Made by a program: the position numbers and the translations under genes. This document shows positions 1 to 64,000 of a stretch of 64,000 nt of DNA, piece by piece. The stretch is from positions 656,342-720,341 of the forward strand of contig JAWLHY010000002.1 of NCBI GenBank assembly GCA_041690135.1, written 5' to 3'. Origin of the DNA: Armatimonadota bacterium. GTDB taxonomy: Bacteria > Armatimonadota > SYMT01. Under the pieces are notes generated by a model. The model searched no databases and had not been told where the DNA came from. It saw only the letters and a list, made by a program, of their open reading frames with translations. How positions within the stretch are numbered: position 1 is the stretch's first letter; each line of letters starts with the position of its first letter.

Positions 1-693
1 CATCGCGTCAAAGGCGAGGTGGCGCGCCTCGTCCAGAGCGTGGAACGCCCAGATCTGGCACACGAGACTTTCCCGGCGGGCGATCCGCTCGTGGGCCATC
101 TGGTGGGCGTAGATCGAGATCAATTCCGCGAACCGCAGCAGCGTAAAGGTGACGGATACCCGCAGCTTCCGGCCCGGCAGCGTGCCCGCCAGCCGGAACA
201 CCCAGCGCAGGACGCGATCGACGCTCCGCACCGGTAGCGGAGGGCGGCCCGGCAGCGAGCCTTGAATGGCGGCGACGGCCCGGTTGAAGAGGGTGACATG
301 GTAGATCTCTTCCTTGATGAAGTGGGCGATGTATTCGGTGAACGGTTGGGCGTCATCCAGGTCATACAGGCCCGCGAGCGTGCCGATTGCATGGCGCTCC
401 AGCAGCCCTGTGAACGCCATCAGGTTCATCTGCTGGTATTTGGCGAACGCCACCTTCGCAGCCGGACCGAGGTCCTGGTCGTAACCCGTGCCCACCAGCA
501 GGCTCCAGGCGTCGTACAGGGCAGCGTACTCCTCGTCTGTCGTCTCCGCGCTCCAGTCCACGTCCAACTCGGGTGTGAACGACCGCGTGAGCGACAACCG
601 GTTCAATCGCTCCAGCAAGCAATCGCACATCAACTTGCCTTCGCAAACCGCGCCGACCGCCGCCACTTTACTTTCCAGCCGTTCCCGGTCCAT
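1..693 (-). CDS. AurF/CmlI-type diiron N-oxygenase (ferritin-like), 3' end outside window
   Basis: Absent from the ORF track because there is no stop in the window. Manual translation from ATG 693 gives MDRERLESK...GLLERH...KEEIYH...FAELI...FHALDEARHLAFDAM, matching the E / ExxH / E / HxxxExxH ligand pattern of the AurF family. Confidence 0.8.
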   Translation of the reverse strand, partial: MDRERLESKVAAVGAVCEGKLMCDCLLERLNRLSLTRSFTPELDVDWSAETTDEEYAALYDAWSLLVGTGYDQDLGPAAKVAFAKYQQMNLMAFTGLLERHAIGTLAGLYDLDDAQPFTEYIAHFIKEEIYHVTLFNRAVAAIQGSLPGRPPLPVRSVDRVLRWVFRLAGTLPGRKLRVSVTFTLLRFAELISIYAHQMAHERIARRESLVCQIWAFHALDEARHLAFDAM

Positions 694-892
694 GCTCACC
701 CCATTGCCTCCGGAGGCGCCGCAACAACAGCCTTTGCCATTTCCACCATCGTAGGGCGCTCAGCGGCGTCCCACACGGCACGACAGGTGCTTGGCCAAGA
801 CGAGGCAGGCATCGGAAAGCCTGCCCTACATCGGTGGGTGTACAAGGGGATGTTTACTTGCCACAAGGCGACACGTAGGTAAAGCGCATATT

Positions 893-2353
893 TCAGTGGC
901 AGGCGGTAGTTGGAAGCGCATAATACTCGTCCGCTTCCGCATCCGGAGCGCACTCCCCGCGCTGCCGGCCGGGATCGCGGAGGTTGCGCAGGATCTGGCG
1001 GTAGTGGCGCTTCCGCTCCGTAAAGGCCTGGGCATTCCAGGTGTCCTGCCAGAGTGAGACCAGTCCGTCTTCCAGTTGTTCCACCGACATGCCGCGCGGC
1101 CGGAAATTCACGTCGAACAGTGTGCAGCGGTCCCAGGCGCCGGGGTAGAGGAGCCGGCCCTCTTCCAGCAGCCGCTGGTACAGGCGGGTGCCGGGGAAGG
1201 GGGTGAGAGCCGTGATCTGGACTTCCAGAAGGCGCGCCTGCTCTACGAAGCTCCGGATTTCGTCGAACACGGCGGGGGTGTCGGCGTCCAGGCCCACGAT
1301 GAAGCAGCCACACACGCTGACACCGCGGCTCTGAATCTTCTCGATGGCCTCCAGGTACCGGTCCAACTGCCGGGCCTTCCAGTTGGCGCGGTCCAGGCCC
1401 TGCAGGCTGTCACGGCGGGGGCTTTCCAGACCGATCAGTACCTGCCGGCAGCCGCTCGGATAGAGCAGGTCGAGGAGTTCCTCGTCCTCAGCGACCGAGA
1501 TATCTGTCTCCGTGAAGTAACGAAGATCGCGCTCCGCCAGACCGTGCAGCAGCTCCTTCGCCCAGGCCTTGTGGACGAAGGTGTTATCATCCGCGAACTC
1601 GATGAACGGACGCCGCCAGAGGGCCCGGACGGCGTCGATCTCCGCTAGAACGCGGGACACGGGCTTGAGCCGGTAGCGGGGGCCGTAAAGCCGGGAAGCC
1701 GCGCAGAACTCGCAGTCCCAGGGGCAGCCGCGCGTGGTCTGGACGGTGATGCGGTTGTAGACGCCCAGGCGGTGGATCTCGCCGGTTTCTCCCGGCGTGC
1801 CCCGCGGCGCCGCCTGCTGGCTCGTTTGGGTCAGCAGGTCGTAGCGAGGCATCGGGGCGTGCGCCAGGTCAAAGCGCCCGGGCTGCTCCTCGCGGTACAG
1901 CTTCCGCAGCCCTGCTTTGCCGCCGGCGAGAAAGTCTTGGACTACCTGGGGCCACAGGGTTTCCCCCTCGCCCACCACCACGGCGTCCGCATGCCGCTCC
2001 ACCTCGTGGGGCAACACCGTGGCGTGGAGCCCGCCGAACACCACCGGCATCCCGCGCTCCCGGTAAGCATCCGCCACCTGGTAGGCGTCGAAAGCCCGCG
2101 CGGTATACGTTGAGAGGGCGACCAGGTCGAAGCCCATCCTCGGGTTAGCGGCGAACGTCTCCACGTCATCGACTTCCAGGTACTCGACCTCCACCGTTTC
2201 CGGAGTCGCTCCCGCCAGGGTCAACAGCGCGAGGCTGGGAAGCTGCGCGATGACCTTCCCCCGGTTCATGAACTGCGGCAGCGTGATGCCGAGCTCGATG
2301 AAACGACGGGTCTGGAGTTTTACGCCCGCAATGGCGATGAGTCCGATCTTCAC
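893..2353 (-). CDS. B12-binding domain radical SAM protein
   Basis: N-terminal cobalamin-binding domain (VVFGGLHAT, VVVGEGE), RGCPWDCEFC CxxxCxxC motif, FADDN, IGLES, LTPFPGT. GTG start is approximate. Confidence 0.9.
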   Translation of the reverse strand: MKIGLIAIAGVKLQTRRFIELGITLPQFMNRGKVIAQLPSLALLTLAGATPETVEVEYLEVDDVETFAANPRMGFDLVALSTYTARAFDAYQVADAYRERGMPVVFGGLHATVLPHEVERHADAVVVGEGETLWPQVVQDFLAGGKAGLRKLYREEQPGRFDLAHAPMPRYDLLTQTSQQAAPRGTPGETGEIHRLGVYNRITVQTTRGCPWDCEFCAASRLYGPRYRLKPVSRVLAEIDAVRALWRRPFIEFADDNTFVHKAWAKELLHGLAERDLRYFTETDISVAEDEELLDLLYPSGCRQVLIGLESPRRDSLQGLDRANWKARQLDRYLEAIEKIQSRGVSVCGCFIVGLDADTPAVFDEIRSFVEQARLLEVQITALTPFPGTRLYQRLLEEGRLLYPGAWDRCTLFDVNFRPRGMSVEQLEDGLVSLWQDTWNAQAFTERKRHYRQILRNLRDPGRQRGECAPDAEADEYYALPTTACH

Positions 2354-2517
2354 CACGCCCCCCTTTCCTCGTCTTGGTTCCTGGCTTCTTGGGCTCAGGA
2401 TACCGGCGGCATACACCCGCGAGGGGTGACGACAGACCCGCTTTCCCTGTAGAGAGGACCCACGCCGGGAGGGACCTTGGGCCTCCGGGCTCCGGTTTCA
2501 ACCCATAAGACGTGGGA

Positions 2518-3555
2518 CTATTCCTGCACGGTATCCCGTTCTGGTCCCACATGCTGGGTCCACCTCCGGTCTTGCTGCCCCAGGACCAGGGCCATTCCCA
2601 GGACGACCGCCCCGGAGTGCGCCGCCCGCATCCAGGTCCGGATCTCGGCGTCGTAATCTCCGACGGGAGAGGGGAGGGGACCGTCGAACGCGTACCCGCC
2701 AATCCCCATGCCCACCAGCATACTGGCCGCCACGAGGCCCCATCCGAGAAGCTCGATCCGACGGCCCAGGCGCCATGCCAGCCAGCACCCCGTGAAGGTG
2801 CCCGCAAGGACCAGGTCCGCCGTCACGGGCAGCAGGTACTTCAGGCGCGTGTCCACCACCGCGGCGACGGTCAGCAGCAGGGGCATCCCCACGGCCCCGG
2901 CGGTCATTCCCCGGACCAACCATTCGACCACGCGCTCGCGCTTGACGGGCACACCCAACGTGGCGTCGCGTGCCCGGTCCCTCAACGCTCCCAGCGCCAG
3001 CGCGAGCAGCGGAAGCGTGACAGCGGCTACCCGGGCCAGCCGGAGCAGCCGCTGCGGCAGCTCCTCCGGCGTGCCGATCCACCGGACGAGCGGTTCGGCC
3101 GGCAACAGGAGGCCCACCGAGAGCAAGGCATCCAGGCTCAATCCGAGACCGATCGCGATGCCCGCCCACCGGCTCCGGTGCGGTGCTCCCTCCAGAAGAA
3201 TTCCCGCCGCTGTCAGCAGCGCACCGGCCGGCAAGAGCCACGCCGCCGGGGCCGTCCACCGTTGGGCGACACACCCGGATGCGTAAAGCACCGTACCCGC
3301 CAACGCCGCCCGCGACATTCCCGGGCCCAAGAGGTCCCTGCCCCAGGACACCAGAACCAGCGCGAGACAGAGCCAGACCACGTCCGCGTGCGGCACCGCG
3401 ACCTCCATTCCGAAGCGAGAGTTTGCATACGAAACGAAGTCCTGCGCGAGCACGGAGAAGCCAAAAGTCCAGAGAATTCCCGCAAGCAGCAGCCCCAGCC
3501 CCACGCCACGAGCGGCCCTTCCGGAAACCCGAACGTCCCTGCTGATGGTATCCAT
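2518..3555 (-). CDS. Multi-pass membrane protein, function unknown
   Basis: 345 aa with ~10 hydrophobic segments and a weak internal duplication (QRLLRLAR.. / RTWMRAAH..). Same strand as the radical SAM gene. Confidence 0.7.
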   Translation of the reverse strand: MDTISRDVRVSGRAARGVGLGLLLAGILWTFGFSVLAQDFVSYANSRFGMEVAVPHADVVWLCLALVLVSWGRDLLGPGMSRAALAGTVLYASGCVAQRWTAPAAWLLPAGALLTAAGILLEGAPHRSRWAGIAIGLGLSLDALLSVGLLLPAEPLVRWIGTPEELPQRLLRLARVAAVTLPLLALALGALRDRARDATLGVPVKRERVVEWLVRGMTAGAVGMPLLLTVAAVVDTRLKYLLPVTADLVLAGTFTGCWLAWRLGRRIELLGWGLVAASMLVGMGIGGYAFDGPLPSPVGDYDAEIRTWMRAAHSGAVVLGMALVLGQQDRRWTQHVGPERDTVQE

Positions 3556-3690
3556 GTCTAACGGCTCCGCGGGTCGGGCTCTTCGGCGGGTGTGGACCGG
3601 GAACGTCCCGGCGGGGGGTCTTACGGGAATACGTTCCGGCCCGCCTCGGCGACGCCCTTCCAGATGGCAGCAACATGCCTCCGCCGATGA

Positions 3691-3719
3691 TTGACAACCC
3701 CTATACCCTCATGTATACT
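3691..3719 (+). promoter_or_regulatory. Sigma70-type promoter of the str operon
   Basis: TTGACA (3691-3696), 17 nt spacer, TATACT (3714-3719). Confidence 0.85.
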
Positions 3720-4010
3720 TGCACGGCTTGAAGCGGCTCTGTGCGTGGGCACACGGACGGAGCATCAGGGGCACGCCGGAACCGAGAGACCCTGGTTTCG
3801 GCGGATGGGAGGAGCCCGGGAGGCCTTGTGCCTCCTCGCCGGACGGACCGTCCGCACGCGCCGCCCGCAGGGGCACGGCGCCGTCACCCGGCAATTCCCG
3901 TGTGCTTGCTCCTGGCTTTCGGGCAAGCTTTCTGGTTTCTGCAGAACCCGGGCACCCCGCAGCACGGCGGCCCGGCAACCCCGAGGGCATTCGGGGAGGT
4001 ATACGAGTCC

Positions 4011-4382
4011 ATGCCGACAATCAACCAACTGGTCCGCAAAGGCCGCAAGAGCATTATCAAGAAGACCAAGGCACCCGCGCTCAAGGGCGCGCCGCAGAAG
4101 CGCGGCGTGTGCCTGGTGGTCCGCACGGTGTCTCCCAAGAAGCCGAACTCGGCGCTGCGCAAGATCTGCCGCGTGCGTCTGACGAACGGCATGGAAGTCA
4201 CCGCCTACATTCCGGGGATCGGTCACAACCTGCAGGAGCACTCGGTCGTGCTCATCCGCGGGGGACGCGTGAAGGATCTTCCCGGCGTGCGCTACCACGT
4301 CATCCGCGGCGCACTGGACGCGGCCGGCACCCGTGACCGCAAGACGAGCCGCAGCAAGTACGGCACCAAGCGGCCCAAGTAA
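4011..4382 (+). CDS. rpsL: 30S ribosomal protein S12
   Basis: [27 protein letters not shown]; GGAGG RBS. Confidence 0.99.
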
Positions 4383-4480
4383 GATTGACGGTACGCGCCC
4401 CGCGGTTTAGGCGGATCTTAAGCGGACCCGTCACTGTTTGTGGGCGCTGGTAGAAACATACTTCGGAAAGAGGATCGACG

Positions 4481-4954
4481 ATGCCCAGGAAAGGACCGGC
4501 GCCCCGCCGCCGACTCAATTCAGATCCGGTCTACCACAGCGAGCTGGTGACCCGGTTCATCAACCGGATGCTGTTGGACGGTAAGCGCAGCACTGCCGAG
4601 CGCATCTTCTACGGCGCGATGGAAATCGTGGAAGAGCGGACCGGCGCTCCGGCGATTGAAGTGTTCGAGCGCGCGATGCGCAATGTAATGCCCGTGGTCG
4701 AGGTACGCCCTCGGCGCGTGGGTGGTGCGACTTACCAGGTGCCCGTCGAGGTCCGGCCGGACCGCCGCCAGGCCCTGGGGATCCGCTGGATGGTGGGCGC
4801 GGCACGCCGCCGGGCGGGCAAGACGATGATCGACCGGTTGTCCGCCGAGATCCTCGACGCCGCGAATAACACGGGCGCTTCCGTCAAGAAGCGCGAAGAC
4901 AGCCACCGCATGGCGGAAGCCAACAAGGCTTTCGGCCACTATCGGTGGTCCTAA
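4481..4954 (+). CDS. rpsG: 30S ribosomal protein S7
   Basis: [21 protein letters not shown]. Confidence 0.99.
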
Positions 4955-5085
4955 CAGGATCCTTACCGGTCCTCTAGAGTGGATTAATCGGGGCGCAGTC
5001 TGCCGCCCGGAATTCTTACGGGTGGGCAGGCTGCGCTCTTGCGTCGCCGGGGGCCCCATTGGTGCCCGAGAGGTCAGGACGAGAA

Positions 5086-7179
<2,094 letters not shown>

Positions 7180-7222
7180 GCACTACGGTCGCTGTTGTTA
7201 CAACAGCGAATGGATAGAGAAC

Positions 7223-7266
7223 AGAACGGCCGGGGATCCTCGCGATCCCCGGCCGTTCTTCATTTT
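7223..7266 (+). terminator. Intrinsic terminator after fusA
   Basis: 16-bp stem AGAACGGCCGGGGATC/GATCCCCGGCCGTTCT followed by TCATTTT. Confidence 0.8.
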
Positions 7267-7765
7267 GGCCTTCCCGCACGGCGACTCGCGGAACCTCGCC
7301 CCACTCCGGTAACCGAGGGACAGTCCTGCCCCATTACGGAGTCCCGTCCCCAGACGGTGGTTTGCGACCCTGACCTGGAATCCCGTTAGCGTTCACCGAA
7401 CACGCCTGCGCCCACGCCCCGTTCGCGACCTACTGACCGGATCCGAACCCGTTCCTCCTAATCGGCAGCCGCCCGTACCCCCATCGCGACCCACGGACCG
7501 GATCCCGTCAACAGTTTTGCGAACTACCGCGAGAAGGCGGTACTCCGCACTCGCGCCCAGCGAGTGGAATCCAGGAGGCGATTACCTCGCCCGATGGCTG
7601 CCTCTCCCAAACCGCAGGTCCCCCACCACCTCTGGTCTCCCGTCGAAAAATGTTGGCAATTTGAGGGGGGGGTCATGTATACTTCACTCAAGCTCATTTA
7701 ACAACCAGCCGGTAACCATTGCAGTACCTCCCGCTACAGGCTCGATCCCGTCAGGAGTGCGCCCC

Positions 7766-8023
7766 ATGAATTCCGGTATCTGCTATGTTCCCACCCCCGC
7801 CGAACGCGAGGTGCTGCAGGCCCTCGTCGACTACGGCGAAGTTCCCGCCGCTGCTGCCGCGTCTTGCCGGTCCCCGCACACCATCGAGGCGCACCTGGCT
7901 CGCCTGCGTGACGCCACTGGTCTCCGCCGGCTCCACCAACTCACCGCCTTCGATGGCAACGGCGATGTCGTTGGTGGGCACAACGTGAGCCACTCCTTCG
8001 CTGTCGTAGAAACAGGACCCTGA
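7766..8023 (+). CDS. Small LuxR-type HTH protein, possibly chimeric or truncated
   Basis: TPAEREVLQAL...SPHTIEAHLARLR LuxR-HTH pattern; AGGAG RBS; stop 1 nt before the next ATG. Confidence 0.6.
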   Translation: MNSGICYVPTPAEREVLQALVDYGEVPAAAAASCRSPHTIEAHLARLRDATGLRRLHQLTAFDGNGDVVGGHNVSHSFAVVETGP

Positions 8024-8024
8024 C

Positions 8025-9755
8025 ATGAGTGGCGGAGATCCACGCAGGATGGCATTCAGATTGGCCCCGTACGCGTTGGTGTTTTTCTCTGCTGTCGCAT
8101 TGGGTGCAGCGCGCGGCGATTCCGACACGGAGTCGCCGCCGTCTGTCCTCTTTCCGGAGGATCATCGTCTGGTCAAGACGGTTCGGGTGAGCCGCCCACG
8201 GGTCTATCTCGGCGAACTACTGGAGCAGTTGTCCGATCAGTCCGGCGTGCGCCTCCTGGCAGAAGACGGCAAGGGCCCCTTGGACGGAGTGCAACTTACT
8301 GCCCTTCTGCGCGATCGCCCGCTCCGGGAAGGCATGGCAGCGCTGGCCGATCTTCTGACCACCGCCTATCATCGCTTCGAGTGGCGCAAAAGCGGACAGG
8401 CTTATACCTTACGCCACTACCCGACGTTCGGCGAGGCAGCATCCATGGCACGCGCGCGCCTGCTGGCCGACTGGATGGCGGACGTGCGGTTCGCTCACGG
8501 CCTGGCGGCACTCCCGGAGGCCGCACGCACGGCCCAGGCCGCGTCTCGGCGCAGCCTCTTCGGCAAAGCCGAACCTCCTCATCGATATCTGGCGCTTCTG
8601 GGGAAACTCAGCCAGCCAGACCTCGATGCGGTGTTCCGTGGGGTTCAGGTGCCCCTCGATCCTGGAAAACTGGGGACGGCCGATCACGAAGCGTTGAAGC
8701 TCGGCGTACGTGGAGATGCAGGCGCTGCCGTCGCGAAACCGGTGGCCCCGGCCCTCTACGTCGCCTGGGACCGCCGCGAAGTCGGACCGGTCCTGTGGGT
8801 CCGCAATCACACGCGTGCCGCCGTGAGCGTCGTAGGCGGTTTCGCCTGGGACGGGCGATGGCTCGAGAGCCGCGAGACGGGCTGGAAAGGCTTGACCGAC
8901 CCCGAAGCGCAGGAGTTACAGCAGCGCCGAGCGCGCAACGGCGGTGGTGTCGGCACGCGGGTTGCGGATGCTACGCTGCCGGATTGGCTCAAGCGGGCGG
9001 CCGGAGCCCACGGGGTCAGCATCCTGGCGGACCCTGTGCTGCCGCGGGGCGGACGGAGCGTGAGCGGCTCGGCTCGTCTCGGCGTCAACTCCGACCAGAC
9101 CATGCTCCACGTTGTGTTGAGCGCCTACGCCTCCTGGCGGAAGACTGGAGAGATCCATCTCCTCCGCGACAAGACCGCCCTGGTCCACGCCCGCGAACAT
9201 CTTGTGCCGTGGAAGCAGATCCGCGGGTGGCGCTCGGTCTGCACGGAGAGTGAGGGGTATCTACGTCTGGAATCCCTAGCCGAAATGTCCGAACTCACCG
9301 GCGCCCAACTCGAGGGGCTCGCCGAAGAGTTTCCGGATGCGCGCGCCAACCTCGTGCAGCAGTGGCGCGGTATCCTGCGCTTCTACTCCCTCCTGGATCG
9401 CACAGCGCGCAAAAAGCTGCTGGGCGAAGGCGGCCTGCGCTACCCGGACGCCGGCGTGGTCGCCCGGGCGGCGCTTACTGAGACCAACCCGGCAGAGCGC
9501 CCAACTCCGGGACCGGGTGAAGCCCCGGCCAACGCTCCACGCCCGCCCATACGGTCCGATGTGCGCGGCCTCCCACTGCTGGCGGAGTTTTCCAGCCGGG
9601 CGGTGCTGCATCTTGCCTTCGAGAAGCTACGCATTCCCGGGCGCGATGGAGAAACCGACCGGTACATGATCAAGTGGACCGTGACCGTACCGGGAGAGCG
9701 ACAGCACGAGGCCCGCCAGTTCCTCACCCCCCGTCGCCCGCTCAGACCGGAGTAG
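8025..9755 (+). CDS. Secreted hypothetical protein with secretin/TonB N-terminal (STN/N0)-like domain
   Basis: Signal peptide; LGELLEQLSDQSGVRL...PLREGMAALADL; paralog of the next gene. Confidence 0.75.
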   Translation: MSGGDPRRMAFRLAPYALVFFSAVALGAARGDSDTESPPSVLFPEDHRLVKTVRVSRPRVYLGELLEQLSDQSGVRLLAEDGKGPLDGVQLTALLRDRPLREGMAALADLLTTAYHRFEWRKSGQAYTLRHYPTFGEAASMARARLLADWMADVRFAHGLAALPEAARTAQAASRRSLFGKAEPPHRYLALLGKLSQPDLDAVFRGVQVPLDPGKLGTADHEALKLGVRGDAGAAVAKPVAPALYVAWDRREVGPVLWVRNHTRAAVSVVGGFAWDGRWLESRETGWKGLTDPEAQELQQRRARNGGGVGTRVADATLPDWLKRAAGAHGVSILADPVLPRGGRSVSGSARLGVNSDQTMLHVVLSAYASWRKTGEIHLLRDKTALVHAREHLVPWKQIRGWRSVCTESEGYLRLESLAEMSELTGAQLEGLAEEFPDARANLVQQWRGILRFYSLLDRTARKKLLGEGGLRYPDAGVVARAALTETNPAERPTPGPGEAPANAPRPPIRSDVRGLPLLAEFSSRAVLHLAFEKLRIPGRDGETDRYMIKWTVTVPGERQHEARQFLTPRRPLRPE

Positions 9756-9894
9756 CGGCCGTCGTCGGTTTGCCGAGGACACTGAGCCCAGGCTGTGTTC
9801 CCGAACCTGGTCCGAGGGTCTGACCACTCATCCTCGGAATTCGATGGTAGCTCGATCTGCTCCCCCGAATGGGAACTGCTGCAAACACAGAGCT

Positions 9895-11553
9895 ATGAAG
9901 ATGCAGCGTCGCATTTTGCTCAAGGGGTGCTGCAACCTATCGCTGGTGGGACTGCTGCTGCAGCTCACGACCCAAACTGCCGCGACTGCAGAAGGCGGCG
10001 GAGATAGGCTTCTCTGGAAGGAAGCTCGTCTCGCCGGGAGAGTTACACTGCGAGAGCAGCAGATCACGATCGGCGAACTGCTCGAGAAGGTGGGAGCCGA
10101 GTGCGGAGTAGCTCTGGAGGCCGACGACCGGATCGCTCCGATCTCCGGCTACCACGTGACAGCCGTCTTCCGGGAGTGTCCGGCGCGTGAGCTCCTCTCT
10201 GCACTGGCCTCCCTCTATCGAATGCCCCCGGATCGGTGGTACTGGGAGCGCACCTCGCGACGCGGCAAACGGACTTACATCCTCCGCTGTACGTTGCCGC
10301 CCGAGGCGGAACTCGTGGCACGCGAAGAGTTCGGCCAGCAGTTCCGCCTCGACCAGCGGCGCCGGCGTGCCGCGTACTATGCCGCTTCCCCGGAAGTCCG
10401 GGCACGAATGGCCCGGACGGATCCCATGCTGGCGGCCGTGACCCCCCGCTCACCGGGGTTCTTCTCCTTCATCGCACCGCTTACCGACGTTGAGTTGCGC
10501 TCCATCGCAAACGGCCAGCAGATCGACATCCCCGCGGAACGCTGGACCCCTGAGCAAAGGGCGTTCATCCGGGAGGAGTTCCGCATTGCCAATCTCCTGG
10601 GCCGCCCAGGTGTCACCCAACCGGAAGAACTGACCCAGGTACGCCTCCGCTACAACGGCGAGGGAACGGTCGTCCTGGATCTCGGCCCCGTCGGCGCCCA
10701 CGGTGTCCTCGGCGGAATCTGGCTCCAGAAAGCCAACCGTGAAAACGACCTGCGGCGCTGGGTGGGAGACGGCGATACCACGGATGCTCCCGACCTGACC
10801 CTCCCCGCGCCTGATGAGCGGGGAAGCACCAGACCTGAAGATCTCGTGATCCGGGGCGAAACCGCGGATGCCGTCCTCTTCCGTCTGGCAAGACTCGGCC
10901 GGTTGAATCTGCTCTTCGACTCCCCGCCTCGGGTCCTGGGTCACCGCAACACCCCGAATTACGGACTGGCGGGACCCCTCCCACAGGTGCTGGCCGCTAT
11001 GGGGAAACAGGACCTCATCTGGAAACGTCGGGGGAAAGTCCTGCTTTTCCGCCGTCCGGACTGGGCAGCGGCGCGAACAGAGCGCGTTCTGCCGTGGGCG
11101 GTGGTCCGCGACCTGCGCGCCTCCGCGGCCGCGAACGGTGGCTACCTGCGGCCACAGGACTGGCTACGCCTTGCTGCCTTCGACCGGGCACAGTTGGACA
11201 GTCTCTCCGAAGAGTTTCCGGACGCTGGGAAACTGGCTTACTACCAGCTCCTGTTACGGCTTTACGGCGCGATGAGCCGGCGGGAGCAAACCGCCTGCCA
11301 ACGCCCCCAGGGAGCCGGCTGGCAGGACTGGACCAACGAAACGCGCCGGCGGCTGGAAGTCCTCTATCCACCGGCCGACGCCCGTCGCGCAGTTCTCTTG
11401 GTGCAGTGGGACACCGAGAAAAAGCCCCCACAGGCACGCTTCTATATGGGCAGCGGCCTGACAGCACCGGCAATCCGCGTCATAACCTTCGAAGCCCGCC
11501 GAGAGCCCGACGCGGCCTCCACGCATCCGCGCCGCCCGAGGCCCGAGAGGTGA
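9895..11553 (+). CDS. Secreted hypothetical protein, paralog of 8025-9755
   Basis: Signal peptide; IGELLEKVGAECGVAL; shares PW...GYLR...AQL..L.EEFPDA with the upstream gene. Confidence 0.75.
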   Translation: MKMQRRILLKGCCNLSLVGLLLQLTTQTAATAEGGGDRLLWKEARLAGRVTLREQQITIGELLEKVGAECGVALEADDRIAPISGYHVTAVFRECPARELLSALASLYRMPPDRWYWERTSRRGKRTYILRCTLPPEAELVAREEFGQQFRLDQRRRRAAYYAASPEVRARMARTDPMLAAVTPRSPGFFSFIAPLTDVELRSIANGQQIDIPAERWTPEQRAFIREEFRIANLLGRPGVTQPEELTQVRLRYNGEGTVVLDLGPVGAHGVLGGIWLQKANRENDLRRWVGDGDTTDAPDLTLPAPDERGSTRPEDLVIRGETADAVLFRLARLGRLNLLFDSPPRVLGHRNTPNYGLAGPLPQVLAAMGKQDLIWKRRGKVLLFRRPDWAAARTERVLPWAVVRDLRASAAANGGYLRPQDWLRLAAFDRAQLDSLSEEFPDAGKLAYYQLLLRLYGAMSRREQTACQRPQGAGWQDWTNETRRRLEVLYPPADARRAVLLVQWDTEKKPPQARFYMGSGLTAPAIRVITFEARREPDAASTHPRRPRPER

Positions 11554-11929
11554 CCACTGAACACTGGAACGGGATCTCGTCCCATTCACCGCACAGCGCC
11601 GTGGACTCCCACGGTGCTCGCGATCCAGGAACGGGATCCCGCGCCGTTTTCTCACAAACCCCGCGTCCCCTATCGCGACATACCCCCTGAGGAGACACTG
11701 TCGCTAAAATCAATGCCGTGTGCCAGCCGACACAACGGGATCAACCCCCGAACTGCGGAATGGAACGGCGTCGCATTCCCTACGGCTCCAACGTCCCTCA
11801 TTCCTCCAAACTACCAACACTACCTCATTAGGATGGGACTCCCACCTTCCACTTCCGACCACCGACATCCTACCATCCAGCCTGGCAGCGCCTCCCAGCC
11901 AAACCGTACCTGTAACGACCAGAAGGATC

Positions 11930-12095
11930 TCAGCCTTCCAGCCTTCAACCGTCCAACCCAGAAGCCAGTTCTGCCAACCTGCACCTTCTTTGTGCCTTCC
12001 GTTTTCCAACCTTCAACCTGCAAACCTCCAACCGCTGGCCCCCCAACCCCCAAGCCCCAACCTTCCACCTTCCACCTTCAACCTTCAAACCCAAA
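11930..12095. repeat. Degenerate heptamer tandem repeat (CCTTCAA/CCTTCCA/CCCCCAA)
   Basis: For example CCCCCAA GCCCCAA CCTTCCA CCTTCCA CCTTCAA CCTTCAA at 12047-12088. Confidence 0.8.
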
Positions 12096-12134
12096 GGCAC
12101 CCTCCGCCAAACCGCACCCCCTCTCAAATAACCG

Positions 12135-12163
12135 TTGACACGCACGCCTCACCCTGCTACGAT
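12135..12163 (+). promoter_or_regulatory. Sigma70-type promoter for tuf-S10-spc
   Basis: TTGACA (12135-12140), 17 nt spacer, TGc-TACGAT extended -10 (12158-12163). Confidence 0.8.
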
Positions 12164-12166
12164 ACG

Positions 12167-12713
12167 CAGGTTCGCGACCTGACCCCACGGGGAAAACGGT
12201 CCGAACGAACGCAATTGAGTTTGCGTACGTCGCGGTTGTAACTTCCACGGCCCCTGGCCGCGATCCGGAGAAATACCGGACCTTAGGCGGCGAGCACTGT
12301 GTCTGCCGGGCGACGACGGTAGACCGCCAGTGGAATGCGGAGAGTTCCCATGAATTCTCCACCGTTGCAGGTCTCCCTCTGGGAGAGGACTGCGAAAGCG
12401 GATTTTCGGCGGAGACGCGTGGCGGCCTCCGTGCGGGCGAGAGCGCGCATGGCCACGTTTCGTGTCACGCCATCCCGGGTGGCGCCACCACCCGAGCCCG
12501 CAGGGCTCCAAGCCGCGGGTGCACGAGCGAAGTGCGCCCGCCCGGTAGAGGAGTACGTCGCCTGCGGTTGTACTGAGTGGCGGGTCGAGATCTTGCAGGC
12601 CTCCCGCAGCGGGTGGCTGCGGCTGCAGGATGTGCGTGACGCACGGGCCGGGCCATGGCCTGGCGAGCGCCGCCGATGAGGCGGAAACGGATCCAATACG
12701 AACGGGAGCTACT
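12167..12713 (+). ncRNA. Putative long structured 5' leader / ncRNA upstream of tuf
   Basis: More than 12 hairpins plus long-range pairings between the promoter and the tuf start; no convincing ORF. Confidence 0.5.
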
Positions 12714-13898
<1,185 letters not shown>

Positions 13899-13909
13899 GA
13901 TAACGGCGC

Positions 13910-13950
13910 GAAGGGAGGGCAGCCCCCCAGGGGTTGCCCTCCCTTCCCTT
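13910..13950 (+). terminator. Stable hairpin between tuf and rpsJ (terminator/attenuator or REP-like)
   Basis: GAAGGGAGGGCAGCCCC-cca-GGGGTTGCCCTCCCTTC followed by a short T run. Confidence 0.5.
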
Positions 13951-13965
13951 TGCCCGAGGGAAACT

Positions 13966-14274
13966 ATGCGACGACAGAAGGTTCGCATCCGGCTCAAGGC
14001 GTTCGATCACCAGATCATCGACCAGTCCGCCGGCAAAATCGTTGAAACGGCCCGCCGCACCGGCGCCCGGATCTCCGGACCCGTGCCGCTGCCCACAGAG
14101 AAGAACATCTTCTGCGTGAACCGCGGCCCGACCATCGACAAAGAATCGATGGAGCACTTTGAGATGCGCACGCACAAGCGGCTGATCGACATCCTGGACC
14201 CGGGTCCCAAGACGATCGACGCCTTGATGCGCCTCGACCTGCCGAGCGGGGTCGATATCGAAATCAAGCTGTAA
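13966..14274 (+). CDS. rpsJ: 30S ribosomal protein S10
   Basis: [28 protein letters not shown]. Confidence 0.99.
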
Positions 14275-14377
14275 GGGGACGCCGGGCGCCCCTGGGACAG
14301 CCGTTCCGGAGCGGTGGCAGTAGCTCGCGACTGCGGAGTGCCGCCCGGAAGGGCTGAGGACAGAGATAGAAGCAGCA

Positions 14378-15028
14378 ATGGTCAAGTCAATCCTGGGCAG
14401 GAAAGTAGGGATGACGCAGATCTTCGACGAGAAGGGACGCGTAGTCCCGGTCACGGTCGTTGAAGCGGGCCCCTGCATCGTCACCCAGAAGAAGACGATC
14501 GAGACCGACGGGTACGAGGCCATCCAGGTCGGCTATGGCGAGGCTAAGCCGTACGCCAAGGGCGCGAAGGGGCGCGGGCGGGCACGCCTGAACAAGCCGG
14601 AGCAGGGCCACCTGGAGAAGAACAGCCTGCCCGCGCGGCGGCACCTGCGGGAGATCCGCATGCCGGGCGTGGAGAACGTGAACGTCGGAGACGAGATCAA
14701 GGTCGACGTCTTCTCGGTCGGGGATCTGGTGGACGTGACCGGTACGTCCAAAGGAAAAGGTTTTGCGGGCGTCGTCAAGCGCTACCACTGGCACGGTGCC
14801 GACATGACGCACGGCTCCATGGTCCATCGTAAGCCGCAGTCGGCGGGTGCGACGGACGCCGCGCGCATCTTCAAGAACGTCGGTCGGCCCGGTCACATGG
14901 GGCACGAGCGGGTTACGGTCAAGCGTCTGCAGGTCGTCCGCGTGGACGGCGAGCGGGGCGTGATCCTGATCCGGGGCTCCGTGCCCGGCCCGAACGGCAC
15001 CCTCTTGACGATTAGGGAGGCCAAGTAA
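14378..15028 (+). CDS. rplC: 50S ribosomal protein L3
   Basis: [25 protein letters not shown]. Confidence 0.99.
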
Positions 15029-15029
15029 G

Positions 15030-15656
15030 ATGCCATCGGCACCACTCTACAGCGCGGCTGGTGAGCGCGTCGGCGAGCTGGAACTGGCGGAGACGATCTT
15101 CGGGCAGGCCGTCCGGGTCGACCTGGTGCACCAGGCCGTGGAACGGGAACTGTCGAACCGCCGCCAGGGCACGCACGATACGAAGAGCCGCCGCGAAGTT
15201 CGCGGCGGTGGTAGGAAGCCCTACCGCCAGAAGGGCACCGGTCGTGCCCGGCAGGGGAGCATTCGTGCCCCGCACTACCGCCACGGCGGCATCGTGCACG
15301 GGCCCACCCCGCGCGATCACGACAAGGATATGCCCCGCAAGATGCGGCGAGCGGCGTTCCGCAGCGCCCTTTCGGCCAAGGCGGCCGACGGCGGTATTCG
15401 CATTCTGGAAGGTCTGGAAGTTGCCGAGATCAGCACGAAGCAGTTCGCGCAGTGGCTCGGCCGGCTGGAACCGGGAGCGAAAGTCGTACTCGTCCTGTCC
15501 GAACGGAACGAGAACGCTGCGCTGTCGGCGCGCAACCTGCCGAACGTGAAGGTGATTGTTCTTCCCGGTCTTTCGACCTACGAAGTGGTGAAGAACGAGA
15601 CCCTGATCCTGACGCGGGATGCCGTCACGAAGATCGAGGAGCTCTACACGGCATGA
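15030..15656 (+). CDS. rplD: 50S ribosomal protein L4
   Basis: KPYRQKGTGRARQGSIRAP. Confidence 0.99.
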   Translation: MPSAPLYSAAGERVGELELAETIFGQAVRVDLVHQAVERELSNRRQGTHDTKSRREVRGGGRKPYRQKGTGRARQGSIRAPHYRHGGIVHGPTPRDHDKDMPRKMRRAAFRSALSAKAADGGIRILEGLEVAEISTKQFAQWLGRLEPGAKVVLVLSERNENAALSARNLPNVKVIVLPGLSTYEVVKNETLILTRDAVTKIEELYTA

Positions 15657-15955
15657 AAGACGCTACAGAAGTCATCGTTCGGCCGCTCCTTACGGAGAAG
15701 AGCACCCTCCTGCAGCGGCTGAACAAGTACACCTTCGAAGTGGCGAAAGACGCGACGAAGATCGAGATCCAGAAGGCCATCGAGCAACTGGGTCGCTGCG
15801 AGGTGGACAAGGTCAATACCCTGGTCGTGAAGGGGAAGGTCCGCCGCCGCGGTAACCGGGTCGGTCGCACCGCCGACTGGAAGAAGGCGGTCGTCACCCT
15901 GAAAGACGGGGAGTCCCTGGGCGGAGTCCTGGGGCAGGCTTACGAGAACCTCTAG
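15653..15955 (+). CDS. rplW: 50S ribosomal protein L23
   Basis: [20 protein letters not shown]; ATGA overlap with rplD. Confidence 0.98.
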
Positions 15956-15957
15956 CC

Positions 15958-16788
15958 ATGGCTATTGAGAAATACAAACCGACTTCGGCCGGTCGTCGCT
16001 TCGGCTCGGTCTCCTCTTTCAAGGAGATCACCAAGGACGAGCCCGAGAAGTCCCTGCTCCGGCCGATCAAGAAGACCGGCGGCCGCAATCACCGCGGCGT
16101 GGTGACCTCGCGTCACCGCGGCGGTGGCAACAAGCGGCAGTACCGGGTGATCGACTTCAAGCGGGACAAGGAAGGCGTACCCGGCAAGGTCGCGTCGATC
16201 GAGTACGATCCCAACCGGTCCGCGCGCATCGCCCTGGTGGTTTACCGGGACGGCGAGAAGCGCTACATCCTCGCCCCGCAAGGGCTGCAGGTGGGCCAGG
16301 AGATCGTCTCCGCGGAAGCGGCGGACATCCGCGTGGGCAACGCGATGAAGCTCCGCAACATTCCCGTGGGCACGCAGATCCACGCCATCGAGCTCCAGCC
16401 GAACCGCGGCGCCCAGATGGTGCGCAGCGCCGGCACCGGCGCGCAGTTGATGGCGAAGGAAGGCAAGTACGCCCAGGTGCGCCTCCCTAGCGGGGAGACG
16501 CGCATGGTGCTGCTGGAGTGCCGCGCCACCATCGGTGTCGTCGGCAACAACGACCACGAGAACATTTCGCTCGGTAAGGCCGGACGAAAGCGTTACCTCG
16601 GGCAGCGGCCGCACGTCCGCGGTGTGACGATGAACCCGCGCGACCATCCCCACGGGGGTGGCGAGGGTAAAGCGCCCGTGGGTCGCAGCGGTCCCGTCAC
16701 TCCCTGGGGCAAGCCGGCTCTGGGCTACAAGACGCGGCGTAACAAGGCGACGGATAAGTTCATCGTCAAGCGGCGCGGCCAGCGGTAA
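15958..16788 (+). CDS. rplB: 50S ribosomal protein L2
   Basis: [21 protein letters not shown]. Confidence 0.99.
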
Positions 16789-16807
16789 CGCGTAGAGGGA
16801 TCAAGAG

Positions 16808-17095
16808 ATGGGCAGGTCACTGAAAAAGGGTCCCTATGCGGACCCCAAGCTGCTGGCGAAGATCGACGAGATGAACGACCGGGGCGAGAAGCGCATCATC
16901 AAGACGTGGTCTCGCCGGTCGACCATCTTCCCGAGCTTCATCGGCCATACGATCGCGGTGCACAACGGTAAAACCCACGTGCCCGTATTCGTCACGGAAA
17001 ACATGGTGGGCCACAAGCTCGGCGAGTTCGCCCTCACCCGCACCTACAAGGGTCACGCGGGCGGGCCTCGCGAGCGCTCCAGCGGGCTCCGGTAG
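16808..17095 (+). CDS. rpsS: 30S ribosomal protein S19
   Basis: RSLKKGP, KTWSRRS, GHKLGEF. Confidence 0.99.
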
Positions 17096-17121
17096 TCAAC
17101 GGTTAAGAGAGGCTAACGAAG

Positions 17122-17727
17122 ATGCCTGAGTATCTGGGAGGCCCCGGGCTCCGAAAGATCGTGCGCGCCGGCACGGATAAGGCGGCGTTCAAGCGCGTTT
17201 CGGTGCAGGCGGCGGGACAGGTGGCCGTGGTAACGGTTCACACGGTCAAGCCGGACGCACTGGAGCAGCGCCGCAACGCGGACCTCGTGCCCGGTTTGGA
17301 AAAGGCGCTCAAGAAGAGCGTCACGGTGCAGGTTCAGCCGGAAGCACAGGCCGTGCACAAGTTCGTGCGGGTATCGCCGACGAAGGCCCGGCGCATCATG
17401 GACGAGGTACGCGGAAAGTACGTGGACGAGGCGCTGGCGATTCTCCAGTTCCTTCCGAACCGTGCTGCTCGCTACGTCGCCAAGCTGATCCGCTCCGCGG
17501 CGGCCAACGCCTACGAGGGGTGGGGCGCCGACCCGGCCGAACTGAAGGTTGCCCTGCTGACGGCCGACCCCGGCCCGACGTGGAAGCGCATCCAGCCCCG
17601 CGCGATGGGACGGGCCTATCGAATTCTAAAGCGAACGGCTCACCTCACCGTGGCGGTGCAGGCTGCCGAGCCGCGCGCGACGAAGGGCGGTCGGCGGCGC
17701 GGTCGATCCGCGGTGACGCGGGCTTAG
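17122..17727 (+). CDS. rplV: 50S ribosomal protein L22 with N-terminal S3-KH-like domain
   Basis: L22 core from about residue 74 ([16 protein letters not shown]...[19 protein letters not shown]), preceded by a ~73-aa extra domain. Confidence 0.95.
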
Positions 17728-17743
17728 GCCGGCGGAGAAGACT

Positions 17744-18628
17744 ATGGGACAGAAAGTACATCCAATCGGATTCCGGATTGGGATCATCCGCGACTGGGAG
17801 AGCAACTGGTATGCCGACAAAGGCTACAGTGATCGCCTGTACGAGGATTACCAGATCCGGCGGTACCTGCGGAAGCGGCTCGCCAACGCCGCTATCTCGC
17901 GGGTGACGATCGATCGCCAGGCCGACAAGCTCCGCGTGGTCCTGCATACCGGCAAACCGGGCGTGATCATCGGTCGCGGCGGCCGCGGCGTCGACGAAGT
18001 CAAGGCGGATCTCGAGAAGAAGTTCGGCAAGCAGGTGAACCTGGTCGTCCAGGAGATCCGCCAGCCCGATCTCGACGCCCAGCTCGTCGCCGAGGCGATC
18101 GCTCAGCAGATCGAGAAGCGCGTTGCTCCCAAGCGCGCCATCCGGCAGGCGATCCAGCGCAGTGTGCGCATGGGCGCCAAGGGAATCAAGGTTCTCGTCT
18201 CCGGCCGCCTCGGCGGGGCTGAAATGGCGCGCAAGGAAGGGGACAAGACCGGAAAGATTCCGCTCCACACGCTGCGGGCGGACATCGACTACGGCTTTGC
18301 GGAAGCTCCCACCACCTATGGCAACATCGGGGTGAAGGTGTGGGTCTACCGCGGGGAGATCCTTCCGGATCAGCGCCGCCAGCAGAAGGAGCAGATGGCG
18401 CCCGAGCCGTTCATGCCGCGTCAGCCGCGCCGAGCGGAAGATCGCGATCGCGAGCGCGCCGGCGGTGGCCGCGGTGGTGATCGCGGGGACCGTGGTGGCG
18501 ACCGCGGTGGTCGTGGTCGTGGACCCGGCGGCGGTGGTGGTCGTGGACCTGGCGGTGGCGGTCGCGGTCCGGGGGGCGGCGGTGGTCGCGGACCTGCCGG
18601 TGGTGGTCGCGGACCCGGCAGACAGTAA
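17744..18628 (+). CDS. rpsC: 30S ribosomal protein S3 with Gly/Arg-rich tail
   Basis: [32 protein letters not shown]. Confidence 0.99.
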
Positions 18629-18643
18629 ACGAGGGAACTACAG

Positions 18644-19132
18644 ATGTTAGCTCCGAAGCGAGTGAAGCACCGCAAGGTGCACCGGGGTTCGCTGGCCGGA
18701 CGCGCCAGTGGCAACACCGAAATCAACTTTGGGGAATATGCCCTGAAGGCGATGGGTCGGTGCTGGCTCACCAACAAGCAGATCGAAGCCGCTCGTATCG
18801 CCATGACGCGCCACATCCGGCGCGGCGGTAAGATCTGGATCCGCGTCTTCCCGGACAAGTCCTACACCAAGAAGCCGGCGGAAACCCGCATGGGCTCTGG
18901 CAAAGGCGCGCCGGAAGGCTGGGTCGCGGTGGTGAAGCCGGGCCGCATCCTCTTCGAGATGTCGGGAGTCGCGGAGCCGCTGGCGCGGGAAGCCATGCGC
19001 CGCGCGGCGCACAAGCTTCCGATCGAGACGAAGTTCATCGTGAAGGGTCGCGAGGAGGCGCTTCCTGCGCCGGTTGAAGCGGAGACGGACGTCGCCGCGG
19101 CAGCCGAGTCGACCGAGGCGGGTGAGGAATGA
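18644..19132 (+). CDS. rplP: 50S ribosomal protein L16
   Basis: [15 protein letters not shown]; acidic C-terminal extension. Confidence 0.99.
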
Positions 19133-19344
19133 AGAAGACGGAAGAAAACGAGCAGCTTCAATCCCTCGGCCTGGTTGAGCTGCAGCAGGAGCTGAGGCAG
19201 GCGCGTCAGGAGTTGTTCCAGAACCGCGTGCGCTACGCCACGCGAAACCTGGACAACCCGGAGCCGCTCCGCAAGGGTAAGAAGCGGATCGCGCGCATCC
19301 TCACGTATATCCGCCAGCGCGAGCTGGAAGAGTTGCAGGGATAA
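19129..19344 (+). CDS. rpmC: 50S ribosomal protein L29
   Basis: [17 protein letters not shown]; position in operon. Confidence 0.95.
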
Positions 19345-19360
19345 GGCTGCGGTAACGCTT

Positions 19361-19645
19361 ATGTCGGAATTGGAAGCAGCGAGCACGAGCAGTGAGCGCG
19401 GACGACGCAAAGTCCGCCAGGGCCGGGTGGTCAGCGACAAGATGGACAAGACCGTCGTCGTGGCGGTGGAGTCGCGCATGAAACACCCGCTCTACGGGCG
19501 CATTGTGCGCCGTACCAAGAAATACAAGGCGCACGACGAGCAGAACGACTTCCACGTGGGCGATCTGGTGGAAATCACCGAATGCCGTCCCCTCAGCCGG
19601 GACAAGACGTGGCGCGTAAGCCGGCTCATCGAACGAGCGAAATAA
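19361..19645 (+). CDS. rpsQ: 30S ribosomal protein S17
   Basis: [22 protein letters not shown]. Confidence 0.99.
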
Positions 19646-19761
19646 TCCCGCTGTTTCCGGCGGCGTTCGCTTGCCGGGCGGAAACCCTCCGGGGGATTCC
19701 GCCGGCCTGCGCGCGCGTAAGGAAACAAACGGGCTAGACGAATTCTGGAAGAGGTCAGGTT

Positions 19762-20127
19762 ATGGTCAGACCCTATACCAGGCTGCGGGTCGCGGATAAC
19801 TCCGGCGCGCGCGAACTCCTGTGCATCCGGGTGCTGAAGGGCAACAGCCACACGGCCGAAGTCGGCGATGTGATCATCGCCGCGGTCAAGGTGGCTACCC
19901 CCGGCGCGCAGGTGAAGAAAGGCGACGTCGTCCGGGCCGTGGTCGTTCGCACGCACTTTCCGATCCGGCGGCAGGACGGTTCGGTGCTGCGGTTCGACGA
20001 TAATGCAGCCGTCGTGATTCAGCCGAGCGGGGATCCCCGCGGCACTCGCATCTTTGGCCCCGTGGCCCGCGAGTTGCGCGACAAACAGTTTATGAGGATT
20101 ATCTCCCTCGCACCGGAGGTGCTGTGA
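19762..20127 (+). CDS. rplN: 50S ribosomal protein L14
   Basis: [34 protein letters not shown]. Confidence 0.99.
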
Positions 20128-20128
20128 G

Positions 20129-20500
20129 ATGGCACGGACGCAAAAGAGGCACGAAGCGGGCCAGTTCAAGGCCCACGTCCGCAAAGGGGATGAGGTCGTC
20201 GTGATCGCCGGCCGCAGCCTCGGGCAGCGCGGCCGCGTGATCAGTGTCGACCCCCAGCGCGAGCGGGCCGTGGTGGAAGGCGTGAACCTGGTGGTGAAGC
20301 ACCAGCGCCCCCAGGGCCAGCAGGGTGCCGCCCGGCAGCAGGGCGGTCGGGTGGAGAAGCCGGCCCCCATCCATGTGAGCAACCTCATGGTGGTGGATCC
20401 GGAGACGAACCAGCCCACGCGCGTGGCGCACAAGCTGGTGGATGGCAAGTGGGTCCGGGTGGCGAAGCGCTCCGGCGCGGCGCTGGATCGCACTGAGTAA
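20129..20500 (+). CDS. rplX: 50S ribosomal protein L24
   Basis: [13 protein letters not shown] motif, APIHVSN. Confidence 0.98.
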
Positions 20501-20517
20501 GGACGGAGTTTCCGAAG

Positions 20518-21072
20518 ATGCCACGCTTGAAAGATCGGTACCGGGGCGAAGTTGTTCCGGCGCTGATGAAAGAATTCTCGTATAAGAACGTCATGCAGGT
20601 GCCCCACCTCGACAAGGTGGTCATCAGCATGGGGGTTGGCACCGCCGTTCAGGATCCCAAGACGCTCGACGCGGCCGTGCGAGACATGACCGCCATCTCC
20701 GGCCAGAAGCCGGTGGTGACGCGGGCGAAGCGCTCCATTGCCGCGTTCAAGATCCGCGAAGGAATGCGGATCGGCTGCAAGGTGACCCTACGCGGTGACC
20801 GGATGTGGTACTTCCTGGACAAACTGTTCAACGTTGTGATGCCCCGTATCCGCGACTTCGGCGGGATCAATCCCGATTCGTTCGACGGACACGGCAATTT
20901 CGCAATGGGCCTGAAAGAGCAGTTGGTGTTCCCGGAGATCGAGTACGATTCGATCGACCGCATCCGGGGGATGGACATCATCATCGGCACCACGGCGAAG
21001 ACCGATCAGGAAGCACGCGCTCTGCTGCGGGCCCTGGGTCTACCGTTCCGGTCGGAGGCGCAGCGCCGTTAA
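20518..21072 (+). CDS. rplE: 50S ribosomal protein L5
   Basis: [23 protein letters not shown]. Confidence 0.99.
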
Positions 21073-21163
21073 GGCGTTTGCGCTTCCCTCGGGGCGGGAG
21101 CCCGACCCGAGAGACGTTCCCGATCGCTCCTAGCACCAATGACGTTGTAATGGAGGCGAAACT

Positions 21164-23197
21164 TTGAAGCGGTACAGCGGCGAGGCGTTGAGAAACGTGG
21201 CCCTGGCGGGTCACCAAGGGTCGGGTAAGACTACCCTGGCCGAGGCGATGCTGTACGTGACCGGGGCGATTGACCGCCTCGGCCGCGTCGAAGACGGCAC
21301 CGCGAAAACGGATTTCGATCCGGATGAAGTGCGGCGGCAGATCAGCATCAACCTGGCGCTTGCTCCCGTCGAGTGGAGCGGGCACAAGATCAACGTCATT
21401 GATACGCCGGGTTATCTGGACTTCGTCGGAGAGGTCGGGAGCGGGATGCGGGTGGCCGACGCCGCCGTACTGGTGGTGCCGGCGCCCTCCGGGGTGGAAG
21501 TGGGGGCGGAAGCGGCCTGGGAAATCGCGGGTGACCAGAAGCTTCCCCGGTTCATTTTCGTCAACAAGATGGACCGGGAGAATGCCGACTACGCGCGCGT
21601 GATGGAGTCGATCCGGGAACGCTTCGGCAACCGCTGTGTGCCGGTGCAAGTCCCCATCGGGCAGGAAGGCACCTTTTCCGGAGTGGTGGACGTGCTTCGG
21701 CAGGTCGCCTACACCGGACATGGGCGCGAATTGGTGCGGGGAGAAGTGCCCGATTCCTGCCGCGCGCTGGTGGACGAGTGCCGCGAGGCGCTGATGGAGA
21801 GCGCAGCCGAGGCCGACGACGAGTTGCTGGAAAAGTATCTCGGGGGCGAAGCCCTGTCGGACGAGGAGCTGTCGCGCGGCCTGGTGGCCGCCGTGAAGAA
21901 CGGCGGCGCCGTGCCCGTTCTTTTTGGCAGTGCCGGCGCGCTGATTGGCGTCCAGGCACTAATGGATGTGCTCATCGAAATGGCGCCGTCCCCTGCGGAA
22001 AAGGGAGCGGACGAGAGCGCGCCGTTGGAAGCGCTGGTGTTCAAGACGCTGAGTGATCCCTACGTGGGCAAGCTCACCTACTATCGGGTGTACTCCGGCG
22101 TTCTGAAGAGCGGAAGCGATGTCCATAACGCGACGCGGCAGCACGATGAGCGCATGGGACAGATTTTCGTGCTGCGCGGCAAGCAGCAGGAGATGGTTGG
22201 AGAGATACCGGCGGGTGACATTGGGGCGGTGGCGAAACTCGGGGTCACGGCGACGGGCGACACGCTCTGCGACCGGGGCCGCCATGATACGCTACCTGCC
22301 ATCGAGTTCCCGCAGCCGTCGTACAGCCGCGCCATCGTGGCGCAGAGCAAGGCGGATGAAGACAAGATGGGACCGGCGCTGACCCGGTTGGCGGAAGAGG
22401 ACCCCACGTTCCACTTCCATCGCGATCCGGAGACCGGCCAAACCGTGATCTCGGGCCAGGGGGACACCCACCTGGCGGTGGTCATCGAGCGCCTGAAGCG
22501 ATTCGGGGCGAATGTGCACGACGAGGAAGTGCGCATTCCTTACCGGGAGACGATTCAGGGAGTGGCGCGGGTTCAGGGCCGGCACAAAAAACAGACGGGG
22601 GGCCGCGGGCAGTTCGGCGATTGCTGGGTGAAGTTCGAGCCGCTCCCTCGGGGCGAGGGATACCGGTTCGTCGACGCCATCGTCGGCGGGGCGATTCCCC
22701 GGCAATACATCCCCGCAGTAGATAAGGGGCTGCAAGAAGCCATGGAACATGGTATTCTTGCCGGGTTCCGTGTGGTGGACGTCAAGGCGACGTGCGACGA
22801 CGGGTCCTTCCACGACGTCGATTCGTCCGAAATGGCCTTCAGGCAAGCGGCGCACCTGGCGTTCCGCGCAGGCATGGAGAAGGCCCGGCCCGTGCTCCTG
22901 GAGCCGGTGATGAACCTCGAAGTCACCGTGCCGGAGGAGAACATGGGCGACATCATCAGCGATCTGAACACGAAGCGGGGCCGCATCAGCGGCATGGAGC
23001 CGGTCGGCGATGGGAAGCAACTCATCCGCGCGACGGCGCCCATGTCCGAGCTTCAGCAGTATGCGATCGACCTCCGGTCGATCGCGCGCGGTCGAGGCCG
23101 GTTCCGGACCGAGTTCAGTCATTATGAGGAAGTGCCTGCGCACGTGGCGCAGCAGGTGATCGAGAACGTTAAGAGGGAACGCGAAGAGCATGGCTAA
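21164..23197 (+). CDS. fusA2: Elongation factor G paralog (EF-G II type)
   Basis: Full five-domain EF-G with [41 protein letters not shown]; TTG start with GGAGG RBS. Confidence 0.95.
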
Positions 23198-23375
23198 GCA
23201 GGCTTTGATTGAGAAGGCCAAGCGACCGCAGAAGTTCAAGGTGCGCCAGTACAATCGGTGCAACGTTTGCGGGCGCTCGCGGGGTTATTTCCGCAAGTTC
23301 GGTCTTTGTCGTATTTGTCTCCGTGAGATGGCGCTGCGGGGTCTCGTACCCGGCGTGACCAAATCGAGTTGGTAA
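23190..23375 (+). CDS. rpsN: 30S ribosomal protein S14 type Z (zinc-binding)
   Basis: 61 aa; RCNVCGR...LCRICLR. Confidence 0.98.
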
Positions 23376-23385
23376 GGGATCGACG

Positions 23386-23781
23386 ATGGTAACAGATCCG
23401 GTAGCAGACTTGTTGACCCGCATCCGCAATGCTTCGCGGGCGGGCCACGAGCAGGTAGAGATCCCCGGCTCGCGCCTCAAGCTGGGGGTTGTCAAGATTC
23501 TGGCGCAAGAAAAGTACATCCGCGGCTATCAGTTCATTCAGGATGGCAAGCAGGGCGTGATCCGCGTCTTCCTGAAATACGGCGCCAAGCGCGAGCCGGT
23601 GCTGAACCAGCTCGAGCGCGTGAGCAAGCCGGGCTTGCGGGTTTACGCCCCGGCCACTAAAATACCGCGGGTTTTGAACGGCATGGGGATCGCGATCCTG
23701 AGCACCAGCAAGGGGCTCCTGGTCGATCGCGACGCGCGACGCCAGCAGGTCGGCGGAGAAGTCCTCGCCTACGTCTGGTAG
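23386..23781 (+). CDS. rpsH: 30S ribosomal protein S8
   Basis: [25 protein letters not shown]. Confidence 0.99.
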
Positions 23782-23855
23782 TTTCGCAGTTCCGTGAGCT
23801 GGTCGGCGCGTTATCCGCGGGGACCAGCTCACGAGCCCGAATGTGGAGTTGATAG

Positions 23856-24437
23856 ATGTCACGAATTGGAAACCAACCGATCGCCCTGCCGGCTGGCGTG
23901 GAGATCTCCCGGAACAACGGTCACCTGGTGGTTCAGGGGCCAAAAGGCTCGCTGGAGCGGCCCGTGCCGGGGAACATCCAGGTCGAAGTCGACGGCGGGC
24001 AGGTCCTGGTCACCCGTCCGGATGACGAGCAGCAGACGCGCGCCCTGCACGGGCTCACGCGTACCCTTGTCGCCAATATGGTCAAGGGGGTGACCGACGG
24101 ATATGAGAAGGTGCTCGACATCGTGGGCGTCGGCTTCCGCGCCGAGATGGTCGGGCAGGCGGTGCGCATGCAGTTGGGCTACTCGCACCTGGTCGAGGTG
24201 CATCCGCGGCCGGGCATCTCGTTCGAGGTGGGCCAGGAGACCAACACGCGCCAGTTTTTCCTGCGTATCAAGGGCATCGATAAGGAGACCGTCGGTCAGC
24301 AGGCCGCCGAAATCCGAAGCCTGAAGAAGCCGGAGCCGTACAAGGGCAAGGGCATCCGCTATCGTGGAGAGGCCGTGCGCCGGAAGGCAGGTAAGACTGC
24401 CAAGGGCGGCGGTAAAGGCGGCGGCAAGAAGAAGTAA
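23856..24437 (+). CDS. rplF: 50S ribosomal protein L6
   Basis: MSRIG, PEPYKGKGIRY. Confidence 0.99.
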   Translation: MSRIGNQPIALPAGVEISRNNGHLVVQGPKGSLERPVPGNIQVEVDGGQVLVTRPDDEQQTRALHGLTRTLVANMVKGVTDGYEKVLDIVGVGFRAEMVGQAVRMQLGYSHLVEVHPRPGISFEVGQETNTRQFFLRIKGIDKETVGQQAAEIRSLKKPEPYKGKGIRYRGEAVRRKAGKTAKGGGKGGGKKK

Positions 24438-24446
24438 GGAACACCG

Positions 24447-24806
24447 ATGCTACGCAAGTACGAATTGAGAAAGCGCCGCCACGTGCGCGTGCGCAAAAAG
24501 GTTAACGGCACCACGGCGCGCCCGAGGCTGTCGATCTTCCGGAGCGAGCATCACATCTACGCTCAGGTGATTGACGACACGCTTGGCCGCACCCTGGCCG
24601 CGGCCTCGAGCATGGACAAGGAACTCCGCGGCAAGGTCGGCTACGGCGGCAACGTCGAGGCGGCGAAGCAGGTGGGACAGCTCGTGGCGGAGCGCGCCAA
24701 GGCTGCGGGGGTCGAGAAGGTCGTCTTCGACCGGGGTGGTTTCAACTACCACGGCCGTGTGGCCGCGCTGGCGGATGCCGCTCGCGCCGGCGGACTGGAA
24801 TTCTAG
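24447..24806 (+). CDS. rplR: 50S ribosomal protein L18
   Basis: [21 protein letters not shown]. Confidence 0.99.
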
Positions 24807-24810
24807 AATT

Positions 24811-25368
24811 ATGCGACGTATCGATCCGAACACGCTCGAGCTTCAGGAGCGGGTGATCAAGACGAACAAGTGCCAGAAGACGCACAAGGGCGGCCGGACT
24901 TTGAGCTGGAATGCCCTCGTCGTCGTAGGCGACGGCCACGGCCATGTGGGTGTGGCGATGGGTAAGGCGCGCGGTATCCCGGATGCGATCCGGAAGGGTG
25001 TCGAAGCGGCGAAGAAGGTCATCATCGAGGTGCCGCTCGACGGGACGACCATTCCGCATCCGATCCTGATTTCCTCCGGCGCGGCGAAGGTACTTCTCAA
25101 GCCGGCGTCTCCCGGCACCGGAGTGGTGGCGGGCGGCTCCGTGCGCGCCGTATTGGAAGCGGCGGGAGTGCGCGACGTCCTGGCGAAGTCCCTGGGATCG
25201 TCCAACGCCATCAACTGCGCCTGGGCGACCATCGAAGCGCTCAAGTCGCTGCGCACTCCGGAAGAAGTTGCGGCGGCGCGCGGGGTGGAGCTTTCCCAGC
25301 TTCCGGTGCGACGGCAGGCCAGCGCCACGCATACGCCGGCGTCGATGGAGGAGACCGCCAATGCCTAA
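24811..25368 (+). CDS. rpsE: 30S ribosomal protein S5
   Basis: [28 protein letters not shown]. Confidence 0.98.
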
Positions 25369-25561
25369 GATCAGGGTCACGCTGGTCCGCAGCACGATCG
25401 GTGCTCCGGGACCCCAGCGCCGTACCGTCGAGGGCCTGGGCCTGCGGCGTCTGAATCAAAGCGTCGTCCACAACGCGAACCTGCAGATCCTCGGAATGGT
25501 TCGTAAGGTGACGCATCTCGTCCGCGTCGAGGAAGTCACGGAAGAAGCCGAAGCGAAATGA
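25361..25561 (+). CDS. rpmD: 50S ribosomal protein L30
   Basis: [19 protein letters not shown]. Confidence 0.97.
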
Positions 25562-25998
25562 GACTGGAAGATCTGAAGCCGAACCCCGGCGCCAAGCACC
25601 GCCCGAAGCGAGTGGGTCGCGGCATCGGGAGCGGTCACGGGAAAACATCCACCCGCGGCCACAAGGGTCAGTATGCGCGGAACACCGTTCGCCCCGGCTT
25701 CGAGGGTGGGCAGACCCCGCTGCATCGGCGCCTGCCGCGGTACCGCGGGTTCAACAACCTGTTTGCGAAAGAATACGCCATCGTCAACCTGTCCCAGTTG
25801 GACAAGTTCGAGGCGGGCACCGTCATCACGCCGGAACTGCTCCTGGAAAAGGGAGTGATCCACGACGTGAAGAGCGGTGTGAAGATCCTGGGCGACGGCG
25901 AGCTGACCAAGAGTTTCACCGTGCACGCCCATAAGTTCAGTAAGAGCGCCGTCGAGAAGCTCCAGGCCAAGGGCGGCGCCGCGGAGGTTATCGGCTGA
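25558..25998 (+). CDS. rplO: 50S ribosomal protein L15
   Basis: [18 protein letters not shown]. Confidence 0.99.
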
Positions 25999-27365
25999 TG
26001 CTTCGGAACTTGATGACGGCGTGGAGCATTCCCGAAGTCCGCGCACGGATGCTGTATGTGGTGGGCATGATCATGGTTTTCGTGGTCGGTCTCCACATAC
26101 CCGTGCCGGGGGTCAATTTGCGCGCGCTCGAGGAGCTGATCCGCCAACTGCCAATCCTGACGCTCTTCGATACCTTTTCGGGCAGCGCCTTCCGGCGGTT
26201 CACGATCTTTGCCCTCGGCATCACGCCGTACATCAACGCTTCGATCATCATGCAGTTGCTGACGGTGGCGGTGCCCCAGCTTGAGGCGATGTCCAAAGAG
26301 GGGGAGAGCGGGCGGAAGCGGATCGCGCAGATCACCCGCTACCTCACCGTCGGCCTGGCGCTTTTCCAGGCGATCGGCCTCGTGACGATGCTGTCGAACC
26401 AGAGCGGCCAGACCGGAGCTCCCATCTTCAGTGGCGGATGGCTGACCATCGTGCAGGTGGTGATTTCCCTCACTGCGGGAACCACCTTCCTGATGTGGTT
26501 GGGTGAGTCGATTACGGAGAAGGGCATCGGGCAGGGCGTCAGCCTGATGATCTTCATGGGGATCATGGCACGCCTGCCGTATGATGTCCGGCTCACGGCC
26601 ACGGCTCTCCAGGGCGCCCAGGCCGGCGTGGCGATCTTCCAGTTGTTGATGCTGTTCGTGCTGTTCCTGGCGACCGTGGTGGGAATTATCTACGTCACCG
26701 GCGGCACGCGACGGATTCCCATCCAGCACGCGAAGCGCCAGATGGGGAACCGGATGGTGCAGCCGCAGAGCAGCTTCCTGCCGTTCAAGGTGAACACCGC
26801 GGGCGTGATGCCGATCATCTTTGCGATTTCGCTTCTGATGTTCCCGGCTACGCTCGCCTCCTTCGTGAATAACCCTTCGAATCCGGGACCGTTGACGAAC
26901 TTCGCACGGTTCGTGATCGATTGGACCACTCCGGGTCAGAATCACTTCGCTTCGCTCTTGTATGCGGTACTGATCGTCCTGTTCACGTACTTCTATGCGG
27001 CCATCGCGGTGAACATCCCGGAGCTGACGGACAACCTGAAGAAGTACGGCTCATTTATTCCGGGTATCCGGCCGGGGCGACCCACGCAGGAGTACCTGGA
27101 CCGGGTGTTGACCCGAATCACCTTTGCCGGAGCCATCTTCCTGGCGGTGATCGGCCTGGTGCAGTACTACATCCCAATGCTCACGGGAATTGCTACCTTC
27201 ACTCTGGTGGGGGGAACTTCACTGCTCATCGTGGTGGGCGTGGCGTTGGATACGATGCAGAACCTGGAGTCGCACCTCGTGATGCGCAACTACGAGGGCT
27301 TCATCCGGCAGTCGTCTCGACGGCGGGGCGGAGCCACCGGTCTCGGCGGCGTGAGTCTTCGGTAG
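25998..27365 (+). CDS. secY: Preprotein translocase SecY
   Basis: ALGITPYINASII, AGVMPIIFA, FIPGIRPG, GGTSLLIVVGV. Confidence 0.99.
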   Translation: MLRNLMTAWSIPEVRARMLYVVGMIMVFVVGLHIPVPGVNLRALEELIRQLPILTLFDTFSGSAFRRFTIFALGITPYINASIIMQLLTVAVPQLEAMSKEGESGRKRIAQITRYLTVGLALFQAIGLVTMLSNQSGQTGAPIFSGGWLTIVQVVISLTAGTTFLMWLGESITEKGIGQGVSLMIFMGIMARLPYDVRLTATALQGAQAGVAIFQLLMLFVLFLATVVGIIYVTGGTRRIPIQHAKRQMGNRMVQPQSSFLPFKVNTAGVMPIIFAISLLMFPATLASFVNNPSNPGPLTNFARFVIDWTTPGQNHFASLLYAVLIVLFTYFYAAIAVNIPELTDNLKKYGSFIPGIRPGRPTQEYLDRVLTRITFAGAIFLAVIGLVQYYIPMLTGIATFTLVGGTSLLIVVGVALDTMQNLESHLVMRNYEGFIRQSSRRRGGATGLGGVSLR

Positions 27366-27403
27366 GAAACTGCGGCCCAGGAACGGAAAGTTCCGGCAGG
27401 AGT

Positions 27404-27449
27404 AGAAGTGGAGGGGAGGAGCGATTCGCTCTCACCCCTCCCTTCTGTT
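27404..27449 (+). terminator. Hairpin after secY (possible terminator)
   Basis: AGAAGTGGAGGGGAGGAGCG/CGCTCTCACCCCTCCTTCT followed by GTTT. Confidence 0.45.
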
Positions 27450-27517
27450 TAACCGGCAAGCACCCGAGGGGCTAGATGAGCGCCAAACCCGGCGCTGAGA
27501 GGATTGAGAGGACCTGG

Positions 27518-28174
27518 ATGAGGCTTGTTCTGCTGGGCCCGCCCGGCGCCGGCAAGGGTACTCAAGGGCAGGTGTTGACCGAGCAGCTCGGCATCCCCCG
27601 GATATCTACCGGAGACATGCTGCGAGACGCGGCGGACACCGGTTCAGAGGTGGGAGTTGAAGCGAAGCGCTTCACGGACCAGGGTCGCCTGGTGCCGGAC
27701 GAGATGATTCTGCGGCTCGTGGAGCAGCGCCTCAAAGCTTCCGACGCGCAGGCCGGCTATTTACTGGACGGGTTTCCCCGGACGGTCAACCAGGCCGAGC
27801 GGTTCAGCGAGTGGCTCACAGCGCACCACCAGACACTGGACGCCGTGGTGGATCTACGTGTGGCGGATGAGATCATTGTTGGGAGAATTTCCGACAGGAG
27901 GGTCTGTCCGGCTTGCCACGAGACCTACCATATGACCAGCCGTCCGCCGCGGGAGGATGAACTCTGCGACGTGTGCGGTGCGGGGCTCGTCCAGCGCGAC
28001 GACGACCGTGCCGAGTTGGTGCGGGAGCGCCTCCATATTTACCACGAGCGCACCGAACCACTCACGAATTACTATGCCGACCGCAACCTGCTCATCGCCA
28101 TTCAAGGCGATCGCCCCGTGGGTGAAGTCACTCAGGCCATCATTGCGGCGCTGCAGGCGCGCCGCCTGGGCTAG
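27518..28174 (+). CDS. adk: Adenylate kinase
   Basis: GPPGAGKGT, STGDMLR, DGFPR, zinc-lid CxxC...CxxC. Confidence 0.98.
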   Translation: MRLVLLGPPGAGKGTQGQVLTEQLGIPRISTGDMLRDAADTGSEVGVEAKRFTDQGRLVPDEMILRLVEQRLKASDAQAGYLLDGFPRTVNQAERFSEWLTAHHQTLDAVVDLRVADEIIVGRISDRRVCPACHETYHMTSRPPREDELCDVCGAGLVQRDDDRAELVRERLHIYHERTEPLTNYYADRNLLIAIQGDRPVGEVTQAIIAALQARRLG

Positions 28175-28183
28175 GAGCGGCAC

Positions 28184-28978
28184 ATGGGCCGGATCATCTA
28201 CAAGAGTGGTCGGGACATTGAGAAGATGCGGGAGGCCGGCTACATCGTTTCGACGGCTCTTGCCGCAATGCGGGAATCGGTGGCCCCCGGCGTCAGCACG
28301 ATGGAGCTCGACCGGCTGGCTCACGAAATAGTGAAGCGTCACGGTGGCACGCCTTCTTTTTTGGGGTATCGCCGGGAGACTCGGGTCTATCCCGCCAGCA
28401 TCTGCGCTTCGGTAAACGAAGAGGTGGTTCACGGCATACCGAATGAGAGCCGGGTGCTCCGCGAGGGTGACATCGTGAAGCTGGACATCGGGGTTCGCCT
28501 CAAGGGATTTCACGCCGACAGCGCAATCACCGTGCCGGTGGGGGAAGTCTCGCCCCGCGTGGGTGAATTGCTCGCCGCCACGCGGGAATCGCTGTGGCGG
28601 GGGATCCGGGCCATCCGGTACCGGGGTCGCCTGCAGGAAGTCTCCGCGGCGATTCAGGAGCACGTGGAGAGCAAGGGGTTCAGCATCGTTCGGCAGATGG
28701 TCGGTCACGGCGTCGGGAAAAGCCTCCATGAGGAGCCCCAGATTCCCAACTATGTCGATCCGACCCACCCGAATCTGCTGCTGGATGAGGGGATGACCCT
28801 CGCCATTGAGCCCATGGTTAACATGGGTGGCTGGGAAGTGGAAGTGCTCCCGGACGAGTGGACGGTCGTGACACGCGACCGCAAATGGAGCGCTCATTTC
28901 GAACACACCGTGGCGGTAACCAAGCGCGGGGCGGAAGTGCTCACGCTGGGTCCGCACGAGCAGGGATTTCCCGACTAG
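28184..28978 (+). CDS. map: Methionine aminopeptidase type I
   Basis: SVNEEVVHGIP, GHGVG, AIEPM, SAHFEHT. Confidence 0.99.
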   Translation: MGRIIYKSGRDIEKMREAGYIVSTALAAMRESVAPGVSTMELDRLAHEIVKRHGGTPSFLGYRRETRVYPASICASVNEEVVHGIPNESRVLREGDIVKLDIGVRLKGFHADSAITVPVGEVSPRVGELLAATRESLWRGIRAIRYRGRLQEVSAAIQEHVESKGFSIVRQMVGHGVGKSLHEEPQIPNYVDPTHPNLLLDEGMTLAIEPMVNMGGWEVEVLPDEWTVVTRDRKWSAHFEHTVAVTKRGAEVLTLGPHEQGFPD

Positions 28979-29032
28979 CGGCGGCGGATCCGGCTTTGTC
29001 CGCTATCCGCCTGTGTCACGCGTGAAATGCGC

Positions 29033-29061
29033 TTGAAAACGCATGCGTGTTCTGCTATTCT
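29033..29061 (+). promoter_or_regulatory. Internal promoter for the rpmJ-alpha operon
   Basis: TTGAAA, 17 nt spacer, TGc-TATTCT. Confidence 0.6.
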
Positions 29062-29117
29062 AGTCGGGTTGTCACCTCCCAGGCTCGTCCGTGGGGCGGG
29101 CAATGAGGACAGGTTTT

Positions 29118-29234
29118 ATGAAGGTACGACCCTCCGTTAAAAAGATGTGCGACGACTGCCGAGTCATTCGTCGCGAAGGCGTCGTTCGGGTGATCTGCAA
29201 GAAGAACCCGAAGCACAAGCAGCGCCAGGGCTAA
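29118..29234 (+). CDS. rpmJ: 50S ribosomal protein L36 (zinc-binding)
   Basis: Manual translation [38 protein letters not shown]; too short for the ORF track. Confidence 0.98.
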
Positions 29235-29251
29235 GTTGAGGAGTAAGACTA

Positions 29252-29629
29252 GTGGCACGTATCGCCGGCGTTGACTTGCCACGCGATAAGCGCGTAGAAA
29301 TCGCGCTCACGTATATTTTCGGCGTGGGGCTGACGACGAGTCAGCAGATCCTCGCCAAGACGGGTGTCAATCCGGACACGCGCGTCCGCGAGCTGAGCGA
29401 GTCCGATGTGGCTCGTCTCCGCGAAGTGCTGGAGCGCGAGTTCCGGGTGGAAGGGGATCTGCGTCGGCAGATCGCGATGAACATCCGTCGCTTGAGTGAA
29501 ATCTCGTCTTTCCGTGGTATTCGCCACCGGCGCGGACTGCCCGTACGCGGTCAGCGCACCAAGACGAATGCCCGTACCCGCAAGGGTCCGCGACGCGCAG
29601 TCGCCGCGAAGAAGAAGAAAGGCAAGTAA
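29252..29629 (+). CDS. rpsM: 30S ribosomal protein S13
   Basis: [23 protein letters not shown]. Confidence 0.99.
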
Positions 29630-29632
29630 ACC

Positions 29633-30028
29633 GTGGCAAAGAAGCAATCCACCAGCCGCCAGAAGGTCAAGGAGAAGCGGCAGGTTTTGCATGGCGTGGT
29701 TCATATCCAGTCCACGTTCAACAACACCATCATCACCATCTCCGACCAGCGAGGCGAAGTCCTCTCCTGGGCCTCTGCCGGTTCGGTCGGCTTCAAGGGT
29801 ACGAAGAAGGGCACGCCCTTCGCTGCCCAGATGGCCTCGGAGAATGCGGCTCGCAAGGCGGCGGAGCATGGTTTGAAGCGGGTGGACGTCATGGTGAAGG
29901 GACCGGGAAGTGGTCGGGAAACCGCCATTCGCGCCCTCTCGACCGTCGGGTTCGAAGTGACGCTCATCAAGGATGTGACTCCGATCCCGCACAACGGTTG
30001 CCGCGCCCCCAAGCGCCGCCGCGTGTAA
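29633..30028 (+). CDS. rpsK: 30S ribosomal protein S11
   Basis: [25 protein letters not shown]. Confidence 0.99.
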
Positions 30029-30041
30029 GCTTCGACGGAAG

Positions 30042-30083
30042 TTGCAATTTGCAGTTTTCAATTGGCAATTTGCAATATTCAGC
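30042..30083. repeat. Heptamer tandem repeat (TTGCAAT-like, about 6 units)
   Basis: TTGCAAT TTGCAGT TTTCAAT TGGCAAT TTGCAAT ATTCAGC. Confidence 0.75.
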
Positions 30084-30228
30084 ACAGTAGAGAGATGCGG
30101 TTCCAGGGGTAACCCTTGGGGTTCGTCTACAGGGTGCAATGGGCGCCGCGCGTGTGGCGATCAACACCCACCCTTGTTCAGCCGTGTCACGCCCCCGGGT
30201 CGTGATCCCGGAAGGAGTTTCTAACGAT

Positions 30229-30855
30229 ATGGCAGTTTACAGCGGCCCCGTCTGCCGGCTTTGTCGCCGCGACGGCGTGAAGCTGTTTTTGAAGGGCGAG
30301 CGTTGCTACACCAGCAAGTGCGCCATCGAGCGGCGCAAGTACGCCCCCGGCCAGCACGGCCAGCGCCAGCGCAAGCTCGCCGATTACGGAGTGCAGCTCC
30401 GCGAGAAGCAGAAGCTGAAGAGGATCTATCGGGTCCTCGAGCGGCAGTTCCGCAGCTATTTCAAGGAAGCCGTGCGGCGCAAAGGCGTCACGGGTGAGAT
30501 TTTGCTGCAGCTCCTCGAGCTCCGTCTCGACAACGCCGTTTATCGATTGGGTTGCGCCATGTCCCGGCGCCAGGCGCGGCAGTTGGTGAACCATGGTCAC
30601 TTCCTGGTGAACGGGAAGCCGGTCAATATTCCTAGCTACCAGTTGCGCGTGGGCGACACCATCTCGGTCGCTCCGGCCAGCCGCACCGCGGGTGCCATCC
30701 AGGAGTCGGTGGCCAGTGCCGGTGGGCGCCGGACGCCGGAGTGGATGACGTTCGACACCAACGGCATGACCGGGCAGGTAACCTCGGTACCCACCCGCGA
30801 GCAGATTGATACGCAGGTCAACGAAGCGCTGATCGTCGAGTTCTACTCGCGCTAG
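30229..30855 (+). CDS. rpsD: 30S ribosomal protein S4
   Basis: [31 protein letters not shown]; AAGGAG RBS. Confidence 0.99.
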
Positions 30856-31062
30856 GCCGCAGTCGGGGCCCGATCCGGGCAAAGTTTACGCGGAGTCGGG
30901 GGCGCTCTTCATTCTGTGGCGGAAAGAAGACGGAGAGGATGAGCGCCTTCCGGTTCCGGATGATCAGGTAGATGGATACTCGGTCGCGGGTCCCAACATC
31001 GGACGAATGTTGGGACCTAGTATCGCGTCTCTGGCTCGTCCGATAGCGAGGAGCACAGTCGT

Positions 31063-32061
31063 ATGGAAACCCAGGGTCCGCGCGTTGAGACGCTGGAACA
31101 GAATGAAACCTACGGCAAGTTCGTTGTAGAGCCGCTCGAGCGGGGTTATGCGGCCACGCTCGCCAATCCCCTGCGCCGTGTGTTGCTGTCTTCCCTGCGG
31201 GGAGCGGCCATCACCTCGGTGCGAATTGATGGGGTGCTGCACGAATTTGCTACGATCCCGGGCCTGCGTGAGGACACGTCGGAGTTCCTCCTGAACCTCA
31301 AGGCCCTGTCGGTGAAGGTGCAGGAGCCGGAAGCCGGATTCGGCGAAGAGCCGCGGCTTTACACGCTCCGCATCGATAAGCGCGGCGAGGGGGATGTCAC
31401 CGGCGCCGACATCGAATGCCCGGCGGACGTGGAAGTCGTGAACCCGGAAGTGCATCTCGCCACCCTGGCGGACGACAATGCGGCCTTGACCGTGGAGTTG
31501 ACCGTCGAAGTGGGGAAGGGATACGTCCTGCCGGAGAAGCACGAGCGCTTCAAGGGGCAGATCGGTGTGATCCCGGTGGGCTCTGCCTTTTCCCCGGTCC
31601 GCAAGGTGAACTTTGCGATCGAGGGGACGCGCGTCGGCAGCCGGTCAGACTACGAACGGCTCATCTTCGAGATCGAGACCAACGGCACCATCAGCCCCGG
31701 CAAGGCGCTGGCGGAAGCGGCGGCGGTCCTCGATCAGTACGTGCGCCTGTTCATGGATGTGAGCTCCGAACGCGTGGTGCGTCGCATTGACGACATCGAA
31801 GTCCCCAGCCAGCAACGGCAGCCTACCGGCGCGCCGGATATCCGGATCGAGGAGTTGGACTTTTCCGTCCGGACGTACAACTGCCTGAAGAAGGCGAACA
31901 TTCAGACGGTGGCGGATCTCACTCGCGCCAGCGAGGAAGAGTTGATGAACATCCGCAATTTCGGTCGCAAGTCGCTGGTTGAGGTTCAGGAAAAGCTGTC
32001 TCAGTTCGGCTACTCTCTCGCGGGCGGCACGGGTGTTTCTGCAGATACCGGAGAGGAATAG
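31063..32061 (+). CDS. rpoA: RNA polymerase alpha subunit
   Basis: EPLERG, LRRVLLSS, FSPVRKV, SVRTYNCL, RNFGRKS. Confidence 0.99.
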   Translation: METQGPRVETLEQNETYGKFVVEPLERGYAATLANPLRRVLLSSLRGAAITSVRIDGVLHEFATIPGLREDTSEFLLNLKALSVKVQEPEAGFGEEPRLYTLRIDKRGEGDVTGADIECPADVEVVNPEVHLATLADDNAALTVELTVEVGKGYVLPEKHERFKGQIGVIPVGSAFSPVRKVNFAIEGTRVGSRSDYERLIFEIETNGTISPGKALAEAAAVLDQYVRLFMDVSSERVVRRIDDIEVPSQQRQPTGAPDIRIEELDFSVRTYNCLKKANIQTVADLTRASEEELMNIRNFGRKSLVEVQEKLSQFGYSLAGGTGVSADTGEE

Positions 32062-32541
32062 ATGAGGCATCGAGTTCAGGGAAGGAAGCTGGGCTTGCCG
32101 TCCGACCAGCGGATGGCGCTATTGAAGGGCCTGGTACGACAGTTGTTCGCGCACAACGCGATTGTGACCACTGAGACCCGGGCGAAGGAAGTGCGCCGGA
32201 TCGCCGAGCGGCTGATCACGCTGGCGCGGGAAGACACGCTCGCCAACCGGCGATTGAGCCAGAAGTATCTGACGACCCAGACACCGTATCTCGCGGTGCC
32301 GAAGCCGGAAGGATACAACCGCTTGAGCCCGAACGAAAAGACCCGCGTAACCAACAAGCTGAAGGGCCGCAAGGCGGAGCGGACGGGCGTAAGCACCGAG
32401 GACTTTGTCTACCGGCTCTTCAACGAGATTGCGCCGCAGTTCCAGGATCGCCCGGGTGGTTACACCCGGATGTACAAGCTGGGCTTCCGCAAGGGTGATG
32501 CGGCTCCGCTCGTGCGGCTGGAGTTGGCGCTGGAGGAGTAG
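32062..32541 (+). CDS. rplQ: 50S ribosomal protein L17 with internal insertion
   Basis: MRHR, TTETRAKE, DRPGGYTR. Confidence 0.98.
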   Translation: MRHRVQGRKLGLPSDQRMALLKGLVRQLFAHNAIVTTETRAKEVRRIAERLITLAREDTLANRRLSQKYLTTQTPYLAVPKPEGYNRLSPNEKTRVTNKLKGRKAERTGVSTEDFVYRLFNEIAPQFQDRPGGYTRMYKLGFRKGDAAPLVRLELALEE

Positions 32542-32544
32542 TCC

Positions 32545-33357
32545 TTGCGCCGGCTGCGTCTGGTGCTGGAGTATGACGGGACCGACTTCTCGGGGTTCCA
32601 GCGCCAGGCGCACCGGAAGACCGTTCAGGGTGCCCTGGAAGCGAGGCTGCGGACCGTGCTGGGCCATCCGGTGGAGGTCACTGCCGCCGGTAGGACGGAC
32701 GCCGGGGTGCATGCCACCGGGCAGGTAGTACACTTTGACACGAACGTGCGTATTCCAGCGGATCGGCTGGAATACGCGCTCCAATATCGGACCGGTCCGG
32801 ACCTGCGGATCCGGCATGTCCAGGATGTGGACGAGAGTTTTCACGCGCGCTTCGGCGCCGTGGCGCGAACGTACCATTACCTGATCTCGCCGGAGCGGCC
32901 GTCTCCGGTGATGGGGCGGTATGTGGCCTGGGCAAGTGGGCTGCTGCCCGAAGCTCTGGAGCGGATGCGGGCCGCGGTTCCCGCGGTGGTGGGGACGCAC
33001 GACTTCGGCGCCTTCTGTGCAGCTGGGGCGGATGTTCACACGACAGTGCGGACGGTCACGCGAGCACAGGTCGTGCCGGTCGGGCCGCTTTTGCGCCTGG
33101 AAATCTCGGCAGATGCGTTTCTTTGGCGCATGGTGCGGAGTATCGCGGGGGAGTTGATCGAAATCGGGAGGGGCCGCCGCAATCCGGAGCGGCTGAAGCA
33201 GGCACTGGTGGGGCGGGCACGAACCGCGATATCGGTGAGTGCTCCGCCGAGCGGGCTCTTCCTGGTGAAGGTAGACTATCCGGATGGGTATCCTGGCTCG
33301 GGTGAGGATGCGGTCGGTCCGGTAACGGATTGGCAGAAGTTTTGTTTTATGCGATGA
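32545..33357 (+). CDS. truA: tRNA pseudouridine(38-40) synthase
   Basis: YDGTDFSGFQ, AGRTDAGVHA, FHARF, FLWRMVR. Confidence 0.98.
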   Translation: MRRLRLVLEYDGTDFSGFQRQAHRKTVQGALEARLRTVLGHPVEVTAAGRTDAGVHATGQVVHFDTNVRIPADRLEYALQYRTGPDLRIRHVQDVDESFHARFGAVARTYHYLISPERPSPVMGRYVAWASGLLPEALERMRAAVPAVVGTHDFGAFCAAGADVHTTVRTVTRAQVVPVGPLLRLEISADAFLWRMVRSIAGELIEIGRGRRNPERLKQALVGRARTAISVSAPPSGLFLVKVDYPDGYPGSGEDAVGPVTDWQKFCFMR

Positions 33358-33412
33358 TAGGGCGCGGCGCCGGGCGCAGCGCGGTCGTCGGTGATCTGGA
33401 GAGCGAATTCCG

Positions 33413-33838
33413 ATGAAGACCTTTATGGCAAAGGCGGAGACGATCCAGCGGGAATGGTGGGTGGTGGATGCCACCGACAAGCCGCTGGGCCGGTTGGCCG
33501 CTGAGGTGGCCGCAATTCTGCGGGGTAAGCACAAGCCCACCTTTACCCCCCACATGGACTCCGGCGATCACGTGATTGTGATCAATGCGGACAAGGTGGT
33601 GCTGACGGGCAGCAAGGGCGAGGAGCGGATTTACTGGCACTCCCAGTATCCCGGTGGTCTCAAGTCCGTGACCAAGGCGGCGATGCACGAGAACAAGCCG
33701 GAGCGCCTGGTCGAGCGTACGATCAAAGGCATGCTTCCGCACAACCGGCTCGGTGCGCAGATGTACCGCAAGCTGAAGGTGTATGCCGGTGCGAGCCATC
33801 CGCATGAAGCGCAGGGCCCGAAGCCGCGCGAGATTTAA
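33413..33838 (+). CDS. rplM: 50S ribosomal protein L13
   Basis: [19 protein letters not shown]. Confidence 0.99.
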
Positions 33839-33865
33839 GATCCAGTTGAGAGTTGGAGGACTAGA

Positions 33866-34267
33866 TTGGCCGACGGAACCCTAACCTATTACGCCACGGG
33901 TCACCGGAAGAACGCCACCGCGAAGGTGTGGCTGGTTCCGGGCGGCTCGGGTACGATCACCGTGAACGGGCGGCCGGTGGAGGACTATGTCCAGCGCCGG
34001 GCCCTGGAAATGCTCGTTCAGCAGCCGTTTGAGATGACCGAGACCGTGGGGCAGTACGACGTGCGCGCCAAGGTACTCGGCGGCGGGATTTCCGGCCAGG
34101 CCGGCGCGCTCCGCCACGGAATCTCGAAGGCGCTCGTTGTCGCCGATCCGGAGTTCCGGCCGCCGCTGCGCCGGAACGGATTCCTCACGCGTGACCCGCG
34201 GGTGAAGGAACGGAAGAAGTACGGCCGCAAGCGCGCCCGGCGCGGGTTCCAGTTCAGCAAGCGCTAA
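33866..34267 (+). CDS. rpsI: 30S ribosomal protein S9
   Basis: [29 protein letters not shown]. Confidence 0.99.
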
Positions 34268-34306
34268 TCGCGAACTGATCTGGGGCTTCGGACCTGGAGC
34301 TTGGAT

Positions 34307-34343
34307 GCACACGCCCGCAGCACCCGCTGCGGGCGTGTGCTTT
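34307..34343 (+). terminator. Intrinsic terminator ending the ribosomal superoperon
   Basis: GCACACGCCCGCAGC/GCTGCGGGCGTGTGC followed by TTT. Confidence 0.8.
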
Positions 34344-34513
34344 GTCTGGCGGAAGACTGGAAGTTCGTGGAACTCGGGCCGCAGGCTCGGCCGTCCTTTA
34401 CGTGGCACGTGTTTTCTCTCCCCCATAGAATCTCAACGTAGGAGTAGCGGGACCGGGTGGTGAACAACCCGGCGGACGTCTACCTCTGAGCTGCTTGCGC
34501 GCATACCAACTGG

Positions 34514-35521
34514 ATGGCACTGCTACACCGATTTCTCACCCTTGCCGCGGTCATAGCCGCTCCCGTCGCACCCGCGAAGGCCGATCTGCAAGTGTCGCTG
34601 CAGAATGCGCCCGCAGCCTCGGCTACCGCTGCGAGCGCTCGTACCGGCAAGAAAGTAGGCGGTAAGTCGGTCGCAATGAGCAAAGGGAGGCCGGTCGGGA
34701 AGGCGCCCGCGGTTCAGCGGGGAAGTCTGGCTTCGCGCTCGATGCCGCAGCAGGTGGGAGTGATGCGCCGGGGTGGGCCGCCGGTATTGCCGCCCATTGG
34801 TTCCACGTCGCTTGTGCCCGAGAGTGCACAGGCCGAGGCGGTGGAGACCTCTCCGGTGGCGGTGGATGCGCGCCTCGGGCGCATGATCGCTTATTCCACG
34901 GACGTCTACCGGCTTCCGGATCCTCGTTCCCAGTGGGTGGGCCGTCTGATGCAGGGGCAGCAGGTGGCGATTGTAAGCCAATGGGAAGGGTGGTACGCGG
35001 TGGTCATGGGGAACGGGAGCCAGGCGTACGTCCCGATGACTTCGGTGGAAGTGCTTCCCTATCAGGTGAAGTCGGTTACGCCAGTCGCTCCTAAACCGGC
35101 GCCCACGCCCACTGCCGGCGTGACGCAGATGGGCGGGGGGACGACGGCGGCCGCGGGTAACTTCGCGCGGGCGCTGATCCAGGAGGCGTTCAAGTACGAG
35201 GGGATGCCTTACGTCTACGGCGGCAACGGCGACGGCGGAATCGATTGCTCGGGCCTCGTAAAGAATTGCTACCGTTCGATAGGCCTGAATCTTCCCCGGC
35301 GGGCGAGCGAGCAGGCGCAGGTAGGTCAAGCGGTGCGCCTGGATCAACTCCAACCTGGTGACCGCCTGTATTTCTCGGTGAAGCGCCAGTTCGATCATAC
35401 CGGGATCTATCTTGGCAACGGTTACTTCATCCATGCCTCCGGCTCTCGCAAAAAGGTTACCGTCGATCACCTATCCACCGCGCTGTATGGGAAGAATCTG
35501 GAAAGCGCCCGCCGCTTCTAG
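34514..35521 (+). CDS. Secreted SH3 + NlpC/P60 (C40) peptidoglycan peptidase
   Basis: Signal peptide; SH3b-like middle domain; GMPYVYGG, DCSG, PGD, HTGIY, FIHAS. Confidence 0.92.
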   Translation: MALLHRFLTLAAVIAAPVAPAKADLQVSLQNAPAASATAASARTGKKVGGKSVAMSKGRPVGKAPAVQRGSLASRSMPQQVGVMRRGGPPVLPPIGSTSLVPESAQAEAVETSPVAVDARLGRMIAYSTDVYRLPDPRSQWVGRLMQGQQVAIVSQWEGWYAVVMGNGSQAYVPMTSVEVLPYQVKSVTPVAPKPAPTPTAGVTQMGGGTTAAAGNFARALIQEAFKYEGMPYVYGGNGDGGIDCSGLVKNCYRSIGLNLPRRASEQAQVGQAVRLDQLQPGDRLYFSVKRQFDHTGIYLGNGYFIHASGSRKKVTVDHLSTALYGKNLESARRF

Positions 35522-35536
35522 TGATAGACTAGTTCC

Positions 35537-36577
35537 ATGACGCGCATTGGTATCATCGGAGCCCGCGGTTTCGCCGGCGGGGAGCTTCTCCGCCTGTGCC
35601 TGGGGCATCCCCACTTTGAGGTCACGTACGTTACTTCCGAGTCACAGGAAGGGGCGGCGGTGACCGAGAGCTTTCCTGGACTTCTCGGCGCCACGGAGTT
35701 GCGCTATTCCGCCTTCGACGAGGAGCAGGCAGTCGCGGCCGCGGATGCATTCTTTTTCGCGCTCCCCGACGGCCAGGCCATGGCCCGGGCCGAGGCGCTC
35801 TTGAATGCCGGTAAGAAGGTCGTGGATGTCTCCGGCGATTTCCGCGTGAGCGATCGCGAGAATTACGAGCGGTGGTACGGGCGGACGCACCTTTCGCCTC
35901 ACTTGCTGGAGAAGGCCGCGTACGGGCTGCCGGAGATCCGCACCGATGTCCGGGAAGCAAGTCTAATTGCCAATCCGGGGTGTTACCCGTCCGCCATACT
36001 TCTCGCCGTGGCTCCGCTGTTCGCGGCCGGGCTGGCGGAGACGGATAGCCTGATAGCGGATGCAAAGAGTGGGGTGTCGGGAGCGGGCGGTCGGTCGGCT
36101 CTCGATCCGGCTTACTCCTTTGCGGCGATTACGGACAACTTCCGGGCGTACAGCGTCACGGGGCACCGGCATATCGCCGAGATGGAGCAGGAGTTGTCGC
36201 GGCTGGCAGGGGCCGAGGTCTCGATGCTGTTTACTCCGCACCTGTTGCCGCTGATGCGGGGGATCCTCGCCACCTGTTATGTGCGGTTGAAGGAGAAGAC
36301 CACCGCCGCGGAGTTGACGGCCCGCTACCGCGACTTCTACCGCGGTGCGCCCTTCGTGCACATGCTAGAGCAAACGCTGCCGGAGCTGAGATACGTGCAG
36401 GGTTCCAACGCCTGCCACATCGGCGTCCGGTTCGACGAGCGGACGCAGCGCGCCGTCTGCGTCAGCGCGATCGACAATCTGGTCAAGGGGGCAGCCGGCT
36501 CCGCGGTGCAGAACATGAACCTGATCTGCGGTTACGAGGAAACCGCGGGTCTCCGCGGTCCTGCTTTTGGTCCCTAA
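35537..36577 (+). CDS. argC: N-acetyl-gamma-glutamyl-phosphate reductase
   Basis: GARGFAG, ANPGCY, SGVSGAG, DNLVKGAAG. Confidence 0.97.
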   Translation: MTRIGIIGARGFAGGELLRLCLGHPHFEVTYVTSESQEGAAVTESFPGLLGATELRYSAFDEEQAVAAADAFFFALPDGQAMARAEALLNAGKKVVDVSGDFRVSDRENYERWYGRTHLSPHLLEKAAYGLPEIRTDVREASLIANPGCYPSAILLAVAPLFAAGLAETDSLIADAKSGVSGAGGRSALDPAYSFAAITDNFRAYSVTGHRHIAEMEQELSRLAGAEVSMLFTPHLLPLMRGILATCYVRLKEKTTAAELTARYRDFYRGAPFVHMLEQTLPELRYVQGSNACHIGVRFDERTQRAVCVSAIDNLVKGAAGSAVQNMNLICGYEETAGLRGPAFGP

Positions 36578-36741
36578 CGGGCGCAGGATCTCCAGCAGTT
36601 TAGCCGCTGCGCTCCTCGAGGTTACCCCGACGCAGCGATAGGGAAAGGCTCGCTTCCGAACCCCGGCGGCGCCTGGCCGCGAGTGAGGTGCGGTACGAAC
36701 CCTTCCCTTTCGCTCGGGTCTATCGATAAGCCGGGTGAGCT

Positions 36742-36936
36742 TTACTCTTCCGTTTGTTGAGCGCGCTTGCCCTGCTCGATGAGCTGCTTGACCTTCTGGC
36801 CGCCCTTACGCCCGATTTCTTCGTAGAATTGGGGCCCATGGCGCTGTGCCGTTACTTCACCGCCCTTGCGGCCGGCTTCTCGAACGGTCATGCCTCCGGA
36901 TCGCTTGGTAGTGTCCTTCTGTTTCTTCTCTGCCAT
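36742..36936 (-). CDS. Small KGG-repeat general stress protein
   Basis: MTVREAGRKGG...FYEEIGRKGG; AGGAGG RBS. Confidence 0.88.
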   Translation of the reverse strand: MAEKKQKDTTKRSGGMTVREAGRKGGEVTAQRHGPQFYEEIGRKGGQKVKQLIEQGKRAQQTEE

Positions 36937-37117
36937 TCGTGTCCTCCTGAATTCTCCGCGGTCCTTTTCCGCCGGACGGGCAGCCTCACCGCACCGACCC
37001 GGACGCAAAGCGCCCCAGGAAAAGGTTTCCCCCGAACCCAGGCTCGTCTGCGTTCGCTCGGTCTATACCCCTTCAAGTCGAATAACGAAACCGACCGGAC
37101 ACAAACAGGCGTAGCGG

Positions 37118-37146
37118 TTGACCCTCTGGCGTGAGATAGCTATAAT
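37118..37146 (+). promoter_or_regulatory. Sigma70-type promoter for argJ-argB
   Basis: TTGACC, 17 nt spacer, TATAAT. Confidence 0.8.
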
Positions 37147-37225
37147 CTCGACTAGGCCCCGGCACTGCAGTAGTGCGGGGGTGTTTTTGCTTCGGGTCCA
37201 GTAGCGTAAGGAGACGCGTCTCGTT

Positions 37226-38434
37226 ATGGCCCAGGTTACCCCGCTTTCCGGTTCGGTATGCGCACCCCAGGGATTTCGGGCCTCCGGCGTGGCTGCCGGC
37301 ATCAAGCCTTCCGGAAACCCCGACGTGGCCCTGATCGTTTCGGATGTTCCGTGCAACGCGGCCGCGGTGTTCACGACAAACCGCGTATGTGCCGCTCCGG
37401 TCCTCGTAAGCCGCGAGCATCTGGAAGACGGCCGCGCGCGCGCCATCGTGGTGAATGCCGGCAACGCGAACGCATGCACCGGCGAGCAGGGGATGCGGGA
37501 TGCGCGCCGGATGGCGGAACTGACGGCCGGGGCGGTGGGGGTGGACCCTCGGGAAGTGATTGTGTGCTCCACGGGGGTGATCGGGCGCCCGATGCCGATG
37601 GCGCACCTGGAGATCGGCATCGCCCGAGCCGCGGCAGAGTTGTCTCCCCATGGCGACGCACAGGCTGCCCGGGCGATCATCACCACCGATACGCGGCCGA
37701 AGGAATGCGCGGTGGAGGTCCGGATCGAGGATCGCATCGTCCGGATCGGCGGGATGTGCAAGGGCAGCGGGATGATCGCTCCGAACATGGCGACCATGCT
37801 GGCCTTCCTGACCACCGACGCGGAGATCTGGCCGGAGGTGCTGCGGCCGGCCCTGGTCGCGGCTACGGAGCGGACCTTCAACTGCGTAACGGTGGACGGC
37901 GATTGCTCCACGAATGACACGCTGGCTATCCTGGCGAATGGGCGCTCCGGGGTGCGGATCACCCCCGGCACTCCCGCTCATCGCGCTTTCTGTGACGGTC
38001 TCCTGGAAGTCTGCACCGAACTGGCGAAGGAACTGGCTCGCGATGGAGAAGGGGCGACGAAACTGGTCACCGTGGAGGTCCGGGGGGCGCGTTCGGCGGC
38101 GCAGGCCCGGCAAATAGCGAAGACCATCGCCAACTCCCCCTTGGTCAAGACCGCCCTTTTTGGCAACGATCCGAACTGGGGCCGCATCCTCTGCGCGGCC
38201 GGCTACAGCGGGGTGCCCCTCGACCCCGCCAGGCTGGCTTTGTCCGTGGGCGGTATCCCCCTGGTCGAGAGCGGCGAGCCGATCCCGTTTGACGAAGCCA
38301 CCGCTAGCGCGGCCATGAAGGTCTCGGAGTTACCGATCGTCCTCGATCTGAACCTCGGGAAGCACGACGCCACGGTTTACACCTGCGACTTCAGTTACGA
38401 CTACGTACGCATCAATGCGGAATACACGACCTGA
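37226..38434 (+). CDS. argJ: Ornithine acetyltransferase ArgJ
   Basis: GNANACTG, KGSGMIAPNMATML, STNDT, RDGEGATK. Confidence 0.98.
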   Translation: MAQVTPLSGSVCAPQGFRASGVAAGIKPSGNPDVALIVSDVPCNAAAVFTTNRVCAAPVLVSREHLEDGRARAIVVNAGNANACTGEQGMRDARRMAELTAGAVGVDPREVIVCSTGVIGRPMPMAHLEIGIARAAAELSPHGDAQAARAIITTDTRPKECAVEVRIEDRIVRIGGMCKGSGMIAPNMATMLAFLTTDAEIWPEVLRPALVAATERTFNCVTVDGDCSTNDTLAILANGRSGVRITPGTPAHRAFCDGLLEVCTELAKELARDGEGATKLVTVEVRGARSAAQARQIAKTIANSPLVKTALFGNDPNWGRILCAAGYSGVPLDPARLALSVGGIPLVESGEPIPFDEATASAAMKVSELPIVLDLNLGKHDATVYTCDFSYDYVRINAEYTT

Positions 38435-38438
38435 TCCC

Positions 38439-39299
38439 ATGAACCACTCCGAAAGGGCCCAGATTCTGATAGAGGCACTGCCGTATTTGCGGAAGTGGCA
38501 TGGCAAAACCGTCGTCGTGAAGTACGGCGGCGCGGCCATGACCGACGAGGCGCTGAAGCACCAGGTAATGCAGGACGTGGTCCTCATGCATTACGTGGGC
38601 ATCAACCCGATCCTGATCCACGGCGGTGGCCCGGAGGTCTCCGACGCGATGAAGCGGGTGGGTAAGGAGCCGGTCTTCGTCCGCGGTTTGCGCGTCACGG
38701 ACGCGGAGACGGTGGAGATCGCCGAGATGGTGCTGGCGGGCAAGACGAACAAGGGCATCGTCTCCCTCATCCACCAGCATGGCGGCCGGGCCGTGGGGCT
38801 CTCCGGCAAGGACGGGTACCTCTTCGTGGCGCGTAAGATGGAGATGGAAGGGGCCGACCTCGGCTTTGTGGGCGAAGTCGAGCAGGTGAACACCCACGTC
38901 ATCACCACCCTCGTGGCCGGCGGCTATATCCCGGTGATCTGCAGCGTGGCGGTAGGTGCGAACGGCGAAACGTTCAATATCAACGCGGACCACGTCGCCG
39001 GCCGCCTCGCCGCCGAGTTGAAGGCCGAGAAGTTGATCCTCCTGACCGACGTGCGCGGCATCCTGGAGGATGTGAAGCGTCCCGACTCGCTGCTGTCCCA
39101 GATCGATGCCGCCCGCGCTCGCGACCTGATTGCCACCGGCAAAGTGGACCGCGGCATGATCCCCAAGGTCGAGTCCTGTCTTATGGCGTTAGACGGTGGA
39201 GTGCCGCGTACCCATATCCTGGATGGGCGCGATCCTCACTGCCTCCTCACCGAACTCTTCACGGACTCCGGCGTCGGTACGATGATCACCTCGAACTAA
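38439..39299 (+). CDS. argB: Acetylglutamate kinase
   Basis: VKYGG, HGGGP, NINAD, GMIPK. Confidence 0.98.
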   Translation: MNHSERAQILIEALPYLRKWHGKTVVVKYGGAAMTDEALKHQVMQDVVLMHYVGINPILIHGGGPEVSDAMKRVGKEPVFVRGLRVTDAETVEIAEMVLAGKTNKGIVSLIHQHGGRAVGLSGKDGYLFVARKMEMEGADLGFVGEVEQVNTHVITTLVAGGYIPVICSVAVGANGETFNINADHVAGRLAAELKAEKLILLTDVRGILEDVKRPDSLLSQIDAARARDLIATGKVDRGMIPKVESCLMALDGGVPRTHILDGRDPHCLLTELFTDSGVGTMITSN

Positions 39300-39418
39300 A
39301 GGGCATAGACGGGCAATTACCCGGTAGAAATCCCGCTACTATCCTGAGCTCCCTGGCGTCTAACAGAGGATCGAATCTCCTTTTGACCTCGATCGGACGT
39401 TTCTCGCAGGAGGGCGAT

Positions 39419-40366
39419 ATGCGCTGGATAGCACTGCTGGCGGTGTGCTGTGCCTGGGTTGGTTTCGTGCCGCAGAGGCGAGCCGTGGCCCAAACCGGCC
39501 AGGTAGTTTCCCTGAATTCCGAATTGCAGTTGGCAAGCCTGGCCCGGCTCTTGAGCCGGAGTACCGGCGAAACCTACGAAGTAGACCCGGCACTGCGGCA
39601 GCACCGCGGAAAAGTCAGTCTTTCCCGGGTAGCCCAAGAGGAGGTGCCGCAGCAACTCCGGAAGCAGTTGGCTCCCCAGATTCCGGGTGTGGTCGTGGAA
39701 CGGCGCGGGGAAGCCTGGGTGATTGCGTTGGAGAAAGGCGTGCCGGTTCCGCCGATCCTCGCGCCTAACGCCTCACCGTTGGGGCGAGTGACCACCGTGC
39801 TGGGGGGAGTACCCCTGCGCAAAGCGTATCGTCTCCTCTTCGAAGAGGCCCCCGGTGTACGGAAGGCCAGTCCCTTCACCGTGAGCGTGGATGAGAACGT
39901 GCCGGACATCCCGGTCTCTCTCGTCCATTCCGCCAACGATGAGACGCTGCTCATCAGACTGCTCACCCGAATGGCAGCCTCCTCGCAGCGAGATCTTCGC
40001 ATGGTGCGGACCGATGACCAGTTCAAGATCGGCATTCGGCCGGATGTTCGGGACGAGTTTGGTCTCTTCCCCCCGGTCGTTGCGCCGCAGAACCCGCGTG
40101 ACCGGCGCATAGTCAGCGCGTTCGAACGCTTTCCGCTGCGCGATGCGATCCGGATGGTTGCCTCCAGAACCGCCACTCCTTCCGGACGGGAGCGCGGGTT
40201 CGAAGTGGATGAGAAGGTGGCGAACACGCCGGTCACATTCAAGCTGATCACGCACGACCCGAACGTCCTGCTGCGGTCCTTCCTGGCGGAAGCCCGGAAG
40301 CAGATCAGGGGGCTTTCGTCGGAAGTCACCGATGAGAAGGTGATTCTGAAGTACACGGAACCCTAG
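39419..40366 (+). CDS. Secreted hypothetical protein with three STN-like repeats
   Basis: Signal peptide; repeated (P)LRxAxxLL...(F/Y)xVDxxV..PV(S/T)(L/F) unit. Confidence 0.7.
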   Translation: MRWIALLAVCCAWVGFVPQRRAVAQTGQVVSLNSELQLASLARLLSRSTGETYEVDPALRQHRGKVSLSRVAQEEVPQQLRKQLAPQIPGVVVERRGEAWVIALEKGVPVPPILAPNASPLGRVTTVLGGVPLRKAYRLLFEEAPGVRKASPFTVSVDENVPDIPVSLVHSANDETLLIRLLTRMAASSQRDLRMVRTDDQFKIGIRPDVRDEFGLFPPVVAPQNPRDRRIVSAFERFPLRDAIRMVASRTATPSGRERGFEVDEKVANTPVTFKLITHDPNVLLRSFLAEARKQIRGLSSEVTDEKVILKYTEP

Positions 40367-41814
40367 CCCGCAGCGAGATACCGGCTCAGGGTTTCCACGT
40401 TCCGGGCGAAAGTGGCGCTGTCGAGGATCCGGCGGGTGGGGTCGTCTGGGCCGTGGGCCTTGAGCCGGCCCTCCTCCACCCAGCGCCCTCGTTCGTCCTG
40501 GGCGGCGATCACTTTCCGGACCTCCGCGGCCAGGCGGGGGTCCGGCTTTGCTTTCTTGAGCAAGGGTGGGGGAACCTGGCGCCCTTCACCTTGCGGGGCC
40601 TGGCGCTTCTGTCGCTCGTAACTGCGGGCGATGGTTTCCGTATCATCGCCGACCTTAAAGCCGTAGTGGGTCGGCAGGTCGGCGTCGCTGTAGGTCAGGA
40701 CGTACTCCCGGGTGAAGTAGAGCGGCTTGTTGGTCCGCAGCTCATAGAAGCGGGCCAGGCGTCCGTCCGGAAGCCGGGAGCGCCGCAGGTACTCCAGGGC
40801 GGAGGGAATAGGCTCGAGGTACTTTGCGTCGCCCAGCTCCCGGGCGAGATAGATCAGGGTCCGCAGCAGGCTCTGTGACTCTCCGCCGGTGACTGCTGGC
40901 GGCTCGAACTTGCGCGCCCAGGCCGGCTGCATGTTCTGATCGTACTGTTGGGCCCACGCGGGCTGCGGATCGGGCATTCGCGCGAGCAGGATGAACTCGC
41001 CCGCCTTCTCCACCGCCTTCCGGTACGCCGGTGTGCGATAGGTGTACCACGCCAGCAGCAGGGTCTCGATCAGGCGGTCGACGTTCCGATCGTTGAACGT
41101 ATAGTAGCCCCGGTAGTCGGTACCGGGATACTTTCGGGACCAGACGTCCGGATAGGATGCCGCCTTCATCGGAACGGCCTCGGGAAAGACTTCATAGCGC
41201 TGGGGCCAGGCGCCATGGGTGTATTGGGACTTCAGCAGCGCGTCCAGTCCGTTCAGCGTCACCCGATGGATGCGGTCGTCGCTTTGCTTCAAGATCGTGT
41301 CAAGCCGGATCAGGAAGCGTAGGGCGGCCTGGGTGGTGTCGTCGTCGTAGGTGGTGACGTTCTTGCCCCGGGGATCGCCGCCGGCCCGGTAGGCGTACCG
41401 GTTTCTATCCAGGCCGAACTCGATGCGGTAGTCCCACCCGCCACTTCGGAGCTGGCCCTCCGCCAGGGCCTGGCCGGTGGTCTTCGCGGCTTCCAGATAG
41501 TAGAGGTCTCCGGTGGCCTCGTAGGCCCGCAGGAACGCGGTTCCCACCGTGGGCGTGCCGGGCGGCTGAACCCAGGCGGTGGTGGGGCCGACGCGACTTT
41601 CTCCCTCGCGGCGGGACAGGTCTTCGCTGTAGCGCCAGACATAGCCGCCCTTCACCCCGACCTGCGTGTGAAAGAACTCCACGCCGCGGCGGAGGGCCCT
41701 CTCTGCCGCCTGGCGGAGCTCCGGGTCGGCGGCGGCCCGGGTGCGGGTGTTCAGGGCTCCCAGCGCGGATACGCCAGCGCCCAGCAATGCTCGTCGATCG
41801 AAGCGGCCGCTCAT
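40363..41814 (-). CDS. Pectate lyase family 10-like protein, Tat-exported
   Basis: DRRALL twin-arginine signal; TTYDD, GAWPQ, TFND, WAQQYD..QPAWARKFEP. Confidence 0.8.
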   Translation of the reverse strand: MSGRFDRRALLGAGVSALGALNTRTRAAADPELRQAAERALRRGVEFFHTQVGVKGGYVWRYSEDLSRREGESRVGPTTAWVQPPGTPTVGTAFLRAYEATGDLYYLEAAKTTGQALAEGQLRSGGWDYRIEFGLDRNRYAYRAGGDPRGKNVTTYDDDTTQAALRFLIRLDTILKQSDDRIHRVTLNGLDALLKSQYTHGAWPQRYEVFPEAVPMKAASYPDVWSRKYPGTDYRGYYTFNDRNVDRLIETLLLAWYTYRTPAYRKAVEKAGEFILLARMPDPQPAWAQQYDQNMQPAWARKFEPPAVTGGESQSLLRTLIYLARELGDAKYLEPIPSALEYLRRSRLPDGRLARFYELRTNKPLYFTREYVLTYSDADLPTHYGFKVGDDTETIARSYERQKRQAPQGEGRQVPPPLLKKAKPDPRLAAEVRKVIAAQDERGRWVEEGRLKAHGPDDPTRRILDSATFARNVETLSRYLAAG

Positions 41815-42014
41815 GGTCTGCCCCCAATGATCTGGATAAATCGTGATCGTGATCGTTCATTCCGGCGGGCGAGACGCCAGCGCCACTCACCCGACGTGAT
41901 CGAGATCGATCTCTGGCGGGCGAGGCGCCCGCGCCACTCCGCCCCCGCCTTCTCACAGTTGTGACGTAATCGGCCTCTGGCGGGCGGGACGCCCGCGCTC
42001 CGACCACTCACGCA

Positions 42015-43583
42015 TTACTTCCGGTACTCGATGAAGGAGAGACGTCCGCTTGCGACGGCGGCCGTCACGGCTTCGCCCAGTTCGGCAGGCTCGGTGACGC
42101 AGCGGGAGGGAATACCATAGGATGCGGCCAGAGCCGTGAAATCCGGGTTCACCAGGTCGACTTCGCACCGGCGGCCTTCGAAGTCGCGGTCCTGTACCCG
42201 GCGGATGAGCGTGAGACCGGCATCGTTCACGACCACCACCACCAGGGGGATGCCGTGCTGGGCGGCCGTCCCGAGTTCGGCCATCGTCATCTGGAAGCCG
42301 CCGTCGCCGGCGACCACGCAGACCGGACGATCCGGGCGGGCCAGCCGGGCCCCGATGCCGACCGGGAGCCCGAAGCCCATGCCGACGTAAACGCCGGGGT
42401 AGTAGTAGCCGTGGGGCTCGTAAGAGAACCAGTCCTTCCGGCTCAGGAAGCCGGGAAGGCAGACATCGAAGGAGACCAGCGCCTCCCGGGGAAGGGCTCC
42501 TTGCAGGGCCCCGAGGAGGGGGTCGGGTTTGCGGAAGTCGCTTTGCCGCTTCCATTCCGGGAATTGCGCGTCCCAGCCGCTCCGGTCGCCGGAGTCTGCA
42601 CCCAGAAGGCCGAGGAGCTGCTCCAGGCCTCCCCGGGGATGGCCGACGAGCGCAACCTCGGGCGCGTAGAGCCGCCCTACCTCGCGGGCATCGGCTTCCA
42701 GGTGGACCAATCGCAGGGGTGGGAAGAACCAGGGCCAGCGGGTATCCACCTGGACGAAGCGCACGCCGACCGCGAGGAGGAGGTCGTGCTCGCCGTAAGC
42801 TGCGGATCCCGGCGCGGAGTTGCTGTCTCCCAGCGCCCACGGGTGGTCCTCCGGCAGAGCGCCTTTCCCAAGCACGGTGGTCACCACCGGCGCGCGCAGG
42901 AGCGAGGCCAGTTCGCCCAGCGCCTGGGAGGCCCCCGCGTGGAGCACACCGTCTCCGGCCAGGATCAGGGGTCGTCGCGCAGAGCGCAGGGCGGCGGCAG
43001 CTCGTTGCAGCGCGGTGGGGTCGGGCATCCTTTCCGGAGCAGTGATGTGGTCGGGCAGTTCCGGCTCGCCGGCTTCCGCTCCGAAGACGTCCGCCGGTAT
43101 CTCCACCTGCACGGGGCCCGGGCGGTCGCGGCGCAGGTGATGGAAGGCTTCCGTGAGAACCGCGGGAAGCTCATGCACGTCGTGGACGGCGGCGCTCCAC
43201 TTGGTGATGGGCGCAAAGAGGCGCTGCTGGTCCAGCCCGTGGAACAGGTCCCGGCGGAACTCCCCTCGCCACTGCGTCTCGGATTGGGACGACAGCAGAA
43301 GGAGGCGCGAGCAGTCGGTATAGGCTCCCGCGACGGCACTGGCGGCATGGGTCGCCCCAGGGCCCGGGACGGTAAAGGCTACCCCGACGTCGTTGCTCGC
43401 CCGCGCGTAGCCGTCCGCCATCCAGGCGCCCCCGAGTTCGTGCCGCACCAGGATGTGCCGGAAGTCTCCTTCACGGGCGTGCAGCGCGTCGTACAGGTGC
43501 GCGTTCAGGGCCCCCGGAATCCCGAACCCCACCTTCACCCCCTGGCGCTCCAGGAAGCGCAGCACGATCTCCCCACCCGTCAT
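42015..43583 (-). CDS. Thiamine-diphosphate-dependent enzyme (acetolactate synthase-like)
   Basis: FGIPG, RHE, MADGYAR, GPG, GDGGF...ND. Confidence 0.93.
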   Translation of the reverse strand: MTGGEIVLRFLERQGVKVGFGIPGALNAHLYDALHAREGDFRHILVRHELGGAWMADGYARASNDVGVAFTVPGPGATHAASAVAGAYTDCSRLLLLSSQSETQWRGEFRRDLFHGLDQQRLFAPITKWSAAVHDVHELPAVLTEAFHHLRRDRPGPVQVEIPADVFGAEAGEPELPDHITAPERMPDPTALQRAAAALRSARRPLILAGDGVLHAGASQALGELASLLRAPVVTTVLGKGALPEDHPWALGDSNSAPGSAAYGEHDLLLAVGVRFVQVDTRWPWFFPPLRLVHLEADAREVGRLYAPEVALVGHPRGGLEQLLGLLGADSGDRSGWDAQFPEWKRQSDFRKPDPLLGALQGALPREALVSFDVCLPGFLSRKDWFSYEPHGYYYPGVYVGMGFGLPVGIGARLARPDRPVCVVAGDGGFQMTMAELGTAAQHGIPLVVVVVNDAGLTLIRRVQDRDFEGRRCEVDLVNPDFTALAASYGIPSRCVTEPAELGEAVTAAVASGRLSFIEYRK

Positions 43584-43715
43584 TCAGCCATTCCTTTCGC
43601 CTCTGTGCCTACTCAAGGGCTTCTGGATCCAAAGGTCCAGGGGCGTATTGTACACCAGAGTGGCCAGCACCCCAAAGGTACTGGCCACTGAAGCAACGTG
43701 CGTGCGGTGGAAACT

Positions 43716-45089
43716 CTATCCTACCAGTTCCTTCATCGGCTGGAGATGATCGAGGAGGTAGATGGGGCGACCTGTGCGGTCCTCGATCAGGGTAGTTTCC
43801 GGATTGATCCCCAGGTTGTGGTAGATCGTGGCGACGATCTCCTGCACGTGTACCGGACGCTCCTCGGCGCTACCGCCCAGGCGGTCGGTACGGCCGATAG
43901 CCTGGCCGGTCTTCATCCCGCCTCCGGCCATGATGGCGCAGCTCACCTGCGGCCAGTGGTCGCGGCCGGAGTCCTTGTTGATGGTGGGGGTGCGCCCGAA
44001 CTCGCCCCAGGCGATGACGGTCACGTCGTCCAGCATGCCGCGTTCGTCCAGGTCTTCCACCAGCGCGCTGAGGCACTGGTCGAGCTTGGAACCATGATCG
44101 CGTACCATGCCGAAGTTATCGCCGTGGCTGTCCCAGCGACCGTAAGAGAGGCTGACGCAGCGCACGCCCGCTTCTACCAGGCGGCGAGCGATCAGCAGGT
44201 GCTCGTTGCAGGTGGGGGCGCCGTCGTACTGGAACTTGTAGGGCTTGCCGTCCCCGTATCGCTCGCGAGTCTTCGGGCTTTCCTTGCTGATATCGAGCGC
44301 ATCGGCCAGGCGACTGGAAGTGAGCAGTTCGAAGGCCGCTTCGCTGGCGGAGTCACGGGCCTGCACGCCGAGGTCCATGTCCAGATCCCGGCGTTGAGCA
44401 TCCATCACCTTGAGCAGCCGGCGCCGGTCGGCGAGCCGATCGAGCGTGATCCCCTGCAGGCGGATCACATCTTCGCCCTTGGCGCCCCCACCGGCGGACA
44501 TGGCGTTCGGCCGGAACGGCTGGTAGGCGGGACCCAGGAAGCCGGCGCTGCCCGGTTCCGACCAGGGGGAGTGCTGGGTTTGCGCCGCCAACCCGATGGT
44601 AGGGGGAACGGCGCGGTCGACATAACCCTGGACCTTGGCCAGCACGGAGCCGATGGAGGGATAGCCCCCCTGGCCGGAGAGTGCGCGGCGGGGCCAGCCG
44701 GAGAGGCACTGGTAGGCATCGTGATCCCCGGCATTGCCGACCACCGAGCGGATGACGGCGAATTTGTCCATTCCGGCGGCGATCTTCGGGAAGACTTCGC
44801 AGATTTCGATGCCCGGGACCTTGGTGGCAATCGGCTTCATCGGGCCGCGGACTTCGTTGGGCGCGTCGGTCTTGATCTCCCACATGTCCTGGTGGGGCGG
44901 CCCGCCGCCCAGGAAGATGTTGATCACGGCCTTGTGCTGGTTCTTCTTGCCGGTGGCCGCCTCCGCACGCATCACGTCGGCCAGGGTCAGGCCGACGGTG
45001 CTGCCGAACGCAAAGCCGCCGATCTTCAGGAAGCTGCGCCGGGAGATGCCGTCGCAGTAGCGCGAGCCGCGTCCGTAAATCGTCAGCAT
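43716..45089 (-). CDS. DUF1501 domain protein
   Basis: SRRSFLKIG, FLGGGPPHQD, ARRLVEAGV, WDSH, GEFGRTP, GRDHWP. Confidence 0.93.
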   Translation of the reverse strand: MLTIYGRGSRYCDGISRRSFLKIGGFAFGSTVGLTLADVMRAEAATGKKNQHKAVINIFLGGGPPHQDMWEIKTDAPNEVRGPMKPIATKVPGIEICEVFPKIAAGMDKFAVIRSVVGNAGDHDAYQCLSGWPRRALSGQGGYPSIGSVLAKVQGYVDRAVPPTIGLAAQTQHSPWSEPGSAGFLGPAYQPFRPNAMSAGGGAKGEDVIRLQGITLDRLADRRRLLKVMDAQRRDLDMDLGVQARDSASEAAFELLTSSRLADALDISKESPKTRERYGDGKPYKFQYDGAPTCNEHLLIARRLVEAGVRCVSLSYGRWDSHGDNFGMVRDHGSKLDQCLSALVEDLDERGMLDDVTVIAWGEFGRTPTINKDSGRDHWPQVSCAIMAGGGMKTGQAIGRTDRLGGSAEERPVHVQEIVATIYHNLGINPETTLIEDRTGRPIYLLDHLQPMKELVG

Positions 45090-45221
45090 CGTTGCCTCTC
45101 CTCACTCCGCGCGCCGGGCGTGCGTTCCTCTTTCCAGCAGACTACCCGCGTGCAATCGTTGTGACACGACCGGGGTGGGTTCTGTTTCTTGAGTTCCGTT
45201 TGCGCCCGTAAGCTCCGGGGG

Positions 45222-48077
45222 CTACTTTCCCGCCTTGCGCTGCAGCGCAAGGCGGAGTTGGCTTTTTGCTTCCGTGGCGTAAGGATCCAGGGACAGGGCC
45301 CGCCGGAATGCGGCGATCGCGGCATCGATCCGCTTCGTCTCCAGGTACAGTAGCCCGAGGTTGTAGTGGGGGAGCGCCAGGTCCGGCTGTAACTGAAGCG
45401 CCTTGCGGTAATTCTGTTCGGCTTCCGTAAGCTTCTTCCGCAGCTTGCATAAGTTGCCGAGGCCGTTGTAGGCGTGGGCGTGTTTCGGGTCCAACTGGAG
45501 TGCTTTCCGATAGGCCTGCTCTGCCTCCGGAAGTTTCTTCAGGTCGAGATAGACATTTCCCAGCCCATTGTGGGGAGAAGCGCTTCCGGGCTCCAGTTGC
45601 AGCGCCTTCCGGTAGGCCTGTTGAGCTTCGAAGTACTTCGCTTGCTTACGGAGCACATGTCCCAGTCCGGTATGTGAGTGGGCATAATCGGCGTCCAGTT
45701 CTATGGCTTTGCGGTAGGCTGCTCCCGCCTCCGCATATTTCCGCTGTTCCAGGAGCGCATTGCCGAGGTTGTGCTGGGCGCCCGAATCGGACGGGTCCCG
45801 CTCCAGGACATTGCGAAACGACTGCTCCGCCAGGGGGTATTTCTTCTGATCAAACAGCACGTTGCCCAGCGCGAAGTGGAAATCCGTGTCCTCGGGGTCC
45901 AGTTGCAGCCCCTTGCGGAAGATCTGCGCCGCTTCGGAGGACCTTCCCTGGTCCTGGACCACCCTCCCCAATTCAAAGAGAGCGAAAGTGTTCGTGGGCG
46001 CGAGGTCGAGAGCGCGCCGGTAGGAGTTTTCGGCCTCCACCCACTTCCTCTGGTCGTGGAGCGTGCGACCCAACTCGTAGAGAGCGCTGGCGTCCTTGGG
46101 AGCCAGCCGGATCGCCTCTCCGAACGCCGCTTCGGATTCTGTGTACTTCTTGAGAGCCCGTAAGACCTTCCCCAGACCCAGGTGGGTTGGGGCATCAGCC
46201 GGTTCCAGGGCAGCGGCCTTCTGGTAGCACTCGACTGCCTCCGGGAGCTTCTCCTGTTCGAAGAGCACGTTGCCGAGGTTGTAGTGAGCGGTGGCGGTGT
46301 CCTCCAACTCGAGGGCCTTGCGGAACGAGGCTTCCGCCTCCAGCAGCTTCTTCTGTTCTCGATAGATGTTGCCCAGCCCCACGTACGCCGCGGCGTACGT
46401 GGGGTCCAGCGCAACCGCCTTGCGGTAGACGGCTGCCGCATCCGCATGCTTGCCTAGCTTGTAAAGGGTGTTTCCCAGGTCCTGGAAGTTGGCAATCGCC
46501 ATGGGGTCCAGTTCGGTGGCTTTGCGCAGGGCTGCTTCCGCTTCGACCAGCTTCTGCTGGCGGTAGAGGGCGTACCCGAGAGCTCCATGCGCGGCTGCCG
46601 ACGTAGGATCCAGCTCCGCAGCTTTCCCGTAGGCAACCGTGGCCTCCGCCAGTTCGTGCTGCGCGTCGAGGGCGTTGCCGAGGTCGAGCTGAAAGTCGGC
46701 TCGCCCGGGATCCAATTCCAGCGCCTTTCGCAGTGCCGCGACCGCCTCCCCATAGCGCTTCTGGTGGTGCAGCGCGAGACCCAGCCGGTGGTGGGTATTG
46801 GGTGCTTCGGGGCGCACCTCCAGCGACTTGCGGTAGGCGCCTTCCGCCTCCGGATACCGTTCTTGGGATTCCAGCGCCAGTCCCAGATTATGGTGCGTGG
46901 CGCCGTCCCTCGGATTGAGTTCAAGAGCCTTGCGGTAGGACGCTTCGGCTTCCGGGTAGTGGTGCTGGTGATACAGCGCGTTACCCAGGTCGTGATGGGC
47001 GCTTGCTGATTCGGGCTTCAGTTCGAGGGCCTGGCGGTAGGCCTGTTCGGCGTCGGCGTGTTGTCCCCGATCCGTGAACAGGTGGCCCAGTTGGGTGCGC
47101 GGGTAGGGGTTCTTGGGGTCCATTTCGCCGGCCCGCCGCAAGAGGCGTTCGGCCTCCGAGTATTTCTTCTGCAGGCGGTAAACGGTCCCGAGACCGGTAT
47201 AGGGCGGGGCGTAAGTAGGGTCCAGTTCGATCGCCTTGAGGTGGGCCGTCTCCGCCTCGGCGTACTTCTCCTGGCTGGTGAGGGCGAGCCCCAATCCGAA
47301 GTGGCAGTTCGCCAGCTCGGGACGCACTTCGATGGCCCGGCGATAGGCCGCTTCGGCGTCCGCGTACTTCCCCCGCGCGCGATAGCCGTCCCCCAGGTTG
47401 AGGTGCGGGTCCACCGCGGTTGGTTCCAGTGCACCGGCCTTGCGGAACGCCGTCTCCGCTTCCTCATACTGGTGCTGTGCATCGAGCCACTGCCCCAGTT
47501 CGAAGTGGGCCAGCGAAGCCTGGGGCGCCAGCTCGACGGCACGCCGGAGGGCCTCCTCGGCTTCAGAGAATGCCTGCTGTCGAAGCATACGGCCGAGCAG
47601 GCAGAAGGCGAGGGCGCACTGCGGGTCGCTTTGGAGTGCCTGCCGGATTGCGTTCTTCGCCGTCTCGAAGTCTTTGCGATCCAGGGCGAGGGTGGCGAGC
47701 CCGAGGTGACCGATAGTCTGGCGGGCATCCTGTCGCACGCTCGCGCGCAGGTGCTTTTCTCCCGCCGCATAGTCCCCGTTCCGCACCAGGGCAAAGCCCA
47801 GCAGGGCCCGAGCCCCCGCATGGTCCGGGTCCAGGGCCAGAGCCGCGCGCGCCAGGGAAAATACCTTCTCGGGAACCTCAATCTGCGCCAGGAGCGGTTC
47901 TCCCAGGCTGACCAGGTCATCCGCCGCCCCAGCTTCGGACGCGCATTCCCGCTCGAAGGGCGGAATCGGCCGAACGACCCCGCCTTCCGGTAAGGAGTGG
48001 GGTCCTGCCCAAACGGTAGCCGGCGGGACGGTAGCCAGAGCCAGCAGCAGGACGACAGTCGTTGAAGCGGGTCGCAT
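45222..48077 (-). CDS. Secreted tetratricopeptide-repeat protein (~25 repeats)
   Basis: Signal peptide MRPASTTVVLLLALA; 34-aa repeats (AH.NLG..L...Y.EA...YRKALEL.P) to the C-terminus. Confidence 0.93.
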   Translation of the reverse strand: MRPASTTVVLLLALATVPPATVWAGPHSLPEGGVVRPIPPFERECASEAGAADDLVSLGEPLLAQIEVPEKVFSLARAALALDPDHAGARALLGFALVRNGDYAAGEKHLRASVRQDARQTIGHLGLATLALDRKDFETAKNAIRQALQSDPQCALAFCLLGRMLRQQAFSEAEEALRRAVELAPQASLAHFELGQWLDAQHQYEEAETAFRKAGALEPTAVDPHLNLGDGYRARGKYADAEAAYRRAIEVRPELANCHFGLGLALTSQEKYAEAETAHLKAIELDPTYAPPYTGLGTVYRLQKKYSEAERLLRRAGEMDPKNPYPRTQLGHLFTDRGQHADAEQAYRQALELKPESASAHHDLGNALYHQHHYPEAEASYRKALELNPRDGATHHNLGLALESQERYPEAEGAYRKSLEVRPEAPNTHHRLGLALHHQKRYGEAVAALRKALELDPGRADFQLDLGNALDAQHELAEATVAYGKAAELDPTSAAAHGALGYALYRQQKLVEAEAALRKATELDPMAIANFQDLGNTLYKLGKHADAAAVYRKAVALDPTYAAAYVGLGNIYREQKKLLEAEASFRKALELEDTATAHYNLGNVLFEQEKLPEAVECYQKAAALEPADAPTHLGLGKVLRALKKYTESEAAFGEAIRLAPKDASALYELGRTLHDQRKWVEAENSYRRALDLAPTNTFALFELGRVVQDQGRSSEAAQIFRKGLQLDPEDTDFHFALGNVLFDQKKYPLAEQSFRNVLERDPSDSGAQHNLGNALLEQRKYAEAGAAYRKAIELDADYAHSHTGLGHVLRKQAKYFEAQQAYRKALQLEPGSASPHNGLGNVYLDLKKLPEAEQAYRKALQLDPKHAHAYNGLGNLCKLRKKLTEAEQNYRKALQLQPDLALPHYNLGLLYLETKRIDAAIAAFRRALSLDPYATEAKSQLRLALQRKAGK

Positions 48078-48096
48078 CACGCACTCCAGAATAAAG

Positions 48097-49608
48097 TCAA
48101 CGGGGCCGCGTCGAGAGCGAGGCCAGGATCTCCTGCAGGTAGCGCCGTAGATAGAAACGGCCCATCCGGTCCTTGTCCGGGGAGAAGACGGGGGCATCCC
48201 CTTCGGGACGGCCCTCGCGCTGTAGGATGACGGCGGCGACCGGTCCTGTGCCTCCGGCAACCGGTCCGGGAACGCGTGCCACCAGGCGCAGGGCGGCACG
48301 CTCGAGCCAGGCCGCGCGGTCGCGGGCGTGGCCCTCTTGCTCTAGCCAGGCGATGGGGACCAGCGCCGCCAGTATCCCGCCGGCTCGGAGCCGCTCCAGC
48401 AACTGCGCGGGCCGGTGCGCGGAATGGGATCCGGCAACCAGGTCGGCGAGGAGCCAGGCCGGGCCCTTGCCGTCGGTCACCTCGCGCGCGGACCACTGGC
48501 GGACGGTCCGCACGAAAGCTCCGCCGAGCGGGTAGGCCTCCACCACGCGCGGTGCGCGGGTCGCACCTTCCCGCTCGCGGTCGAGGATGGCGCAGACACG
48601 GGCGAGGAACTGGCCCACTTCCCGTTGCCAGCCGCTCAGCTCCCGGCCTCCTTCTTCCGCGGGGGCGCCGCCGGGAAGGTAGCGCAGCACCTCATTCGCG
48701 GTCCGCTCCCCTCCACCCCAGGTGAGGCGATGGACCGAAGGCGCCTCTTCCCAGAGCTTCTTCACACCCTCGGGAGTTTCCGGGCCCCGATCGAGCGCCA
48801 CCACCGTCTTCCCCTGCCGGGCCGCCTCCCGACATTCGGCAGCCATGACTCCCTCCTCGCGGATGTCGACCGCTACCACCACGTCCGCCAGGGTGAAGAG
48901 CAGGCCGTCGCGCCGGGGACCACTGCGGGGATGCCACCGCTCGCGCCAGCCGCAGGGGGAGAGCAAGAGCTGGAGCTCCGGATCGAAAGCGGTGTCCCAG
49001 ACGCGGGCCGTGGCCACCGGTTCTCGTTCCAGGCCCGCGGGAAAGGCTTCCGCGATACCGCGGTCCAGGACCATCACGGTAGGGGCGGCATGGCGCTTGG
49101 CGGCGGTGGCGGCAGCCTGGTACGCCTCGCGGTTGGTGGAGGTGACGAGCGCCAGGTCGCGCCGTGCGAGGGCATCGGCCACCGCGTCGGTAATGGCAAT
49201 GGCGGCGTGAGACGCATTCCGGCTATTGGCAAAGGCGACCCGCGGCTCTTCGAACAGGCCCAGCGCACCGTAGGCGAACACCAGGGGCCACCGCCGGTGG
49301 GCCGACTGCGCCAGGATGGCGGGGTACTCCGCGTCCGAAGGGACCAGCACATCCACTCCGCGGCGGGTAATGTCTCTCGCTTCCTCCGCGGCCCGCTCCC
49401 AGCGCGCCTCCCCCTCGGTCTCCAGCAGGGCCACGGCGCGGGCATCCAAAGAAACGAGCCGGCGCAGGTCTTCGGGCGCGGCGAGCCAGAGGTCCGCCAG
49501 GCCCTGACGCCCCTCGCGCGCGTGGTCCATCAGAGCCAGGAGCGTGCGCTCACCCACGTGGGGCAACGCCGACCAGGCCAGCACCGCCTGTAGTTCTTGC
49601 GGGTCCAA
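48097..49608 (-). CDS. Divergent DprA/Smf-like protein with C-terminal degenerate methyltransferase-like domain
   Basis: LPHVG, DAEYPAIL, VFAYG, VAFANSR, LADVVVAV, QGKTVVAL follow the DprA motif order; extra ~180-aa C-terminal domain. Confidence 0.75.
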   Translation of the reverse strand: MDPQELQAVLAWSALPHVGERTLLALMDHAREGRQGLADLWLAAPEDLRRLVSLDARAVALLETEGEARWERAAEEARDITRRGVDVLVPSDAEYPAILAQSAHRRWPLVFAYGALGLFEEPRVAFANSRNASHAAIAITDAVADALARRDLALVTSTNREAYQAAATAAKRHAAPTVMVLDRGIAEAFPAGLEREPVATARVWDTAFDPELQLLLSPCGWRERWHPRSGPRRDGLLFTLADVVVAVDIREEGVMAAECREAARQGKTVVALDRGPETPEGVKKLWEEAPSVHRLTWGGGERTANEVLRYLPGGAPAEEGGRELSGWQREVGQFLARVCAILDREREGATRAPRVVEAYPLGGAFVRTVRQWSAREVTDGKGPAWLLADLVAGSHSAHRPAQLLERLRAGGILAALVPIAWLEQEGHARDRAAWLERAALRLVARVPGPVAGGTGPVAAVILQREGRPEGDAPVFSPDKDRMGRFYLRRYLQEILASLSTRPR

Positions 49609-49842
49609 CAGTTAGCTCCTTGCCTTCGGTTGATCAGGATTGAGATGAAGATTGGGATCAGGATGGCGAGGGATCAGAGGTGCTGCCGGGTTAAACCGCC
49701 GGGTCGCCAACCCCGCCAAGAAAGAGACGAGGATCCTCAATTTCACCACAGAGAACACGAGCTTCCTCGTATGGAAGCGCTCGGATTGAGGAAGACGGGG
49801 ATCCTGTGAAGACTTGGCCCTTACCCAGGTACTCGTGGCACA

Positions 49843-50343
49843 TCAAAACGCCCCAATGGGGTTTGGGCGGAGTGCGAAACCACATTGCCAGGCTTTCTCG
49901 AACACCGTTCGGGAACAGGTGCTGTGAGCTTGTGTCGAGAGCGTAGCGTGGGAAAGTGGGTCGGAGAATGTCACCTGGAAGTCATCGATCGCCACTATGA
50001 CAACCGCGTGGAGCGGGCAGAAGCCATCCAGCGCATATCCAAGCACTTCGTCGTCGTAGGCGTGCAGGTTGGCGATAACCGGGGTGGGGTCGGGTTCGGA
50101 AAGGTGTGCCTCTACTTCCTCCAGGGTAAATGCCGGGATGGCCTGAACACCTGCCAGATTGCTGATGTTGCTGAATGGTGTGCCGGTATGGGGATCGAAT
50201 TCGAGTTGCTCTATAATCGTCTCCCAGGAATGTTCGATCCCCAAGAAGGCGCAAACCATCGCGACGCAGGCGGGAACACAGGCAGGAAGATCCTCCTCCT
50301 GGGGTTCGTAGGGAAACTCATCGGGATTGGGCAGCGACGGCAT
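49843..50343 (-). CDS. Peptidase C39-like papain-fold cysteine protease
   Basis: Q....ACVPACVAMV (catalytic Cys), LHAVVIVAID (His), SDP (Asp). Confidence 0.8.
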   Translation of the reverse strand: MPSLPNPDEFPYEPQEEDLPACVPACVAMVCAFLGIEHSWETIIEQLEFDPHTGTPFSNISNLAGVQAIPAFTLEEVEAHLSEPDPTPVIANLHAYDDEVLGYALDGFCPLHAVVIVAIDDFQVTFSDPLSHATLSTQAHSTCSRTVFEKAWQCGFALRPNPIGAF

Positions 50344-51610
50344 GCTGTGGCCCTTCTTGGGACTCGCTGACTACTCCTGTAATGGCGTCAACGTACAGCT
50401 TGCCTGCAGGGTGTTTGCCAGGTTCCGCCCAGCCCTCGGGTAATCTCGCCGCATCTTCCCTCGATAGACCGCGGGGAGGCGAGTAAAAAAAGGCGATCTC
50501 CCAGAGCCTCTCTGTTCTACGGGCCGGAAGTTCTACGCCGAACCTCTGACCGCGCGTGTGCGAAAGGTATGCGCAGGCGGCTCGGACGGCCTGCTGCTCA
50601 TTAGTGACACCCGGCCAGGGATCCGCGATCAGACGCGAGGGAATCCCCTGGTTGATGCGGTGTTCCCAGTAGAGCGCATCTTGTAGACGGCTCAATTCAT
50701 CCGCCCCTTTAGGGGTTATTGATCCCGACCGGGTAGCACCCTTGAGCGTCTCATATTGCTCAAGCTTCCGATCATCCAGGAGGCGGACTGGAAGCAGGGG
50801 TGTCCGGGGCCAGCCTGCGAACAATTCTTCTTGAGAGCCAGGATGATCTCTGGTATGCGGTGCCTCCTTGATAAGCTCTCTCGCTTCCTTCTCTGACCAA
50901 CCGTAGAGTTCGACGACCGCACTGAGCAAGTAGAGTTGGTGATCACGGATGTAGGATGGCAGGTCCAATCGGCAGGCCGACTGTGCTTCATACAGTTGAT
51001 GCAGGCGATAAGAGAGCAAAGCGACCTGCGCAAAAGTACTCGGCTTGAGCGCTGGGGCCGCTATCGGTAATCTCTCCAGTACTTTCTTAGCGAGTTCCTT
51101 GCTCTGGCTACCAACTTCCTGGGCAGTGCGAGCATAGAGAACGTGACCTATGGCGCTGTTCAGGATCCCTACCACCGCGAACGCCATCGCCAGTTCCCAG
51201 CCGGGTGCCAGTGCACCTATCCATGCCCGCCTGGGATAGATCGCCTCCGCGGTCACGGACCAGCGCAGATTGGCGGAACGGTCTGCCGCCACCAGCTTCA
51301 CCGGTGCATCCACGAGGGGTCGCGGGAGCTTCGTGATATGTGAACTGCCGTCTGCCTTTGCGAAGGCCGCCGAAATATCCTCGTACAGTGCCCACTGTTC
51401 TCGCCGGTGATAGTGGTAGCTCTTCAGGTCGGCAGCCTGGAGCACCCGGTAGTGCTCCGGAGATTCGCGCAGCCGGCCAACTGGAACAGTCACCTTCGGT
51501 GGGAAGCGAGCGCAACGGAGCGGCTCGATGATCCGCCCGAGCAGGATGAACTCCTGTTCTTCCTTCACCGACTTCGCAACCCGATCCAGCAGTTGAGTCC
51601 CTGTTGCCAT
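50318..51610 (-). CDS. Stand-alone R-M target-recognition (TaqI_C-like) domain fused to unknown C-terminal domains
   Basis: KLVAAD...VVGILNS...LERLPI...VVELYGWSEKE resembles type IIG/Eco57I C-termini; C-terminal GKLYVDAITGVV. Confidence 0.6.
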   Translation of the reverse strand: MATGTQLLDRVAKSVKEEQEFILLGRIIEPLRCARFPPKVTVPVGRLRESPEHYRVLQAADLKSYHYHRREQWALYEDISAAFAKADGSSHITKLPRPLVDAPVKLVAADRSANLRWSVTAEAIYPRRAWIGALAPGWELAMAFAVVGILNSAIGHVLYARTAQEVGSQSKELAKKVLERLPIAAPALKPSTFAQVALLSYRLHQLYEAQSACRLDLPSYIRDHQLYLLSAVVELYGWSEKEARELIKEAPHTRDHPGSQEELFAGWPRTPLLPVRLLDDRKLEQYETLKGATRSGSITPKGADELSRLQDALYWEHRINQGIPSRLIADPWPGVTNEQQAVRAACAYLSHTRGQRFGVELPARRTERLWEIAFFYSPPRGLSREDAARLPEGWAEPGKHPAGKLYVDAITGVVSESQEGPQHAVAAQSR

Positions 51611-51728
51611 GGCTTTAACATCCCCAGTGCTCTCGCTCGCAAGGCTTGCATTCATGGTACGGCTTGGGCAGCCCGTCGTCCACCAGACATTGCACTCGCG
51701 ATCCGTGGGTTCAATTGCCCAAGTCCAC

Positions 51729-53384
51729 TTACTCTCTCCGAGTGATCTCTGAGGTTGAGCCTTCCCATCGGCAGATTTCTCGGAGGAGCCGGTGTGTCTC
51801 TTCCCGGCTGGGGGTGGTGGTCCAGAGCTGCTCGCGGAACCGCTGATAGGGACCGAGGAGCGGGTGGGCCAGGAAGGCCTCGTAATCAATCCCCATCTCT
51901 CGCAGTTCCTGGGTGACCGTGGCCAGGTTGCCCCGCCGGCGATCCCGGGCGAGGCGTCGATTCAGCTCTGTCTGAATAGGCTCGGGCTGCTCCGCCACCA
52001 TGAACTTGAGGACGTTCTGGTCCAGGTTCGCACCGAACCGCTCCAGATACTCCGGTCCGGGATCAAGCGGAATCTCATCGGCCAGGGTTTCGAACAACGG
52101 CGGTTCGGGTGCCTCGCGGTCTCGAGTCCAGATCGCCTTCAGCAGCAGTCGCCGCCGCAGATCCTCCGGTTCCTCCTCCAGGTAGCGGTCGATGAGCGCA
52201 CAGGCGGCCGCTGGGTCCACCAGCACCTCGCCTTTCCACACGCTGAGCCCGGCGAGAGCCGCCTCCAGATGGCGGGCGAAGAAGGGTGGATTGAGGTAGG
52301 CGCCGTGGACGGGTCCCCGCGGATCGGTCCGACACTGGACTCGGATCCGGTCACCGGCGGCGTGGTCCAGGTAGGCGCGGAGATGGGGGAGGTGCGCCAG
52401 GCCGGCCACGTGGACCGCACGCAGTTCTCCTCCCGGCTCCACCGCGCGCGCAGCCCGGCATACCTTCTCCAGCAGCACTTCCAGCAGGTAGAAGTCGTTT
52501 ACCCCCAGCAGGAACCCTTCCAGGATCTGCTGCTGCACGAACTGCGGCAGCTCCGCTGCCGGTACCTGGAACTCGCGCGCCAGCGGCGCCAGGCGTTCCA
52601 CGGTGTAAGCTTCCACTTCCAACACCGGCGCGGGGGCGTGATCATACAGCACCAAGTGCCGCCCCGCACCCACCGGATTCTCCGAGGCGCCGACGTGGAC
52701 GATCCGGTTCGCCGCGAAGGCCTCCTGGAGGTGCGGCGGCAGGTCCGCGAAAAGTACTTCCAGCGACACGGGCTCCGGGCCCACTCCGCCAAGCTCTTGC
52801 CGGGGATAGCTTTGCGCATTGGGATAGGGGAGCGCGAGCGCCGGGGCCTCGAAGTCGTTCGCGACCAGCCCGTGCCGGTAGTAGAGGCGCGCGCGCAAGT
52901 AGCGGACGTGGGGGTTGACGTTGCAGCCAACGGTCCCGAAGCGCGGCGCGTTCCGGCGACAGTGCTCCAGGAGATCGAGCCAGAAGATGTTGCGGATGTG
53001 AACTTCCGCCTCACCACCGCTCTCGTCGCTGCTATTCGGTGCGGCGAGATACGCCTTCACGGGAGTGGTCGGCAGCTCCAGGCTGACCAGGTCAGCCTCC
53101 CGTACGACGGGGACTTCGCTCGGGAACCAGTGGCCGATATGCTCCACCCCCAGAAACGTCAGGACGAGCCGACGGTCCCCCTGGCGCAGGAGATCATCCA
53201 GCTTCCGGAGCAGGAAGCCGATCCGGTTGAGGTAGCGGTGTCGGGACGCCACGGGATACACGTGATCAGGACCAGGATGGCGATCGAAATCAAGAAGCGA
53301 CGCTGCGGGACCCGTCTCCGGAACATACAGAGAAGGGTGTCCCACATAGCTTCGCTGCCGGGCAAGAGGTTCCCTGCCTGCCAA
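51729..53384 (-). CDS. Hypothetical protein (start uncertain)
   Basis: 551-aa ORF with normal high-GC codon use; FLGVEH and VAGLAH weakly recall the EreA/ChaN/Tiki fold. Confidence 0.65.
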   Translation of the reverse strand: MAGREPLARQRSYVGHPSLYVPETGPAASLLDFDRHPGPDHVYPVASRHRYLNRIGFLLRKLDDLLRQGDRRLVLTFLGVEHIGHWFPSEVPVVREADLVSLELPTTPVKAYLAAPNSSDESGGEAEVHIRNIFWLDLLEHCRRNAPRFGTVGCNVNPHVRYLRARLYYRHGLVANDFEAPALALPYPNAQSYPRQELGGVGPEPVSLEVLFADLPPHLQEAFAANRIVHVGASENPVGAGRHLVLYDHAPAPVLEVEAYTVERLAPLAREFQVPAAELPQFVQQQILEGFLLGVNDFYLLEVLLEKVCRAARAVEPGGELRAVHVAGLAHLPHLRAYLDHAAGDRIRVQCRTDPRGPVHGAYLNPPFFARHLEAALAGLSVWKGEVLVDPAAACALIDRYLEEEPEDLRRRLLLKAIWTRDREAPEPPLFETLADEIPLDPGPEYLERFGANLDQNVLKFMVAEQPEPIQTELNRRLARDRRRGNLATVTQELREMGIDYEAFLAHPLLGPYQRFREQLWTTTPSREETHRLLREICRWEGSTSEITRRE

Positions 53385-53505
53385 CGCGAAAGCGTAGTTC
53401 GTTTCTCAGGATTCCGGTGAGGCCTTGACCCGGATGGGAACGGATGGAGCCGATAGGCACGGAGCCGGTGGGTGAGGGAAGATCGTTAGTCGTGGATAGG
53501 ACCGA

Positions 53506-53919
53506 CTACGGCTCGCGGCCGAGTTCCACGAGAAGGCAAGGGCCACCGTGGATCACGTTCAGGCCGGCTGCCTCCGCCTTGCGGACGGCGGCGGGGCTTT
53601 CGGCGCCGGGCTGCATCCAGACGTGCTTTACCCCGGCGGAGATGATGTCGTCCATCACCTGCTCCGTGACGGCGGGGGGCGTGATGATGGAGACCGCCTC
53701 GACCCGCTCCGGCAGCGCGGCCAGGTTGGGGAAGGTGGGATGGCCGAGGATGGTCTGCGAGCGGGGGTTGACGGGGTAGGCCCTCCGGTCGTGGCGCAGG
53801 TAGGCGGCAAAGACGTGGTGGCCGAACTTGGCCGGGTCGTCGCTGGCGCCGACAACGGCGAAGGAAGGGGCAGCGAGAAACGCCCGGATCTGCTCGCGAA
53901 GTTTTGCGGTGGCCGGCAT
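53506..53919 (-). CDS. CoA-binding protein (YccU-like)
   Basis: AVVGAS, YPVNP, VWMQPG, GPCLLV. Confidence 0.93.
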   Translation of the reverse strand: MPATAKLREQIRAFLAAPSFAVVGASDDPAKFGHHVFAAYLRHDRRAYPVNPRSQTILGHPTFPNLAALPERVEAVSIITPPAVTEQVMDDIISAGVKHVWMQPGAESPAAVRKAEAAGLNVIHGGPCLLVELGREP

Positions 53920-53980
53920 CCCAAAGACCTCTCCAGGTTAAACTTGCTTCAGCGTACCCGTGTCCCCGTAACAGGAAACG

Positions 53981-54019
53981 GAAAAGGGAGGGGGAGCGCC
54001 GTTGATCCCCCTCCCCTTC
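53981..54019 (-). terminator. Intrinsic terminator after the methyltransferase-like gene
   Basis: On the minus strand, GAAGGGGAGGGGGA/TCCCCCTCCCTT followed by TTCC. Confidence 0.55.
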
Positions 54020-54070
54020 AGTGTTTCGGCAGGGGTCTGCCTCACACGCTTGTGAACAGGTTAACCCGGA

Positions 54071-54955
54071 TCAGTCGGGCTTCCGCGCCACGACCAGTAC
54101 GCAGCCGCCCTCGCCGGTGGCGTGTTCGCGCTCCACGGTAAGGCCCGCCTCGCGGAGTACCGGGTGGAACTGTCCCGTGCTGTAGCAGGGAATGCGCGCG
54201 CTGAGGCCGCCCGCCAGCCCCGAGCGGTCGAGCTTTTCCCAGCGGTCCAGGATCAGAGTGGCGCCCGGCGCCATGATTCCTGTGAAGAAGCGAATCTCTT
54301 GCGCCAGTTCCTCCAGGGAGAGTTGCTGGGTGAGACCCAGGGAGAGGACCGCGTGGAACGGGCCTTCCTGCGCAGCTATGGCCGTCACGCCACGGTGGCG
54401 CCGCAGGTCTTCCTGCAAGAATGTGATCGCATGCCCGGCGCACCGGGCGTTCCAACTCGCTTCGGGGAGCACGGTACCTTCGGGGTCCAGGTCCACGCCC
54501 CAGCAGCGCACGCGGCCCGCGACCTCCGGTCGGGTCGCCCGGAGGCGCTCCAGCATGCCGGTAAGCTCGCAGCCCAGGCCGCAGGGGGTGCTGAGGACGC
54601 GGCACTCCCGCTCGCCGGAGCGGATCTGCATGACCGCGGCGGCGGTCAGTTCGCCGGTGGCGGCTTCCAGTCGCTCGCGCAGGCCGCGGTGGATCGGGAG
54701 TTCGAGGACCATCCGGTCGGCCACGCTCCCGAGCAGGCCCCTCTCCGGCGTGGGGACGTTGGCGTAGACGCGGGCGAGGTTCCGCGCGTCGTAGCCGCGG
54801 GTGAGGATCTCCCGCGCCAGGGCGCTGGAGAGGATAGGGAGGCAGCGCCCCTGTCCGCTTTCGACGAGCCCGTGGGCCATGCGGACCGGAGCCGGAGTCG
54901 AAGGGCTTTGTATACGCGCCCGCAGGCGCTCCCGTGCCAAAGTGAGGGCACTCAT
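54071..54955 (-). CDS. Class I SAM-dependent methyltransferase-like protein
   Basis: RVLSTPCGLG, WGVDLD, EDL, FHAVLSLGL, MAPGATLI. Confidence 0.75.
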   Translation of the reverse strand: MSALTLARERLRARIQSPSTPAPVRMAHGLVESGQGRCLPILSSALAREILTRGYDARNLARVYANVPTPERGLLGSVADRMVLELPIHRGLRERLEAATGELTAAAVMQIRSGERECRVLSTPCGLGCELTGMLERLRATRPEVAGRVRCWGVDLDPEGTVLPEASWNARCAGHAITFLQEDLRRHRGVTAIAAQEGPFHAVLSLGLTQQLSLEELAQEIRFFTGIMAPGATLILDRWEKLDRSGLAGGLSARIPCYSTGQFHPVLREAGLTVEREHATGEGGCVLVVARKPD

Positions 54956-55255
54956 TCCGTTAGTGGTCTCCGCCTCTAAAGAGAAAGAGAAATCCAGTAC
55001 AACTTTCACGCGCGAAATGCGACACTCGCGCGGTCTGCTTTGTCTCTGTCATATAGACTTACGCTATGACCGTGGTCGCCGTCGCGGGACCTTAGACCTA
55101 TATTCGGTCCCCTCCGGCCCTCAATGCCAGCCCATCCTCTGCAGCGGGCGGCAGCGGGGTCGGCAGGCGACCTTCGAGCGGGGCGGGATGGAGATTGACC
55201 GCAAGCCCGCCGGTAGATCCTGCCGGAGACGCCGCGATTCTGATGAGGATGGTGT

Positions 55256-56059
55256 ATGGATTCTGTAGCTGCTGAACGGGGCCCCGTGGGCCTGAAGAGT
55301 TTCCGGTTATCGCAATTGCCGACGGCCCCGCGGGTGGTCCTCACGATGTTCCTGGCCCTGGTGGGCATCGGGTATATGGTCGCCCTCTCGCACCTTTACT
55401 TCACGTACAACGCGGTGGACGGCAAACCGGGTGTGGGCCCGGAAGATCTCAAGCAGAGCATCTATGGAAAGCGGGAAACCACCCTTCTCGAGTCGAAGCT
55501 GGTCGGCGGCACGATGGAGAAGTTCTGCCCGGACACTGGGGAACGCGACCAGATCGTGGCGTGGGCGCGGAAGGGGGCCCCGGAAGCGGAGTTCGCGTCG
55601 ATCCAGCCGATCCTGCAGCAGCGGTGCGTGAGCTGCCACAGCACGGATGGGGCCGCCAAGTTCCGCCCGCTCACCGACTTTACGGAAGTGGCCGCCACGG
55701 CCCAGATGGACAAGGGAGAGTCGATGCCGGCCTGGGCGCGAACGGCCCACGTGCATCTCCAATCACTTTCCGTGATCTTCCTGCTGGTGGGTCTTGCCTT
55801 CTCATTCTGCGGGCTGCCCCAGGCGCTGAAGTCCGTGGTGGTAACCCTGCCGTTCATTGCGCTGGTGACGGATTTCGGCGCGCGAGCGCTGGCGCAGCAC
55901 TACCCGGACGCAGTGTACGGAGTGATGGCCTCCGGCGCCGTGATGGGGCTTTCGCTGGTCTTCATGGTCCTGGCCACCCTTTACGAGCTCTGGGTCTGGA
56001 AGCCGCGCCCGCCCATGCCTCAGGGGCAGAGCGCCAAGGTGGCGTTTGAAGGGGCGTAG
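55256..56059 (+). CDS. Membrane protein with one c-type heme motif
   Basis: N-terminal TM helix, CVSCH, then RTAHVHL and ~3 TM helices. Confidence 0.8.
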   Translation: MDSVAAERGPVGLKSFRLSQLPTAPRVVLTMFLALVGIGYMVALSHLYFTYNAVDGKPGVGPEDLKQSIYGKRETTLLESKLVGGTMEKFCPDTGERDQIVAWARKGAPEAEFASIQPILQQRCVSCHSTDGAAKFRPLTDFTEVAATAQMDKGESMPAWARTAHVHLQSLSVIFLLVGLAFSFCGLPQALKSVVVTLPFIALVTDFGARALAQHYPDAVYGVMASGAVMGLSLVFMVLATLYELWVWKPRPPMPQGQSAKVAFEGA

Positions 56060-56081
56060 AGTTTTCGGAATGGAATGCGTG

Positions 56082-56113
56082 ATGGGCCGGGGATGATCCC
56101 CGGCCCATTTTTC
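56082..56113 (+). terminator. Intrinsic terminator
   Basis: ATGGGCCGGGGAT/ATCCCCGGCCCAT followed by TTTT. Confidence 0.75.
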
Positions 56114-56257
56114 TTGTCACACGGAAGGGTTCAAAACCGTAATTCCCAACGGCGCCTGCGGCGGAGGAAGGGGATTGGCGGCCCGGCGGAATACAATTCT
56201 CCGTGGCATCCCCGATCCTGCGTGCAGGGTGAGCGGAGAGGATAGCGAGGTTTCGGA

Positions 56258-56770
56258 ATGGAGAAGTCGGTAAACGACCCGGAGTTGGAGCACCCGGAAG
56301 GTCCTTCGCGCCGGGGTTTCCTGGGGCTGACGGCCACAATCGGGGCCGTCATCGGGATCATGGTCGGGGTGCCGGTGGGCGCGCTCTTCGCGGCGCCCCT
56401 CCTACGCCGGGGCACGGGCGCGGGGGATAACTGGGTTCCGATCGGTCCCGCCGAGGAGTTCAGCGAGCAGCGGAAAGACGTGGAGTACCGCTTCGAGCGG
56501 ACCGACGGCTGGTACACCGCGCAGCAGGTCCGTCGCGTTTCGGTGGCGAAGGTCGCCGACAATGAGTTTGCCGTGCTCTCCACCAAGTGCAGTCACGCGG
56601 GCTGCGGCGTGACCTGGAAGCCGGACCAGCAGGTGTTCTATTGTCCCTGCCACGGCGGCGAGTTCAATGCGGACGGCACCGTAAAGAAGGGCCCGCCGGA
56701 CACGCCGTTGGTGCGCCTGGAAGCCCGCCGGAACGAAGCGACCGGCCAACTGGAAGTGAAGGAGACCTGA
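56258..56770 (+). CDS. Rieske iron-sulfur subunit of a Rieske/cytochrome b complex
   Basis: SRRGFL Tat motif plus TM helix; CSHAGC and CPCHGG. Confidence 0.95.
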   Translation: MEKSVNDPELEHPEGPSRRGFLGLTATIGAVIGIMVGVPVGALFAAPLLRRGTGAGDNWVPIGPAEEFSEQRKDVEYRFERTDGWYTAQQVRRVSVAKVADNEFAVLSTKCSHAGCGVTWKPDQQVFYCPCHGGEFNADGTVKKGPPDTPLVRLEARRNEATGQLEVKET

Positions 56771-56812
56771 TGGGTTATGGTCGGGATCAGGAAAGGGTGA
56801 GGGGCTGAGCGC

Positions 56813-58306
56813 ATGCTGTCCAGGTTGAAGAGCTGGCTGATGGACCGCACCACGGTCGGGCCGGAAGCGATCCAGGCGATGAACCGCGGCCTGCCGAAGG
56901 GAGTGGGGTGGCTCCACACGCTGGGCAGCGTGGCGATGGCGTTGATCGCACTCCAGGCGGTGACCGGGATCGTGCTGGGGATGTACTATTCTCCCCATCC
57001 GGATGCCGCATATGAGACGGTTCGCTTCATCGACCGCGAGTTGCCGATGGGCCTGTTCGTCCGCAGCATCCATCATTACGGCGATAGCGCGTTGATCGTG
57101 GTGGTGATCGCGCACCTGCTGCGCACCTTCTTCCAGGGAACCTACAAAGCACCACGCGAGCTGAACTGGATCCTGGGTATCGTGCTGGTGCAGGTGGTTA
57201 TCGGTTTCGGCTTCACCGGGGCGCTCCTGCCGTGGGACCAGAACGCCTACAAGGCCACGGAAGTCCGGGTGTCCTACCCCTCGCAGGTCCCGATCCTGGG
57301 TCCCATCATCCAGACGGTGCTCCTGGGCGGGCGGGACATCGGCGCCCTCACCCTGACGCGTTTTTACGCCATTCACGCGCTCCTGCTGCCGGCGCTCTTG
57401 CTGCTGCTGATGCGTGCCCATACGGTGCTGGCCTGGAGGAAGGGGCCCACGCCTCCCGGCGCGCGCGTGGGTGAGGAAGCGGAGGTTCCGGTGGCCTCGC
57501 GCTTCGTGGAGCACCAGCTCTTCCGGAATGCCGTGGCGATCCTGGGCACGTTCATCGTCGTGTTCGTGCTGGCCGCCGTGCGCCCCTATGAGCTGGAGTT
57601 CAAAGCGAACCCGGCCGACGCCACCTACACGCCGCGCGCGGAATGGTACTTCCTGTTCCTGTTCCAGTTCGTGAAAGACTTCGACACGCTGCCGGTCCTG
57701 GAGAAGCTCCCCGCTTGGTTCCCCGCCCTCGTGATACCCGGAATCGGCATAACCTTCCTGGCCCTCGCTCCGTGGATCGACCGCAGCCCCGAGCGGAAGG
57801 CCAGCCGGCGCCCGGTGATGGTCGGGCTGGTGTGTCTTGGCCTGGTGGGAGCGGTCGCCCTCACCGTACGGGCCTATGCGCTGCTCCATCCGAACGCTAC
57901 TCCGAGCCATAGCCTTTACGCCCGCTTCACGGACGGTGGTGAGAAGCCTCTCCCGGCCGAGCTGGTGGCGGAAGGGAAGCAGGCCTTCGCCGCATGCGGA
58001 GGATGCCACAGCGCCTACGCCGATTTCCAGTCCGACCTGGGCCCGGACCTCACCGGCTACGGCCGCAAGACGTTCCTGGCGGAACTGGAGGGCCATCCGG
58101 AGATCGGAAAGCTGAGCTTCTACGAGCGTTACCGCGGCTACGTCCGTGGCGACTTGCGCCCGGAGCAGACGGTGATGCCGAAGTACACGGAAGAGATGCT
58201 CCCCACGGAGAAGCTCGACGCCATCGGCGCCTACCTCTCGCAGGACCCCGTCGAAGCGATCGTCCGCCACAAGGACCCGACTTCGCCATCAACACCCGGT
58301 GAATAA
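56813..58306 (+). CDS. Cytochrome b + subunit IV + cytochrome c fusion
   Basis: RSIHH...AHLLR, LLPWDQ, RFYAIH...AH, AEWY, C-terminal CGGCH and MP. Confidence 0.93.
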   Translation: MLSRLKSWLMDRTTVGPEAIQAMNRGLPKGVGWLHTLGSVAMALIALQAVTGIVLGMYYSPHPDAAYETVRFIDRELPMGLFVRSIHHYGDSALIVVVIAHLLRTFFQGTYKAPRELNWILGIVLVQVVIGFGFTGALLPWDQNAYKATEVRVSYPSQVPILGPIIQTVLLGGRDIGALTLTRFYAIHALLLPALLLLLMRAHTVLAWRKGPTPPGARVGEEAEVPVASRFVEHQLFRNAVAILGTFIVVFVLAAVRPYELEFKANPADATYTPRAEWYFLFLFQFVKDFDTLPVLEKLPAWFPALVIPGIGITFLALAPWIDRSPERKASRRPVMVGLVCLGLVGAVALTVRAYALLHPNATPSHSLYARFTDGGEKPLPAELVAEGKQAFAACGGCHSAYADFQSDLGPDLTGYGRKTFLAELEGHPEIGKLSFYERYRGYVRGDLRPEQTVMPKYTEEMLPTEKLDAIGAYLSQDPVEAIVRHKDPTSPSTPGE

Positions 58307-59788
58307 ATGCGCATAGCCATTGGTGGTTTTTTTCACGAGTCGAACACCTTCTGCCGCCCGTACACCACGCTGGCGGATTACGAACGGACGCGCCTGTACG
58401 CGGGCGAGGAGATGACCGAGCCGCTGCGGGGGACCGATACGGAGATCGGCGGCTTCTTGCGCGGTGCGGACGAGCTCGGGTTCGAGGCGGTGCCTACGTA
58501 CTACGCCTGGGCGTGGCCGGCGGGGCCGCTGACCCAGGACTGCTTCCGGACCATCCTCGACCGGCTGAAGACGGCGATGGAGTCCGCGGCACACGGGGAG
58601 CAGCCGGTGGACGGCGTGCTGCTGCAGCTTCACGGCGCGATGGTGGCGGAAGGGGACGACGATCCGGACGGGACGATCCTGGCGGAGGTGCGGTCCGTCT
58701 TGCCCCCGGGCGTGCCGCTGGTCGCCACCTTTGATTTCCACGCCAACCTCTCTCCCCTCATGGTCGCTTCGTGCGATGCGATGATCGGTTACGATACCTA
58801 TCCGCACGTCGACCTCAACGACCGCGGTCGCGAAGCGGCGGGACTCCTGGTCCGGATGCTGCGCGATGAGATTCACCCATCGATGGCGCTGAGCAAACCG
58901 CCGCTGATGCCGCACATCGTCAAGCAGCGGACGGCCGATGGTCCCATGGCGGAGATGATGGCCCTGGCGCGGGAAGCGGAGCAGGAAGAGGGTGTGCTGC
59001 GGGTCTCCATCGCGGGCGGGTTCGCCTACGCCGACGTGCCGCGCATGGGGGCGGGGGTCGTGGTCATCACCGACGGGGATGAAGAGCTCGCGGCCCACGT
59101 GGCGGAGCGGTTGTCGGAAGAGTACTGGGCTCGGCGCGAAGCCTTCACCGCCGACCTTCCGGACGCGGCCGAGGCGGTGCGGCTGGCGCTGGAGACCGAT
59201 CCTTCGGCCGGTCCCGTGGTGCTGGCCGACCTGGCGGACAACGTGGGCGGCGGCGCCCCGGGAGACGGTACGGAGTTGCTGGCCGAGTTGCTGCGGCAGG
59301 AAGCGAAGGGCGCGCTGGTCCTCCTGGCTGACCCCGATGCTCTGGCGGCTTGCCTGCAGGCGGGGGTACGCGAAACCGTCCGCCTGCGAGTGGGCGGCAA
59401 GGTGGACCGGATGCACGGCGAACCCGTGGAGGTCGAGGGCAAAGTTCGGCTCCTGGCCGACGGCCTGTTCCGGAACATCGGTCCCATGCGGGATGGCCTG
59501 CTGGACGACATGGGCCGGACCGCGGTGGTGGACGTGCGGGGCCTGACGCTGGTACTTACCGAGCGGAAGCTGCCGATGTGGAACCTGGAGCAACTCCGGT
59601 CGGTGGGGGTAGAACCGACGCGTCAGCGGATCATTGTCTGCAAGGGGGCCATCGCCCACCGGGCGGCCTATGCCCCCATCGCGGGCCGCATGCTGGAAGT
59701 GGAGACCGCCGGAAGCTGTGCCGGCGACGTGCGAAAGTTCCGGTATGAGAATATCCGCCGCCCGCTTTATCCGCTCGATCGCTGGTAA
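58307..59788 (+). CDS. MlrC family (M81) metallopeptidase
   Basis: HESNTF, LHGAM, DFHAN, YPHVD, ADNVGGG. Confidence 0.92.
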   Translation: MRIAIGGFFHESNTFCRPYTTLADYERTRLYAGEEMTEPLRGTDTEIGGFLRGADELGFEAVPTYYAWAWPAGPLTQDCFRTILDRLKTAMESAAHGEQPVDGVLLQLHGAMVAEGDDDPDGTILAEVRSVLPPGVPLVATFDFHANLSPLMVASCDAMIGYDTYPHVDLNDRGREAAGLLVRMLRDEIHPSMALSKPPLMPHIVKQRTADGPMAEMMALAREAEQEEGVLRVSIAGGFAYADVPRMGAGVVVITDGDEELAAHVAERLSEEYWARREAFTADLPDAAEAVRLALETDPSAGPVVLADLADNVGGGAPGDGTELLAELLRQEAKGALVLLADPDALAACLQAGVRETVRLRVGGKVDRMHGEPVEVEGKVRLLADGLFRNIGPMRDGLLDDMGRTAVVDVRGLTLVLTERKLPMWNLEQLRSVGVEPTRQRIIVCKGAIAHRAAYAPIAGRMLEVETAGSCAGDVRKFRYENIRRPLYPLDRW

Positions 59789-59977
59789 GTGGGGCCCTGT
59801 CTCGCGCAAAGGTTTACACCCCAAGGGGGTGCGCCAAGCCGCGAAGGAAGAGAGTCCACAGATTACGCAGATGGGAAAGATGATGCCGATGGCGCGGCAA
59901 GACTTCAAAGACGGAGTTCATCTCACTCACCCATCAATCGGAAGTTGCGTAGTAAGTGAACTACTGGTGCCGTCTGG

Positions 59978-60889
59978 TTACTCGCCGAGGTAGGGAGATA
60001 GGGGGAGTTCGGGGAGAGAGGCTTCATCCAGAAGCAGTGGGAGGGGCTGCCGGAGGTCGAGACGCCAGATCGACACGCCACGGCGGAGGAAGGCGGTGCG
60101 GCCATCCCCGCTGATGGCCATCAGGTTGGCGCGGCTGGCCAACTTAAGGGTGCGGGGCGCCGGGTCCTCGGTACGGGCGATGAGATCTCCTTCGGGTTCA
60201 CCATAGCTGTTTCTGGTGAAGTGGATCGTCTCTCCGGCAACCTTCACGGTGTCTCCCTCTCCCGAGGTAGGGGGCATTTCGTCGAGGGCGGGCGAGAGGG
60301 GCGAAGGCACTTCCGTGGCCCAGAGGTCGTCAACTACCTCTTCGTCGGACCACTGGCGGGCGAGTTGGTCCGCCGTCGCTCCGCGGTAGGTCCGGCCGGT
60401 CCGGGGATCGAAGACCCACGGCCCGAGCGGTCCGAGGGACCAGTCGCCGTAGTTGTACGCCCAGAGGTAACGCTCCCCCCGTGGCTCTCCAGCCAGGCGC
60501 CAGAGGTAACGCAAGCGGTCGCCTTCCAATTTCCACGTTCCCTGCCGCGGAAGTGCGGCAAGCGGAGGACGAGTTGACAGGTGGAAGGGCCGGAGACTGC
60601 GGAGCTGCGCCTGGGCGAGGACCCACCACCCGTTCAAATCCGTGGGCGTGCCGGGTGGGGGCGCGGGGGGTTCACCCCAGTCGGCGGTCACCAGCCAACC
60701 CGAGGCGCCCGTAGCCTGAATCGAGACGTTGGCGGTCTCGGGGGTGGCGAAGAGGCGGCGCTCCACGCCTACGGGGGTCCGCCGTGGGAACGGCTGGGTC
60801 CGCAGCCAGTAGTAGAGGGGAGAGGCCACTGCCGCCACGCACCCGAGGCAGAAGCGGAGCCGGGGAGCTGCCAAGAGGTTGCGGTTCAT
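59978..60889 (-). CDS. Membrane-anchored hypothetical protein
   Basis: N-terminal hydrophobic helix; ATGA overlap with the upstream TPR gene. Confidence 0.65.
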   Translation of the reverse strand: MNRNLLAAPRLRFCLGCVAAVASPLYYWLRTQPFPRRTPVGVERRLFATPETANVSIQATGASGWLVTADWGEPPAPPPGTPTDLNGWWVLAQAQLRSLRPFHLSTRPPLAALPRQGTWKLEGDRLRYLWRLAGEPRGERYLWAYNYGDWSLGPLGPWVFDPRTGRTYRGATADQLARQWSDEEVVDDLWATEVPSPLSPALDEMPPTSGEGDTVKVAGETIHFTRNSYGEPEGDLIARTEDPAPRTLKLASRANLMAISGDGRTAFLRRGVSIWRLDLRQPLPLLLDEASLPELPLSPYLGE

Positions 60890-63117
60890 TTAGCCTCCTG
60901 CTTCGCTTCCACTGGCGGGCCGCCGAACCGGCGCGCGGCCGGCGCCAGCGGGCTCTCCGGATACTCCCGCTGGAGGTGCCGGTAGAACTGGATCGCCTTC
61001 CCCGTGTGGTTTTCCTTCCGCCGGTGACCCCAGTAGGTGTCCAGGGTGGCGAGGAAGGTGTGGCACAGCGCGGCTGAATAGAGGGACTGGGGAGCCTGCG
61101 GAGTCTTTGGGTAGTTCCGGACGATCCGCTCGAACCGCCACAGGGCCTGGAAAAGCGCGGCGTGTTCCTCGTGATACCGGCGGAGCTTTCGCTGCTCGGA
61201 AGCGGGAAGCTCCTTGCCTGGCTGCTCGACGTTGTGCGGACCCCCCTGGATATCGAAGGCGAGGGACCGCTCGCCCTTCCAGAGAATGCTGTTGTAGAAA
61301 AGGAGATGGCGGCCGTGGAAGACGTAGCGCGCCGCCTCGTAGGCCCAGTGCGCCCGTACCGCGTCCGTCTTCGCCGTCGCCTCTTTGCGGGCGCACTGTC
61401 CGAGATATCGCGCTGTCTCCAGGGGCGGGGGAACGGCCTTTCCCCGGCTGGAGGTGCGGGGGTAGGCCTGCTCGGCCGTTGCCAACCAGGCGCCCAGGGA
61501 AGCAAGCACCTTCTCCGCCTCGCTGTAATTCCCTGTTCGCAACAGCCGGAGACCCAGGGAGTAGCGGATAAGCCGGGTGCGCGGGTGGCGGGGGTAACGC
61601 CGGAGGAAGGTGCGAAGGTCTTCCGGAGTAGCGAGACAATCGACCAGGTAGCCGTAGTCCGGCCGGTACTCCAGGTCCAGGTAATGGCGGATAGCGTTAG
61701 GGTAGTCCTGCAGACGCTCGCTCAGGACGGCCGCTGCCTCGCGGGCGCCCCGGCGCATCTTGGGAAGGGCGGCCTCGCGTGTGAGGCGTTCATACTGCTC
61801 CAGGGCCTCCCGGTCGCGCTTCAGGTGGCTGAGCGCCAGGGCCAGTTGCCAGCGGGCCTGGTCTCGGGCTCCTCCCGCTGAACTGCGTTCCACCGCGCGG
61901 GTTGCCAGGCGGTGCGCGTTGGCGTGGCGGCCGGCCCGGTCTTCGATGACCGATAGGTGGTTAAGGAGTCGCGCCGAGAGGCCGGCTTGAGGTTCGCGGT
62001 CCAGCAACTGGAGCGCGTACTGCCCGAACCGGTGGAGACCTCGCGTCCCGGCACGACCGTAGTACAGGTTCAGGTCGAGGTAGATCGCCGCCGCTTCGGG
62101 CTCGCGCAGCGCCAGCTTCTGGAAGGCTTCATGGTCGGCCAGTGTCATCCGGCGGAGACACCAGCGGGCGGACGTCCAGGCCGGGAGGCGTTCCTCTCCC
62201 GCTGAGAGCGCGGCGATCTGGCGGCAATACCGCAGGAGGGCCTGGGGGTAGTCCCCCAGCCGGAAATAACAGGCTCCCGCCATCCCGGCGGCATCGAGAC
62301 CCAGGTGGCCTTTCGGCTGCAGGCGGCTGCAAGTATCGTACGCCTCCGCCGCCCGGCGCAGCAGGGGGCGCTGGGTGGGGAGTGCGGGCGCGGGGAGATC
62401 CCCCTCCTCGGCGGTCGCGAGTACCTGGCGGTACGGAATCCGCCCCAGCATATAGTGGGCTGTCGGGTGATCGGGACGACGCTGGACCAGCTTCTGGTAG
62501 GTCCGTTCCGCGGCTTCGAGTTGTCCCGCGTGGAAGAGCAGTGCGGCGCGTAGGTACTCCGCTTGCGTGCGGAAGGGCTCCGCCTTGAGCCGGGTGAGGA
62601 TCCTCGCGGCTTCGGCGTACTGGCCCGCATCCGCGTGGTCACGCGCCTGGAGGTAGGTCCGCAGTCCGAGCGTGTGTTCCGGCCCATCCCACGCGTGGAG
62701 CGCGGCGATCCGATCCGGTAGGGATGGTTTTGCCTCCTGGGGAGAGGGTGGGCTGTCGTAACTGCCGGAGGCGGAATGGGCGGCCTGCCGGTGCCGTTCC
62801 TGCCATTGGGTCCAGATTCGCGCCGCCCGTGAGAACTCCCCCTGCCGTTCCGCCGCTCTCGCGGTTCGTTCCAGCTGGCGGAGCTTTTCGTCGGGATCCG
62901 TCCAGTTCGTCGGTCCCAGGGCACGTTTCTCGGACGGACTGCCGATCCAGGGCTGGGGCATCCGCAGGAAGTCCGGGCGCGCCGCGTGGAAGTGCACCGA
63001 GCGATACTCCAGTTCGAAACAGGCCGTCAGGGGCGCGGCCACCCCTCCGGCGATGAGGGCCCCATAAAGGAGCCGCCGTATGCTCCTGGAGATAGGACGA
63101 TTGGCTGGTTCAGTCAC
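60886..63117 (-). CDS. Exported TPR-rich protein
   Basis: Signal or lipoprotein-like N-terminus (PLTAC); BamD/YfiO-like TPRs (YPKTPQA, YPESPLA). Confidence 0.8.
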   Translation of the reverse strand: MTEPANRPISRSIRRLLYGALIAGGVAAPLTACFELEYRSVHFHAARPDFLRMPQPWIGSPSEKRALGPTNWTDPDEKLRQLERTARAAERQGEFSRAARIWTQWQERHRQAAHSASGSYDSPPSPQEAKPSLPDRIAALHAWDGPEHTLGLRTYLQARDHADAGQYAEAARILTRLKAEPFRTQAEYLRAALLFHAGQLEAAERTYQKLVQRRPDHPTAHYMLGRIPYRQVLATAEEGDLPAPALPTQRPLLRRAAEAYDTCSRLQPKGHLGLDAAGMAGACYFRLGDYPQALLRYCRQIAALSAGEERLPAWTSARWCLRRMTLADHEAFQKLALREPEAAAIYLDLNLYYGRAGTRGLHRFGQYALQLLDREPQAGLSARLLNHLSVIEDRAGRHANAHRLATRAVERSSAGGARDQARWQLALALSHLKRDREALEQYERLTREAALPKMRRGAREAAAVLSERLQDYPNAIRHYLDLEYRPDYGYLVDCLATPEDLRTFLRRYPRHPRTRLIRYSLGLRLLRTGNYSEAEKVLASLGAWLATAEQAYPRTSSRGKAVPPPLETARYLGQCARKEATAKTDAVRAHWAYEAARYVFHGRHLLFYNSILWKGERSLAFDIQGGPHNVEQPGKELPASEQRKLRRYHEEHAALFQALWRFERIVRNYPKTPQAPQSLYSAALCHTFLATLDTYWGHRRKENHTGKAIQFYRHLQREYPESPLAPAARRFGGPPVEAKQEAK

Positions 63118-64000
63118 CGGCCGGTCCCTCCGAATGCGCTGCGCGGGTAACCGGCGCCAGGCGCACCACGGTGAGTTGGGGCCCGGCGGGGCTGGTCCAG
63201 CTCAAACGGGCGGTCACCGGACTCCGGGGGCGAAGGATACTGCACGGCTCCCAATCCACCCCCGGCCGCACCAAAGGAACGTCGAAACGCACCCGGTCGG
63301 CTCGCAAGGGTGATGCAGGAGCTTCTCCCAGGTACCAGGTCGCCGGAGCGGTGGCCTCGACTTCGCCATCGCCGGGGGCGACTTCGAGCCGGATCGAGGG
63401 CCCCAGCCGGGGCGGGTCCGGGTGCGGGTTGTGGACGCGCACCCGGACCCGCTCGCCCTCTCGGCTCAGGCGGATCTGCAGTGCCGCTGGTTCGGAGGCG
63501 CGGAAGGCCCTCGTTGCCGCCTTGAGCGCGACGGGCGCGAGGCCGAGGGGTTCCTCCGGGGCGGGCCAGCGGAAGAGGCAGACGCCTTCTACGCCGGGAA
63601 TGCGGGCGGAAGCGAGGCTCCGCACGGCGGCCCGCAGCCCCTCGATGCGGGGCCATTGAAACCAGAGCGACGTGCCGGGCGGGAACTCCAGGGAGCCGGA
63701 CCAGGCGCTCTCGCGGTTCCAAAGCAGCAGACTGTCTTCCACGGCAAAGCCCGGCTGTCTTTCCTGCGGAACCGCATCTCGGGTCGCCGCCTGGCGTACT
63801 TCCCAGGCCGGGTCCGCCAGCAGGCTCTCGGGCTGGAGGTCGTGGCGCTCACCGGCGAATCCCCCGCGGTCGTCCATCACCAGGCAGCGGCCGTACGCGG
63901 GGAGACCGGCCCAGACCCGTGCCCGACCCGCAACGCTGCGGCGAACTTGCGCCAGAAGATCCTCCGCTTCCCAGAGCGCGGGGGGCTCGCGACCGTCTCG
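63110..64000 (-). CDS. DUF3142-like protein, 5' end outside window
   Basis: Frame is open to the window edge (RDGREPP...WAGLPAYGRCL); GVCLFRWP; overlaps the TPR gene. Confidence 0.55.
   Translation of the reverse strand, partial: RDGREPPALWEAEDLLAQVRRSVAGRARVWAGLPAYGRCLVMDDRGGFAGERHDLQPESLLADPAWEVRQAATRDAVPQERQPGFAVEDSLLLWNRESAWSGSLEFPPGTSLWFQWPRIEGLRAAVRSLASARIPGVEGVCLFRWPAPEEPLGLAPVALKAATRAFRASEPAALQIRLSREGERVRVRVHNPHPDPPRLGPSIRLEVAPGDGEVEATAPATWYLGEAPASPLRADRVRFDVPLVRPGVDWEPCSILRPRSPVTARLSWTSPAGPQLTVVRLAPVTRAAHSEGPAGD

Follow-up and report, generated by a model that had tools for sequence, protein, structure and literature searches.

The window (the whole 64,000-nucleotide stretch of Armatimonadota DNA analysed here) carries a ribosomal protein cluster of the S10 type, for which Pfam searches across the 64 kb gave the gene order L3-L4-L2-S19-L22-S3-L16-L29-S17-L14. 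Within it, rplV lies between rpsS and rpsC, with 26 nt between the S19 stop and the rplV ATG, and a search of the whole 9.1-Mb, 25-contig assembly returned rplV as its sole L22 gene. The features of the locus, in window positions, are as follows:

16808-17095, + strand: rpsS (uS19), upstream of rplV; Pfam Ribosomal_S19, E 1.3e-37; stop codon TAG at 17093-17095
17107-17112, + strand: Shine-Dalgarno-like GAGAGG, 9 nt 5' of ATG 17122, called from the sequence
17122-17727, + strand: rplV (uL22) open reading frame, 201 codons plus stop; a KH-like N-terminal domain and uL22
17122-17340, + strand: N-terminal extension of the rplV product, aa 1-73; predicted diverged type II KH fold, very probably of uS3 origin
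17266-17277, + strand: loop QRRN joining the two successive helices, aa 49-52 of the rplV product, GRGG in uS3 (BLASTP and hhalign alignments)
17320-17367, + strand: predicted continuous beta-strand, aa 66-82, joining the last KH strand to uL22 strand 1 (DSSP on the full-length model)
17350-17658, + strand: aa 77-179, uL22 domain of the canonical type with its long tunnel hairpin (E141-159, E165-181); PF00237, TIGR01044 and Foldseek
17659-17724, + strand: short basic C-terminal tail of the rplV product, aa 180-201, of low model confidence (pLDDT 57-75)
17744-18628, + strand: rpsC (uS3), downstream of rplV; KH_2 at aa 38-109, E 8.4e-18, and Ribosomal_S3_C, E 1.3e-33
17855-18070, + strand: KH domain of uS3, aa 38-109, to which the rplV extension is homologous (Pfam, BLASTP, hhalign, HMM)

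An earlier note on this DNA had remarked that the rplV product, at 201 aa, is far longer than a usual L22. The open reading frame was confirmed, and the L22 models reach aa 77-179 only: PF00237 matched these residues at E 4.5e-34 (117.2 bits against a cut-off of 28), and TIGR01044 scored 126.5 bits against a cut-off of 73.65, leaving the extension outside its match. In the Foldseek list, most of the solved uL22 chains from bacteria have 105-115 residues. Residues 1-75 matched no family in Pfam or NCBIfam, and a feature search of the ESM Atlas with the same residues gave no usable match. The C-terminal tail of the protein varies in length among relatives. As for the neighbouring uS3, its own KH domain is intact, and its C-terminal tail is Gly/Arg-rich.

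The same note had aligned the extension by eye with the KH domain of the adjacent S3, and BLASTP reproduced this alignment together with its blocks AA..RV, HT.KP, LEK and K.V..VQ, pairing residues 10-72 of the extension with residues 38-103 of the window's own S3 at 19/66 identical positions (29%; E 0.001 in a single comparison). When the extension was compared with 64 S3 KH domains by hhalign, the match spanned 66 columns, the whole domain, at 97.7% probability and E 1.8e-12. An S3-KH HMM run on the 742 open reading frames of the window placed the rplV N-terminus (E 2.5e-8) directly behind S3 itself, with the frame in third place at E 0.032. In the opposite direction, HMMs of the extension matched the S3 frame of nearly every locus that we fetched, Actinomycetota, Desulfovibrio and clostridial genomes included, with HMM positions 9-71 always falling on S3 residues ~38-104. 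At the profile level, the extension is homologous to an accepted type II KH member, the uS3 KH domain. The Pfam model of the fold, KH_2 (PF07650), did not recognise it: there was no match on the window's extension at E <= 10, none on 28 extensions at E <= 1 (0/28), and a KH_2 search of the window's own assembly at E <= 0.1 did not return it, so that the extension lies below the Pfam gathering score for type II KH domains.

To see how widely the extension occurs, we ran a profile of the 28 extensions on 401 Armatimonadota genomes at E <= 1e-12 (the families concerned are coded f1, f2, f8 and f29). It was present in 38 of the 401, spread over four families and at least three classes, namely in the window's own genome and in 4/6 genomes of f1, 1/1 of f2, 3/3 of f8 and 29/29 of f29; in no other family among the 401 genomes was it found joined to L22, and it was absent from the families grouping with records named Armatimonadaceae, Chthonomonadaceae and Chthonomonadales. 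The window's class comprises eight genomes, and all six that have an L22 gene carry the extension, the remaining two (69% and 80% complete) being without any L22 gene. Since it is common to at least three classes, the extension is neither recent nor local to the genome of the window.

A wider search gave a consistent picture. In a protein database, ~80 clusters of ~200-aa L22 matched the query over its full length (58-97% identity), and two of these clusters are named Armatimonadota or Armatimonadetes L22 by their source. Among 1.84 billion cluster representatives only 12 clusters carried the domain (E <= 1.1e-9), in every case N-terminally; the L22 domain followed directly in 5/5 scanned clusters longer than 200 aa. 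No stand-alone form of the domain came to light, since short matches (89-153 aa) and one further protein, P0132, proved to be truncated or frameshifted calls that diverge after the extension. A search for related loci among genome contigs returned L22 loci from many phyla and no close extension-bearing genome. With a single sequence as query, 301 genomes of the phylum gave weak matches in ~34 further genomes; in the fetched loci these fell inside S3 in all but three cases, two of which adjoin the front of the f8 L22 core. The third (locus L101, genome G170) lies in a large frame that resembles a periplasmic solute-binding protein by its translation, and was taken as a chance match.

Among 120 listed proteins, the N-terminal extension measures 76 aa in a close group and 78-87 aa in a distant group that also has long Ala/Pro/Glu-rich C-terminal tails; the two groups can be aligned across the extension. 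Compared with the window's, the extension is 47% identical in f2 and 18-31% identical in f29 and f8, while the L22 core of the distant group retains 56-66% identity, and the extension has evolved at roughly two to three times the rate of the core.

We then modelled the protein. With the extension alone, AlphaFold2 reached moderate confidence (pLDDT 70.7, pTM 0.51, 28-row alignment) and predicted H8-17, E23-31, E34-41, H44-50, H55-63 and E66-73, the alpha-beta-beta-alpha-alpha-beta order being that of the type II KH topology. A model of the full-length protein (37 rows; pLDDT 89.5, pTM 0.78) repeated this arrangement with extension blocks at pLDDT 85-95 (H8-17, E25-31, E34-41, H44-49, H55-63 and a last strand from aa 66). 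In this model the strand E66-82 passes unbroken, without a linker, from the KH part into uL22 strand 1, which argues for a rigid two-domain unit. The uL22 part (H86-96, H101-109, H114-134 and the hairpin E141-159/E165-181) contains both the globular domain and the hairpin, and superposes on solved uL22 chains at a target-side TM of 0.9 or more and an rmsd of ~1.1-1.3 A (Foldseek). A domain like the extension is absent from the 50 best-matching solved uL22 chains, whose alignments span 103-129 columns of the 201-residue model.

The best structural matches of the predicted KH fold, which the earlier note had led us to expect, were to uS3. Of 50 rows listed by Foldseek against the PDB, 49 were ribosome or S3 entries (query TM ~0.6-0.75, rmsd 1.8-4.4 A), among them 12 chains that are named uS3 in the PDB profile search described below and the solution structure of the human S3 KH domain. 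VIA-align, run on 48,161 representative chains, placed chain c of a bacterial 70S ribosome first, with 73 residues aligned to chain residues 17-107 at an rmsd of 2.7 A; its Z of 8.1 was the only one to reach 8, although Z values of 5-8 are common by the tool's own note and not decisive alone. Other KH folds came next, and then unrelated alpha/beta folds at Z 5-6. Taken together, the sequence profile and the predicted fold of the extension are specifically uS3-like.

Relative to its proposed source, the extension has nonetheless changed. It has no counterpart of the ~37 residues lying ahead of the S3 KH domain, and the loss of the RNA-binding GxxG loop, which the note had pointed out, stood up in the alignments; the residues facing GRGG, however, are QRRN (aa 49-52) and not EQRR as the note had it, and they are followed by a three-residue deletion in the extension. 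A GxxG between P44 and L59 was found in 0/28 extensions, and the strict KPG-x(2-4)-GxxG pattern in 53/64 S3 KH domains. The loop differs by group, being RRNA-like with conserved RR in the close group (R50 and R51 at least 90% conserved there, alignment A1), RMET-like in f29 and PEDVK-like in f8. Basic residues have been kept elsewhere: K or R is conserved at R15, K20, R25, K43 and K65, of which R25, K43 and K65 are common to the extension and S3, and net charge is positive in 26/28 extensions.

These features bear on the best surviving alternative, which grants the domain and its origin and assigns it an RNA-directed role, either binding mRNA (for example of its own operon, in autoregulation) or binding RNA on the exit side. 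Descent from an RNA-contacting domain would favour such a role, as would the positive charge of 26/28 extensions and the five conserved K/R positions. Yet the GxxG that holds single-stranded nucleic acid is missing from all 28 extensions, the loop differs among three groups, and Rfam returned no RNA family at E <= 1 for positions 16500-18000, that is, no known leader or structured RNA around rplV. With the GxxG gone, canonical binding of single-stranded RNA by the extension would be unlikely, and we consider an RNA-directed role improbable overall.

When the 28-extension profile was searched against 177,635 PDB sequences, uS3 filled the first 41 rows (best E 1.3e-5), and positions 8-71 of the profile lay on S3 residues 37-103. 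The best 60 rows consisted of 42 uS3 and 18 myoglobin entries, the latter at E >= 0.068, and included no Era, NusA, KhpA, RbfA or other KH protein. As a control within the genome itself, the extension profile gave S3 27.9 bits and two other KH_2 frames, called NusA-like and PNPase-like from reading their translations, at most 2.6 bits. Library-wide, the non-self matches at E 2e-4 to 8e-4 carried KH_2 at the matched place in 13/13 scanned cases, at residues ~37-110 as in uS3, and 5/13 also carried S3_C; three further long multi-stretch proteins in this E range were left unscanned and taken as repeat noise.

This evidence weighs against a different origin for the extension, as some other KH-like or generic alpha/beta domain (of the Era, NusA, KhpA or RbfA type, or convergent). 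The fold is a common one, and archaeal CPSF KH, NusA, Der/EngA, RbfA and ferredoxin-like domains reached Z 5-7.8 against the 8.1 of the ribosomal chain; the silence of Pfam KH_2 on the extension also speaks for another origin. Against these stand the best 60 PDB profile rows, which are uS3 or myoglobin noise, the gap between S3 and the two other KH_2 frames of the genome, the uS3 position of KH_2 in the library-wide matches and an alignment that covers the whole S3 KH domain, and we regard another origin as very unlikely. Because the PDB profile and the own-genome control favour S3, we take the relative of the extension to be uS3 and not another KH protein.

Is the extension translated at all? 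The note had expected it to be conserved, in frame and with dN/dS below 1 in relatives, and had named the internal GTG at 17326 as a start that would remove it from the protein. In 6/6 close loci an ATG lies at the same position, preceded by a purine-rich GGAG/GAGG-like stretch, and across these loci the sites of the extension that vary number 42/75, 33/75 and 68/75 at the first, second and third codon positions. Nei-Gojobori estimates over 10 within-family pairs gave dN/dS of 0.14-0.31 for the extension and 0.10-0.28 for the core, and comparison with one genome of the sister family f2 gave 0.50-0.61 and 0.17-0.40, respectively, all of these being rough figures because dS (0.6-2.0) is close to saturation; the f2 comparison suggests that the extension is more relaxed than the core. 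Residues M1, G7, A21 and R25 are at least 90% conserved across 26 extension sequences (alignment A1). Codon 69, the GTG at 17326, reads ATC, GTT, ATC, CTT and ATC in five close relatives and is not a conserved start; the expectation of conservation was borne out in 38 genomes. Conservation of the ATG and of codons 1-33, the variation at third positions and the dN/dS values therefore argue that the extension is part of the protein: as judged from these sequence comparisons, it is translated from ATG 17122 as part of uL22 and is held under purifying selection.

The contrary explanation, that the first 68-75 codons are an untranslated, decaying relic of a duplicated piece of rpsC and uL22 starts at GTG 17326 or GTG 17221, can appeal to codon 34 (17221), which is GTG or ATG in 6/6 close loci and at which some gene callers start relatives (P0083 and P0084; N-extensions of 40-43 aa also occur among the 120 listed proteins), but we find it scarcely credible given that codon 69 is a common start codon in just 1/6 loci, the 33 codons ahead of codon 34 are conserved, the frame is open and alignable in all four families, third positions vary most at low dN/dS, a fold of such AlphaFold2 confidence is not expected from a non-coding remnant, and an internal start would leave a spacer of 125-230 nt in a tightly packed operon.

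With a translated, uS3-like extension in hand, we asked how often it arose. In a tree built by quick search from S19, the L22 core and S3 (64 rows), the extension-bearing rows formed three clades on an unresolved backbone, requiring at least two state changes. Forcing all 31 extension-bearing rows into one clade was not rejected (p-AU 0.642), and the constrained tree scored 7.19 log-likelihood units above the free quick tree. Since the free tree needs two changes and its backbone is unresolved, one ancient origin of the extension is compatible with the data, which allow it without proving it. Scores against S3 gave no resolution as to whether the extension is closer to the S3 of Armatimonadota (E 3e-8 to 1.5e-7) than to that of other phyla (actinobacterial S3, 2e-7).

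As to the source, the KH domain is present in the S3 of every sampled lineage, and archaeal and eukaryotic uS3 also have it among the structural matches, while the extension occurs in four families only, which sets the direction as S3 to L22. In the window's own S3 the KH domain is still intact, pointing to duplication and not transfer. We propose that the 5' part of rpsC was duplicated into the head of rplV in one event, followed by vertical inheritance; a tandem duplication of rplV together with the 5' part of rpsC, and then loss of one rplV copy, would produce the observed architecture. Such a local duplication is plausible because rplV and rpsC are adjacent; a DNA trace of the event is absent.

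In the model that we favour, and which we hold to be likely, the rplV product combines a uS3-KH-derived domain (aa 1-73) with an ordinary uL22 (aa 74-181), and the extension would have a single origin and sit rigidly on the 50S surface. The last KH strand continues into uL22 strand 1, for which reason the extension would probably sit rigidly on the solvent-exposed globular part of uL22, enlarging the 50S surface beside the tunnel exit. In published work, as far as the available parts of the sources go, the globular part of uL22 is surface-exposed and forms, with bL32 and rRNA, the groove that binds peptide deformylase (PDF), a groove shared with methionine aminopeptidase (bioRxiv 10.1101/2022.04.20.488877), and uL22 is counted among the proteins that build the tunnel and its vestibule (PMC13338714). 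From the rigid and basic nature of the domain and this placement of uL22 in other species, we expect a rigid, mostly basic 8-kDa domain that probably lies on the 50S surface beside uL22, near the tunnel exit. The domain is net positive in charge and retains R25, K43 and K65 in common with uS3, which suggests that it probably leans on 23S rRNA as a structural brace.

A brace of this kind could have a counterpart in the rRNA, and we looked for a 23S expansion peculiar to the extension-bearing lineages, both in aligned genes and in a wider DNA search; none was found. The window's own assembly yielded an 83-nt 23S match only, a search of two f1 genomes and the f2 genome gave no 23S, and the DNA search found no 23S gene in f1 (0/6) or f2 (0/1), which leaves the window's own lineage without an assembled 23S for comparison. 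The alignment comprised E. coli and six Armatimonadota genes. An insert at E. coli positions 277-293 is present in 6/6 of the Armatimonadota genes, measuring 96, 96 and 79 nt in those with the extension and 54, 54 and 72 nt in those without. In the segment at 1406-1442 the genes with the extension have the length of E. coli (37, 37 and 42 nt; 36 nt in E. coli), and those without it are shorter (16, 0 and 0 nt). An extension-specific expansion within the first ~670 nt of 23S was considered and dropped, because the 5' domains of extension-free families (for example 680-692 nt in f26, 689 nt in f19 and 694 nt in f22, for f29-query spans of 670-674 nt) equal or exceed the f29 query, by what is a rough measure of length and not of structure.

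The extension would also reshape the exit-side surface of uL22 and bL32 that nascent-chain enzymes use, probably enlarging or partly covering it. That it is a lineage-specific docking platform, one that alters the engagement of deformylase, methionine aminopeptidase, trigger factor or SRP and the translocon, as the note had loosely suggested in proposing a docking module, is in our analysis a possibility that we rate as unlikely. Were it true, a bacterial exit site would have been remodelled by a small-subunit domain relocated to the large subunit. The exposed face of uL22 belongs to the docking site of nascent-chain enzymes, which makes Armatimonadota ribosomes a target for cryo-EM.

Few known proteins are as conserved as those of the bacterial ribosome, and what individual lineages add to them is mostly disordered tails. 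The window's protein is of this known kind, a lineage-specific ribosomal protein extension; what sets it apart is that the addition is a folded domain copied from a small-subunit protein. Compared with the type II KH domain (KH_2) of uS3, it has the same order of elements, the ~66 alignable residues noted above and the shared blocks ..SRV.., HT.KP and K.V.V; it differs in residing on a large-subunit protein, in lacking the preceding residues as well as the GxxG and three further loop residues, in falling outside the Pfam model and in evolving faster than its uL22 partner. RbfA and the C-terminal domain of Der/EngA are likewise small KH-like folds found at ribosomes (structural matches 2dyj_A, Z 5.5; 6xrs_A, Z 5.5; and 1mky_A, Z 4.8), but they show no detectable sequence relation to the extension among the best 60 PDB profile rows, and they are free factors, not parts of ribosomal proteins. 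To our knowledge, these KH-like domains are also without the canonical GxxG.

Other uL22 extensions have been described. In Cutibacterium acnes a short N-terminal extension of uL22 lies among 23S helices H2, H24, H46 and H19 (PMC10085706), and in Caryophyllales a C-terminal extension of uL22c helps to build a surface domain by the exit (bioRxiv 10.64898/2026.07.03.736309). Like the extension proposed here, the actinobacterial (N- and C-terminal) and chloroplast additions contribute mass to uL22 at or close to the surface of the 50S beside the tunnel exit; as described in the accessible parts of those sources, however, they are terminal sequence additions, whereas the rplV extension is predicted to be an autonomous folded domain of identifiable origin. 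A report on CPR ribosomes, in the part available, also names uL22 as one of the proteins of increased size in CPR bacteria (PMC9297842). The NCBIfam family NF008917 (50S ribosomal protein L22/unknown domain fusion protein) similarly joins uL22 to an extra domain, but with L22 first (3-107 of a 311-position model) and the extra part C-terminal, at the opposite end from that of the window's protein, which scored 67.4 bits against its cut-off of 526 and matched in its L22 part only. The earlier note's author knew of no description of a uL22-KH fusion, and our search of the literature by titles and the beginnings of abstracts, supplementary files aside, likewise found none.

A folded and traceable domain would thus have been copied from a small-subunit to a large-subunit protein whose genes are adjacent, and long kept across classes of a poorly studied phylum, making it a clean example of how new modules of the ribosome surface may arise by domain duplication within an operon. 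On the practical side, Pfam and NCBIfam leave the extension unannotated, and it is shortened by some gene callers.

Public gene calls of some relatives (uL22 records P0083, P0084, P0069, P0071, P0072 and P0074) begin at the internal Met or Val of codon 34, giving an N-terminal extension of 40-43 aa. Because such starts cut the KH-like domain of uL22 in half, automatic annotation under-calls it.

In f29, the Armatimonadota family in which all 29 genomes encode the KH-like extension, the uL22 proteins combine this N-terminal domain with C-terminal low-complexity tails rich in Ala, Pro and Glu, 36-142 residues long, and reach total lengths of up to 330 aa (e.g., P0093, P0094, P0118 and P0119, among others; genomic loci L114-L136). 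Tails were also found on two other proteins of the window's ribosomal cluster: a Gly/Arg-rich stretch of ~65 residues with GGRG/RGG-like repeats, C-terminal of the S3_C domain of uS3, and an acidic C-terminal stretch of ~30 residues in uL16, past its Pfam domain.

18430-18625: Gly/Arg-rich C-terminal tail of uS3 (aa ~230-294), beyond the S3_C domain
18644-19132: uL16 gene (162 aa; Pfam domain at aa 4-132)

Several proteins in this cluster therefore bear lineage-specific tails.

Length differences were observed in the 23S rRNA in an alignment of six Armatimonadota genes (loci L140-L145) numbered by E. coli. All six carry an insert of 54-96 nt at positions 277-293, which span 16 nt in E. coli, and at positions 1406-1442 a loss of 20-36 nt has shortened the genes of f5 and f7, two of the families.

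When the bacterial LSU rRNA model was run against the window's whole genome assembly (G000), the sole match was an 83-nt piece; the 23S gene itself is missing from the assembled sequence. The piece may be a stray fragment of rRNA sequence, or a leader that mimics rRNA.

G000:C4:52623-52705 (outside the window): LSU rRNA-like piece, model positions 1077-1160, 54.3 bits

Odd extra LSU-rRNA-like matches accompany a normal 23S in two genomes: two in G036 (contig C2, 2550-6090 and 10172-13712), each of 3541 nt and only 1015 bits, and one in G007 (contig C77), broken into three parts. These are possibly contamination or interrupted rRNA genes.

What the first reader, a model, noticed from the sequence alone, without database searches (positions are those of the whole stretch)
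48097..49608. Divergent DprA fused to a catalytically dead N6-DNA-methyltransferase-like domain
Seen: the N-terminal ~310 aa follow DprA motif order, but hallmark motifs are substituted (VGSR to ANSR, SGLARGID to STNREAYQ, RNR to RDG, SGS to EGV). The C-terminus LLERLRAGGILAALVPIAWL...RAAWLERAALRLVARVP...GTGPVAAVILQR resembles the HsdM/N6-MTase pattern LKPGGR.AIV.P...L...R..LL....L.AII.LP...T.ILIL.K. Eroded motif I (VVEAYPLGGAF) and motif IV (WLLADL, no NPPY) precede it. Inference: this is a repurposed DNA- or nucleotide-sensing protein and not a normal competence DprA. SLOG/DprA domains are known to recur in conflict systems.
Basis: partly seen in the sequence, partly recalled or inferred. 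Interest (0 to 1): 0.7.

Follow-up and report, generated by a model that had tools for sequence, protein, structure and literature searches.

The report
DprA paralogue fused to dead methyltransferase
This gene encodes a second, divergent copy of the DNA-uptake protein DprA that carries a stripped-down, non-catalytic copy of a DNA adenine methyltransferase domain, an undescribed domain combination of unknown role that is conserved in one bacterial order.

Summary

A profile of this domain also finds true N6_Mtase proteins by sequence. Those enzymes carry DPxxGxG and NPP(Y/F/W). None of the 40 aligned family members does, and two strands of the cofactor pocket appear to be deleted.

The genome has a canonical dprA elsewhere, and the protein lies in a separate clade. 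The fused form was found in 8 of 8 genomes of its order and nowhere else in the phylum, where a 300-aa unfused form is common.

Gene neighbours are not conserved, and no toxin or effector partner was found. The defence-sensor reading is therefore not supported.

Most likely it is a chromosomal, non-catalytic nucleic-acid-binding DprA paralogue. Function is inferred, not shown.

The parts
48097..49608 (-). Whole gene: 503 codons plus TGA stop (48097-48099); TTG start at 49608
   Evidence: ORF list. Family alignment shows the same N-terminus in homologues. GC3 is 0.82, like the neighbouring native genes.
49616..49621 (-). Shine-Dalgarno-like AAGGAG, 7 nt upstream of the TTG start
   Evidence: Read directly from the sequence.
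49369..49608 (-). Residues 1-80: helical N-terminal domain, sterile-alpha-motif type as in S. pneumoniae DprA and ShosA
   Evidence: The model has five helices at residues 3-83. Alignments to ShosA 8zva (model 1..302) and SpDprA 3uqz (4..314) include this part. The ShosA paper describes a SAM domain at residues 1-94 (PMC11961720, passages).
48667..49368 (-). Residues 81-314: divergent DprA-type Rossmann (SLOG) domain
48100..48666 (-). Residues 315-503: long linker helix (319-345) plus a reduced, non-catalytic gamma-class N6-adenine DNA methyltransferase-like domain
48511..48543 (-). Residues 356-366 (VVEAYPLGGAF): remnant of motif I (strand 1 plus loop)
   Evidence: Predicted strand at 356-359 followed by a loop and helix. 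P360 is kept in 37/40 and G363 in 33/40, but the acidic residue and second glycine of DPxxGxG are not kept. Active relatives have DPxCGxG.
48439..48456 (-). Residues 385-390 (WLLADL): predicted strand in the topological place of strand 4; the following loop replaces motif IV
   Evidence: Strand at 385-389. D389 is kept in 40/40 and L390 in 39/40. Positions 391-398 are variable and carry indels. Assigning this strand to strand 4 is inferred from the order of secondary-structure elements, not from a residue-level superposition.
48211..48408 (-). Residues 401-466: motif V-VIII-like core (LLERLRAGGILAALVPIAWL ... AAVILQR)
   Evidence: hhalign places Q87-152 of the C-domain on the Eco57I-type profile. 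HMMER alignments to P0080, P0074 and others cover the same stretch.

Best explanation
The gene encodes a lineage-specific paralogue of DprA. It has three parts:
- a divergent DprA Rossmann (SLOG) domain;
- after a long helix, a cut-down, non-catalytic copy of the catalytic domain of restriction-modification-type N6-adenine DNA methyltransferases.

Shown here:
- the architecture;
- homology of both halves to these families;
- loss of the methyltransferase motifs;
- co-existence with a canonical dprA;
- restriction of the fused form to one order;
- a single clade for the fused forms, next to an unfused 300-aa form that is common in the phylum.

Inferred:
- The DprA module still binds single-stranded nucleic acid through its retained basic residues, as DprA and ShosA do.
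- The basic pseudo-methyltransferase domain (pI about 10) takes the place of the C-terminal winged-helix domain of canonical DprA. It would act as a second, non-enzymatic binding surface for DNA (possibly a flipped or modified adenine) or for a methyltransferase partner.
- The protein acts in chromosomal DNA metabolism (recombination, repair or handling of incoming DNA) rather than as part of a mobile defence operon.
For: Gene and family:
- The family has about 50 members of roughly 500 aa at 41-86% identity.
- Both domains are conserved: mean pairwise identity is 0.60 for the Rossmann part and 0.42 for the C-domain, n=40.

Fold:
- The full model has pLDDT 91.9 and pTM 0.90.

Sequence homology of the C-domain:
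- hhalign E 4.7e-5.
- 7 N6_Mtase/Eco57I proteins are among the 38 library hits.

Loss of catalysis:
- 0/40 members have motif IV and 0/40 have any Pfam MTase hit.
- 7/7 of the active hits have both DPxxGxG and NPP(Y/F/W).
- Only five strands are predicted where class I MTases have seven.

Paralogy:
- A canonical dprA is present in 7/8 genomes of the order.
- The tree splits canonical from (long + short) with support 100, and the long forms are one group with support 96.

Inheritance:
- The long form is in 8/8 order genomes and 0/193 other genomes of the phylum.
- GC3 is native.
- Identity ranks are roughly parallel to those of canonical DprA.

Binding:
- Basic residues are retained at the GSR, GxARG and RNR positions.
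- C-domain pI is 8.0-11.4, mean 10.2, n=40.
- ShosA, with the same two-domain N-part, binds ssDNA (PMC11961720, passages).
Against: - No binding or activity was measured, so function is inferred from homology only.
- The hallmark DprA glycine-rich motifs are replaced, so ssDNA binding may be altered or lost.
- The N-part is mildly acidic overall (pI 5.4-6.2), although the genome's canonical DprA is acidic too.
- Weak SLOG cluster-4 hits in 30/40 members, and a methylthioadenosine-phosphorylase-like gene upstream of the unfused form in 5/16 loci, point instead to a small-molecule ligand.
- The deletion of strands 2-3 is read from the count of secondary-structure elements, not from a superposition.
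- The sampled order has only 8 genomes, some incomplete (69-98%).
Confidence: 0.5

Rival explanations
1. Small-molecule reading. The SLOG-type N-domain, perhaps together with the adenine-pocket remnant of the dead methyltransferase, binds or processes an adenine nucleotide or nucleoside (for example a SAM by-product). The protein would be a metabolic regulator or enzyme rather than a DNA-binding protein.
For: - PF18306 (SLOG cluster 4) hits at E up to 1 in 30/40 members, best 1.7e-4, all below the cut-off.
- The family consensus R-P-G-G-x-M-x-R-E-C, with G253 in 40/40 and E258 in 39/40, sits where LOG enzymes carry PGGxGTxxE. That motif is recalled, not tested here.
- There are many invariant Arg/Asp residues.
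- The unfused relatives have an MTAP-like PNP_UDP_1 gene immediately upstream, overlapping or abutting, in 5/16 loci.
- SLOG proteins are described as nucleotide and ligand binders (PMC6459960, passages).
Against: - The five MTAP-linked loci come from only two families, so shared ancestry may explain them.
- No such gene lies beside any of the 11 fused-form loci.
- The first glycine-rich SLOG motif is replaced by TSTNREAY.
Confidence: 0.2
2. The protein is a sensor or antitoxin of a conflict (anti-phage) system, in the manner of ShosA, PsyrA or SLOG sensors.
For: - PADLOC ShosA and PsyrA models hit at E 1.2e-13.
- ShosA is the top structural match.
- In this window, two apparently foreign low-GC3 genes lie just upstream: a C39-like peptidase and a protein with a weak TaqI_C match.
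- One relative's locus has HNH and ADP-ribosylglycohydrolase genes next to it.
Against: - The PADLOC scores (49 bits) are no better than the generic Pfam DprA score (45 bits). ShosA and SpDprA tie in Z (25.8 against 25.6).
- None of the three upstream neighbours has a PADLOC hit.
- No phosphoribosyltransferase or RecQ-like toxin was found in any of the 11 loci.
- The upstream 523-aa gene was not found in the 7 order relatives.
- The gene is present in 8/8 genomes of the order as a single copy, which is unlike sporadic defence genes.
- The surrounding window encodes ArgJ, ArgB, a TPP enzyme, Rieske/cytochrome b and similar proteins.
Confidence: 0.12
3. The C-terminal domain is still an active methyltransferase with unorthodox motifs, so the protein would methylate DprA-bound DNA.
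For: - The fold and sequence are homologous to N6-adenine MTases.
- There is an invariant Asp (D389) at the end of the strand that occupies the place of strand 4.
- A remnant of the motif I loop is kept: P360 and G363.
Against: - 0/40 members have (N/D/S)PP(Y/F/W/H).
- The loop after D389-L390 is variable and carries indels.
- Only five of the seven strands are predicted, and the segment that should hold motifs II-III is a 12-residue loop.
- 0/40 members reach any Pfam MTase model.
Confidence: 0.03

Closest known systems
DprA/Smf recombination mediator (PF02481; S. pneumoniae 3UQZ, R. palustris 3MAJ, H. pylori 4LJR)
   Different: It shares 26% identity with the genome's own DprA and falls far below the TIGR00732 cut-off. 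The glycine-rich motifs are replaced. There is a family-specific insert, PVATARVWD, with invariant R202, W204 and D205. The C-terminal winged helix is replaced by a pseudo-methyltransferase. It forms a separate clade.
ShosA, the DprA-like antitoxin of the ShosTA defence system (8ZVA, 9VZO)
   Different: No ShosT-type phosphoribosyltransferase gene lies nearby. Identity is 18%. ShosA has no methyltransferase-like domain. The gene is lineage-conserved rather than sporadic.
Gamma-class N6-adenine DNA methyltransferase domains of R-M and BREX enzymes (PF02384/PF07669: HsdM 2OKC/2AR0, PglX 8C45, BpuSI 3S1S, CamA 7LNI, M.TaqI 1AQI)
   Different: It has no DPxxGxG and no NPP(Y/F/W). About 60-80 residues are missing relative to the enzymes (chain ranges), which I read as loss of strands 2-3. 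There is no target-recognition domain. It does not reach the Pfam thresholds.
Unfused 300-aa DprA-like proteins of the same phylum (for example P0051-P0057, L059-L074)
   Same: They share the divergent motifs NSR, RRD and VLDRG...DR(D/E)P. They form the sister group on the tree. They match the family profile at E 1e-20 to 2e-72.
   Different: They end after the Rossmann domain. They were found outside the order in about 67 of 193 genomes (my count from the table). Some are coupled to an MTAP-like gene.

Membership tests
DprA/Smf (PF02481 / TIGR00732) | Pfam DNA_processg_A domain above the gathering score | tested here: met
   45.2 bits against 29.6, E 8.1e-12. 40/40 family members hit at E up to 1.
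DprA/Smf (PF02481 / TIGR00732) | Orthology to competence DprA (NCBIfam equivalog cut-off) | tested here: not met
   TIGR00732 scores 31.5 against 191.15, and PRK10736 scores 24.4 against 495. A canonical copy lies elsewhere in the genome. The protein is in a separate clade, support 100.
DprA/Smf (PF02481 / TIGR00732) | SAM plus Rossmann fold as in solved DprA structures | tested here: met
DprA/Smf (PF02481 / TIGR00732) | Hallmark motifs GSR, SGxARGID, F-x-x-RNR, GSG | tested here: not met
   They are replaced by NSR, TSTNREAY, RRDG and EEG (family consensus PGG). Only the arginines and S129 persist.
DprA/Smf (PF02481 / TIGR00732) | ssDNA binding and RecA loading | not testable with these tools
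   This needs EMSA and RecA-loading assays.
N6-adenine DNA methyltransferase (PF02384 N6_Mtase / PF07669 Eco57I) | Class I MTase fold of the R-M adenine type | tested here: met
N6-adenine DNA methyltransferase (PF02384 N6_Mtase / PF07669 Eco57I) | Pfam model above threshold | tested here: not met
   0/40 members hit any MTase family at E up to 1. Homology is seen only by a family profile.
N6-adenine DNA methyltransferase (PF02384 N6_Mtase / PF07669 Eco57I) | Catalytic motif IV (N/D/S)PP(Y/F/W) | tested here: not met
   0/40 members have it. 7/7 active relatives found with the same HMM do.
N6-adenine DNA methyltransferase (PF02384 N6_Mtase / PF07669 Eco57I) | Motif I (D/E)xFxGxG-type SAM loop and motif II-III strands | tested here: not met
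   Only P360 (37/40) and G363 (33/40) remain. No strands are predicted between helix 364-372 and strand 385-389.
N6-adenine DNA methyltransferase (PF02384 N6_Mtase / PF07669 Eco57I) | SAM binding and methyl transfer | not testable with these tools
   This needs biochemical assays.
ShosTA / PsyrTA (DprA-like antitoxin) | Match to the ShosA or PsyrA model | tested here: inconclusive
   E 1.2e-13, 49 bits, to PDLC03961 and PDLC03927. No curated cut-off exists, and the score is similar to that of generic DprA.
ShosTA / PsyrTA (DprA-like antitoxin) | Adjacent toxin gene (phosphoribosyltransferase ShosT or RecQ-like PsyrT) | tested here: not met
   In the window the neighbours are a TPR protein, a C39-like peptidase, a TaqI_C-like protein and an unknown. 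None was found in the 10 other loci.
SLOG nucleotide-binding families other than DprA (LOG, SLOG cluster 4) | Pfam model above threshold | tested here: inconclusive

The most novel reading that the evidence does not exclude
The fusion is a 'Rosetta stone' for cooperation between DprA and adenine methyltransferases. The dead methyltransferase domain would have kept only its ability to engage DNA or a flipped adenine, or to pair with an active HsdM-type subunit.

It would then let a DprA-like ssDNA binder do one of two things: read methylated or alkylated adenine in single-stranded DNA, or recruit methylation or repair enzymes to it.

Two observations fit this:
- H. pylori DprA is reported to interact physically with, and stimulate, methyltransferases (PMC3597690, abstract).
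- Three different DNA base-damage repair genes lie within about 3 kb in 3 of the 11 loci: AlkB-like, HhH-GPD and AlkZ-like.

The repair-gene count was made after seeing the genes, and it is small.
Probability: 0.12. Interest if true: 0.75.

Novelty: new variant of a known kind. Interest (0 to 1): 0.45.

Why it matters
Pseudo-enzymes derived from DNA methyltransferases are rarely documented in bacteria. DprA paralogues outside competence are only now being characterised, for example ShosA.

This family offers a clean natural case. A DprA-type module swapped its winged-helix tail for a methyltransferase shell that has lost its chemistry, and the result has been kept under selection across a whole order.

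If the shell reads DNA bases or docks onto methyltransferases, it would link DNA uptake or recombination to the methylation or alkylation state of DNA. If it binds a small molecule instead, it would extend the SLOG sensor repertoire.

In either case it corrects database labels: the sources of these proteins call them 'DNA-processing protein DprA'.

Tried and rejected
- **Ordinary DprA orthologue.** Rejected.
- **Operon partnership with the upstream genes.** The C39-like peptidase, the 523-aa TaqI_C-like protein and the 551-aa unknown had no tblastn match in five relatives' loci. The 523-aa protein was not found in the 7 order relatives with this query. The C-domain HMM does not match the 523-aa or 551-aa protein.
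- **A separate gene for the C-domain next to the unfused forms.** None was found within 1.5 kb in 4 loci. None appeared among clustered ORFs of 16 loci with 6 kb flanks.
- **Metagenome scan for more loci.** It gave only 4 short contigs. Their neighbours include a BON-domain gene, divergent and upstream, in 2 of them and within about 1.5 kb in one order relative. No repair genes were found there.
- **Global hhalign.** It gave no reliable residue-level placement of motifs I and IV (probability 3%). The extended local alignment outside residues 401-466 has near-zero confidence.
- **Bulk pI of the N-part as a test for DNA binding.** Uninformative, because the canonical DprA is acidic too.
- **Sequencing runs.** None was listed for the region, and no RNA holder was listed.
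- **ESM Atlas, C-domain.** The best score was 0.87, to a cluster in which 25% of members carry N6_Mtase. This is a lead only.
- **Homodimer prediction of the C-domain.** The job never ran because the queue was full at every attempt. There is no result.
- **Literature.** 'DprA' plus 'inactive methyltransferase' returned 0 papers. 'SLOG' plus 'DprA' plus 'methylase' returned 3 papers; from the listing and passages of one, none describes this fusion. Subscription-journal papers and supplements were not searched.

Full report
**The gene**

The window holds an open reading frame at 48097..49608 on the minus strand, 503 aa with a TTG start. AAGGAG lies 7 nt upstream of the start. Homologues begin at the same residue. 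GC3 is 0.82, like the native genes around it.

The stop codon is followed after 19 nt by the ATG at 48077 of a secreted-looking TPR protein with its own GGAG, so the two genes may be co-transcribed. No promoter-like site was found. The three terminator-like sites are no more than shuffled sequence gives.

**The N-terminal 314 residues**

- Pfam DNA_processg_A matches residues 81-279 at 45.2 bits against a cut-off of 29.6.
- The NCBIfam DprA equivalogs are missed by far: TIGR00732 scores 31.5 against 191.
- Identity to that DprA is 26% over 239 residues.
- The AlphaFold model built from a 40-sequence alignment is confident, with pLDDT 91.9 and pTM 0.90.
- Basic residues persist at the positions that HMMER aligns to the GSR arginine and the GLAKG lysine of pneumococcal DprA and to the first arginine of RNR. 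Position 130 is R/K in 37/40, position 160 in 40/40, and R233 in 40/40. That these are DNA-contacting residues in DprA is recalled, not tested here.
- ShosA, with the same SAM plus Rossmann layout, binds ssDNA (PMC11961720, passages read).

**The C-terminal 189 residues**

No Pfam family reaches them in any of the 40 members. A profile of the family found no PDB sequence for this part.

By structure the answer is clear:
- A second model of the domain alone (8 sequences, pLDDT 88.1) was aligned to all 48,161 representative chains without a Foldseek pre-filter.

Sequence evidence agrees:
- hhalign of the 40-sequence C-domain profile was run against 19 Eco57I-type domains. I took these from 19 of the 30 loci returned, choosing those with near-full Pfam matches. 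It aligns residues 401-466 to the motif V-VIII region at E 4.7e-5, probability 68%.
- An HMM of the domain run over 1.84 billion representative proteins gave 38 hits. I scanned 15 of them against Pfam.
  - P0074, P0080-P0084 and P0087 are N6_Mtase/Eco57I proteins.
  - P0071, P0073 and P0076 are family members with a DprA domain.
  - P0060, P0067, P0085 and P0086 have no family. P0079's sub-threshold matches are unrelated to DprA or MTases, and it is a tandem-repeat protein.

**Is it dead?**

- All seven active enzymes found by the HMM carry DPxxGxG and NPP(Y/F/W).
- None of the 40 family members has (N/D/S)PP(Y/F/W/H) anywhere.
- Of motif I, only P360 (37/40) and G363 (33/40) persist.
- The model predicts five strands where class I methyltransferases have seven. 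Between the helix after strand 1 (364-372) and the next strand (385-389, WLLAD) there are only 12 residues.
- I read this as loss of strands 2 and 3, which carry motifs II-III of the cofactor pocket. WLLAD would then be strand 4, followed by an invariant D389-L390 and a variable loop with indels in place of the catalytic loop.
- This assignment rests on the order of secondary-structure elements. No residue-level superposition was available, and the global hhalign was unreliable.

The domain is consistently basic, with pI 8.0-11.4 and mean 10.2 across 40 members.

**Distribution and origin**

- The genome has a canonical dprA on another contig: 244.8 bits, 365 aa, with all hallmark motifs.
- In the 8 genomes of the order, all 8 have the fused form. 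Matches span profile positions 2-500.
- 7 of the 8 also have a canonical DprA at 245-266 bits. The eighth genome is 88% complete.
- In 193 other genomes sampled from the phylum, no match reaches the C-domain. About 67 (my count from the table) have a match at E 1e-20 or better to positions of roughly 10-290 in ORFs of about 300 aa.
- I built a tree from 17 of the 40 long forms (N-part only), 21 short forms and 7 canonical DprAs. It separates canonical from the rest with SH-aLRT 100. Long forms are one group (96) and short forms the other (90). This fits a single fusion.
- Identities of the fused protein to its six family relatives (35-57%) rank roughly like those of canonical DprA (50-69%), so it evolves faster. 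With n=6 this is weak support for vertical descent.
- Record titles of related loci read Armatimonadota or Armatimonadetes, and one reads Actinomycetes.

**Context**

I examined 11 loci with flanking DNA:
- the window;
- seven order relatives; the five loci are the same places as five of them and are counted once;
- three metagenome contigs.

No neighbour is shared generally. Two things recur. A BON-domain gene lies upstream on the other strand in 3/11 loci. DNA base-repair genes of three different families (AlkB-like, HhH-GPD, AlkZ-like) lie within about 3 kb in 3/11 loci. I made both tallies after seeing the genes. No toxin or effector partner appears.

In the window, the two genes just upstream are a C39-like peptidase and a 523-aa protein with a weak TaqI_C match. 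They have low GC3 (0.63-0.66) and look foreign. The 523-aa protein was not found in the order relatives. The wider window encodes ArgJ, an amino-acid kinase, a TPP enzyme, DUF1501, Rieske/cytochrome b and an M81 peptidase. It is not a defence island.

The unfused forms have an MTAP-like phosphorylase gene immediately upstream in 5/16 loci, from two families.

**Interpretation**

I commit to a non-catalytic, chromosomal DprA paralogue (confidence 0.5). Its DprA module would bind single-stranded nucleic acid. Its basic pseudo-methyltransferase domain would replace the winged helix of canonical DprA as a second binding surface for DNA or for a methyltransferase partner.

Rivals:
- a small-molecule-binding SLOG protein (0.2);
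- a defence sensor or antitoxin (0.12);
- an active, unorthodox methyltransferase (0.03).

The reported physical and functional interaction of H. pylori DprA with methyltransferases (PMC3597690, abstract read) makes a DprA-methyltransferase link biologically plausible. It says nothing direct about this protein.

**Novelty and limits**

Two full-text searches found no description of a fusion between DprA and an inactive methyltransferase. Sources label family members simply as DprA.

All functional statements are inferences. No expression data could be obtained. A homodimer prediction could not be run. The contigs behind most metagenomic family members could not be inspected.

Noticed in passing
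window 49843-51889 (-): A C39-like peptidase gene (166 aa; PF13529 E 1.2e-7) and an overlapping 523-aa ORF with a weak TaqI_C target-recognition match (E 0.049) have GC3 of 0.63-0.66, against about 0.8 around them. The 523-aa protein was not found in the 7 order relatives. It has 29-33% identity matches only in one other genome of the phylum, G016. This looks like a foreign insert.
   Followed up: partly
window 51729-53384 (-): A 551-aa ORF with native-like GC3 (0.78) has no Pfam, NCBIfam or PADLOC hit.
   Followed up: no
window 45222-48077 (-): A TPR protein of roughly 950 aa has more than 20 repeats and a signal-peptide-like N-terminus (MRPASTTVVLLLALA...). Its ATG at 48077 lies 19 nt after the stop of the DprA-like gene, so the two may be co-transcribed. 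It is not next to the gene in relatives.
   Followed up: partly
L063:6813-7679, L064:5222-5968, L068:6813-7853, L069:6807-7559, L072:5234-5971: In 5 of 16 loci of the unfused 300-aa DprA-like form, an MTAP-like (PNP_UDP_1) phosphorylase gene lies immediately upstream on the same strand, overlapping or abutting the start. The five loci come from two families.
   Followed up: partly
L003:9820-10470 (-), L006:5643-6797 (+), L054:132-1256 (+): An AlkB-like 2OG-Fe(II) oxygenase, an HhH-GPD glycosylase and an AlkZ-like glycosylase lie within about 0.3-3 kb of the fused gene in three different relatives. The category was chosen after seeing the genes, and no background rate was computed.
   Followed up: partly
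L081:2620-3045 (-), L082:2159-2650 (-), L007:3072-3650 (-): A BON-domain (OsmY-like) gene lies upstream on the opposite strand of the fused gene in 3 of 11 loci.
   Followed up: no
protein P0086 (752 aa, from the representative library): This protein has no Pfam family. It carries the same degenerate methyltransferase-like domain at residues 79-214 (including LLVVDL in place of WLLADL), in a different architecture without a DprA domain.
   Followed up: partly
proteins P0074 and P0079: P0074 is an N6_Mtase with a duplicated motif IV-VIII segment (two NPPY). P0079 has six tandem repeats resembling the family's LAALVPxxWL...R..WL stretch.
   Followed up: no
L003 6507-9500 (+): In one relative, the frame of the gene stays open for 997 codons upstream. 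The upstream part overlaps a SpoIID gene on the other strand (6369-7856) and has no family hit of its own. It is probably a high-GC open-frame artefact and not a longer protein.
   Followed up: partly
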